Source of the DNA: Adineta vaga
Taxonomy: Eukaryota > Animalia > Rotifera
Assembly: GCA_021613535.1 (NCBI GenBank)
Contig: CP075493.1
Coordinates: 1,426,001 to 1,490,000 of the forward strand
Direction: 5' to 3'
Length of the DNA stretch: 64,000 nucleotides
Position 1 is the first letter of the stretch. Every line of letters begins with the position of its first letter. The translations under genes were made by a program, and so were the position numbers. Below, in pieces: positions 1 through 64,000 of this stretch. Below the pieces are notes generated by a model. It searched no databases. It saw only the letters and a program-made list of their open reading frames with translations, and was not told the DNA's origin.

Positions 1-1263
1 CAATTAATTGTTCAATGGTACGTCGTTTAAAATTTCGAATATGAAATGCAATCTAATGAAAAGATGACCAGAAAAATAATCACAATTCTGTTTCTAAAAT
101 TATTTACACGTAAAATTTGATCAATTGGTATAGAAATTTGTTGACAAAAATTAGTCATTGTCAAATGATTCTCATTCGATTGACGTTTGATTCCTTTTGA
201 TCGACAAATGCATAGAAAATGAAAGAAATGAATCTTCTCTTTTTTTTCTACATACTTTTTGTATATAAATGAACAAGTGTTAAACTAACACGAAATAATA
301 ATTTTGGTCCTTCCATAAGAAAACAATCGATTATCTTTACCTAAAATCAGTAGAATATGTCGATATAATTGAAATGAAATAGCTTGGAATTATATACAAT
401 ATAGAAAAATGGTAAATAACGAAATATCCACCAAAACCATTCTTGATAAAAATCTTTTGAATATCGCGAATCAATAATATCAGCAGCAGATTTCTAGAGT
501 AGAGACGAAGAAAAAAATTGATATAAATATTTAATAAAATTCAACATACATAATGTAGTCTTAATAACTTTTGAAATACATTACAATAAGCTTCCCATTG
601 TAAATGTGTTTCTCCACAGAGCCAATTCTTTACTAATAAACGATTAATTAAATATAAAACTTCATATTCATTATGATAATGTAATAGTAATGCAGAAAAT
701 GGTTGTAATGTTGGACAATAGGTGACATCAGGATGTTGTAAAGCAAATGTTGAAATAATTCGATGTAATATTGAACGACCTCTTGTTTCATTTAAATGAT
801 AAAAACATAAATTGGTTGTATCAACAAATTTTGGCCATTGTGTATTAATAAAAGAAACTGAATTGAGATTATTTTCAACAATCATTGTTGATGTTGTTAA
901 ACCTGTTTGCGATACATGACGACGTTGTTTTGATCTACTAACACGATTTATTGTTGATATATTCATCCATAATTGTCGACGTATACGATGATCAATAGGC
1001 CATAAAACTGAACGTATGAGATATTTTAAACGATAGAAATCATCATTTGGTACGGAATGTGATGTGACACTCAATGATGAATCAGTTGAATGGAATATAT
1101 GACTATTGGTATCATTCCAAGAAAGAAGATCAATAAGATCTTGATGATGATGATGTTTTTGAAGATTTTGTTGTTGTTGCGAAGTTAATGGTTTTCGAAT
1201 TTCGATTAAGAGATTATCAACAATAACATCATGATAGAATGGATGATTTATATCATTTGCCAT
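1..1263 (-). CDS. TBC1D24: TBC1D24/skywalker-like Rab-GAP TBC domain protein, multi-exon, 3' part runs off the window
   Basis: ORF 541-1263 has TBC motifs (WPIDHRIRRQLW, PDVTYCPTLQPFSALLLHY). GT donor at 549, next exon from 493 (…EWFWWIFRYLPF), then VKIIDCFLMEGPKLLFRVSL, matching the TBC1D24 'VFDVFLVEGYKVLYRVAL' region. Confidence 0.85.
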
Positions 1264-4200
1264 ATCTACATTTAATTGAATTCAGTTATGTTTCAGTAAA
1301 ATGAAAATAAAAGAGTAGACAGACAAACTTGAAGAACTAAAACAAGTAAAGAATATGTTATTCCTTCTTTTTTTTCTTCGTTTCTTCTTCTTCTTCTTCT
1401 CCTTCAACAGTCTCGTTCATTCGTCTCTTTCTATACTATTAGATAAGTGTGACAAAAACTCCCGTTTTCTAGATTTTTTTCTATAGCGAGTCAAGTAGCT
1501 GAATAAACAAAAATGATCGATCGACATAAGAGAGAAAGAAAAACAAATTTTTGACGACTTCTATTCTCTCTAAGAGTATTGTTGTTAATTTATACTCCTC
1601 TACTTTCTTGTTTTATTCTTTCTTTTCCATCAAACTCTCCGATTGCGCACGAGATCGAATGAATCAATCTGTTCATGCAAACTAATTTTCGCATCACTTA
1701 GTAATCGTTCTATGTCGATGTCTAATTGTATATGGCACTCAACATCTCAAGGACAATAGTGATATGAGATTATTTCTTATGTAAAATTAGAACGAAAGAG
1801 AAAAAGAAATCGTCATCATCGACAACATAACAGAAAAAGAACGAGAAGATGAGAAAAATCTTAATCTACGAGCAAAACAAGAAATTAATTAGTACTTATC
1901 TTACTTTTAATCTCCTTTCGGATCTTAAATCATATATGAGCTGTTCATTTCAATTATATGAGAAGAAAATCATGTCTATAAGGCAACTGAATTAGTTGAC
2001 TTAGAACGGAATCATTTTTCTCAAATTAATTTACACTGACATTTGAAACAACGTGAAATAATTTAATTGAGAATTCCATAAAGAAATCCATACGATATTA
2101 AATAAATATTGTTCGACAAGAAGGTAGAAGAAATAGAAATATCTATATTCTATCCTCGATAGTGATTCTAGTACTCGCAATTAAATGAATATTGACGCTG
2201 AATAACAAACTCTAAATGATGATTATACAACAGCAATAACTAGAATAGTTATTTATTCAATGCATGTTTTGATTTCATATATTAGTTATTGATCTTTTTT
2301 AGTCCTTAGAGACTATGTTCTACGAGAAATAATTCTGAAAGAAGAAAAAAAATTATTCTTGTCAATGCGCGAAATATAACTGACGAATAAGTGTTCTCTA
2401 GTAGAACAAAAACCTGATCTTGAAAAGAGAATGATCAAACTACTCGAATAGAAGTATTTCACGAGTATGACAAACATTAGAAAGATAGATTTCTACGTGT
2501 TCAAGGATGAATATATTTCTTTTACTCCGTCGCATTCTATGCACTTTAAAAATTGATTCGAGTCATATTTTATCGTCGGTAAACATAAATTTGAGCTGAA
2601 AAAGGTTTTACATTATCGGAAAGAAAACGTTCATTTAATTTTTTATTCATCAATCAAATTATCTTATGTATTGCACGCACGAAAGATTTATAAAATCTTC
2701 ATTCCGTCGATATTACTGGTAATTAACATTACCACTTATAATTATATTCATTTTCATTGCTGCCATAAATTTGAATGATTAGTTCAGCCGTGAGCAAAAC
2801 TGCTTATTTCCTGACAAAATGTCATTTAGTTATTCGATAAAAAAAGAAGTTGCCGTTTTAACAAAGAATATTACAGTGTTGTTTCATAGGCTAAAAACTT
2901 TCAAAAAAAAAAACGTTTCGTTTTGAACAAATAAGCAGTAATAATAAATTATTCATTGAAGTGAAATTTTTTATGATCTATGAAAGAAAATAATCTATAA
3001 ATAGCATTGATAGAAAGGGGAAAAAATAAGTTATGTTCTATTCTTGTTGTTCTATGAACTAGTTGATCACAAAGAAGAAGAATGGTATAAATTCTCTTAT
3101 TATATATGGTAATAGTAAAATTACAATGAAAATAATTTTCAGGCGGATAGTGAAAAAAATAGTTCATTCTATTTTTATATACAAAACAAAAATCGGTGAT
3201 ATAGAGAATATAAATTATTAATTTCGATTAAAATACTTTTCAGTCGACATATAATTAATCGACTTATCTCATAATGTCATGTTAAATATGAAACGAAGCA
3301 AATAAATTGAAATAAAACACGTTTATTCGAACATTAGAACAGAAAGAATCGATTGCATATGCGTTCTTCAAAAATAGCAACATGAATAGAGCTAATGTGT
3401 TAGAAATTAATAATAGAAGAACTAGTCGTGTTTGACGTATCTAGTTCTCTAAGCGGTATCTAATTTTATTTGTAATATATACGTATAATATAAATAATGT
3501 TCATAGACGAGACTTGCTTAATCATCGATCGAGTTTGATTTCAATGTGAGTTCTTTGCTGAAGTGTACTCGAATTAAACTTATTATCAAGAATGAACAGC
3601 AGTGGTATATATTTTAAATTAACTTTTTAATTGTCGTCTAGCAAATATCAATAGTTTGTATTGTTTTAAATGTGTAACTATAAGAGAAGAGATTAAAATT
3701 TCTTGTTGATGTGTTATGATTGAAAAAATGGTGAAGACTACCGTGTTAGTTAAAAAAAAAGATTTTCTTTCCTTGATTTGATCTTTTTGATAATGTTTTT
3801 TTTGGATAATGAGAAAATACAAAATTTGTTTGATTACAAAACGTCCTTTATTCGAAATATCAATATACGTATAAAGTATTCATGATTATCATATGAGTTC
3901 ATCTTCACTGAAATCACCCATTTCTTTTCATCGACAATAGTCAAAAGGTGCTAAACTTCATTTAAGAGAACTTTTTAAATCCCCATAGATTTTTACTTTG
4001 TTCTAGAATGTATTTATTAGTATTTCGATTATTATAATCATCATTAGAAGAAGTCATTTCTTTTGTTGTCATCCATTCTAGTAAAGAAACAGCAACTTTC
4101 ACGTACGTTGACATGAATCATTTTTCCATATGGTCATATCAGTCAATTTCCCGTATGTCAAAGAAATAAAAGAAAGACAAATGACATAACAATGTACAAT

Positions 4201-5509
4201 CATTATCTGAAAAGAACAATATCTAACATCTAATATTGAGATTAATCTTTTTCAGAAGTCAATGAACTTTATTAACATGATTATTAGATTTCTAGATGTC
4301 TGAACAAGAAAATGAAAGAAAACAAATGTCAGTAATCAACGTTTGCTTTAATGCGAGACGTCGCGCATTTTGTCTGCTATCTAGCAATAATAATGATGAT
4401 GAAGATCCGTAAGTCAAATAGATGTATAATAGAAAAAATTCATGATATAAGAGAAAGATACGAAGAATATTTTGCATATCCCTCAATGATTACAGGTGTA
4501 AACAACATGATATTAATTTGAATACAGTACGGAATCTTTTTTCGCCTGTTTTATTAAGTGCTTCTAAAACGAACTTTCTCATTTTCCTACAACGGTATGG
4601 TAGCATTTAAAAACAATTAATCAAACGAGTACAGTTGAAAAAATTCACTCCAGTGTATAATTTTTTCATACGGTTCAAAGTCTATGTATAATATTACCGT
4701 AGACAAACAATCATCATCATCAACAGCAAATGTTAGTATTGACTATTGATAATTCTAGAGAAGACTTCACAATTGAAGATACAACTAATTTAATACTCAC
4801 AGAAATCTATATCGAAATATATTCCACGAATTATAAATTCATAGAACTAGTATATTTTTACTATAGAAAAAAGTATTATAATATTTCGGAAATTCTTTTT
4901 AAAAAGTAAAATTAACAACAAAATACAGTCAATATTCAAGATGAAGCTTTAAATGTCTTTATTTTAATAAATCTATTCTCATTCGTTTTGGTATTTAAAC
5001 ATTCAAAATGCTCGTCTTTAGATTGATAAAGTAGAATTGCACACAGAATCAGAACACAAATTCATTCATGCTTAAAAATGTAAATTGATGTAGCCAATTG
5101 AATGATGAAGATGCCGAAAGTTTCAGAATAAAGACTCACCTTCCCAAAGCGTAATGATAATTTTTCTTTTCTTATTGACGAGAAAGTTCATCTATTGTTC
5201 AAAGAGGTACAGGATGCATTTGACATTTTCCACCAGATAGTGTGTGTCGAGAAATGAATGTTAAAGATCGTATTGACACCCATGTTTTCGATTGCGGTAA
5301 AAAAATCATAGTTGCGCTGTAGTTGCGACGCAATGATCACATAGTTCTGCATTCATATTTCGACATTATTCTAGTCATAATTACATTAATAATTCATAAT
5401 GAAACTGTTCAAATAAAGAACAACTTTAGTTTATTTCCTAATATTTATTGAACAATTAGAAATACAGACATATTCTAGAATAAAAACATCTTTAGTCACG
5501 GGCATCATA

Positions 5510-5845
5510 TACAAATGTAGATGAGTGTCAGTGAGGAGGCAATTTTTCAGCTATAACCACGCTCATCCACTCTTACCTATGACTCATCGGCGACGCCCAT
5601 CTATCACCCATATCCTCAACCACGCATCATTAATTACGTGAAAAGCGGTATCTCAAACCTTATTGGTGAGAAAAAACGATATCCCAGATCTGATTGTTCG
5701 AACAAAGTGACTCATCATCTAGATAACTTAAGTATATTTTGAGTCTCACTTACCTTTCGAAGTTGGGTGAAGATGTGAGTGTGCGCGTGGACTGAACACT
5801 AGCTACTTATCTCAACGCTCACTCTCATCTACACCGACGCTGTCA
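5510..5845. repeat. Patch of degenerate TGWGGG-like hexamers in both orientations
   Basis: Period-6 tracts: TGTAGA TGAGTG (5516), TGAAGA TGTGAG TGTGCG CGTGGA (~5768), minus-strand TGTAGA TGAGAG TGAGCG (~5833-5816) and CGTGGT TGAGGA TATGGG TGATAG (~5624-5601). A 17-mer TTGGGTGRAGATGTGAG recurs at ~50865. Confidence 0.5.
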
Positions 5846-6038
5846 TAAGTTAGAAGTTGAATACTCGAATCGAATTAACGATTTCTACGCTGCTCCAACA
5901 TGTGTCAAAAGGTTAAGCTTGAGGATTGTGCTGAGAACGTTTCTAATTTTCATGTGAGTAGAATCTTCCACTTTTAATTATTTATGAGTTTTATAGCAAC
6001 ATTTATGTTCATAACATATGATTTAAATTTCTTTTTAG

Positions 6039-6155
6039 GAAAATCCTGGTGCATCAGCATGGGAAGGTATCAACGACCCAAGCACATTATTAAAACTGTT
6101 GCTTGACAAAGTTGAAAACTTGACCCAACGGGTCGAAAAATTGGATAAAAACTGA
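6039..6155 (+). other. Orphan terminal-exon-like fragment (ENPGASAWEGINDPSTLLKLLLDKVENLTQRVEKLDKN*)
   Basis: TTTTAG acceptor, open frame with coiled-coil-like end, AATAAA at ~6260. No convincing upstream exons found. Confidence 0.3.
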
Positions 6156-6567
6156 CTAAATGTTTTCATCAAGATGATGTTATTTTCTTAAGAAAGAAGC
6201 GATTCTTCTTTCTTCTTTTTTTGTGTTTCATCCTGATGATAATTAATTATTTTTATAATAATAAATAAAATAATTTAAAAAAAGTATGCATTTTATGCTT
6301 TATTTCATCTTCAGAATACATAAACATCTTGTGCGAAGACTAAATGTGCAGCATAATAATCACAAATACATAAAGTAAATTGACAAAAACATTGAGTGTC
6401 TTTCAGTGTTGTTGAGCAATATACAAAGGAAAAGAAAAAATCATCAAGATAAACTCAAAATACATATCACAAAACAAGAGAAGAAAAATAAACAAACTAA
6501 ACAATGAAAATATGATTAAATAACACATATCGATCTCCATTCTTTTTTTTCTTCATAATCTTCGATT

Positions 6568-9500
6568 TTATTCTGACTTAGGTTTCGTAAATTGTATTAA
6601 TGTTTCTGGTGAACGATACAGGAATAGAAGTTTAGCAAATAACTGTTCTTCAATAAGTAAGATATTATGTTCACGAACTAAATAAATATCACGTAAGAGA
6701 TGCCATAAACGTTCGACACTTGGTAATTCGTTGAATATGATTGTACGACCTGTTTGTAGAATTGTGCGTAGTAATCGTGCGACAACAATAACGAATGTTG
6801 TATACAAACCAATAATTCTATATATAAGAAAAGAAAAGGCGATGCTTGTATTTTCAAATTATTACTTACCCATATCGTGTAAGAAATGAAATATTAGCTG
6901 GGGAAACTTTGTCATTGAAAAAGATCATATTCAAATACTCGTGCTTGTTTCGAGCACCTGCAAACAAAATAAATGCGACATGAACCATCATCTATCAAGT
7001 TTAGTGTTCGTCTCTACTTACATGATGCATTGAAACTATATGAATTTTCACTTTCAGACATTTCCCACCAAACATCTGTACTATTTGGGATTGTTGTTGT
7101 ACGATTCAAACCCATCGTAATATTGGCATAATAATCACGTGGAAAGACTAAAAAACAAACAGGAAAATCAATCAAGAAAAAGAACCAACCTTTCTTACTG
7201 TTTTTAAACGCATCGATTTCTTCTGGTTTTGCCTTTGGTTTTACATGTAAGAATCGTGGCATTAAATCTCGTATTGAAAAATTCCTAGAAAACAAATATT
7301 GATCAAACCATTCTTTCTTTGGAAAATTTTCTTTCAACATACGTTGATACTTGTGAGTCAACAGTTCCGTTTAATATGTTAATTAAGGCATCTCGTATCG
7401 TTCGATTTTGTGCTGTTATATCGACCGTATGGTCTCCTGTGACTACAGCTGCTATATCACCTGAATTATCTTGATTTGGTGGGTTACGTGTAATTGTATA
7501 TGAAAATCGTACAGGTACTGTAACATCAGAACGTAAATTATTAACAACAGTATCACGTATTGGTTGACTAATTTTCCATAGATCTACGCTTGTTGCAAAT
7601 AAATTTACGCATCGAATATCATCTGGATTAAAATCACGTAAAAATGCATTCGCACTATCCTGAAAAAGAATGCATAGAAATATTCCCTAATAATCAATGA
7701 ATGCTTAGTTAATGATCGTTACTTTGAGAGTCGGTGATATGTTTAATGAATCGATCTCTTCACGTAATCTTCTTGAATCTTCAGCTTTGAATTCTCTTAA
7801 ATCAATATCTTGTGCCGTCATTTGATAGATTGGCTATAAAATGAATTATCTGTACAAGAAAATTAAAGCACGACATATTTCTTACCAGATAACCACCTAA
7901 TTTAATTTCTACATTAACTTCTGTAGGTGGATTTGGTTGATAAAATGATGAAGAAAATGAGAAGAATAATAAGGGAAACCAAATCAATAGAATTAATAGA
8001 ACTAATAGAGAACCACCAACACCATATTTAGTCATTTTCGGTCGAGTAACACCACGTTCAGTTGGATATTTCTAAATGAAAATTTTAGTTATAGTTCCTT
8101 TCAAAACTTTCTCATCTTTACTTGTTCGGCCCATCGTGCACATTTTAAGAGATATACATTCGAATAAATATCTTCTAATTGTAACCAACTTGACAATCCA
8201 AGTGCTGTATCCGTAAATATCCAATCCATAATTGTTCGTAATTCCAATAGAAATGGAATTAATAAATATCTAAAATTATTTCATTCAACTCGACATCAAA
8301 TCAAATCAAATCAAATCTTACCCTCGATATAATACTTGATTAATATAATTAAAGCGTTTCATTAGAAAATTGCCTGCAATACGTTGTGGATAACCTAATC
8401 GTACTTGAATTGATGAGTAACCAAAATAGATGCATTTGAACAAATACCAAAATTGAGCAGCACGATTCGCACGAAATTTTCTTTAAAAGAAAGTAAAAAA
8501 AACGTCATTCACCTTATATATCTTGAATTTCTTGTTCGACATACGTATGTGTAATACCCGGCAAGATAAAAAATAACCAAATATGAACTCCAATCACTTG
8601 AAATAATTGGAAAAATAATTTTCCACGAACATTTCGACGTAAATAAAGTGCTCGATCAATTACAATTAATAAAAATTGAATTAATAACATCACAAGAAAA
8701 GCGACTGGAACCTATTCAAAAGAAATAATTCATTCTAAAATCTATTATTTTCACGACAAATTTTACTTTATTTTCTTTAATTGTTTGTACAACATTACCA
8801 CCCGCCCGTTCCTAAATGTACAAAACATCAAGTTTATTTTCATTGTTTTCTTTTTAGAAAAACAAATTGCATAAGGGAGTGCTATGATAAATATGATCTA
8901 TCGAGTGACATAAAGGGGCGATATTGAATATATCTAATTTTATAGGATACAAGCATCATATTGCATGTGTGAAATTACCCTTTGACTTTCTGTTAGCTGG
9001 AAGAGAATAGTTTTGAAGAAAAAGAAAATCATATCAAGAAAACTTACACCAAATTGACTGTAGAAGCCAATAACAATGATCATATTGATGAAATCACAAA
9101 AGAACATCGATGCATAAACATCGCGAACAAATAATGCTGGTCGAAGTTTTCGATAGAAATTTATGATTAATTGGACAAAATTTGCACTATTCAAAATCAG
9201 GAACATATTTTCAATATCATTCTTAATCCGTTTTATTTACCTTCGAATTTTGGATGGTTGTAATCGTTCGGTATCTTGTTGTTCTTCAGAGAGAACATCA
9301 CCATCAACGGCAACTATTCATAGAAAAAGATTCATTCGATTTTCCGTTACATATTATTGTTGTTTTGCAACTTACCATCAAGTCTGCTTTGTTCTGCTTT
9401 CCAAAGTCCGAGTTGCTAAAACGAATTCAATAAAAACCTAGAAAGAATCTAATTAATTTCATACTTTCAAAATTGATCGATGGAGAAATAGAGATAGAAG

Positions 9501-12500
9501 TAGAAAAAGATCAGCAACTGATGCTGCATTTTCTTTTCGATTGATTCCAATTATATTGACTGGCGATAAAGGATTTAAATTATCCAATGTTTCCGATGTA
9601 TTCCATGGATAGAATCGAAATTGAAAGATATATTTAATGACAATCATTGCTTCTGTATATGTAATCACTGTAATCCAATAGTTTCTCGATGGTCGTGATG
9701 ATAACATTGCCCAAAGAAAGATTGATAATGGTAATGGCATTGAAAGAAGAGCACCTGATGTTAAATGATTGATAATCATTGCGGAATAACAAAGAAGTTC
9801 CGAACGAGACATCGTAAAATAGAATAGAGAATCAAAAAAACGATAAAGACGTGAACGTTGACGTAGATCAACTGGATGCGAAAGTGTTCGAGTACGATGT
9901 GGTCTAGAAAAGAATTTATTCGTATAAGAATATCTATTACATCTATCGAAGAAGATATTTACTCATGAAATTGTTCATTTTGACCAACCCGATCTAGATC
10001 GACGACTGATGCCTAAAATTTCGATAATTTTAACATGTTGAAAATGATAAAATAGGAAATTTTTACTGTAGCTGCAAGTGATTGAGCACGAATTCGTTCT
10101 TCTTGTTGATTGATTTTATCAGCTGATTTCATTTGAGATAATGTTTTTGAAACTTCACGATAATCACGAGAACTTCGATTAAATAAATCAATGAAATAAT
10201 CAATAACAATACGACCAATCAAATGCATTTTATTCCAAACTGATTTTCCAGTTTTTTTAACTTCACCTAAACAATAATCATCAATATAAACAATTATAAT
10301 TGATATATATATATAATCATACCTTTTGGTTCAACGCTAGGTCCATGTTCAGAAGTAGTTGTTAAGGGTACTACTGTAATAGTTTCTATGTCAGGAGATG
10401 TTTCAGGTGGAGAAACCGGTGTAACAGGAAATTCTTGACTATCCGATTCGGGTAAAGTTGATGCTGGTGGTTCTAAAAAAATGTCATTCTTAAAATTGAC
10501 GATTTCTGTTCTGGATAATAAGACACTTACTATCAGCAGCAACGGCAGCAGCTGCAACTTTATCACTTGCTGTTAAAATTTGAAGAATCTATATAAAAAT
10601 AAATCAATATTAAATTCTATCTAGGGTTTTGTTTTTTTATTGATTTACTTGTTCTTGTGCAACTGTTGCTTCATCTTGTTTTCCTTCATCTTCTTCTTCA
10701 TCCGATTGATAATCAAACATATAATAATCTCCAGATCGAATAGCTAGAATAGAATGAAATATTTCTCAAAACTAAACAATTCATAATTGATTTTCAATTA
10801 ACCTTCAAAATGTTCTGCTGTATCTGAAAGTGCTGCTGCCGATCGATTTCCTGATTGATGTTGTTTGATTTGTTGCTCTTTGATACGATTTAAACTTCGT
10901 CGAATTTTTGCCACTGTTTGTTCTTCTCGTTCACAATCTTCTTCAATACGTTTTCGTGCAATATCATTAAATAGCACAGCACCTTGACTTGCTAATTTTG
11001 CTTGTGAACGAAGTTCGGCAACGATATGTTCCCAATAGTAACTACCAAAGATTCGTTTTTGTAATAATAAAAATATTAAACAAAAACCATCCCTAATTAT
11101 CAAAATAACAAAAAGAATAGAAAACTAATTTTCGTTAATCGAAATCTTACATAAATAGATTTGCGTCCGTTGCACTTCGATCACATTGATTATTCATAGC
11201 TAAATGAAGATGAATAGAAACAAATGAATTGCGGATTGAATGAAAAAAAAACAATGAAAGATGAAATCTATACCATCATAAGATGCAGGACAATTTCTTG
11301 GAGGAATAAGATCTGATTTTAAGCATGGTACAAGCAAATCAACAAATGTACAAAATGGTGATGTACGCTTAACCCCTTCACAAGGCATTGATGGATATAG
11401 AAAGATGCAAACCGCCACCTAGATTGAATTACAATTAGTTAATCATCAATTTCATCATAAGAAGAAGATTCAAATATGCAAAAGATAAAAAAGCGAGTCA
11501 AAACATTTTTTACTTTGACTGTCTATCCGTATACAAATGACAGCAAAGATTTCCTGAATAATGCATCGCGTTGATGAAAGATCAATACAAGCAATTATCT
11601 GAAAATAAGTTCCCTAATGGACAAGAAGAAAAGCATTCCCTCGTTTGTTTACTTACCTGTAAACATGTTTTAACAAATATGACCGAAAAACAATAATAAA
11701 TCAAATAACCCCATCTACAAAATAAAACGTAATGAACATAGATTTAAGAATCACAATGACTTACAATCGAAGCATAACTGTCACTCGTTTCGTTAGAAAA
11801 TCTTGTCCATACCAAAAGAAATAGAAACATGCAATAAGATAACCAAGACCAAGTAAACTAATTCGAGTTGTTCCTGCAAGGTAAACAATCGATAGAACAC
11901 ACCATGCACCATACATAAATATTGCATATTTAAAATTATCAAGCCAATGTCGTTTATTAATAACAAAATCCCATGTTGGATTATCTTCATAGACATCCTG
12001 ATCAAAAATGATTTCACGATTTGAACCGCCTGCATCCGTATAAATTCGATCTTTTTCATTTGCTTCATATTTAAAAACACGCCACTGTTGACAAGCAAAT
12101 AATAATTGAAAGAAATCAGCTAAATAAATTATAACACATCTCATAAAATGATCAAAGAATTCTTTAGAAAGTTTTACCAATTAATTGTTTTGCTGGATTA
12201 CTCGTTGGTGTTACATTTGTATAATCGGGTAAGAATAACCAACGTCTTAATTGTGGCCATCCATCAATATCAACAATAGTCCATGGATATTCTATTGAGT
12301 AGATAACATATGTTATTGTTTTCAATTCAATCTTCATAGAAAAACAAAGGAAAACTATTGGATTACTTACGAAAACAAAGAAAGGGTGGTGCTCCAACAA
12401 CACTCATATATTGCAATGGGAAAGCAATAATTAAAAATAGAATATAGCATAACCAAAATCGTTGAATCGATCGTCGACTTGATACTAGAAATATTCCGAG

Positions 12501-15500
12501 CCACATTGCATAGAGCACAGCCATTACATTCAATCGAACTCCAATGACAATCACTGTTGTTATATAACATATCTAATATCACGAAAACAAAACATCATAT
12601 TCGATAGTTTCAATAGTTTCGTTTTACCTCCAAACCAAATCGATAGAAAATAAAATTGGCTAAATATTTCAAGAAATTTTCTACACCTTGATCAGCTTGT
12701 TGATAATTAACAATATCATATTCATATGTATCATCATGCGCATCTTTCAATGCAAATGGTTCGAATAGAATCGGAAAACGATTTTCTATCAAATGAACAT
12801 GAAAATGAACCGATAAGGATAAACATCGATGTCGCTGACGATATCGTGCAATGGCATCGAATGTTAAAGCAATAGTTATTAAAATATACCACTAAAAATA
12901 AAAAATAACGTCAATTTTTTTCGAACAAAATTCATCATTGTTTTTCTTACCCCAAGAAATCGATCGAGATTTGGTGTTAATTCAAGACCAAACCATTTTG
13001 CTGTATCATTGGGAATTGAAGTTATATTTGGATCAATCTAAATGAAAAAAAATATATATACTGAATAGAAACGTATTGAGGAAATTCTTCGACTTACATT
13101 AGAACAATTTCGAACGAAAAAATTCTTTTCAACTATATATTGTTTTGCTATTGCTAATTGATAACACATCGACGAGAGAATATAAATACCTGTAGCAATC
13201 AATGTTAATAAATTAACCATTTTTCGTAGACGAAATACTGTTAAACCAATTGTTGCAAGAACCATTAACGAAACATTGAATGCATTAATCTATTTTACAA
13301 AAGAAAACTTTTTTAATCATTACGTTTAGAAAATGTTACTTGAAGAACAGATGTAAGAACCATGAGAAAGAGAACTAATTTATAAGCATGTATTTCAGCG
13401 AAACGCCATGTATAATAAGTCATTTGTTTGTAAAGACGATTAGCTCGAAAATATAATTTATATAATGATTCTTGCCATGTTGAGGGTACACTTCTTAGTA
13501 CATGTTGAGTATGTGAACTATTTGGATGATCAGTATTTTCTAAAAAGATTGAAAAACAAAATGATAAAGAAATACATGAATCAATAGTTGTTTTACCTCG
13601 AGCATAAGCATGAATATCGGCTAATGTACCAGTTGCTGGACCTTCGATATCTTTATCACTAAAAAAAAACAATAACAAATGATATTTTTCATTGATTAAA
13701 CTCAATCTATCGAAATTACTTTGGCATTGTAATTAATTTCATCCATCCCTTATGAAAGTAATGTAATTGTAGTATATTAACTACTAAAAATGTACTTGGT
13801 GTTAATAATTTTAAAGCTAAAACATCTGATTGAACGACTTCAAGTCCAATTGATGCAAGTCTAAAAAGTAAAACAGTCAATAAAATAAGATTCTATTTGT
13901 TCAAGCGATAATTTCAACATACAATTCTTTACTAAGTTGTCGAGTTAAGAATACATTGACTTTTTCGAACTAGAATAATAAAAGGATAAAGAATGAAATT
14001 TGACGAAACAATTCTTAATGATTATACTTGATAAATATAAATACCAATTAAGATTACCATGGAATAAATAATAATAGTTAAATGAAATGTAGCCACTGTT
14101 TTTCTCCAAAATCCAAATGAAATCTAATCGAAAAAATATTGCTTTTATCTTCTTCTTATGGAAGAATAGTCTTCTTACTTGAAAAGTGAAAATAAAAAAC
14201 AAATAAAATGCCATGTATATGATTCGATAAATGACGACTGTGTTTTGAATACTAACAAGTAAAAGCATGCCACATGAAACGAATATCCAATATTTTGTTA
14301 GGAAATTAATCAACCATCGTCCTAAAAATCAATCGAATAAAGAAAGGTTTTCTTTGTAAACAATTAGTTTTACCTATTCGTCGAGGATATGATTCAGTTG
14401 GTGGAGTTGTACTAGGTCGACGAGCTACGAAATTAGAGAGTAGAAAACAAAGATATAGGAATCATTTTCATAAGCAAATCATTAGAGACGAGAACCGATC
14501 GCATTACACACAGGCAGAACATATTCTTCCCTCATCTTACTTAATTCTATCACTATAAAAAGGAAAGATTTTATCGATGTTTTTCGTTGTAAACTAATTC
14601 TTCCAATTAATCTATAAAAACAAACCTTCATTTATTTGAACATTAGTCAGTCGCTTTTCATTGATATATTGTCGTAATGTTAACCAAAACAACATCATAT
14701 AAAATGACTAAAACAAACATTGAAATTTATACGAATGTTTCATAATCGATCTTTTTTTCTTCTTCTTCTTACTTTTAAGAGTAATGGCATGAATGCTGGT
14801 TGAAAATCTCTCATACGAATACCAATTTGTTCCATTGTTCGACGATCATATGCAAAATGTAATTGATTAAAACTAACTTTAAATCCAATTAAATATTGTA
14901 GAATTAATAATATTGCTCCGTAGATTGTAAAGAATGGACTCATTCTCAAACACCATTGACGAGAATTTGGTAATACCCAGAGTAAACATGCCCAGAGAAG
15001 ATAGACTAGTGTTAATATACTATGAAAGGTGATACTCCATGCCTATGTCGGAATAGATAATTTAATACAATTATTGTTTTTCAAAAAAAACATGATTTCT
15101 TTCTTACCAACATAGCAATCAATGAAAGTAGATAACTATGTCTTTCAAGAACACGAATGACTGAAAATACAACGAAAATAATTCGTCCTTGCCAAGTTTG
15201 ATCACCAGGTTGTTCTAAACTCCATCGTCGATGTAATGAAGGTGGACTTTGCTCAAATGTATCACGACTATCCGGATTGTGTACTAAACTCTATAATTTA
15301 AAAAAAACACACAAACCATGTTATGATCAAATATTATCAGATATGAAATAACTAAAGCCCAGAATCATGTGAATAAGTCAACAATAGATGAAACACACAA
15401 GCAAAATGTTCGTCTAATATTTGATTAAACTATGGTCGACATATAAGCATTCACACGATTTCAAATGATAGCATGAATATGGAAGAAAATTAAAAACAAG

Positions 15501-17758
15501 CAAACCTGTTTATCAATACTGCGACGAGGGTTTATCTGTTTAACAGGTGATACACACAGAAAAAGGTGAAAATGGACTGATCACACGAAAAAAAATGTAA
15601 CAAAATCTTTCTGCTTACCTGTTGTTCAAGTGAATGAATTGTTAAAACATTCGAACGAACCTTTTATTTATGAATAGATAAAGTAAAGATTAAAAATAAA
15701 ATCATATTTTAAATCAAACTTACTCGCCGAGAAAGTGTTCGATTTGTTTCAAAAGCAAAATAGAAATATAATAGAAGTAATGCACATGGATTAACATAAT
15801 CACTCCATACTAAATTTCTTTCAAAATATGGTTCACGATCCGTACAATTACTTTCTACAAGTGCTGTTAAACCAGTAATACTAATAAAAAGAAGATGATC
15901 ATTATTTAAACATATATATATATCTTAAATTTAATTCGTCTTACTTGCTCCATGTTGATAAAGGTGGTAAAACATCTTGAAAGAATCCAAATTGATAAAG
16001 ATAAAAGATCAATAAATGTGTGCCAGTATAAATCACTAATAACATTCGTGCTAATATATATTTCTTTCCGAATTTAACCGATAATGACCAAATAAAGGCA
16101 AGTTTAAGAAAGAAAAGAAAATAAATTGAATTGATAATACTTGGATTAACAAATGCTGCAAAGCCGACGATAACAAATTGAAGAAATAAACGTGTTCGTC
16201 TTAAGATAGATAATAATCTTGGCCATAATTTCTTTTGATCTTCTATACTAGTACTACTATTCGTTGAAGGTAATACAGTTGGTGAAACAGTTGATTCATT
16301 ATTTTCACGACGTCGTACGGATACAATCGAACGTCGAATTATAATCAAACAAACAGTTGAAGCAGCAAGAATAATTATATCGGGAAAGATTAAACGTAAG
16401 ATACGAGTTGCTGTAGAATTGTCAAGACTAGAAATAGATTATTTATAGAAAGAATTTCTATTATTCTTGTTGATTATACATACCGTTCTAGACCAAAATA
16501 TCGAAGTGTTCGAACTGTGTCCGTACCTGAAATGAATTTTATTCGATATTGAAGTCTTTTTTCTTGTTTTATCTAATGAAGATGATCATCTACTTACAAT
16601 TATCGAGTGTATGACCATAGGGTTTGTTAGCAAGAAGTATAGATTGGAATATAATTTGAGCAAAAACAGTTAATAAACTGACGATTGTAATAACCAAAAC
16701 AAATACACGAAATCGGGCTAAAATGAAATATAAATATCGATGTGTTTTTTTGAAATTTGATTTTACTTCGAATATTTCGTTCAGTTATAGGGCCAAGCCA
16801 TGGAAGTAGAAGTAATAGAAAAGCGTAGATAAATGATATAACACTATACCGAAAGATCGCCCCTATTTACACATAAACAAAATGAAATGAAACCATGATT
16901 TAAGAGAAATATGTTTACATACCACTGAGCAAAGCAAGAGGTAGAAAGATCAGAATAAGTGCAGACAAGAGCGATCGACCCATTGTGGTTAAAATCCTAG
17001 AAATGAAGATGAAAATGAAATTGAATTTCAATTGTTGTCGTATGCAAATCAAAACGAAAGAACAAACAAAATCAAAAAAAGGTTTGTTTTTATGCTTCAT
17101 GTACACATGAATATCTGACTGCATCAATGAAAGAGTCCATATGATGGTTTTCACCTTTTCATTATTTTTACGTACGATGTGATTCAAAAAGCATAAAAAT
17201 CCTCTAATCGTATATTTTTCTTCTCGAATAAATGTCAATCAAATTACCTTAACTGTATGAATATTTTCACATCGGCAATTTAATAACGTAACTAACATTA
17301 GTTGAATATTCTTTTTTTCCTATCTTTTCTCTATATATGTAAATATATATGTGAGGGATGCTATGTATGCTTACTGATATGGCACCACATTTTTTAAATA
17401 ACGGAAAAATGAAAAAAGAGTCAAAATCAAATTATTGAAATATTTAAATGAAGAAATAATAAGAAAAAATATTTGATAACAAGATAAAATAATAGTTAAT
17501 TTCTTTCAACACTCGTTTTTTTTCTCTCTCTTACTTCTCTGGAGAAGATAATATTACAGAATCATAAGTCCTTGGTACACGAGAAACTAATAGATTAGGT
17601 TTGGATAATAATGATGGATTTAATGTGAGAGAGTTCAATTGATTTGGTTTTAGTGGTATTGTATAGATACGAAGAGGATAATCTTGATCTAATACGTTGT
17701 TTGCTTCCGAGATATCGTTGATTGATATCAGATGTAGAAGTTGATGATTGGGATCCAT
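6568..17758 (-). CDS. Piezo: Piezo mechanosensitive cation channel, many short exons; core ATG at 16983, putative extended isoform ATG at 17758
   Basis: C-terminal pore module (…LLIEEQLFAKLLFLYRSPETLIQFTK), anchor region (KYGVGG…LIWFPLLFFS), SELLCYSAMIINH…PLSIFLWAMLS and FLLLQKRIFGSYY motifs, in exons joined by canonical GT-AG introns. Confidence 0.96.
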
Positions 17759-18549
17759 TATTACATTCCGTTGAATTATTAAAATATTTCATCATGTTAT
17801 GAATAGAATGATGTTCTTCGATTTCGAGTAAAAGATCGTTAAAATTCTCTTGAGATAATAATAATAATCGAATTGATAAAAAATACAAGAATAGAAATAG
17901 AAATATCGAACGACACAAGAAGAAAAAATAGACGGAGGAAAAAAAAATATTTTGATATGAGATATGTTATTTCTCTTGCTCCTGTCTGATTAATAAAATG
18001 GAGAATGCGAATCATCGATACAATTATATAGGCTAACTACAAACATATTCTCTTAGAAATTCATCGTTCTCGCTTTTTTCTTCTTCTTCTTTCTGTGATC
18101 TCATATGAATATAAAAATATACATTAAATAAAGATAAAACTGACATTTATGTCAATTGTACATTCTGATATTTATCTTACCGATCATAATGATGAACATT
18201 TATGTTGGAATGTCGAAACTTGCAAAATGAAATTATTGATGTAAAGGTATTTACAAAGAAAAGAATACAAAATATTGACTAATCTACAAAGACTAATAAT
18301 ATAATTTAATGTTATTCTTCTTCATTTCTTCTTATATGAAATAGATATTTTCATCGTCTTGTGTTTTTTTTTGTTTTTATTTATTTATTGAAGATAACAA
18401 GATGTTTTTTTTTCTCTCCTTTTCGGGATGTTACAAACAAAAACAAATTCAAATGAGAAAATCATGCAAAATTGATCTTCGTTTGAATGCATAATTTTGT
18501 CGTAATGAATTTTTGTTTTGATAAATAATTTTTATGAAAATTTTTTTTA

Positions 18550-19017
18550 TTATTGTTGTTGTTGTTGTTGTTGACGAGCAAGTTTATCTGCAACTTGTTT
18601 AGCAATCGTATCCATATTACGTCTTCCTACTTGAGTAAGAACACGACCACCTGATGCATGTTTTTCGATAAGTTTTGCCTTTTCAAGTGATTGTAAACAT
18701 TTACGTACAACACTACGTGAACCATGTTGAAAATGTGATGGACGTACACCTTTACGTTTTAAACCACCATAAATACGTGTAAATGCACCAACACCTGTTC
18801 GACGTAAATAAAGAAAACGTGCAATTGATGCACATCGGGTATAATACCAATCAGGATCAACTGGTGCCATTTGTTTATGAATACCTAATTTCACGATATC
18901 AACCCAAGTAGTAGATGGTAATTCGAGTTTGCCTGTTTTTTTAAGAAATTCAGCAAAAGCAGCTGTGAATTGTTGTTGATCAACATCTTTAACTGATCCA
19001 CGGTCGACTACTTCCAT
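18550..19017 (-). CDS. RPS19: 40S ribosomal protein S19 (eS19), intronless CDS, poly-Q tail
   Basis: [10 protein letters not shown]…[30 protein letters not shown]…GVRPSHF…GRVLT motifs. Confidence 0.98.
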
Positions 19018-19754
19018 TTTTTGAATTTATTCCTTTGTTTTTGATGGATCCTGTTTATAAGGCAAGAATCTAAACGAGAAAGAAAATCAAATATTCATCA
19101 GTTTCAGTTCCAATAACTATGTGAAATAAGAAATAAATAAATAAATAAATAAAACTTATTGAAATTCATCACCGAATGGTTCGTTTGTCTATTAAACATC
19201 GATCCATTCAAATACATCTATCCTCTTGAGAATCTTTGGATATAGATTTTACTTGAACCAATTTTAGAAAAAAATTAAAATATTCAAAAAAAAATTATTT
19301 TATTTCATTTAATTATTAAACTACATTATTCTCATGAAGTCTTCGAAAACTATATAGATGTCGCAAGTTGACTGATTCATGAAAATGAACTATTATATAT
19401 ATATGTTAATGAAAAGAAATGGAAAACAGAATTCAATCATTCCTTGAAAAATAAAAATGCAAGAATTTTCAACATTATGTGAAAAAATAGATACAGAAAT
19501 AGTCCATCCTAAGAATAAAGAAAAGATGAGCCAAAACGTTTTATCGAATAGATTTTATTATGATAGTTGCTAGTGAATATATCCCAATAATTTTAACATT
19601 ATTCTATTTGATAAAAACATCGAAATAATTTCATAAACCTATGACTAATTCTAACAATAAATTACGCAATAACATTTGTTGTTTTTGACAAGTATTAAAC
19701 GCCGAATGCTTCTATATATTTCTAACATATTACCATCGAAAGAACACGTGCGAA

Positions 19755-21269
19755 ATGTTATTAACGTTCGAAATATTACCTGACGAAATTCTAATGATTA
19801 TTTTCAAGTATTGTGGAGATGTTATTAATATATTTCGAACATTTCTTGGATTAAATCAACGTTTCAATCAAATTCTTCTTGATAAACGTTTACATCTATT
19901 AACTGATATTCTACATATTAATATTCGCCATGATTATTATTCTTCAGACGTATTCCAACAAGTTTCTCAACAATTATTATCTATTAATAAATCAATAGAT
20001 AATGAACAACTTTCACAAGTATTAAAACCATTAATTAGTTATCATATTCAACAAAAGTATATTGAATTCGGAGATGAATTAGAGTTATCTCGTATAAATT
20101 TTGAATGTCTTCGTCAACAACTAAGTGATGATGATGATGAAATTGTTCAACTAGATGAAGAATTGAAAACAAAATTTGATGATTTAAGAAGTACTTCAAT
20201 GACAAAAGAATGTATCAAACAAATAAAAACACTTGTTTTAACAAAAGGTGCTCGTTTAGAATTCGATAATTATGAATTAAGTGAATATAATTTCACTAAA
20301 GCTGTTAATCAACGATTAATAGCCTACATTACCAGTTCGAATTCTGAAAATTCAGAAATAATTAATTCATTTCTACAGTTATTTAAAACTTTAATCATTT
20401 CAAATCCTTCTCTATTAGAAAACAAAGATTATGTTGGCAATGGTGGACGTCATTTACAATATTTTCTTATACATGCTCTCTATCGATTACGAGATTTTTT
20501 TGATAGTAGTATTTCTTTGCCACCTGTAAATATGGAATATTATCAAGCGATAGTTGATCTATATCTTTTTACAATACAATCTTGGAAACATGTGTCTGAT
20601 AGGGTATATTATCTTGATGACAATATGTTTGATGTATTAGAAATGATTTCGGAAAAGAATTCAGATATATTTCTTCAAACTATACAATGGGAAATATTGA
20701 AAATCGTTATTGATGATTATTTTATGCAATCTTATGGAGCATGGGATGATCATTTTAAAACTAGATTTAAACAAATATTTAAACAATTGATTGAGAAGAA
20801 ACGATTAGATGTGATTAAATATATTTATTTTTATTTTCGATTTGAAGATTTCTTTAATGAATCAAAATATCTTCGAGAATGTGTCAATTTATTGACACGA
20901 AATCGATTAGAAAGACGATTTTTCGATGTGATTATGAATGATGTATCATTAGATTCATTATTTTCTAAAAAACATTTAATATTTGTTTTATTAGATAAAA
21001 AAGAACGAAAATTAGTAAAAAATTTATTAATATTATCACCTGATCTTATTCATGAATTAGATGAAGATGGAAATGATCCATTACTTTATATTTGTCTGAA
21101 AGTTTTTGGTTGTCGACATCGTATTATTGAATTTTTAATTAATATCGGATCTGATTTACAAAGAACAAATAACAACGGACAAAACTTTATGGATATATTA
21201 AAATTGCAAAGAAATAAGAAGTTATTGGAAACATTATTAGACCAAGAAATAATTCAAATTGATATATAA
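19755..21269 (+). CDS. Intronless F-box-like / C-terminal ankyrin-repeat protein, paralog 1
   Basis: N-terminal FEILPDEILMIIFKY (F-box-like); C-terminal ELDEDGNDPLLYIC…IIEFLINIGSDLQRTNNNGQN (ankyrin-like); 504-aa ORF. Confidence 0.75.
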   Translation: MLLTFEILPDEILMIIFKYCGDVINIFRTFLGLNQRFNQILLDKRLHLLTDILHINIRHDYYSSDVFQQVSQQLLSINKSIDNEQLSQVLKPLISYHIQQKYIEFGDELELSRINFECLRQQLSDDDDEIVQLDEELKTKFDDLRSTSMTKECIKQIKTLVLTKGARLEFDNYELSEYNFTKAVNQRLIAYITSSNSENSEIINSFLQLFKTLIISNPSLLENKDYVGNGGRHLQYFLIHALYRLRDFFDSSISLPPVNMEYYQAIVDLYLFTIQSWKHVSDRVYYLDDNMFDVLEMISEKNSDIFLQTIQWEILKIVIDDYFMQSYGAWDDHFKTRFKQIFKQLIEKKRLDVIKYIYFYFRFEDFFNESKYLRECVNLLTRNRLERRFFDVIMNDVSLDSLFSKKHLIFVLLDKKERKLVKNLLILSPDLIHELDEDGNDPLLYICLKVFGCRHRIIEFLINIGSDLQRTNNNGQNFMDILKLQRNKKLLETLLDQEIIQIDI

Positions 21270-21644
21270 TTGTAGATTCTATGCTTTTAATAATAAGAAA
21301 ATATTGATAAAATGATTTTGCAGATTTTTTTTTAAAATTAAATATAAAATGCTACATTTTGCTTGAGAGTGAGAGTCTTAGTTTGTTATCTAGATCTATG
21401 TAAGAATATACACTTTGACTACAATGATTCACAAATCCATAAGCACACTCTCTAACTTTCTAAAATGATTTCATGTGTATATTGATCCATCTGTATTTCA
21501 ATTCAATATGCGATACTATGAAGAAAGTGGTGACTAATAAAAACGATAGATTGCGAAATAACATTTGTTGTTTTATGACAGAAGAATAAATTGACGAATG
21601 TATATACTTTTATGACACATTACCATCGACAGAACATGTGCAAC

Positions 21645-23132
21645 ATGTTGTCGAGGTTGGAATTACTACCTGATGAGATTCTTATGATTATTTTCAAATA
21701 TTCTGGTGATATTATCAACATATTTCGAACATTTCTTGGTTTAAATCAACATTTCAATCAAATTCTTCTTGATAAACGTTTACATTTATTAACTGATATT
21801 CTACATATCAATATTCGCCATGATTATTATTCTTCAGACGTATTCCAACAAGTTTCTCAACAACTATTATCTGTAAATACATCTATTGATGAAAAAAATC
21901 TTTGTCAAATTTTACGACCATTATTTGCTTTTCATATTCAACAAAAATACATTCAATTTGGAGATGAATTTAAAGTTTCATTTGAAAAATTCCAATCTAT
22001 TCGTCAACAACATAATCATAATGAGTTAAATCAAATTGATCGTGAATTACAAGTAGAATTCGATAATTTAAAAACTTTACCAGTGACTAATGAACGTATT
22101 AATCGAATTGAATCACTTGTTTTAATCAAAGGTGCTCGTCTTCAATGTGACAATTCTGAACTAAGTAATTTTAATCTTTGTCAAGCAATTAATAATTTAT
22201 ATCTTAATTATATCCATGATGAATCAAAAGAACGTTCGTTATTGATTAATTTATATTTGAAATTATTCAAAATTTTACTTATTTCAAATCCTTTAAATTT
22301 AAAAAATAAAGATTATGTTGGCAATGGTGGTTGTGACATAATCTATTTTCTTATCTATACTGTTTATCGTCTAGAATATTTCTATCATGGACGACATTGT
22401 TCTTTACTATTAAATATGAAATTCTATCGAACTACAGTTGATCTATTTTTATTTGTAATTCAATGTCAAAAACAAACATTGACAGAAGCTGATCGTATTA
22501 AACGCATGATGTTCGATATGTTAGAAATGATTGAACAAATTCATACGGATATATTTATTCAGACTGCACAATGGGAAATTGTTAAAATAATTCTTGATGA
22601 ATATTTATATGAACCATGGAATGTTTATGATAAAAATATGATTAAAAATGGTTTAAAAAACTTGATAAAAAAACGTCGATTAGATATTCTCGGACATGTT
22701 TGTTCTTATCCTGAGTTTCAACAATTTCTCAATGAATCAGATAATATTCGAGACGTTGTTAATTTAATGACAACTAATCGATCAGGACGAGAATTTTTCG
22801 ATGAAATTCTGAATAATAAATCATTTGATTTTTTTCATTCAAGTAAATCATTATTATTTATTTTATTAGATAAAAAAGAACGTCAATTATTTGAACAATT
22901 GATTAAAGTCTCTCCAAAACTTCTATATGAATTAGATGAAGATGGAAATGATTGTTTACTTTATATTTGTTTGAAAGTATCTGGTTGTCGACATCGAATC
23001 ATTGAATATTTGATTGAGATGGGTTCGAATGTTCATAGAAAGAACAATAATGGACAAGATTTTATGAATGCATTGCAATTACAAAGAAATCAAAAACTAC
23101 TGAAACACCTAATTGAACATGAAATTATATAA
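21645..23132 (+). CDS. Intronless F-box-like / ankyrin protein, paralog 2 (ATG 21645 aligns with the paralog 1 start)
   Basis: Collinear with paralog 1 (LELLPDEILMIIFKY, NKDYVGNGG, ELDEDGND, GCRHRIIE). The upstream ~110 nt is also homologous. Confidence 0.75.
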   Translation: MLSRLELLPDEILMIIFKYSGDIINIFRTFLGLNQHFNQILLDKRLHLLTDILHINIRHDYYSSDVFQQVSQQLLSVNTSIDEKNLCQILRPLFAFHIQQKYIQFGDEFKVSFEKFQSIRQQHNHNELNQIDRELQVEFDNLKTLPVTNERINRIESLVLIKGARLQCDNSELSNFNLCQAINNLYLNYIHDESKERSLLINLYLKLFKILLISNPLNLKNKDYVGNGGCDIIYFLIYTVYRLEYFYHGRHCSLLLNMKFYRTTVDLFLFVIQCQKQTLTEADRIKRMMFDMLEMIEQIHTDIFIQTAQWEIVKIILDEYLYEPWNVYDKNMIKNGLKNLIKKRRLDILGHVCSYPEFQQFLNESDNIRDVVNLMTTNRSGREFFDEILNNKSFDFFHSSKSLLFILLDKKERQLFEQLIKVSPKLLYELDEDGNDCLLYICLKVSGCRHRIIEYLIEMGSNVHRKNNNGQDFMNALQLQRNQKLLKHLIEHEII

Positions 23133-23803
23133 ACAAGATATTCTTATAATGATAAAACAATACGTCATTTTTGTTAATAATAGCTTCTTTTATTTATCTA
23201 TTTCGTGTAAATACATGAAATACAATAAATGTTTATGAATGTCGATTGACATTATATTCTTTTTAATATTCGAATAAATCATATCTGATAAAATGAACAT
23301 TATCCTTTTATAATTAACTAAATCGCATCGTTTTCCATTTACTATATAGATGAATCTATATATTGACCTTTTCGTTTCTCGTTCGATGTATATATAACAT
23401 TCAAAAGTAAGTACTTTCACCTCATATTTGTTTTTCTAAATACTTTTGCCTTGTCATCACATTTCGATGTCATTGAATATACAGTCAAATCTATGGTCAT
23501 GAATTTGAGTTTATAAAAGTAGATAACTATTTTAGAAAAGAAAAACAACACATTTTTGTACAATTGGAAATGAAATTTAAATAACAAGGACCTCTATTCT
23601 CAGAAATTGGTATTGGTATAATTGTCTACCGTCGGATGATTCATCGAATACTGTTTTTATTTTATATTTTCTTTTTATGAATTTTACGTCTTATCAATCT
23701 GTTGTATGTATTTAAATTTATTCCCAGGGAATTCAGCTGTTACCATCTTATAAATATGTCTTTTTTTTAGTTTAGTTTTTATTTATATTTTAGATAAAAG
23801 AAT

Positions 23804-24733
23804 ATGGCGTTAGATACCACAAAGCTTTTGATTATTGGTGGAATTGGTGTTCTTTCAGTTGTGATTTTTTTTTTATTTAAAAAGAAGAATGAACCAGGAA
23901 ATACTGAACAAAGCAAACGAAAAAATGTGATTATATCATTGAAAAATCCGGATATTAAATATGCATTTGCATTGGCTCATAAAGAAAATATTTCACATGA
24001 TACACGTCTTTTTCGCTTTCAACTTCCATCAGCAAAACATGTACTTGGTTTACCTGTTGGTCAACATATCTATTTAACAGCTCATATTAATGGTGAACTT
24101 GTTAAACGTCCATATACTCCAACAACATCCGATGACAATCAAGGATATTTTGACCTTGTTATTAAAGTTTATCCAAATGGAAAAATGACACAATATCTTG
24201 ATAAACTTCCTCTTAATCAAACCATTGATGTTAGTGGTCCATCAGGCAATCTTATTTATAAAGATAATGGTATGTTTGATGTTCGTCCACGTAAACCAGA
24301 TCCATTTGTAACTCGACGCATTCATCGTCTTGGTTTAATCGCTGGTGGAACAGGTATAACACCAATGTATCAAATCTTGAATGAAATCTTGAAAGAACAA
24401 TCAGCTATTGTTCCTGGTCAACGTGTTGATATAAAAATTTGGCTTTTATATGCAAATCAAACTGAAGACGATATTTTATTACGTGAACAATTAGAACAAT
24501 TAGCTGCATCGAATTCTGATCGCTTTCGAATATGGTATACTCTTGATCGTCCAAATGATGAATGGAAATATGCGAAAGGTTTTATCAATGAAGAATTGTT
24601 AAAAGAACATATGCCACCACCAGGTGATGATGTTTTAATCTGCATTTGTGGTCCACCACCAATGATTAAGTTTGCATGTGTACCAAATTTAGAAAAATTA
24701 GGTTTTACAGAAAATATGAGATATACTTTCTAA
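23804..24733 (+). CDS. CYB5R: NADH-cytochrome b5 reductase, membrane-anchored, intronless
   Basis: HDTRLFRF, LGLPVGQHI, RPYTP, GKMTQYL, IAGGTGITPMYQ and CGPPPM motifs; N-terminal TM anchor. Confidence 0.96.
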   Translation: MALDTTKLLIIGGIGVLSVVIFFLFKKKNEPGNTEQSKRKNVIISLKNPDIKYAFALAHKENISHDTRLFRFQLPSAKHVLGLPVGQHIYLTAHINGELVKRPYTPTTSDDNQGYFDLVIKVYPNGKMTQYLDKLPLNQTIDVSGPSGNLIYKDNGMFDVRPRKPDPFVTRRIHRLGLIAGGTGITPMYQILNEILKEQSAIVPGQRVDIKIWLLYANQTEDDILLREQLEQLAASNSDRFRIWYTLDRPNDEWKYAKGFINEELLKEHMPPPGDDVLICICGPPPMIKFACVPNLEKLGFTENMRYTF

Positions 24734-26238
24734 AAGAAGAACATTTTATTTCCTATTCGTTTTCACGTTTACATGTATGTGTGTGTGTGTGTGGTTTTGT
24801 TTGCATTAGAAGAAAAGAAAAAGAAAAAGAATGGGTGAAGGAAAAATATGAGTTGCATTTTTTTCCATTGATTAATCACTTGAATATTTTTTAGATAACT
24901 ATGAGTTATATAATCGTTAAAGACGAAAGAACGTTAGAAAGGAAATGACAATGACAATTCACTGAAATGATCTTTCTGTGTTCATCATTTGTTGATTTTT
25001 GTCGACTATTTCATATGAATACTCATGTCATTGATAGTGCAACACTAATGCGAGAATTTTTACATATCGTCCTCATCTTTTTATTAATTTATTTTTCTTT
25101 AGATGCAATAACCGATGCTCTGAATACACCTAATTTCTATCAATCATAGATGAAAATATTTTGAGAACGCAATTGGATCGCACTGGTTAACAACAAAGCA
25201 CAATCTGACTAATCTCATTTTTCTTTTCGAGATGCAACAAGAAGACGATATTATTTTCTGATATTGACGGAATCTTTTTGAGATAGTAAAGATAATTGCT
25301 CAAGAATATAGGTAGCTTTGTATGATATGAATGATTGGCTATTTTTCAGTAATACATTAGCATTTCTGTTGCTTGCAATATCTTCGTTGATATCGATCAT
25401 TAATGAGATTTTGAATATCAATTTGACTTCTAATGGTAGTAATAGTAATGATGATATTTCAATAATAAAAAAATTGTGAATAGTGATACAAGAGAGATAG
25501 AGAGTTAATGAAAAAACAGAACCTTAGCTAGATGAAATCATCTCAGGAAAAATGTATTAAATGAATACATAAGATATAATACTTCCGAATGAATAAATCG
25601 AAAGAAAAAATCAAGTTGATCAATTCAGGATATTATGATTGAACATTTGATCGTTCAATTCGTTGCCGATTGTGGTTGCAACGGATTTTTCTTTGCGTAA
25701 TCAATCGCTATTTTGAGTTCTACACTCTAAAACAGATAGCCAAAGAAGAATTTAAGACTAAAATAAAAGGTAATTCCCACTTACTTGGTTCATCTTTTCA
25801 ATTAAATCGGAGACATTAGTGAACGATCCACTGATATTGTTATATTGAATGATTGATTTTGCTTTATCAGCCTGATATATACAAAATATATCTCACAGAT
25901 AAAAGTAAAGGATATTGAACATACCGCACTTGGATGTTTATATGCAAGTAAAAGACGTGCTATAATATCAGTTGCAGTTGAAGTAGAGATTTTCTGTGTT
26001 GAATCGTCTTTCATTTCTTCTTTCGCCAATACTTCCAAAATTTCCATAACGAATCGATATTTCTGTTCATCGAACTAAATTAAAAGAACAAAGACAAATA
26101 AGTAATGAGGTGCTAAATTCATTAAAAAGGGAAATGTATACCAAAGTAATAGGTAAAATTGCCATATGTTGTAGTACGAAATGTTTCTATTTATATTGTT
26201 TGCTCAGTGTATACAAGGATATATCATCAATCTCGTAT

Positions 26239-26318
26239 CTGTTGATCTGACCTCTTCTTTTCTTATTCTATATAGTCGCTGTTGATTTGACCTCTTGCTT
26301 TCTTACTCTATCTCGTGG
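26239..26318. repeat. Two-copy 40-bp tandem repeat
   Basis: ctgttgatctgacctcttcttttcttattctatatagtcg followed by ctgttgatttgacctcttgctttcttactctatctcgtgg. Confidence 0.7.
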
Positions 26319-26772
26319 TATAACATTCGTGATTAAACAGAGCTTGAAATTTCAGATAACTTATTGCATTTACTATCTTCTATAAGTTTTAAATGGAACC
26401 ATAGAACTCAAAAACTCTATGAAACTATACTATACGACCTGATATATATATAAATTGGTATGATCACGCTCTCTATCATTATAGGTTTTCGTCGGGACAA
26501 TGAGAACATCTTGCATAGTTCATAAAATATTCTATCTGTTATATCTTTTTACTTTTATAAACTGTATGGCTACTATTAAACTGTTTTAAAATATTTAAAT
26601 GAATTGCATATTGACATTTTGGCGATGTTTTTCTTTTAACTATCTTGATTTGCATCGTTTATTCTAGATATACAACCATAGGTTGATGGATATATCAACT
26701 CTTGTTACTATCAATAGTCTTGATCTATAATCGGTTATGATTTGTTTTATTTCAAACCAAAAGCTCATTAGA

Positions 26773-28100
26773 GATATTTTGAACTTGTTATTAAAGTTTA
26801 TCCAAATGGAAAAATGACACAATATCTTGATAAACTTCCTCTTAATCAAATCATTGATGTTAGTGTTATAGAAGTTCTTTATATAATCTTTGAAAGATCG
26901 GCAAGTTCAGAAACTAAAATATTGTATCCAAACTTCCCGATCAATAGCAAGCATTTTTTTGAAGATCAAGAGAGGATATCTCAAGATACAGCCATCTCGA
27001 GTCGAAATAGAACAAACTCTTTCTCTCATGAGTCAGTGTAATTCATTTCATTTTGTGGGATACAAGGAGTTGAAACTATTCCTTTTTGCTGGAAGTCTTA
27101 ATATTCGACACACTTGATTTTAGTGTGTTCTCTACATGTAAAACCTATTCTAGATGAATTCTGGAAATTTGTTGTAGCATTTACTCATAGATTAAAACAA
27201 TCATAATCTATTAACTTCCTGTCAGATGCCACGCATCCTTGCAGTTTCATTCGGAAACAATTTAAAGACTATAGTTCAGTACAATATTAAATGTCTTCTT
27301 TCCTGTAGAAAATGATACAGAATCGTTATCGTTAAACAGTATACATCTGTGTATTTAGTATCTAAAACGACACGACTGAAACGAATTCTTCTGGCAACCT
27401 TTTGAACTTCCATAAAGCAATGGTATATACAGTTCGATGACATCGCGCCCCCTATCATTATAACTTTTTATTGGTACACTCAAATTATATTGCATGATTC
27501 ATCAAATCAAACATTCTATTTATCAATTTTACATTTTTTTGTCAAATCCAGATAGTAATTAGTTTTTAATGTTTTTATCTATTTAAATGAGTTTAAAAAC
27601 GATCAGTACATTCATATCTTGATTTATTTAGTTTATTTTACGTTTCAATTAAAAACAAAACAACATCCTGACTATTTTTTATCTCATTTAAACTTCATTT
27701 CATCAAACCATTGATGTTAGTAGCCCATCAGGTAACCTTATTTCTAAAGATAATGACATTTTTTACATTCTATGCATAAACCTGGTTCATTCATAAGTCG
27801 ACGTATCCGTCATCTTTGTTTATTCCCTGGTGGAACAGGTCTAGCGCTAATGATTAAGTTTGCATATGTGCCAAATTTAGAAAAAAATAGGTTTTATAGA
27901 AAATGTGAGGTTTATTTTCTAATAATTTCTACGTATGAATGTGTGTGTGGGGTTTTTTTTCTATTAAAAGAAAAGAAAAAGGGAAAATATAAGTTGCCTT
28001 TTTCTATTGATTAATCACTTGAATATTTTTTGTAGATGATTATATGTTATATAATCGTTAAAGACGAAAGAACATTAGAAAGGAAATGACAATGACAATT
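26773..28100 (+). pseudogene. Cytochrome b5 reductase pseudogene in two pieces (26773-26865 and ~27689-28100) separated by ~820 bp of unrelated DNA
   Basis: Piece 1 is nearly identical to the parent (GKMTQYLDKLPLNQ). Piece 2 jumps from GGTG to MIKFA (internal deletion), is frameshifted, and includes a copy of the parent 3' UTR (…gaaaggaaatgacaatgacaatt). Confidence 0.9.
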
Positions 28101-29150
28101 TGTGGCAAACGTGTATGTATGTATGTATTGTAACATAGTCGACATATAGAGATTTGTTTATATTCGATTAGTCAGGCAAAGGTCATTTTGACTAGAACGA
28201 ACGAAGTTATTATTCTATGTGAGATTGAGAGATAAAATATGCTGTTCTGTTCATACAATGTATACACGAAACATAGAAAATGTATTGTTCTCACTAATGG
28301 ATACTCGAAATAGATTAAATGTATGCGCATATCTTTCTTTCTCTCTTTCTTTTCTTTTACTTTCTATTTGTCCATCTCCAAAGTGCATGAAACTGTTTTG
28401 TTTTAGATCGAAAAAAGAAAAAGAGGTCAATACGACAACTGTCTTCTTTGATCTTGCTTAACTAGATATCATATTGTAAACATGTATAGAGACACCCAAA
28501 CGTCTATTGAAACATTGACTTATGTCTTTGTTTGTCGTCTGTTTTAGTAATCGAACAGTCTACATACAAATAGTCTTGTTGATAGACATCGAAAGCAACA
28601 AAAATTCGCACGCGTAATTAAGAAATAGAGAATTGTCGATAAATGTTCGTATTAAATTTCAGAGGAAAGAGTTGAACATACATTTCTATGTTCTCTAGTT
28701 AAACAAAAAAAAATCATCAATATAGGTATGACTTGTTCGTTCTCTTTTTCAAAAAAAGAAAGAAGCAAAATGAGAAGCATAGATATTCATCGATTTTTTT
28801 TCTCTTTTTCTCTCTTTCTTTCTTTCTCTATATCAGCATGATATGTAGATAGAGAGTATGTGTTTGAAATGAGTTGCGTTACAACGAAGGTCAACATTGC
28901 GAGTTTATAAATATACCTTTCAAACACAAAGGAAATCTCAAAATTGAAATTGACAAGTACTTGAATAGATCTACAAAGAAGAAAGAACATTTTTTTTGTA
29001 CATGATTACATCATTGATTAAGTAGTGTTATGTTGTTTATAGACGATTTGAAGGGCTCTTTTTTGTCATAAAATACATTGAATGTAAAGATTGGAATGTG
29101 TGATCGACAGTCGTCGTCTCTTATCGATTTATTCATAATCTTAAATATTA

Positions 29151-32024
29151 ATGGCTTCGACTTCTTCAACTAATGTTTCGGGTAAGATTAAAAAGAAAAA
29201 CTATTTATATAAAGAAAAAAAAATGTCATTTTTTGTTTCTTTTTAATAGAAATTCTTCCAGGTTTGGAAGATTTCCTTCGTTCAATGCTGACTAGTACAC
29301 AACTGGATAATGATCACCGACAGATCGCTGCTATGTACCTTGATAAACTTGATGAATATGGTCAATCTACTATCCAACAATCATGTTTCATTGATGATCA
29401 ATCATTGTAATCAAACAAAAATTCTTCGATTTTTCTTTTTGAAAAAAAAGAAACGTTTTTTTTTTGTTTTGTTTTAAGAATGAATACAGATGTTATATCA
29501 GATGAAGAAAGTGATGATTTTACGGATGAAGAAGAACAACAAACACCAACTTTAACGAGACAATCATCAATTCATGAAAAAGAATTATATGATATGCCTG
29601 AAAGACAATCATCTCCAAGTAATACACAATGGTATACTGATATACCTAACAATGACTATTTAGAAGCAAATCTATCAAATGGTAAAATCTTCATATTGAT
29701 TTCTATTGATAATGAATAAAAAATTTAATTTGATTTTTATTATAGAAAATCACGAAACTAACTCATCGATCATGCAAAGTCAATTATCTCTCCCATCGTC
29801 ATCGTCCAATTCAAGTATTATTGCTGATGGACTCTTACTAACCTATGATAAAAATCATAATTGGATATGGCGTTACTATGTACTGGATGATTATGATCTT
29901 ATCTGTTTCCCAGCTGATAAAAAATCTCGTTCGTCAAACGAAGGACAATCAGATAACAATTGTTCACCATTATGGGTCACAGATATCACAAATGCAAAAG
30001 TGAGAATAATCTTCTATTTTCAAAAAAAAGAAAAGAAAAGAAAAAAACAACTTAACAAATATTCTAGGTTCATATTACAGTCATTGATAAAATGGAATGT
30101 TTATGCTTATATATTGGTCTTGCTGAAGCAATTTATGTTCGACCATCTGATCCAAATGAGATCAATATGTGGCTTAAAGTAAGCTTTTTATTTTTATAAT
30201 TTATATTAATCATTTTGATTTGTATTAAACAGGCATTTCGTGATGCATCGTCATCATCACATAAATCTCGAGAGAATTTGAAAAGTCGAAATAATGTCAA
30301 AACACTTTCACGCAATGCACGTCGTATGTTCGCTCAATTTAATCGAAAAAAAGGTCAAATTGTTTCACATTTACTTGATCAAATGGCTAATGTCACTGGT
30401 GTTGATGACAAAACACGTAAACATTGTGAATTACGAGGTAAACATCGTATTTATTCTTCTCTCTTTCAAACTTAATCAATCTTAATTCTATTTAGGTTTT
30501 CTTGTTATTTCTTTTGATAATATAACATTTGTAACTAAATATTGTACAATTGTTGATGGCATCTTTCGTATACATAAATCTCGTTTAAGTGATCAAACAG
30601 ATCAAGAATTTGATTTAAATCGTTGTACATTATCATTTCCCGAAGAACGTACACGTGATATACAATTTGCTTTGATTGATGAAGAATTAGGACGAATTTT
30701 TATTCGTGGAAATAATATTTATACCATGGGAAGATTATTAAATACTCTGGCAAAATATGTTGAAATAACAGGAAGCTCACAAAATGTTTTTCAATCAAAT
30801 GAAAAAACTTCAACGACCTTAAGAAATAAATCTCATCCTTCGCGTGTGAAATCATTATCTCATTTAAATGGTAATAGAAGGATTTCAAGGAGATAGAAGT
30901 TCATTGTATTGTTTCTGTTTATTTTAGAAGGTTATTTGACTTCGAATGGTAAATCAATACCATTGAATATAACGAAAAATATTTATCGAAGTGCATCAAA
31001 ATTACATGAAACTCGAACATTTAGTTCACCTAGTCGACAATTATCGAATCATAATAAAGATAAGAGTTGTATTTCAAATGAAACATATGATAGTCCAAAA
31101 GTTTATAATGATACAACGACAATTGATGGAAATAATAATCATATTCTTGAATCACCAATACCATATCAAAGAAGTCGAAATGAAAAAATGTATGTGAATA
31201 TGAACATATGAGATTTTTATCAATATCTTGAGAACATGTCAATTATTCTTAATATTTGCTTAGGGGTTTAGTACTCTTACTTGAAGAGTACTCCTTTTTA
31301 TTAATACTTAGTTAATTATGTGTATGAATTTTTCATTGGATTCTTTTTTAGTCGTTCTGAATCTCGTTCATCACCAAATTTGAATCAATCTCATCGTCAT
31401 GTTTCACCTGATACTTCGTCCATATCATCATCTCGAGCAGATCCTATTTTCTGTATTCGTTCAACTAGTTCATCATCATCATCAGCGTCTCAACATCGAA
31501 ATCGTCCTCGTCCATTACCACGTCGAACATCGATCGATTATGTTAATAAATTTACTAATCTTTTTACACGCAGTTCATCTGAACGTCAAACAAATACACC
31601 AGCACGTAATGTCAGTAGTTCTACATCTCCATCGACATATCATAATAAAAATCGTGTACAACCATTGATAAAAAACGACAAATCAACACCTACACATGTT
31701 TATGATATTCCAATAACTATTGAACGTTCAGTTAAAACTTCGGAATCAAATATTAAATCAACTTGTGCAATGGATGAAGATCAAACCTATGATAATTTAT
31801 CAAAATCTGATGGTATTGGCAAATTTCGTTTTGTTATTCCATTCAATCATAGTTCACGATCGGCATTTACAACAATAAAATCAACAAATTCTCCATCAAG
31901 TTCTTCATCAACATCAACCATCAGTTCCAATTCAATTTTACCTCAAACATCATCATCAACATCGTCACATAATTCCAATACGAATAATAATAATAATCGA
32001 ACAAGATTAATGACTGCTGTTTAG
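29151..32024 (+). CDS. AFAP1-like adaptor with two PH domains and Tyr (YxxP/YDNL) motifs, multi-exon
   Basis: ATG 29151 with GTAAG donor; N-terminal helical EILPGLEDFLRSML; PH1 (GLLLTYDKNHNWIWRYYVL); PH2 (GFLVISFDN…TMGRLLNTL); phase-compatible splice 31190→31352 into a Ser-rich last exon. Confidence 0.65.
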
Positions 32025-32379
32025 ATTTCTGTTTTTTTTCTTTGCTTTTTATTTGTAACAGTATCGATTTCGTTTTCTCTTCTCTTTATGCTTTATACAT
32101 GTAGTGATAGATTTTATCTTGATGTATTTTCAAATTCAGGAATGATAAATTGTCTGTTAACGTCGAGCGAATTTCTGTCAGATAGATCAAATCAACAAGA
32201 TTCTCAAAAACAAAAAGTATCCGAACAGTCTTTTTAAGGAAAATTGTGTTTGAGAAAAAACGAAGCAATCTTTTAGCTGTATGTGTTTTTTTTTCATGTC
32301 GATTTAGTACATTGAATTAAACAATTCAAAGATTTTCATGTTTGTTTTAGATTAAACGATTATTAAAAACGTTTCAAAG

Positions 32380-33438
32380 ATGGTGAGTTTTTTGTCCGTA
32401 ATGAGAAATGCAAGTGAGAGATTTTATTTAAAAAAAAACGAGCTCAAAATTTAGGATCTATTCAGATGTAAAAGAATTTTTTTCAATTTAGATGCAATTT
32501 ATCCTTCTGTTCAGTCGACAAGGTAAACTTCGTTTACAAAAATGGTATACATCTCAAACAGAAAAGTCAAAGAAGAAAATAACTCGAGAAATCATTGCAG
32601 CAGTTCTTTCACGTAAACCGAAAATGTCAAGTTTTCTCGAATGGAAAGATTTAAAAGTTGTTTATAAACGGTGAGTTAATTCTGAATAAATCTGCACTTA
32701 CTTCATCGTTGTTATTGATTTCTTAAGATACGCAAGTCTTTATTTTTGTTGTGCTATTGAACAAGATGATAATGAATTATTAACACTTGAAACAATTCAT
32801 CGTTATGTCGAATTACTCGACAAATATTTTGGCAGTGTAAGTTCAGATATGATTTTTCTCATAGATCGATCTTGAAATATTTAATAAATAGGTTTGTGAA
32901 CTTGATATTATCTTCAACTTCGAAAAAGCATATTTTATCTTTGATGAATTTATTCTGGGTGGTGAAGTTCAAGAAACAAGTAAAAAAAGTGTTTTAAAAG
33001 CTGTTAATGATCAAGATGTTATTCAAGAGGTAAATACTTGTTTTAATTTTATTATTAAAACAAAGAAAGTTATTCATACACATAATTTGCACAATGATTC
33101 ATGTTTTATTCTTATGTAAGATGAACTAAACGAATTGAAATCGTGTCTTCTTGAGTTTTGATTTCATACCAACATATGTATTATTTCTAGGTAGAAACAC
33201 CTCAAGGTCTCATCGATGAATATGGTCTTGGATAATAAAAGTTTCTGACTGATATTTTTTGCATGATTCCTATTGAGTTTGCATGGCGATCATTTCTGTC
33301 TGCGTGTCTGAAATAAGCATTTGTTGACGGGGAACGATGCATGATGTTTTCTGACATTTACATATTGATTTATGTTTTGTATTTTAGGAAGAATTAGAAG
33401 AAAAACGAAGTGTTTTGGAAGATCTTGGTTTAGCTTAA
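32380..33438 (+). CDS. AP1S: AP-1 adaptor complex sigma subunit with alternative last exons (33191-33235 and 33388-33438)
   Basis: ATG-only first coding exon (ATG|gtgag), [51 protein letters not shown]. Confidence 0.96.
33260..33343 (+). promoter_or_regulatory. Three TGCATG (Rbfox-type) splicing elements between the AP1S alternative last exons
   Basis: TGCATG at 33260, 33280 and 33338, within 84 nt of very AT-rich sequence. Confidence 0.65.
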
Positions 33439-33863
33439 ATAAACGACGTCTTTATTTATTTTACTTAAATGTGAATTCAATTTTTTTGATCTCAGAAACT
33501 TCCATTATACATTCATATTGTTCTTGATTTTAATTACGTCACTATTTGAGAAAGAAACAAAAAAAGAAATTTTTTAATCAATAAAATATCTTTACTGATT
33601 GTATTGTTATACTCGTTTGTGTACCTTATTTTTCATAGTCAAAAACGACTGTTTAAGTCGAGAATGACATCTATTATATTTTTAAAAGATGATATCAAAC
33701 AGTATACAAATATTTGTCATCACTGATAAGTAGAAGAAGAGTCAATTATTCTTGTCAAACTTGAGAAAAAGGATGAGGGCGTACAATGATATAACGGCAC
33801 ACAATCGAATCTTCAAGAATCGTGTTAGTTTATATATTTAGTTTTCAAATCTTTGATTCTCTA

Positions 33864-35169
33864 TCAAATACTAGAAACAATAGCATCGTTTAGTTTTTGC
33901 ACAGTTTCAATCATTCTTTTGACACCAATCATTTGTGGACCGAATTTATTGGCAAAATCTTTTGAAGTACATCCAAACCAATCCCAACATCCCATAGGAT
34001 TTATCGGAGAAAGTAACGACGGACGAACTTGAGGTCAGTATGATTACATTGTTTAATTCTGCTACTTCCAAATAACCTGATTGAGTAACAAATATGTCAC
34101 CAACATAATGTTTACCTATAGGGAAAATATTTCTATTTTAGAAAAAGTAAAATAGAACAACTTTGTTTCAAACCTTGTTTGCATCCATGTAATGCTACAT
34201 GAATTGGACATTTTCTACCTTGAGCACATGCCGAAGGAAAGTACACGAAACCTTCACTATCAAAACCGTATGCAGGATTAGCACGAGTTAGAAGTGATCT
34301 TTTGTTCATTGAAATTGTTGTACTAGGTATTGTCCAGTTTGAAATGCCTGAGGTTGGTGAACCCCAATTTCTAGGATTGTATAAGACCATATTCTTCCAG
34401 ATCCATTGAGCAAAAGAAGCGTCAGTATTTGGATTCTTCGATGATAATGATGATGGAGGATTCATGAATGCTTCTTGATTGAAAACAACCAATTGACCGA
34501 TACGCGGTGTTAAAGGAAGATATGGAGGTTTAATAAGATCACCCCCAAGAAGATGATTTAATACATCATAAGCCAAACTGAAATTACTATGAAAGATAAA
34601 ATAAAATAATATTATTTCTATATTGATACATTTTTTATTGATATTTACCAATTATTAATATAGGTAGATAAATTTGGTATTGCACATTTACCACCATAAT
34701 GTTCTGTTGGAACAGCATGAGTAGCCGGTAAATCATAATTCGTTTTCATGTTTGCATTCAATGATGCATAGACTTTTTCATTTAATTTAACCATACCAGG
34801 AAGTGCTACTGGATCATATTTACCAGAAAAAATATACACAGGATCATTGACAATATTTGCTGTGCTATCTATTAAACCTGATGATTCGAATGCTTTTATT
34901 TTTTTAGTAATACCAGAGACGGAAATTGATGTAACAGGACCACTCATACAAGCAGCAGCCGAAAGTAAACCACCAGCACAATAATAAGGTGGTCCAGCCA
35001 AAACACCAGCACCACTAATGTCATTTGAAAATGCTATATGTAATTGATTGGCCATCGCAGCACCAGAAGAAACTCCTGAAACTGTAACACCTGTACGAGG
35101 TACATTCGCATCCACCAAAGATACAGTAATAAAATATATAATAGCAACAGCGATATACATTTTCAACAT
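33864..35169 (-). CDS. Secreted poly(3-hydroxybutyrate) depolymerase-like alpha/beta hydrolase, 3 exons, frameshift in last exon (~34035)
   Basis: Signal peptide; [17 protein letters not shown] lipase box; [13 protein letters not shown]; SGKYD; ATHAVP; [14 protein letters not shown]…[10 protein letters not shown]…GPQM follows in a shifted frame. Confidence 0.85.
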
Positions 35170-37377
35170 GACTCTCCTTCTCTTTCTACTTAAACTGCTG
35201 ATACCCAAAGTTTTATATAAGATGGGTTAAGAATAGGGATTTTATATGTAACTTGAGTCAAATAAAGCTTTTGTTTCAAATAAATAACTTGATAATTTGA
35301 TTTTCTAACGACACAAAAACAAAAACAAATTAGCCAATTTAGATAATAAAGTTAATGCCTATAGTATTGGTCTTGAAAATCTCCCAAAATTTGTACCAAA
35401 AATCTGAAAGTACAAGTCAAAATTCTATCGGGACAAGTCAAAATTAGACGAACGAAAAGAGGATTAAAAATTTATTTCAGCCAGAGTATCTATCAAATTT
35501 TTTCTCGTGTGTATAATATCGATTTAGAAAACACAAGTACATATATGAGATAAAGTAATAGAAAACGAAGAGTTGAAAAACGGTATGTATGATTAAAGCT
35601 ATGTGAAAAGAAGATAATCATAGAAATTTCGATTATTTACTATGTTATAAATGATTCTACGATCACATAAAATTTTGCAGTTAAAGAGAGCGAAATACAA
35701 AATGTTCTGTTAAACTCAACACTAGATAATCCTTAATAATACGTCGACTTATTGAAAAGAAGTAAATATTAGAACGCATACTTTTTATATATCTAAACAA
35801 TTAGCAAAGGATCAATCGGACTTATTCTTAGTTCTTCTGACAATACTCTTAGTGCATTCTTGATAAACTAGATTTAATAACTCACTCTCCTTCTTTCTGA
35901 GGTCATCTCATACTGGAATAGTTCCCAAAATAATGTAAAACATCAAAAATTTTTCTTCTCTAATCGTTTTCCATTTGTTTGATTAAATCCTTGGAAAATC
36001 TTACTCGGATTTTGCGATATTATCTATCGTCTTCTACTTCCTATGGAAACATAGAAAGAAATTAATTTAGGATGAGAGTCCAAATATCATTGGTAGTGAG
36101 ACGTTCGACATATGAATGACAGAACTTAATAGTTGAACATTTGAATTACTTGAAAATTGAAAAAATATGCATCATCTTCATATATTTGATGCTAATTTGT
36201 CAAAGAGAATCGTCTGAATATGCGTATTCACATATAATCAACGAACTATCTTAAATGAGTTCAATGTTGAAAAAGATTTTTATTTTGATAAATCTTTTAT
36301 ACGTATCATTTTCCAATCTCAACTTTCAAATCTTGCCGTCCATTTGATGAGCGTTAGAATGATCATTTTGAAATTTGCTAATGAGAAACGTTTTCATTAT
36401 CAAGTTTTTAGGTATTTATTGTCATAAAGCCAGTGAACTATGTTCGTTTCTTTTGATTTATTTCGTCATCGTAAAAGTTGTTTGTACTGAGTGGAAAGAA
36501 AAGTATTTTAATTGATTCAATTTAGAAGATGTACGATCTACCTAAACGATGTATTTTCGATTTTTCTCGCTTGAATGGAGAATCATCGATAAAAGTCCTC
36601 TAGTATTCAGATTTATCTATCTTTTAGTGTCGATCGGTTATCGAAGATTTAAATCCTTTAGGCATGTAATGTAAATTGATAAGGATTACTCTGATAAATG
36701 CACATAGTGACTCTATTGAACTCTTTTGACATCATATGAAATCAAATCTTCCTTGCTTCCCGTCACTTGAAATAGACTATAAAGAAATAGTATATCCGAC
36801 AAAATGTTGATCTATATTTTCCTTTTCTTAAGTAATAACTCTATTAAATAGGAAATTAAAAAAATCAAGATTACTACTGTAATGGTATTAGCTTTCGTAC
36901 ATCAATCAAATTACAAAATGAAAATAATCGTTATCTTATCATCAATGTTGATAGTTGAAGTAATTATTGTTAATATTCAACTGAAATAAGTACAGAAGTA
37001 GTTCTAAATCTCTAATAGTTCCTTTTTGATTTAATGATCAATCCTTTTTTTATTAAGAGAAAATTAAATTTCAATCGTAAATAATACTGATTCGAACAGG
37101 TCTTTTAGAAAATGCAGTAAAGTCTGTGCTTTTTTGCAGTGTAGTAATGGTTGAAAAAGGGGTGAACTAAAGTAGTATAGAATATGAACTACTTGAGGAG
37201 GCGGAATCAATTGAATTTTGTGCTGTATAATAGAATATCCTCGCAATTTCTCTGTTATTTTTTATTTACGTTGAATATCAATATTAAGAAATTAATGATG
37301 TACATACATAAAGGAAAAAAAAAGAATATATGAATATTTGTTTGTAATAAATATATTTGAAAACATTAATAAAAATG

Positions 37378-40032
37378 TTATTTTTCCTTCTTAACTCGAA
37401 ATATCCGTTTTAATTCTTTGGACATCATCACTCGATGATTTGAATTATTATCTTTCATTTTCAAATCTTCTAATGCACAAAGAAATAAAGTATCAACAGC
37501 CATTGAATAAACTGAAAAGAAACAAGTAGCCACAATATAAGTACCAATAATGATTAATAATAATGGAATAAAATAATAATGTAATTCCGGTACATATTTT
37601 TCTGCTCGAGCAATTCGATGTGTAAAAAAGAAGAATGCAAGAATACCAATACCTGCCGTAATACTTAATTTACCGAGAAATATAAGAAAATCACATACTT
37701 TATCAATTACCAATAATCTCAGTGGATTAGAAATGATGACAGCAAAAGCACGTCGAGCTGATGTAAAAAATCCTGTTCCATAGATTGCTGTCATTATATA
37801 AGCATTGCGATTGAGATATTTAATGAATTTTTCCAAACATAATAAACAACAACGACAACAACACATCATACAGCGAGCAATTTTTCCTGTTTTATCTTTG
37901 AATTTATTTTGAACATATTCTAAGATTGTACGAATTATTTTCATAATCGCAATTAGTAAAGAACCAAAAGCTAATGTACCAATATGAAAAACTAGTGCAC
38001 GAAATAATGATAAACACAGTGAAGAACATGGAATACCCACCCGTCTTCCATCCCAATAATATCGTGCATAAACACCAGCTAAAATTGATTCATTAGAATT
38101 TTATCAAAACATAAATATATACCAAAACTTACCGAGAACTAATTCACCGAATCCAATAACAAACGCAGTTAACCAAAAGAACATAAATGCAGAGAAGAAT
38201 TGAGGTAACCATTGATTTTGATTTACAAAACTAATAAATGATTTAAAATGACGACCCGTACCTAAAAATCAAAAAATTCAATCATCCTCGACAAATACTC
38301 AAATTTCTTCATACCATTCAATACACTATCTAAGTCAACTTGAGGATCATATCCATATTGCCAAAAGACACAGTTTCCATCCAATTCATGTGTTACATTC
38401 CATGTACGCGGATTACATATTTCACCATAATGTGTTTCTGTTGAATTTTCAGTCATATTACTAAATGCTAATCGATAGATTGGTTTTCCTGCAGTTGCAA
38501 GATAAACTGCTACAACTGCCCAATAAGCGAACACTCCAATTTGTAATACAAATGGTATAAATGGCCAGAAAAGACTGAAAAAATTATATCCAACAGCTTT
38601 TGATGCTTCAGTTAGAATAGCTAATGCAATTCGAAGACGTTTAAATAAAACCAATAGAATAAGAACTGATATAACTAAAAACAATGTACAGATAATTGCA
38701 ATAATTAACCATGTTATTGGTAAACTGCGATAATAATTTGCATCAGCAACGAATTTAAATTCTGTAAAGATTTGATTATCATTTTTTTCTCGAAGTTGCA
38801 TAAATTCAAAGAACGATAAACCACTTGCAATAGCTAATAACAAAATAAATAAGATAATTCCAAGCCAAATAATTGGTTTTGCTAACCAACGCATTAGAAC
38901 AATCCAAACAAACTAGAAATTAAAGAAAAGGATGTATTTTTCTTTTTGCAAAAAATCATCGTTTCTTTTCTTCATACGGAAATAACTGAAGCAAATGCTA
39001 AGGCAATTAAAATATATTGCCATGATGTTGTAAAATCTTCCACAAGAAAAGCAGCGATTTCTTTTAAATTCAAAACATCAACAAGATATTTTACACCCTA
39101 AAATTAAATGACGATTTATGAAAGTTCGTTTCAATGAAAAAACTAAACTCACCTGTTCTAATTTTGATCCATTTAATGGTCGACCATCGGCATCATCAAT
39201 GGTTTTATTAAGTCCATCATCATCTGGTACCTAAAAGAAATTTTCTTTGATTTCTTATCGATTCTTTTATATTATTTTCTTACTTCAAGAATCGAATTGG
39301 CAAGATTTTGTATATGTTCCGGAACACAACGACCAAACAATGGTTTACTAGCAAGAACATACGGTGCACATCGTCCAGCATTGACAAGTTGCGTATTGTC
39401 TGTATCACTTTCAGTAACATCATAGGCACAAACTCGATTCGCAAGATAACTTTCGAATTTATAATGAGATGTTCGATTTGGACATTGTTGAACACAAACT
39501 TGAGGTGTTGGACAAACGAAAGGTCGACCTTTCGCAAGATTCGATGGGATATTAAACGCTTTTATACACTTTGTCCAATCAAAAAAATAAACATATGGTC
39601 GATCAGCATAATCACCAGAACCACATAGATGACCTTGACTATCCGTTGGATGAATTAATTGTCTTGGATTACCTAAATATTTCCAAGTATTATAATAATA
39701 GATAAAAAATTTCAATAGATAAATATACCTTCTAGGAATGCAAATATACTGAGAATAACAAAAAAGATAATGAACAGTAAAAATATGATACAACATGGAA
39801 TATCTAAATATTCAATTGAGTTATTTCACATATTTCAAGAAGAATTTCTAAGGCTTACCAGTGCAGTATCGTTTTCTACGAAGACCTTCATCGGGTGTAT
39901 CATAATTCATATTTTTCTCTGGATCTACTGATGCTCTTGATGAACTTTTTTTATGTCTAAAACAATTTTCAATTCAATTGATATAAATAAGAAATTATGC
40001 AACAAAGGAAGTTGTTACCTTTGCGACGTCAT
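37378..40032 (-). CDS. Choline transporter-like protein (SLC44/CTL family), multi-exon
   Basis: RHCTDIPCC, GNPRQLIHPTDSQGHLCG, CPTPQVCVQQCP, FHIGTLAFGSLLIA, KYLNRNAYIMTAIYG, VDTLFLCALED. Confidence 0.93.
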
Positions 40033-41381
40033 TGTAGATGTTGTAAGAAGAAATGTGTATCTGACTAGTTGTTTTATTTCAATATATTATCGTTGCACAA
40101 TGTTGTTATGTCAATAAGAACAGCAAAAATGACAAGAGATCGACAGTAAAACTGGTTGAAGTCAATAAAAAAGATATCGTTGTTAAGCATATTAAATCTT
40201 TTTAAATAGTTAGACTAGCATTTCATCAACTAAGAGTCTCAAAGATAAGTAATAGTGAGAGTGAGAGGGAAAACGCATCATATGAAAAGAAAAAGGTAGA
40301 ACATCGAAAATAATCAGAGAGAATCTTTGAATTGTTATGGAAACGAAAAAACATTGATAAAACCATTACGAGTGATAAAGTGAAAGATTCTTTATTAATG
40401 ACACAGAAGTATACGTCAATGAAAAAATTAATAGTGTTTTTGTTCGTATGAGGTATTTGAATTTGTATAAGAAAACAATTTCTTCATGGTTTGAATTGAT
40501 TAATAAGATTATAATAAAATTGTTTAGATTGGAGTAGCTATGCGTAATTGAAGATCGGATATAAATATTCGTCCAAAAAAAAGAAAACTACTAGATTTTT
40601 CCAGGTGAGAAAAATTCTTGCACTCTTACCCTCATATAAAACTACAATCATTCAAGTTTATAGGAGATTGATATGAATTTTTCTTTGAGAAAATTATATA
40701 AATATATGTTGTATAACGAGTGTAATAATTGATGATTTAGTTTTAATAAGAACAGTTAAATAAATGTTTGTATTTATGCAAAACCTAGTCATCATGTATT
40801 TGTTTGCGATGTTTCATTTAATGAGTAACTTTTATTGGTGACAATTATGATTTGAAATTGTGCAAATGATCGTGAAAGAATTCTCATATCGAAAATAATT
40901 ACATGGCATATTTTACCTTAGTTTCCATCAATTTGTTGCTGCATCTATTTATTCTCAAGGTACAAATAGAGATAAAGATCAAGTGTGTTCACATTTCTCC
41001 AGTGAAGTAATTCAATTTTTATCCTAGTGTGAACGACTGTTCCGTTATCATGAAATTGGTAGTGAACTATACTAACGTTTATGGCTTATCTACTTCGAAA
41101 GCGTACCTTGTTAATTGCGAGTGTTTTCTCAAAAATTATTATGGAAATAGAATTAATTATTCGTTAATAATCATATTTTAAATTAGTATATGAACAATAT
41201 GCAATCTAACTGTAGATGTCGCTTGGAATCAATGGATTATGAATAAACATGTTTTATTCGTTCTTCAATAAAACCAACAGAATGAATAAGACATGCGATC
41301 CACAATGTACAATACATTATTTTATTTACTTTTTTTGTAACCTTGCATCATTGTTTTGATCTTGACCAAAGCTATTGAACA

Positions 41382-43272
41382 ATGTGGTTAAGATATTCGA
41401 AATGGATCTTATCTTCATCAACAAATTCTTCATCACGGTATTTACAATCAATTGAACAATTTCGTACACAGATATCTCGAAATCCTTTGAAAGGACAAAC
41501 ACAACGTTCAATAAAAAAATTCGATGAATCAAATATTTTACATGTTGAACCTCGTCTTGAACCACATCCAAGTCGTCTTCTCATCCGTCCTACTCTATTC
41601 ACTATCGGTGTAAATAATGGATCGAAGTTTTTGATTAAAAATTTTCTTTTGTTTTAAAGTTTGTTGGTTGTTCATTTGTATCATGTGCAGTTTGGCAATA
41701 TGAATCACAAAGAAATAAACTACGAAAACTTAAAGAACGTTGGCAATCCAAATTGAAATCAGATCAAATTTCTCAAGTATTTACTTTTAATGATCAATAT
41801 TGACAAAGATAAATTGTTTTTCGGTATTTTAGTTGAAAAATATTTGGCATGATGTATCAGAACCGAAACGAGTCGTTGGAGCAATCATTGGATTGAATCT
41901 TCTTGTTTTTCTTGCATGGAGAATAAAAAGATTCGAACCATTTTTGTTAAAATATTTTACTTCTACTCCTTTCAAACGTAAGTTTATTTAGAAAATGAAA
42001 ATGATGAAAGAAAATTTCTTTGTTTTCTCTAGCAAATCTTAGTTCAATGTTATTATCCACATTTAGTCATTACAATGGAATACATTTTTTATGTAATATG
42101 TATGTTTTGTGGTCATTCCATGAACCAATTGTGAAAATATTTGGCAAAGAACAATTTACTGGTTTGTTTAATTGATATTTTCGAAAAAGAAATGTTTGTT
42201 TTTTTTTATCTTTTAGCGGTTTATTTATCTTCTGGTAAGATTATTGATTGAAGTTTTCTTCAAAATTTGATTCAATTTTATCTGATGTAAAGGTGTTATC
42301 TCATCTTGGTTGAGTTATGTATTCAAAGTTGTTACAAGAACACCGAATATTTCTCTTGGAGCTGTAAGTACTTACTTGACTGAAAAATAGCTTTCACTTT
42401 TTGAGAAGTCTGTCCTTTTAAAACTAAATCTAATAAAATCTACGCAATTTTTTTAGCAACATATCATAACTCTATTGACGTCATCGAGATACGTGTGGGA
42501 TAATATGATAAGAAAACACCTAGATCTTAATGTTAGTTATCTTTTATCAAATTATATATCAACAAACGATGATCATAACATAATACGAGAATCACAAAAG
42601 GAATCCATCGAACTGATGACCTTCATTGAGTTGATTAAGTAAATCAAAGCATTTGTAGGATTCATTTTTCTCATTGAATCAATATGAAGGAATATAGTCA
42701 TTTTCATATATTCCCACTGGATTGTATTTAATATACGTCGATCATGAATGGTAAATTTCATACGATTGGCATTTTTTCCCCGATAATGTTAAATATTGCT
42801 TTTGAATGTGAAAAAAATTTTAAATGGAATGTTTGCTTTTCTTTTACAGTCCGGTTCGATAATGGCGCTGTTAGGTGCAATTTGTACGCAATTCCCTGAT
42901 GCACAATTGGCTTTAATATTTCTTCCATTTTTTACGTTCTCTGCCAAATCGGTAATTAGATCTGTTCTTTTAATGAAACAAGAAACGAAAAAAGAACACG
43001 AGATGTTGTTATTTTATTTTTTAGGCTCTTATCGGTATGGTGTCCTTTGATCTTCTTGGTACTATAATGCGTTGGCGTTATCTGGATCATTCTGCCCATT
43101 TGGGTGGTGTTTTATTTGGCATGTAAGTGTATAATAAAATACAAGAGCAATACATTTTAATTCTCTTGATTCACTTTTTAGTTTCTATGTTAAATATGGT
43201 TATAAAATAATCTGGGAATCGTTAACACCAATTGTAGAACGTTGGCATCATTTACGCGAGAAATTTAAATGA
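41382..43272 (+). CDS. PARL: Mitochondrial rhomboid protease PARL, multi-exon
   Basis: Arg-rich presequence, CAVWQYE, LSTFSH…HFLCNMYVLWSF, SLGA|SG catalytic Ser, DHSAHLGG catalytic His. Confidence 0.92.
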
Positions 43273-43661
43273 TTGTTTATTTTTTTCATTATTTTCAAAA
43301 TAATCCTTTGATGTTTAACATAATCGAATGGAAAGAAAAACGGGAATAAATTTTTCTCATTCTCTTCTTTGTCTTTTTTCGTTTTCGATATTTCGAACAC
43401 GAGTGAAAGATTAGACACATGTACGACGTGCAAATATGTATGCCGAAAAGATAAAAAAGAAAACATGCATGTAAATTTTCGCATTGTTTTACTTCTCTTG
43501 TTTCTCTTTATAAAGGCAATAACTACTGGTTATTCTACCATTTATTCCCTTTTATGAGAAGAAGAATAGCTGCGTACTTAATTGACATTGAGATGTACAG
43601 CTGTGACGATCATTTGATATATAACTATTTCATTTTCTTTCAGAATGCAACATTTAATACT

Positions 43662-45940
43662 ATGACAAGCGGTGGTACGACGAAAAGTGCAGCTCCTGGG
43701 GCAGTTACGCCCGATGGTGGTTGGGGATGGATTATTGTATTAGCATCTTTTATGATCCATTTTATTATGGACGGGTTAGTTAATCGAAAGTTATTATTTT
43801 TCTAAGAAGAAAAATTTTAATTTTATATTAATAGAATTACATATTCAATGGGTGACATATATCTACAACCAATGATGAATAGATTAGGCGAAGGTCGAGG
43901 CAAAGTTTCAACAATTTATGGTATTTTACCAGCAGTAACACTTGGCGCAGGTAAATGCGGTTATTCTTAATCAAAATCAAGTATTTTTAATCTCCTAGGA
44001 CCTATTGTGACAATACTTGTCAATACGTATGGGTGTCGATTAGTAACAATCGTAGGTACCACAATGGCAGCTGGTGGATTTTTAATAAGTTATTTTTGGG
44101 CAAATGTGTGGTTTTATTATCTCGCCATTGGCGTCATTGGAGGTATGTTTGACGAAAAATATTCATTGATAATGGATCACTATTGATCTGCTACGATAGG
44201 CCTTGGTTTTGGCTTAATCTATCTACCTGCTATTGTCTCAGTTGGATACTATTTCGAAGCTAAACGGTCATTTGCGATGGGTATTGCGGTTTGCGGTTCA
44301 GGATTGGGTACGCTTGCATTTCCATTAGTAATGCCATATGTCATAAATAAACCTCTATGGTTTGATTATGATGGTGCTCTTTTGTTGGAAGCAGGAATTA
44401 TATTTATCTGCGTTATTTTTGGTGGTTTAATGGTAACACATATTGATTGTTTTATACTGTGAAATTCAATGTAAATTATGTTGCTTATGTAGGTTCCCTT
44501 ACCTCAAGAACCAAGCGAAACTCGTCGTATAGAAAAGAAAACAGCTCGTGCTGAAAAGAAACGATTAGCATCACAAGCTACAACAAGAACGTTAAGTCCA
44601 ATTGATGAACAACGAAATCAATTACTTCCAAAAGATCGAGAAAGGTTTGTCATCAAGATTTTTATTATCTACGTAAATATTTGATTGAAATACGATCGAT
44701 CATTCTGTACGAATGAGTAAGACTTCGTCAATATTTTTCTAAAATAAATCATAAAATACCTTGATAATATAGATCGTTGTTGATACATATTGTCTTCATT
44801 TATTTCTAGTGATATTGCATTAAAATCGATAAGTCCTAATGAACGCGGATCATCTGCTGTTGTTCCTGGTGAACAACAATTTTTGATGGATGATAATGAA
44901 CGTGCTACATCTCCATATAAAGATGATTTAACAGAAAAAATTCGTCCTGAAGACAATACAACTGATGTACCAGTTGTTATTTCTCGTAAAGATGCAGTTT
45001 ATCGAGGAAGTTTGCACAATATACCATTATTCAATGAAGATGTCGATGAATATCATAATCAAGTAATCACAACCACAGCTGATGTCGAACATGAAATAAA
45101 AGCAAAGAAATCTTTTGTTACTCAATTGACTGAACAGATTGATTTGAACTTATTAAAAGATGCTGCATTTGCTTTATTTGCTGTATCAAATTTTCTAACA
45201 AGTCTTGGATTTAATGTTCCATATAATTTTGCCAATGATTTAGCAAAGGATAAAAATGTTCCTGAAGGCGAACGTCATTGGATTATTATGACAATTGGAA
45301 TTGCAAATTGCTTTGGTCGGGTGATTATTGGACTTTTAGGTGATCGAAAATGGGTAAAATTGTTGATATAACAAAGAAAATCACTAATTTTTCCTTTTCT
45401 GTATAGATTAATCGTTTAACATTATACAATACAACATTGATTATTGCTGGTGCAGCAACAATAGCTGCACCTTTTTGCACTTCTTGGGTTGTAACACATA
45501 TGGTCTACGCTGCATTCTTTGGATTCTTTTCTGGTGGATATGTTGGTTTAACATCCATTCTTGTTGTTGATTTAGTTGGTGTGAATAAATTATCGGATGC
45601 ATTCGGTACTCTTTTACTATTTCAAGGAGTTGCGGTCGCTATTGGTACACCAATTTGTGGTAAGGAACAAAATAAAATATTTCTTTGAATAGTAAATAGA
45701 TCATTCGTTCATTTCTTAGGTACGATGCGTGATATATTTACTGGATATCTATGGCCGTATTTGATATTTGGCGGTTCTATTTTAATCAGTGGTGTTATTC
45801 TATTTGCAATTCCCTTTTTGCAAAGACGAAAAGAAAGTCGACAACAACCAACAAAACATGAGTTAGATATGGGTGTTTTATCTTATTCAAAACAAAATTT
45901 ATCTATACCAGATCAACAACAACAGCAACAACAGCTTTAA
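43662..45940 (+). CDS. Monocarboxylate transporter family (SLC16/MCT) MFS protein, multi-exon
   Basis: PDGGWGWIIVLASF, LIYLPAIVSVGYYFEAKRSFAMGIAVCGSGLG, long central loop, LVGVNKLSDAFG. Confidence 0.92.
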
Positions 45941-46431
45941 TCAAAAATTTTCTCGTGACTAATTAATCCCGTTAATAGAAACTTTCTGTTGTGATTACTT
46001 TTCTTTTTTATTATTTCAGTTTATTATTAATCGTTTTAATCTACTTCTATTACTACTTCTGCCTTCAGGGGTTTCTGAGAACAGTATATATATATATATA
46101 CATATATTTAGACAGACAGAATAGATTATAAGAACAGTTAATCAATGTGAATTTTTCTTCACGATTCTTTTTTTTTTCTTGAATCAGTATTTTTCATCAT
46201 ATAAAGAATAACCTATTTGACTATCTTAGTGATTCACTGTCCGCGAGAAGAACGAGTGAGAAAAGAAAACGAATATTATGTATGTCTTTCTGTTTTTTTT
46301 GTCTTTGGTACGAACAGTCTCTTTTATATTATTATTTCTGCAGTGACGTTTTTTTTTCTTTCTCTTTAGAATAGTTTGTGTAGTGTCTTATAAAACTTTT
46401 TAATAAAAAGAATTTCTTTTGTGTTTTTCAG

Positions 46432-47387
46432 ATGCCTCCGCCACCACCACCTCCTCCTCCACCACCTCCACCGTCAGCTTTATCAATGACAGGTGTTGCT
46501 AATCGATCTGGTCTTCTGAATGAAATCGGTAGTTTCAAAAAAGGTGGTTTAAAGAAAGCAGTGACCAACGATCGAAGTGCACCAATAGTTGGTGGTTCAA
46601 CAACTAACAATACAAAAACATCATCAACAAATCGATCAAATAATAATGACAGACCAAGTATAACTCCTTTAATAACACCAATGCAATTAACTTCTACAAC
46701 ATTAAAACCATCTGGTATGAATGTCTCAACAGTTAAAGTAAGAAAACCGTCAATTCCACAATTTGCTCCACCACCACCGATTAATCAACCCGTTGTCAGA
46801 ACTCTTCCAACTGATCAAATACGAAATTTAACTCAGCAAGTACCACGACTACCTCCACGTGAACCTCCGCCACCACCACCTAATGAAAGTAAACCAAAAT
46901 TAGGACAATTACAAATGTCTTCCACAGGTTTCCTTGTTCCTTCTTCTTCCTCTTCTTTTTATTAATATAACTCTTGTTTTCTCAAGGCTCACAACAGCAA
47001 AAAATTACACGTGCACCACCACCTCCACCACCGCCACCATATTGTTCAACGAATAATGGCCATTCTTCATCAGATAACTCCTCTCGAATATATAAATCAA
47101 CTAATTCGAATGCACCAGTATCACACGCTCCTCCACCTCCACCTCCACCTCCACCTCCTCGCGGTGTCATTCCAAATGGTACAATGCGTCGAACATCATC
47201 TGATTTTGTCGATCATTCCTATGCTGATCGACGATCTGATCAATCATCTAATTTCACATTTGATTATGATCACAATTTCGAAGCACGTTTTCGTTTCACT
47301 CCACTTGAACATCTTCCAAATCCAGATCAATGGCAACCACCATCATCTCATAGCAGATCTTCAAAACATCATGTAAATGTTCGTTAA
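46432..47387 (+). CDS. WIPF: WASP-interacting protein / verprolin, two exons (intron ~46929-46986)
   Basis: Poly-Pro N-terminus, WH2 domain (RSGLLNEI…GLKKAVTNDRSAP), C-terminal WASP-binding motif FEARFRFTP…LPNP. Confidence 0.9.
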
Positions 47388-47654
47388 AATTAAATCTCAT
47401 TTCTATTTTTTTTTTCTCTCATCTTCTTCTCATGTTTATTATAACAAAACGAAGTACAGTGATCATCTCTGTTCCGTGCTGTGTTTATTATTCATTATTA
47501 TACATATATTTTTTTTTCTTCCTCTCTTATGTGTTTATTCTTTATTGTTCATTTTTTTCCCATATGTACAAAAAAACAGAATCTTTCGACACAAACAAAT
47601 ATGTTGATTAGGATATTGATGATAAAGTTTGATTTACAGATATAAGATACTACT

Positions 47655-48081
47655 ATGGCAAGCGAACTCAGTAACAATCAATTGCAAGCAGCAGGTGAAC
47701 TTGAAATCGAAATGATGCAAGATCTTTATAAAAGGTACAAAAAGAAATATTTCTACTGATTAAAATAAGCTAATCTTTAATACATATTTTCTTTTGATAA
47801 AGAATGACAACGGCTTGTCATAAGAAATGTGTTATTCCACGATATAAAGATTCAGAATTATCCAAAGGTGAATCTGTATGTATTGATCGATGTGTAGCAA
47901 AATATATGGAAGTAAGAAATTTATATGACACTAGTCATTACAATTTGAAACCTATATGATCTGTTCAAAGGTTCACGATAGAATTGGTAAACAATTGACA
48001 TCAATGACTTTGCAGCAACAACCAACATTGCAAGGACAACAAGCGACTGATCCATCACGTGCCGTTGGAACATATCAATAG
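47655..48081 (+). CDS. TIMM10: Mitochondrial small Tim chaperone Tim10, 3 exons (missed by the ORF track)
   Basis: Spliced translation: [56 protein letters not shown], a twin CX3C motif. Confidence 0.95.
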
Positions 48082-49401
48082 ACAAATAACTTTATTACGT
48101 CTTGTTTTTTCTTTGCTACCTGTGTTTAGTTTGGAATGTTTTTTTCTACACACTAAAACAAAAGAACACTTGATAGTAATCACCATGAATCATTTTCTTT
48201 TTCTTGACAATTATTCATTTCAAAATAGAATCACCAGCAAATTTTGATGCAAAGATATTTAAAAGTATTCGCCATTGTAATGTGGAGTTCATTTATGATG
48301 ACTGTTTACTTGATAATACTTGCCTCTTTTAATAATAGATCATAAATATTATGTGTAGAATCTAATAGTTTGAATTTCGTGCTAACCAGTTGTCAATTAG
48401 ATACTACCGGATAACTAAAGCAATTTTTATTACAGATTACTCATAAAAATCCGACAATACGTCATATTTGCAGGGCATCATGTCGTACTCTGCTTGGTCT
48501 TTTACTAGCAGGACAGAATATTTTTCTTTCTTTTTCGATTTCCCTGCCAAGGTACAGTATAATACAATAGGACGGGATGCGAAAATATTACTCTGCGTTT
48601 ATCTCTGACACTTATGAATGTATACATGTTGATCATTTTTTGAATTTAATAAGAACAAAACAATATGAAAGAAAATATTTCTAAAATAAACTAGGAAGAG
48701 AAGATTATTGAAATTCGAAGATATTCTTATTGAGAATTTTCTTTTTCAGCGGAGTGTTTTTCTGACAATTCTTTTTTTTTCCCTCGAAGCATTTCAAAAT
48801 GTCTTTTTATCTTGTCTGTGAGTGAAATTCTTCAAGGATAAGTATGAACTGTATTGTTCAAATAAAATTTACAACGTTTTCTTTAGAATAATCCTGTTTG
48901 TTTCCGATTGAGAGATGATTGTTTTCATAAGCTTCTTTCTCTCTCTACATCACCAGCTCTAGCGATTCAAAACGCTAATAGGCTTTATTATGAAGATGAT
49001 TTTTAATCCGACCCTATTTCAAAGAAAATAATAACAAGCATCGCTGATTGAGGATTTAATAAACATCTTCTATTCTCTTCTTATTCTGAAACTTGATTTA
49101 TTCCTTACAAAATAATTTTACTCGACTTTGAACAACAAGTTTATTTGAAGGAAAAACGTTCATATAGATGTCTCTATGATGAGATACGGGCAAAATAACT
49201 AATTATATCAACTCGATATCTATATAGAGTAGAATAAGAAATCATTGGTCTGTAGTAAAACACATTGTTCTTTGTTTAGATTTGGCTTCAGAAATTTCTG
49301 AAAGAAGACATCGTCTCATTCATATCAGTTCTTATGTCATGTTACAACGTTTCTAAATTAATAATTTTGACTATATCAGATTTTTCTTTTGTCGAATAGT
49401 A

Positions 49402-50390
49402 ATGGCAAAAAGAGAAGCAGCTCAAATAACCAAAGAAAAAATTTCAAATCTGGCTTTCGCCGATGCTCATGGTAAGTTTATTACTGAAGAGAACTAAGCA
49501 ACTGTTTTGATGATCTTTTTCAGGTAGCGACAATGAACAACACGCTTCATCATCTGCAAGTGATCATACGAGCCCTCGGGTTCGCCCAACACTAGTTCTG
49601 AAAATCCTCATCCCAATGAATAATCTAGCTATTCAAGTCAATCTCAATCTGAACTTATTGATCGTTCCAATGAAGTTCACACTGCTCATTTCGAGTGTTT
49701 AGATGATTTTGTTTCAGCCGATCGTGTACCATCGGCGAGTAAGCAGAAGGAAAAATAGTCGACATCGAATAAAAGAGTCAACCTATACAATATACGAACA
49801 GGACGGTTGTGTATAGACTAATCAATATTTCTGTTCAATGTTAAAGCAGCATCAATTTTGACGAAGAGAAACGAGAAGGAATGGAAGATAAAAAGCAGAC
49901 GTTCAACCAAATCTTGAAAAAATAAATTGAGCGATCATTCTTTTGCCTTCTTTAGAGAATGTTGACAAGAGATGACAACGATGCAATATTGCCAGTATAT
50001 CAACCGGTTGAAACACAATCGATTGTAAGTTTAGATGAATATCAATGCATGAATGATCCTAGAAAATTCTATTTTTAGAGCATACCAATGAAAGACAACA
50101 AGGAAGTTCAGACGTGTATTGACTCAGAACACTGGAAAAATGTCGATGATTTAAACCAAATTTTCAATCAAAAACTGCTTGTGGAAAAACGTCAACAGCA
50201 AGTCGAATATGTGCAAATATTATCTAAACTAAGAGTGGAAAATGTCAAAGCACTCTGTGAAAGAGACGAGGCTCTGGCAAAAGTTGAATTAATTACTGCG
50301 AAATGTGATCTTTTAACTTTAAATGAAAGCATTCGATTAAAACGAATAAAAGAAGATCACAAAAACGTCAACAACAACATTGAATCGTAA
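49402..50390 (+). pseudogene. Unknown multi-exon gene or relic with a coiled-coil last exon
   Basis: Series of short exon-like blocks with GT/AG ends; in-frame TAG near 49757; last ORF 50088-50390 is heptad-like. Confidence 0.35.
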
Positions 50391-51204
50391 ATGTATTTTT
50401 TTGTCAGTATGTTTTGGACATCGAATCAACTCTATCTTGATGTAAAGTATTTTGATATTTCGCATGCTAAATAAAATATGACTCATTAATAGATTTCAAG
50501 CGTTTTTGAAGAATTTCACAAAAATATCCTTTGTAGAGCATAGTCAATTGATTGCACAGTGTCTCACATCGATAAAAATGTTACTACTCAAGGTGCTTTC
50601 ATTGTTAACTTGAGAATAGTAGATAATTAATGTAATTTGTAAGGATTAGGTAGTGTATATGTCTCATTTCTAATCGCTTAATGCTATGAATCTATTGATT
50701 TCGCTATATCACAAGTATTTTTATTTTTCTTCAATGAATTATTTTTTTGATGATCGACAATCGAAAATTAAATGGTAAATTAATTTTAAAAGTCACTATC
50801 GTTTAGTTAGCGCATTGTAATTCATATTGAATTGATTGTATGTTGACTTTCTCGTCTTTAGGATTTGGGTGGAGATGTGAGCATAAATATTTACAGCATC
50901 ATCACGCACACTCACTCTGATTTTGACATGACTAGAAGTAATACACCATCGAATATTTAGAATTTTTGTTGACTTCATCTTTTCATTCATCCATTCATTT
51001 TACCTTTGAATGAACTGGATTCAAAGAATTTTTTATAAATTTATTATAATAGTAACGCTCATCCTCTGGATTAGCTGACCCTTTTCTGAAAGAATGATAA
51101 CAGTACTCAGTAACACCTGCAAGGTGGACCTGGACTTAACGGAACCCGATCCAAGCAAACTTTATACATAAAACCTTTTTAAAAGTGTTTTTCATCTTTT
51201 CACA

Positions 51205-51343
51205 ATTTCAAAGTATCATTAAATCATTTATTGAAAGAGAAAAGCAAAAAAAAGTACTGTTTGTAAATATTCATGGATCTGATCGCTTGATACTTCTCAA
51301 AAATGCATTACTCGTACGTATTTTCCTTCCTATAAGGCACTTA
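51205..51343 (+). repeat. ~140-bp direct repeat, copy A (copy B at 56794-56934)
   Basis: atttcaaagtatcattaaatcatttattgaaagagaaaagc…tcctataaggcactta aligns to 56794-56934 with few substitutions. Confidence 0.92.
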
Positions 51344-51584
51344 AAAAACGTCTAATCGCTCGTCGACTTTCCCCACTCAGTTACTCGCGACTAGTCGCTA
51401 ACGCTCATGGCATTTTTTCTATTTTCCTTTCAATCATGTGAGTGTAGTGTAAGAGATTCGCTCATCATAGTAAATCAATTCATAACCGAAAACTGAAAAA
51501 CTTTACATAATCGCGTCGTGTCCAGTAAAGGTTTCGTTTTCAGGAAACAGAACTTTGCCGGATTCGTTCTCGTAGATCATCAAT

Positions 51585-51647
51585 TAAGGGTGTGGGTGTG
51601 GTGAGGGTGGGAGTGAGTATTAGATAGATGTAGTATCCACACCCTCA
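51585..51647. repeat. Telomere-type hexamer tract with short inverted end
   Basis: TAAGGG TGTGGG TGTGG TGAGGG TGGGAG … TCCACA CCCTCA. Confidence 0.7.
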
Positions 51648-51782
51648 AGATTTTACTACAGATCATACTGGACGCTATAATATATATATATATATATATT
51701 CATACGCTTAGAGACAAAGATTAAGTTTGTAACGTACAAAGATAAAGATACAATAAGCTTAGAAGATTATAACAATCATAGT

Positions 51783-54700
51783 TTATTGTTTATTATTTTC
51801 ATTCTCTGGGATTATCTTTTTCATCTTCCATTTTCGAATACAATATGCAATTAATTTAACAACTATTGGTACAGTAAATTTTAACACTGTAACTAAACCA
51901 CCAACTAATCCGATCAATGTCGTAATTATATAAATGAGATCATTTCTTGTTTCGTAAGTATAAATACATTTAGATGGTTGACATTTTTTATAATAAATTT
52001 CATATATTGCTTGTACATTCCATTGATCTATCATTAATTTCTCAACAAGATCATTAACTGTTGAATTTACATAATGATCACTTGATAATAATGGATCAAG
52101 AGGTGTTACGATTAATGATGAATTATATGACATGCCAGATTGAATTGTATTTATACAATTTTCATCATATAAACATTCAAGTGTTGATCGAAGTAATGAT
52201 TCAATTATGTAACATCCAGTATAAAAGCCTGGTATTTTGTTTAATTTAATGTCACCAGTTTGATCTAAAGTATAAGCTTGATCGACACATAAAGATGAAT
52301 ACTGACAATTACAGTTATTGTAAAAATATGGTGAATGACTGATTGTATATCCATCAGGTCCAATAAATAATTTATCAGTTGATATTCGTCCAGACATAAG
52401 AGCATTACTTCGAGTTGTTTCACGAATAATTGAAAGGGATGACCAAAAATCATTCATCGTAAATTTTTTAAATTGAGCAATTAATGCTTGATTTTGATAT
52501 TCAAATAAATCAGCAGGTGTTACTGATGCACTTACATATTGATTTGAATAGAATCTATTCAAACTATCGGAAATTATTTTAGCCGCCGAATTGCAAAAAC
52601 CTCTTAAGATATAAAATATATATATGAAACTTATTCGAAAATCCTTAATATGGATAGATGACGGAATGCTTCTCGATAAGTATTCAATCCATTGATCAGA
52701 CACGAACATACTTGAACAAATTTGATGTAATGTATAATTAACATGAACAATATCTTTATAATCAATGGCGATCTTCGTACATGGACATGTTAATGTTTGA
52801 GAATGTGTATGATTAAGATGAGAATATTCTTCAAATGAAGGTGTTGCAATACTAACTGTTTTACTGATAGTAATGATGGATGTGTAAAGAAGAAGAATAG
52901 CTAAAGATAAGATGAATAGAATGATGAATAATCGTGTAGAAATAATTTCATTTCGAAGTTGATGTTGATCAGTTGAAGGTGGAATAGATGGAAATAGATT
53001 GAAATTTTGTAAAAATTGTTTTAATTTGTTGAATAATCTCACAATTCGTTCATATTTGGTTAATACTATAAAACAAAACAAAACAAAACAAGTACATCTC
53101 TGAAATATGGATGAAACAGAATCAAAATTGAATCTTTAGTTCTTATTAATTTCTTTAACTTACCGATTAATGACTGTTCCTGTTGTTGTTGTTGTTGCTG
53201 TTTTTTCTTCCTCACAATCATTACTACAAATGGGACAACAATTTTCAGAACTGTAACTAAACCACCAACTAATCCAATTAATGTTGTTATTATATAAATA
53301 AGAGTATTTCTCGTTTCATAACTATAGATACATTCAGATGGTTGACATTGATTATAATAGTTTTCATACAGAATCGACGAATTCCATATTTCAATCATTA
53401 AGCTTTGAAGAATTTCATCAAAAGTCGAATGAATACGATAATGACTTGGTAGTGATGAATTAAGAGCTTTTACTTCAAATGATCGATACCAAGGCCAAAA
53501 AGATACAAGTATATTAGTACAATTTTGATCATAAAAGCATTGAAGTGTTGATTGTAATGTTGCCTCAAGAACGTAACATCCAGAATAAATACCTGGAACT
53601 GTAAAATTTGGTCTGGGATTTGGAGCATTATAAATATAAGATTTGTCGGTACATTTGGGTGATAATTGACAAGAACAATTAGAATATATCATCGATCGAC
53701 TCACAGCATATATTGATGTTGTTGACTTGACGAACATAAAATTACTGTATACCGAAGTAGCTAAAGCATTACTTTGAGTTGTTTCTCGAATCATAGATAA
53801 TGAAGATAAGAAATTATCAATCATTGAGGATTTAAATTGATCAATTACTATTTTAGTCTGATATTCAAATACATTATTCGGTACAACTAATGCACTAATA
53901 TATTCATTTGAATAGAATCGACTCATGCTATCTGAAATTGTTTCCGTCACCAGTTCGCAAAAGCCTTTAAAAATTTGAAATATTAGCGTAGCTTTTGTTC
54001 GAAAATCTTCAAAAAACACAGCTGGAAGTTTTACAAAATCAATATATGTAATCCATTGATCAGATACGAACATACTTGAACAAATTTGATGTAATGTATA
54101 ATTAACATGAACAATATCTTTATAATCAATGGCGATTTTCGTACATGGACATGTTAATGTTTGAGAATGTGTATGATTAAGATGAGAATATTCTTCAAAT
54201 GAAGGTGTTGCAATACTAACTGTTTTACTGATAGTAATGATGGATGTGTAGAGAAGAAGAATAGCTAAAGATAAGATGAATAGAATGATGAATAATCGTG
54301 TAGAAATAATTTCATTTCGAAGTTGATGTTGATCAGTTGAAGGTGGAATAGATGGAAATAGATTGAAATTTTGTAAAAATTGTTTTAATTTGTTGAATAA
54401 TCTCACAATTCGTTCATATTTGGTCAAATCTAAAAAATAACAAGAAACTATGTTACTAATCGCATTTCTCTTAAAAATCTCAAATTTCTAAATCAATCAG
54501 CTGACGACACTATATTGTTAATACGAAGAATGTCACATCTACTCACTGATTGATGTTTGTTGCTTTTGTCGTCGTTTGCTTCTAGCAATCTTCACCACGA
54601 ATGGGACAACAATTTTCAGAACTGTAACTAAACCACCAACTAATCCAATTAATGTTGTTATTATATAAATAAGAGTATTTCTCGTTTCATAACTATAGAT

Positions 54701-55807
54701 ACATTCAGATGGTTGACATTGATTATAATAGTTTTCATACAGAATCGACGAATTCCATATTTCAATCATTAAGCTTTGAAGAATTTCATCAAAAGTCGAA
54801 TGAATACGATAATGACTTGGTAGTGATGAATCAAGAGCTATCGCTGTGATTGGTGACGGATTTATTATTAGAGACTGTATAGTATTGATACAGTTTTGAT
54901 CATAAAAGCACTCAAATGTTGATTGACGTAATGCTTCGATTGCATAGCAGCCAATATAGAAACTTGGTACTTGAAATAAAATAGTACGATTTGAATAAAG
55001 AATAAATGTAGATTGTAAGACACATGTATACGAAGTCGTGCAAGAGCAATTATAAAATTTTCTATATGCTGGATATAGAACAATAGAATTTCCCCATGAC
55101 TCCAATACATAACCTGTAAACAAACTTGACATCAAAGCATTACCTTGAGTTGTTTTACGAATCATAGATAAAGACGTTAGAAAACTATTAATCACTGACA
55201 ATTGAAATTGTTTAATTATTGTTTGTAGTTGAGATTCAAACAAATAGAGAGATATTACAGATGCACTTACATATTGATTTGAATAAAATCTATTCAAACT
55301 ATCGGAAATTATTTCACGGATCAATCTACAGAAGCCTGTTATGGCTTGGAATGTAAATGAAGCTGTTACTCGAAAATCATAAAAAGAGAGATCAATCGTA
55401 GTATTACGTAATGTAAGAGAGATATATGTAATCCATTGATCAGACACGAACATACTTGAACAAATTTGATGTAATGTATAATTAACATGAACAATATCTT
55501 TATAATCAATGGCGATCTTCGTACATGGACATGTTAATGTTTGAGAATGTGTATGATTAAGATGAGAATATTCTTCAAATGAAGGTGTTGCAATACTAAC
55601 TGTTTTACTGATAGTAATGATGGATGTGTAAAGAAGAAGAATAGCTAAAGATAAGATGAATAGAATGATGAATAATCGTGTAGAAATAATTTCATTTCGA
55701 AGTTGATGTTCATTTGTTATAGATTGCATGGACGGAAATAAATTCAATTTTTGTAGATAAGATTTTAATTTTCTACATAGTTGATTTATTTTCTGACGGA
55801 TAGTCAT
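51783..55807 (-). CDS. Single 3-exon gene (~1269 aa) of three tandem modules, each TM1 - Cys-rich ectodomain - TM2; uncharacterised family
   Basis: Exons 55807-54547, 54429-53164 and 53065-51783, joined by phase-1 introns (A|gtgagt…tttag|AT and G|gtaagt…tatag|TA) that keep the frame open for 3810 nt. Confidence 0.8.
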
Positions 55808-56572
55808 ACCTATAATAAGATATTTAAAAAAGAATTCTTCTTAAATTGATATTGATTTGTTAAAGTTACGTTAACATACTTTCTTTTGCTGAAAAATGAT
55901 ACAAATGTTAACTTAATTATATAAATATTTGGCAGAGAGAAATGGAAATTAGTTTTTACCAATAGAAAATATGTATAGCGATGAGTTATATTGTATGGTA
56001 TAGTAGAAACTTTCCATCGAAACTATTATAGATTGACAATTACACAGTAGAATTTAAAGATGAAATTAATATACGACTTAATGATTTTCTTCTGTATACC
56101 ATAATTTGATATATTATTTTGCTTTTTTGAGTATGTGTACTTCATGAGAAATATATTTTGTCATGTTTCATATAAATACTTTATTGTTTCCATAGAAATT
56201 GCTGTGTTTTTGCTATAACAGTAACATATTAATGAGTTCAGAGAAAATAAAATAGAAAAAGCAATATACTTTGTCTTTTACGGACAAACTTATGCGAACT
56301 GCGCATTTTTTTAAAGACTATCAAAAATTTTAAGGAAAAACAGACGTATTCGTTCTCGGATTGTCTTAGTTATAAATTAATATGTATGTAAATAACAGAG
56401 GAAGAAAAAACCTGTTCAGCAGTGTATGATTTCGAAAATCACATATAAACGCGTGTCTGTGTACAACTGCGTATATAACAACCTTCTGTCATAACTTTTT
56501 CTCCATTTGATTTGATTCGATACAAATGAGATCGTAATGGAATTCTAGTCGATCGTCAGTCAGTATGGTGAC

Positions 56573-56795
56573 ATGAGGGTGTGGGTGTGGGTTTGAAGTA
56601 TCTTTATTGCTTTCTACCTCACCAACACCCAGACCCTATAGATGCACGAGAAGATGGGACAATTAGATATAGCAATTGGATATTATGAAAAGGCTTTGTC
56701 GTATACTGATTCACAACTATCGAGTGATTGATTATGACGGTGAGGGTGTGGGTGAGGTAGAAAGCAATAAAGATACTTCAAACCCACACCCTCAT
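56573..56795. repeat. Inverted repeat of two ~55-bp units, each capped by TGAGGG/TGTGGG hexamers
   Basis: 56574-56630 is the reverse complement of 56741-56794 (core tttgaagtatctttattgctttctacctcacc). Unit 2 is itself bounded by the 13-bp IR TGAGGGTGTGGGT/ACCCACACCCTCA. Confidence 0.9.
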
Positions 56796-56934
56796 TTCAA
56801 AGTATTATTAAATCATTTATTGAAAGAGAAAAGCAAAAAAAAAAGTACTGTTTGTAAATATTCATGGATCTGGTCGCTTGATACTTCTCAAAAAGGCATT
56901 ACCCGTACTTATTTTTCTTCCTACAAGGCTCTTA
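56794..56934 (+). repeat. ~140-bp direct repeat, copy B
   Basis: Matches 51205-51343 and begins exactly at the end of the hexamer-capped unit. Confidence 0.92.
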
Positions 56935-57035
56935 TAGTTGGAATACCTTGTAGACTTTTATCGACATCAATCGAAATATTTATATCCTGCTATCGTCATA
57001 TGCAATCATCAAATAAAATACAGAAGTAAACCGAT

Positions 57036-57200
57036 GCGTAGTTGTTGCGGGAGTAAATCGTTACGGATAAGCTAATAATTGTATTAGACTTCTATGTTGA
57101 CAATCAAGAAATGATATACATTGCTGGCTCTGCTAACAATCGTATTCAAAAACAGTCCAAAGATAATTTCACGGGTACGATCGTTATCAACGGAAGTTTG
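57036..57200 (+). pseudogene. NHL-repeat (beta-propeller) gene fragment
   Basis: VVVAGVN…, FYVDNQEMIYIAGSANNRIQK…GTIV resembles the NHL consensus; interrupted by a stop and frameshift. Confidence 0.55.
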
Positions 57201-57650
57201 TCAGCTGTTCATTCAACATATAGTCGAACACAGATTTGGAGGCAAGATTTTAAAGCTTTAGTTAGCCCTCAACAAATACAAAGAGCTTCAAATGATTCAT
57301 TATACATTTATTCCAATTGGGATTCTCTATTTTAAGAGAAGAATGGATCGAAAATTGAGCATTTTACTTGTCCAAGTTAGTAAATCATGATTTGTCTTGA
57401 ATATGTAAATAGATGAAGATGTGGCTATGAAACATCAGTTGTGAGTTTAATATGTACCATTAAGTTTATATAAGTTTATTTGATTTACTTTAAATTATGA
57501 TGATTTTTGAAAAATGATCTCATCTTGTCTAAACTTCGTAAATACCTATTCTCAATTTAACTAACAATCTCATCGAATAATATCGTCAAATGACAACACA
57601 TTATAACTTATCTTGGCGAATATGTATGATGATTTCTTTTTTCCGTCTTT

Positions 57651-57995
57651 ATGGGTGCCATTTCATCTATATTTTCACGTTCAACGAAAACAAGAAAATG
57701 TAGTACTCAAGAATGTTCTGTTATCACTGATAATACGCCTGTTGGTTATTATAAACCAAGTGCTGTTGAAATGAATTTTACAAAAGAGTGTAATTGGATA
57801 AATTTATATTCTGAAAAGAAGAACGAAAATGAATATTGGGGTTACTATTGTGACAATGTCGGTACAAAACAATCAAAGATTGCTTCAAATCCCGGTGAGA
57901 TTCGTCTGCGATGTACTTCTATTCTCTTTTTTTTTTCATTTCTAAAAAATTTATTCTTAATAATAAACGAGAATGTTTTAAGATTGACATTTTAA
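57651..57995 (+). CDS. Small hypothetical protein, possibly first exon (donor GTGAGA at ~57895), MG-start
   Basis: ATG start, coding-like composition with Cys/Trp/Tyr; no family recognised. Confidence 0.35.
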   Translation: MGAISSIFSRSTKTRKCSTQECSVITDNTPVGYYKPSAVEMNFTKECNWINLYSEKKNENEYWGYYCDNVGTKQSKIASNPGEIRLRCTSILFFFSFLKNLFLIINENVLRLTF

Positions 57996-58583
57996 TAAAG
58001 AAAAGGAAAGGAATGTATGTTCAGAAAAAGTAAATAAATGTTTCATGACCGATTGACCAATGTCTATCATTGGTCGGATTTATTTACCAACTTATAATAG
58101 AGAAATTTCATTCTAAAAGTTGAATCTCTCTATGTTTGCTTAACCCGTAAAAATGAGATTTTTTTCATTTAAAAGGAAAAAGAGATGAAATTACATCGAT
58201 TGAACCGTATACGGATGTATGTGTGTGTGTTTGGAAAAAAAAGATGATTAAAAGTCTGTGTAAAATAAAATGTAATGTCCATAATGTCGGCAGAATGCAA
58301 CGGTATCCTCTCATCTGCCTTGCCTTGTTGGATTAACTGTATATATATATCTCTTTCTCTCATCTCTAATTGTTGACTGAAACGACGAGACAGAAGATTT
58401 TGATATTTCAACCAATTGACCTTGTTCTTTTCGCTAATGATGGTCATCCGGAAGAGAAAAAGGAAAAAAAAGAATTGATAGATATATAAACAACCAATCC
58501 CTCCCACATTTTTCCTTCTTTTTTTCTTTCTCTCTCTCTCTCTCCCTCGTTTCTTCATCATTACCAAGAAGAATCAATCATCA

Positions 58584-59255
58584 ATGAATACAATTCCACC
58601 ACAATCATCATCATCATCATCATCATATTCCAATGATGATCTTTGGTCATCCGCTTCCTATGCACGGCGGTATGCCGCATCGAAACCTCCCTATTCTTAT
58701 ATATCTTTAATCGCTCATGCAATAAATAACTCTCCTGAACGTATGTGCACATTATCACAAATTTATCAATATATTCAAGATCATTATGCATATTATCGAC
58801 AAAATCAACAACGTTGGCAGAATTCGATTCGTCATTCATTATCATTCAATGATTGTTTTGTTAAAGTTCCACGACATGCAGATCGACCAGGTAAAGGTTC
58901 TTATTGGACATTACATCCCGATAGTGGAAATATGTTTGAAAACGGATGTTATCTTCGACGACAAAAACGTTTTAAAATCAAAGATAAAACTTCACTGTCG
59001 TCATCATCTTCATCATCTCCAGACGAATCCGATCTGTCGACGAAAAGAATTGATTCATCTAATTTATCAACGATTTCATCTGAACAATACTTTTATCCAT
59101 ATAAAACGGAATATCCATCTCAAACATACGATTCTAATAATAATGGTTTACACTATGATCCAAATCCTCAATATTTATTTCAACAGATTTTGCCAACAGA
59201 TACATTTCGTCTTGATAATCTTTTCAATTATTATGATCAAACAAATTGTTCATAA
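58584..59255 (+). CDS. foxA: FoxA (forkhead/HNF3) transcription factor, short paralog, intronless
   Basis: [10 protein letters not shown]…[23 protein letters not shown]…[30 protein letters not shown] is FoxA-diagnostic. Confidence 0.93.
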
Positions 59256-60375
59256 AACATTCCTACAATAATCTATTCTTCGCAGTAATAAAGACTATTT
59301 TATCTGACAGGAACATTTTTTTCATTGATCTTTATATTCTTTTTTTTTCCTTTTTGCTTTCATATTTATCAAACAGGTAATATTAAAAAAATGCACGTTC
59401 AGCAAATATTGAAGATTATTGACGTGCTAAAATGATTAGAAAGAAGAGAATGTCACATTCATTTGTGAATACATGGAATCAAGAGAATTTTCTTTTTTGA
59501 AGAATTAAACGAAGAACTTGTTGATTTTGGTGTCGACTAAGCTTATTCTTTTCTTCCTCTCATGTACATAAGAACATCCTGTTCATAACAAACACAAATT
59601 CATTAATAATAGGGCGTGTATATATCGTTTAGATTAGAGGTAAATGTGAAGAAAAAAAAGTCTATCATCTATCTTTATTTCATTTTTTTGGACATGTCCA
59701 TTTACCAAGAAATAAAAAAAGAATGTTATTTCTTTTTTGACGAATCATATACGAAGATTTTATTTCTTCATAAAAAAAATTGGTCTGTCTTTCTTTTTTT
59801 TACCTTCATTCTCTCCTGATTTACGCAGATAAGAAATCGAGCCCTTCATCTCTCTCTCTCTCTCTGTCCCTCTCTATTGTCGTTTTATTTTTAACTTGAG
59901 CCCGATGCTCCTTGCCAATCTTTGTCACAATGATGAAAGAACATGTTCTCTCAATTTCTTTTTTTTTCTTCATATAAAAAGAGAGAACAAATGATTCGTC
60001 GGTCGAATTCTAATATAAAAAAAATGGGCACATATATATATTAAATGTCGTTGGATAGAAGAGAAAAAGAAAGAGAAGAAAATAGAAGGCAGATTTTTTT
60101 TACGTGAGAGATTCATTTCCGTTTTTTCTTCTCTCTTTTACTCAACGAGGATTCGTCGTCACTCCTTTTTTTGTCTCGCTCTTATCGTTATCATTGCAAG
60201 AAAAAAAAGGCAAGAAACTTGTTTGTATTCGTCTTTAAATACATTCTATCAATCTAGTCATTCGTTTTTCTTCTTTTTCTGAAATATTCAATGACGATTA
60301 GATAAAAAAAAACGAGAGAACAAACTTTCTATATTATCTTAAATACTTATTGACATAAGACGTTCTTTATAAAAT

Positions 60376-61655
60376 ATGCATAAACATCAAACAAGTATCG
60401 GTGATGAATCAACATCATCGTCATCATCGTCATCAAATAATAATGTACAAGAATATAAACCAGAATTAAATGAACTTGTACGTTTCCAACAACAGCAACA
60501 ACAACATCATCATCATCAACAGTTAATAAATCCAATTCTTGATCATCAACAATTAGATTATGTAACACTTGTACCGGTACAATCAGCAATAGCAACAAAA
60601 GTCGAAACGGAATCAGCCACGATGCATTATTATGATAATTCGTCAAATTATATGTTAGCACCTTCAGTATATGATTTAAATCATCCAATAGAAAAAGCAA
60701 ACATTGGTTTAGTTTCATCAATGCAACAATCAACTGCTCCCTCAACAGTTGTATCTAATCGTCGTGGTAATACTCCTTCGAAACCTCCGTATTCTTATAT
60801 TAGTCTGATTACTATGGCTATTCAACATACACCATCACGAATGGTGACATTGAATGATATCTATCAATTTATTATGAGTGTCTTTCCTTATTATCGACAA
60901 AATCAACAACGTTGGCAAAATTCCATTCGTCATTCATTATCATTTAATGATTGTTTTGTTAAGGTTCCACGTGGACCCGATCGTCCCGGTAAAGGTTCTT
61001 ATTGGACATTGCATCCGGAAGCTGGCAATATGTTTGAAAATGGTTGTTATCTTCGACGACAAAAACGTTTTAAATGTACAAGACAAGTAACAAAAAATCG
61101 AACACGTTCCACAAATTCGAATCAACAATCGACATCAGTAACAAATAAACCAGAGCCATCCATGTCATCGGCTGATGAATCGGACAATGACTCAGAAAGT
61201 AGTCAACATGAACAACAGCAACTTCGTATTCGTATGTCAACAACATCAGCTCCAAGACATATATCATTAAATAATTCAACAGTAACAATAAATCATTTTA
61301 CATCACCAATACCAAAATTATTATCAACAAATGAAAATGGTTATCATCAACAACCAACGAATGATGTTCTTTTATCTTCATCATTAAAACAACATGAAAC
61401 ATGTCAATCTGTTCCTCGTTCACCGCAACATCGTCATCAACTTTATTCAAATGAACAGCAACAATTTATTTCAATTCCATCTGCACCCATTTATTTGGAT
61501 CTACAACCATATCCAACTAATTCAATATCAAATGATATGAATTATTTAGAAAATGGTACAACATCACCATCGACAACAACGGCGACAGGAAATGGTTTTG
61601 CAACAAATGAATCATCATCACCTTATTATTATACAACATTTTCATCATCATTAAC

Positions 61656-61690
<35 letters not shown>

Positions 61691-61722
61691 CTATCGATTA
61701 TCAACAACCCGTTCGTCTTTAG
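60376..61722 (+). CDS. foxA: FoxA transcription factor, long paralog, intronless
   Basis: [15 protein letters not shown]…[18 protein letters not shown]; Q/H/S/N low-complexity flanks, (AAT)n near 61658-61689. Confidence 0.95.
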
Positions 61723-63161
61723 AAACGTAATCAAAATTACCTAAGCAATACTGTGATGATAATTATTCAACTAAAATCATGAGAGATATGTCTTTGTGTG
61801 TGTTGATGTTTGTTATGTCTTTATTTTAATTTATTCAGCTATGTACAGTGGTCATTGTACTTTATTTTATCATTTATTTCAGTATAACACCAAATCGTGC
61901 GACGTGTAAACATATCGAGGGTTTAATATTCCTCCTCTTTTCGTATTTAAATCGATAGGGTCTTTACAGAAGCCATTTTCTCTCTCTACCACCACATGGC
62001 ACAAGCAAAAGAAAATGTTTAAATTTTCGTTTTTTTTCTTTTCTTTCTTCGCTTATTGCGATCTATATAAAGCATATACTCGATTCTATTTCACTATCAG
62101 TCGATCGATCGACACTTAGTTGTAAAGAAGACACATGTTACATATACTATAAATCAAATATAAATACTTTTCAAAACTATTAACAGAGCCTATGATGTTC
62201 ACGTTGTTACACACTCTGTAATTTATTGATGATAATTTTCTTTAAAAAACTGAGGCTCATTAAAGGAATAACTCTTTATATTTCTATTTTTATTTCATAG
62301 AAAAAAAAAAGAATACGATGATGTATATGCCTTGGTGATAAGGATCATGAGCTTTTCTCTTCTCATCACTATCGTCGTCATTGTCGTCGCCACTTTTTTA
62401 TGAGATAAGGCTTCACTTTTGCATTGCTCTTGAGAGAAGAGAACAGTTGTTAAGCAAAAGTAATGTTCGTCAGAGCAACCATATCAGTCGAAACATAATA
62501 AAAATAACCTTGGCCACATTTATATCGTTCTGTTCTAAAGAATAGCAAAATCGAGTTAAAACTAAAGTGGATTGATTCAAGTGTGTGCGTATGGTCAAAT
62601 ATATTCCAATATCATATCTTTCTTGTTCTTCAATTCGAAAAGGATTACTTATTTCTTTAGTATCTCTCGTTCTTGTTGCTTTTATGAATGTCATCGAATA
62701 AGTAAATGTGCGGCATATCAATATGCATTTTTGTGATTGTTTGCGTAATGATTTATGAGGATTAATTTAACTGAAGTATTCGAATGACGATGGTTAAAAC
62801 CAAAACGAAATATTTCACAATAATCAATTAAGAAAATAAAACTATTGTTTCCTTTAATTAAAATTCGATAAAATCTAACGATTAGATGATATTTTTATTG
62901 CTAATGATCATAGAGAATTACGAATCACTGCTTGTTAATATAGATAAAAGTATTCCTTTGTATGTTAGAATAAAGAAAATAAGTTGATCAATTCTTTGAA
63001 TCTATGTATTTCATCATTTATTTACATCTCTTTCTATAAATATTATATATTTCCAAACGTTATTTCATCACATACTATGGTCATTCTGATTGAACATAAC
63101 CGTCGATGAAGTGTATTTGATCGATCTTTTCTGCTGATCAGCAACAAAATATTTATTGTGT

Positions 63162-63510
63162 TTATATAATTTCATGTTCAATTAAATGTTTCAATAGTTT
63201 TTGATTTCTCTGTAATTGTAATACATTCAAAAAATCTTGTCCATCGTTATTCTTCTATTTCGTACATCAGAATCATCTTAGGCAAATATTTCAAAATAGC
63301 AAATCGATATTTTTTGACTAAGTTTTCCAATGCACATTTAATCAAATATTTTTCATACTCATTCCATGGTTGATATTGAAATAAAGAGTATTTATCTTCG
63401 ATGATTTCCACAATTTTTGATTGAACCATTTGAACAATATGTTATTGTTGATTTCGTCAATCGTTCCCGGTATATCAAACATGATTAATTCGATATAATC
63501 AATTTAGTGA
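63162..63510 (-). pseudogene. Deleted, frameshifted third copy of the F-box/ankyrin family
   Basis: Minus strand MFDI…, QPWNEYEK…LENLVKK match paralog 2. The 3' end (gatggacaagatttt…ttacagagaaatcaaaaactattgaaacatttaattgaacatgaaattatataa) closely matches 23050-23132. Confidence 0.85.
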
Positions 63511-64000
63511 ACGGCAATTAAAGCATTCTTCAATAATCATGAATAATTTCAAGTTTTCATTCCACATTTTCCTTCCTTTTCTATCAATGAAACCAATTGT
63601 CGGTGAATAGATGGCAGCTATTGTTAGTTGTCGTTCTACATATAGCATTTACACAACTTATGATTATCTGTCGCTTTTATCAGTTGTAATCGGCATTTTT
63701 TTCTTTGTTCTAACTCCATGATTCTGACCCGACGATTGATATATAGTTATAATCTGGTAAACAACTAAAACTATGTCTATGTTGTATGATTATCTCGTTT
63801 TTAAATTCATTAAGATATAATTATTGATCATCATGCAATTCGTTCGATTTTCTGATCGTGAAAATAAAATTAGTCGATTGGCGTTATCGCCCGATAATAC
63901 CATTAATTGTCGATATTTTGAAAAAGCATTTCCCGGTGCTTTGAGTATACGATATAAAATCGATAACTCTCATGAATATATGAGGTGTGTAAAATAAATA

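What the first reader, a model, noticed from the sequence alone, without database searches (positions are those of the whole stretch)
11274..11598. Piezo carries a frame-enforced mutually exclusive exon pair in the loop just before the beam
After the exon ending …VKTCLQ (phase 0, 11657) lie two exons that both start in phase 0 and end in phase 1. Exon A is 11598-11514 (85 nt, IIACIDLSSTRCIIQEIFAVICIRIDSQ). Exon B is 11418-11274 (145 nt, VAVCIFLYPSMPCEGVKRTSPFCTFVDLLVPCLKSDLIPPRNCPASYD). The next exon (11199-11151) needs phase 1 and leads to MDGFCLIFLLLQKRIFGSYY. Including both gives a TGA ~14 codons into B; skipping both also shifts frame. A and B share a xxxC…C…C pattern, suggesting exon duplication; B is 20 aa longer with two extra Cys. 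Established: this aligns to the mouse Piezo1 Cys-containing extracellular loop of THU7 preceding the beam. Inference: isoform switching could tune mechanosensitivity.
Basis: partly seen in the sequence, partly recalled or inferred. Interest (0 to 1): 0.78.

Follow-up and report, generated by a model that had tools for sequence, protein, structure and literature searches.

The report
Swappable loop exons in rotifer Piezo
A bdelloid rotifer's Piezo touch-channel gene holds two neighbouring exons for the same outer loop, only one of which fits the reading frame at a time: the newer, longer one is the form seen in RNA, and the older one is conserved and likely used as a rare alternative that would change the loop facing the channel's cap.

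Summary
Exon A (85 nt) and exon B (145 nt) have AG/GT ends and both run phase 0 to 1. Including both, or neither, hits an early stop. The gene is an intact bdelloid rotifer Piezo, and the exons encode the TM27-TM28 loop of THU7.

RNA supports only B: 5 of 5 runs with spliced contigs skip A, and none joins A. Contigs drop rare forms, so this does not exclude a minor A isoform.

A is conserved in Adineta, Rotaria and Didymodactylos and in 2 of 5 informative metagenome loci; one clade lost it. A keeps the ancestral four-cysteine loop; B is a bdelloid six-cysteine version, 20 residues longer. In worm PEZO-1 this stretch touches the cap.

Best reading (0.65): a mutually exclusive pair, B default and A minor. 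Rival (0.25): A is vestigial here. Switching and any effect on gating are untested. It is a new example of a known splicing device. The scan's index holds no look-alike DNA.

The parts
6574..17061 (-). Piezo gene, B form: 47 exons, 46 introns, 2344 codons, no internal stop; 85% identical to an Adineta ricciae Piezo model
   Evidence: Spliced alignment to A. steineri P0055; the 8 joints seen in spliced contigs agree
11657..11714 (-). Constitutive upstream exon (most of TM27), ends in phase 0; strongest donor of the gene (11.7 bits)
11599..11656 (-). 58-nt intron before A. A stronger AG 15 nt upstream (exon start 11613, same frame) would leave a 43-nt intron, shorter than any other in the gene (minimum 49)
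11514..11598 (-). Exon A, 85 nt, phase 0 to 1: ancestral-type loop with 3 of the 4 family cysteines; weak acceptor, good donor; not seen spliced
   Evidence: homologues; no joint
11419..11513 (-). 95-nt intron between A and B, with a branch-point-like ACTAAT 21 nt before B; long enough to be spliced
11274..11418 (-). Exon B, 145 nt, phase 0 to 1: bdelloid-type loop, 20 residues longer, 5 cysteines and 7 prolines; the form seen in RNA
   Evidence: joints 11657>11418 and 11274>11199 in 5 of 5 runs with spliced contigs
11151..11199 (-). Constitutive 49-nt exon, starts in phase 1, carries the last loop cysteine
10803..11092 (-). Constitutive exon: TM28 and the beam

Best explanation
Exons A and B are two versions of one Piezo loop exon that cannot share a reading frame; B is the form seen spliced, and A is likely a conserved minor alternative, making this a likely mutually exclusive pair that arose by tandem duplication. 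Origin (inferred): the exon for the end of TM27 and its outer loop was duplicated in the bdelloid ancestor, before Didymodactylos and the two Piezo gene copies diverged. A kept the four-cysteine loop of other animals. B gained 20 residues and two cysteines, predicted to form a third disulfide. Default (shown): the upstream exon joins B. Probable cause (inferred): A's acceptor is weaker than B's. Alternative (inferred, not seen): in a minority of cells or conditions A is chosen and joined past B to the next exon. Exclusivity (frame shown, decay inferred): transcripts with both or neither carry an early stop far upstream of many later introns and would be removed by nonsense-mediated decay. No steric or hairpin block was found. 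Effect (inferred): the stretch between the last two family cysteines is 11 residues in the A form and 21 in the B form. The same stretch touches the neighbouring subunit's cap in worm PEZO-1, so the swap would change cap-blade coupling and thus threshold or inactivation.
For: Frame. B spliced in 5 of 5 runs with spliced contigs, from 4 studies. A-type sequence lies at the same place in Rotaria sp. Silwood2 (same length; 16 of 28 residues identical to window A), Rotaria sp. Silwood1, A. ricciae and D. carnosus gene models, and in loci L001 and L006. Two models read through A into B, so both lie in tandem there. Seven A sequences align without gaps over the first 25 codons with 7 invariant columns, including all 3 cysteines. 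A simple neutral simulation keeps an open frame and the 3 cysteines in 0.3-1.4% of runs, before counting indels. A phase-1 donor exists in L001 (124 nt) and L006 (76 nt). 91 of 118 non-bdelloid Piezo loops have 4 cysteines and 1 has 6. The A profile matches them at 96.6%, the B profile at 8.6%. The acanthocephalan Pomphorhynchus has the A type. 42 of 46 introns are 49-79 nt, and each of the other three long ones also holds a small in-frame exon found in relatives' models. Worm cap contacts C1278, S1288 and K1289 (PMC12951647 section 9) fall between the last two family cysteines (counted by hand).
Against: No joint uses A in 5 of 5 runs with spliced contigs. The pure A-type models come from species annotated without their own RNA-seq (PMC7943196), so they are not expression evidence. 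A is absent from 3 of 5 informative loci (L002-L004, one clade), so it is dispensable in some copies. Codon tests on A are not significant (dN/dS about 0.4-0.7, Fisher p 0.16-0.45). A changes faster than B between the window and Rotaria (16 of 28 against 38 of 48). The window's A scores lowest of 7 A sequences against the ancestral profile (13.1 bits). In L006 the longer A donor is out of frame behind a stop, and the A donors of L001 and L006 score low (-0.2 and 1.7 bits). Direct A-B similarity is weak.
Confidence: 0.65

Rival explanations
1. A is the ancestral exon being retired. B replaced it as the constitutive exon, and in this gene copy A is no longer used and is decaying, although it was under selection for part of bdelloid history.
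For: No A joint in 5 of 5 spliced-contig runs. Full loss in the L002-L004 clade. Frameshift in the long form of L006 A. Window A is the most drifted copy. dN/dS is not significantly below 1. The acceptor is weak.
Against: The window's A keeps its frame, a length equal to the Rotaria copy, all 3 cysteines and a good donor. The one variant seen inside A in other runs (11569) is at a third codon position and synonymous (a single site, weak). Contigs drop rare forms by the tool's own statement.
Confidence: 0.25
2. A acts mainly as a poison exon. It is spliced in together with B to create an early stop and turn Piezo down by nonsense-mediated decay.
For: A+B gives a stop at codon 14 of B. The 95-nt intron between them is spliceable by length. 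One A. ricciae model (P0133) reads A in the +1 frame and joins it to B at A's phase-1 end, which could reflect an A-to-B junction; whether RNA evidence lay behind that model is unknown.
Against: A poison exon needs no conserved cysteines or ancestral loop sequence, yet these are kept in 7 of 7 A sequences. No A-to-B joint appears in any contig.
Confidence: 0.08
3. The pair is an assembly artefact, or both exons are included through other splice sites.
For: An AG inside B (11375) would keep A plus the 3' part of B in frame.
Against: That AG scores -2.2 bits and is unused in contigs. An unspliced contig of run X7 spans 11196-11900 with 2 differences and no gaps (it may be the window's own source), and a contig of another study covers 11391-11684. 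Relatives have the same tandem layout.
Confidence: 0.02

Closest known systems
Homologous mutually exclusive exon pairs of non-3n length policed by nonsense-mediated decay (C. elegans survey, PMC4165533; passages read)
   Same: Tandem exons at one protein position, same frame out, both or neither gives a premature stop. One exon can dominate, as the paper says for lev-11 7a/7b, snt-1 6B/6A and unc-62 7a/7b.
   Different: There the single-inclusion forms were shown by RT-PCR; here only B is shown. The 20-residue length gap is at the default limit of the prediction tool in PMC3228551 (passages), and sequence likeness is low.
Mammalian Piezo1.1 (exon 30 skipped) and Piezo2 exon 33/35 variants (review PMC12490864; passages read)
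   Same: Splicing within Piezo that changes a local element and, in those cases, channel properties.
   Different: Those are cassette exons, and exon 30/33 encode the intracellular lateral plug. This is a swap of two duplicated exons in an extracellular, cysteine-rich loop of THU7.
C. elegans PEZO-1 isoforms G, K, L (PMC12951647; passages and section 9 read)
   Same: Invertebrate Piezo with isoform diversity; its THU7 TM27-TM28 loop contacts the cap.
   Different: Those isoforms differ by loss of the N-terminal blade. The word 'mutually' does not occur in the paper's main text.

Membership tests
Piezo channel, THU7 TM27-TM28 loop | Sequence and fold homology to solved Piezo structures at this position | tested here: met
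   A Rotaria A-type model aligns to mouse Piezo1/Piezo2 (E 1e-83, 2e-85); exon A maps to about mouse Piezo1 1229-1260 (counted by hand). Its predicted fold matches Piezo entries in the top 18 ranks.
Mutually exclusive exon pair | Adjacent internal exons with compatible splice sites and the same reading frame | tested here: met
   Both AG..GT, phase 0 to 1, both open with the flanking exons
Mutually exclusive exon pair | Each single-inclusion isoform is detected in RNA | tested here: inconclusive
   B yes (5 of 5 spliced-contig runs), A no; only assembled contigs were available and they drop rare variants
Mutually exclusive exon pair | Double inclusion and double skipping are absent or decay-sensitive | tested here: inconclusive
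   Neither joint is seen in contigs and both give early stops; decay itself was not testable
Homologous (duplication-derived) mutually exclusive exons | The two exons are homologous | tested here: inconclusive
   Direct profile match weak (1.6%, E 0.03). All 7 A and 12 B sequences match the outgroup loop profile (9.3-29.9 bits) and share three cysteine positions.
Homologous (duplication-derived) mutually exclusive exons | Both exons conserved in related genomes | tested here: met
   Both in L001, L006 and in read-through models of D. carnosus and A. ricciae; A missing in L002-L004
Sterically enforced exclusion | Intron between the exons too short to splice | tested here: not met
   95 nt against a gene minimum of 49 nt
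Base-pairing (docking/selector) exclusion | Stable competing RNA structure | tested here: inconclusive
   Folding of 11670-11400 is no better than shuffles (z -0.72); covariation was not tested

The most novel reading that the evidence does not exclude
Bdelloid rotifers built a two-state splice switch on the Piezo loop that faces the cap. A new six-cysteine loop serves as the bulk channel, possibly suited to membranes that dry and rehydrate, while the ancestral four-cysteine loop is kept for a few sensory cells. This would be a natural pair of channels that differ only in cap-blade contact.
Probability: 0.25. Interest if true: 0.7.

Novelty: new member of a known kind. Interest (0 to 1): 0.45.

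Why it matters
Cap-blade contact is a proposed control point of Piezo gating, and it differs between worm PEZO-1, Piezo1 and Piezo2 (PMC12951647 section 9). Two natural isoforms that differ only in this loop would test that idea directly. Even without switching, the six-cysteine B loop is a lineage-specific redesign of a loop that has four cysteines in 91 of 118 other Piezos. The splicing device itself is well known, and the organism is hard to work on, which limits the score.

Tried and rejected
No whole genome is held for this window, so the organism's other Piezo copies could not be read in full.

No run is on record as RNA (no RNA holder listed). I treated a run as RNA-like only where its contigs were spliced. 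Of 8 runs laid (of 18 listed), 5 gave spliced contigs, X7 and X9 gave unspliced ones, and X6 gave nothing. The piece tables were cut (11 and 3 records not shown). Contig depth was not used to rank isoforms.

Two translations were in the wrong frame and were not used. The prokaryote genome collection held no relative. Of 11 metagenome loci, 3 were distant (33-34%) and not used, L005 ends before the region, L008 has no recognisable A or B, and L007 has no introns over the region.

Codon-level selection tests on A were not significant. No hairpin signal was found. The B-form structure model was too poor to use (mean pLDDT 47.6), so disulfide pairing is untested. The first simulation timed out and was rerun. 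The tree does not resolve its backbone; only starred groups were used.

An Rbfox-type explanation was considered and not adopted. The GCATG element is absent from the window's own intron and persists in two loci without A; the Rbfox label is recalled.

Literature: ten searches listed no paper on a mutually exclusive or duplicated Piezo exon, or on rotifer Piezo. I saw only listings and abstract starts, except for the papers cited. The library lacks most subscription papers, and I read no supplements, where exon catalogues could hold such a case.

Full report
What is there. The stated exons are in the sequence: A 11598-11514 (85 nt), B 11418-11274 (145 nt), next exon 11199-11151, all with AG and GT ends. 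Either exon alone keeps the frame. Both together stop at codon 14 of B, and skipping both stops at once. The gene is a complete Piezo on the minus strand, 17061-6574, with 46 introns and 2344 codons in the B form. It is 85% identical to an Adineta ricciae model and 82% to an A. steineri model, and it groups with the A. ricciae copy at 98/96 support. The organism is therefore a bdelloid rotifer near Adineta (inference from homology).

Place in the protein. A Rotaria model carrying an A-type exon aligns to mouse Piezo1 and Piezo2, with the exon at about Piezo1 residues 1229-1260 (counted by hand). In its predicted structure the exon starts in the last turn of a membrane helix, runs through a loop with a short helix (pLDDT about 63-79), and is followed by another membrane helix and the long beam helix. 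The fold matches Piezo entries. This is the TM27-TM28 loop of THU7.

RNA evidence. No run is on record as RNA, so I judged runs by spliced contigs. Five of the eight runs laid gave them (X1, X2, X3, X10, X12; four studies). All five join the upstream exon to B and B to the next exon, and none has a joint to A. X1 has one unspliced contig across A at depth 4.6 against about 40. A second, more diverged Piezo copy in run X2 also continues into a B-type exon (loose end, read by hand). Locus L007, which has no introns over this region, is B-type too. Contigs drop rare variants, so this shows that B dominates and says nothing firm about a minor A form.

Conservation. Among 159 proteins held at that point, 84 had the anchor before the loop, giving 32 distinct segments: 23 B-type, 3 A-type, 2 reading through A into B, and 4 neither. 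Many come from repeated assemblies of a few species and are not independent. A-type sequence occurs in Rotaria sp. Silwood2 and Silwood1, A. ricciae and Didymodactylos carnosus. The pure A-type models come from species annotated without their own RNA-seq (PMC7943196, methods passage), so they show sequence and not expression. One of the 23 B-type segments, A. ricciae P0133, also contains A read in the +1 frame. Of five metagenome loci that cover the intron, L001 and L006 hold A then B, and L002-L004 hold only B. The last three form one clade (97/97), so one loss explains them. A occurs both in the window's group of Piezo copies and outside it, which fits an origin before the ancient genome doubling described in PMC5916493 (passages); the tree backbone is unresolved, so this timing is inference.

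Is A under selection? Seven A sequences align without gaps over 25 codons and keep all three cysteines. The flanking introns of the window and L001/L006 are only 43-55% alike, against 67-68% for A. A crude neutral simulation keeps an open frame and the three cysteines in 1.4% of runs at 0.45 substitutions per site and 0.3% at 0.7, before indels. Against this, dN/dS on 25 codons is about 0.4-0.7 and not significant, A diverges faster than B, and the window's A is the most drifted. The long form of A in L006 is frameshifted, with only a weak phase-1 donor at 76 nt. A has been maintained over bdelloid history; whether this copy still uses it is open.

Which is older. Of 150 non-bdelloid relatives, 118 covered the loop: 91 have four cysteines, 17 five, 1 six and 9 fewer than four. 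The A form has four and the B form six. The A profile matches the outgroup profile at 96.6%, the B profile at 8.6%, and A matches B at only 1.6%. The acanthocephalan Pomphorhynchus has the A type. So A is ancestral and B is a derived bdelloid loop that became the main form.

How it most likely works. The upstream donor is the gene's strongest. A's acceptor (3.1 bits) is weaker than B's (5.8), and in L001 and L006 the gap is larger (1.6-1.9 against 8.5-10.2). That fits B as default. The 95-nt intron between A and B is long enough to splice, and the region shows no unusual folding, so exclusivity would rest on regulation plus decay of frameshifted products. That is the pattern reported for 14 of 19 non-3n clusters in C. 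elegans (PMC4165533). At the protein level the stretch between the last two family cysteines is 11 residues in A and 21 in B. In worm PEZO-1 it is 17 residues and holds the three THU7 residues that bind the neighbouring cap. A change in cap-blade coupling is therefore the likeliest effect, but it is inferred. The B model was too poor to test the extra disulfide.

Compared with what is known. Piezo splicing is known, through cassette exons in mammals and truncated blades in worm. Ten literature searches listed no mutually exclusive Piezo exon and no rotifer Piezo paper, within a library that lacks most subscription papers. The scan's index holds no look-alike DNA and one note on a different rotifer gene with the same device (unchecked).

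Verdict. The feature is real and conserved. It works like a duplicated mutually exclusive exon pair, and it meets the frame and conservation tests, but the test that both isoforms exist is inconclusive. New member of a known kind; interest 0.45.

Noticed in passing
window 15535-15506, 14552-14541 and 8996-8979 (minus strand): The three other long introns of this Piezo (328, 201, 236 nt) each hold a small in-frame exon of 30, 12 and 18 nt. Matching peptides appear in some Adineta or Rotaria gene models and not in others, so they are probable cassette microexons. The 30-nt one was found by eye, not by the splice-site scan.
   Followed up: partly
L001 869-1192, L006 2657-2993, L002 1057-1134, L003 2336-2435: An AAAGCATG element lies 34-79 nt before exon B in 4 of 6 introns examined, including two loci without A. 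It is absent from the window and L004, and GCATG never occurs in the window's 3456 intron bases. GCAUG as an Rbfox site is recalled, not tested.
   Followed up: partly
runs X2, X7, X9 laid on window 10950-11900: A second, more diverged Piezo copy exists in the same organism. It is transcribed and spliced to a B-type exon in X2; whether it holds an A exon could not be seen.
   Followed up: partly
L001 949-1072; L006 2734-2843: In these Piezo copies exon A is longer, with an extra conserved tail that is also in Didymodactylos, Rotaria sp. Silwood1 and A. ricciae models. In L006 that tail is frameshifted and a GT at 76 nt restores phase 1, where L001 has GC.
   Followed up: partly
window about 19000-18550 (minus strand): A ribosomal-protein-like gene lies just upstream of Piezo. 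A. ricciae models in the window's Piezo cluster are named 'eS19', suggesting a fused annotation and conserved gene order. Identity as eS19 was not tested directly.
   Followed up: no
L004 and L007: L004 lacks three introns present in the other loci, and L007 has none over about 650 codons, so it is a transcript, a retrocopy or an intron-poor lineage.
   Followed up: no
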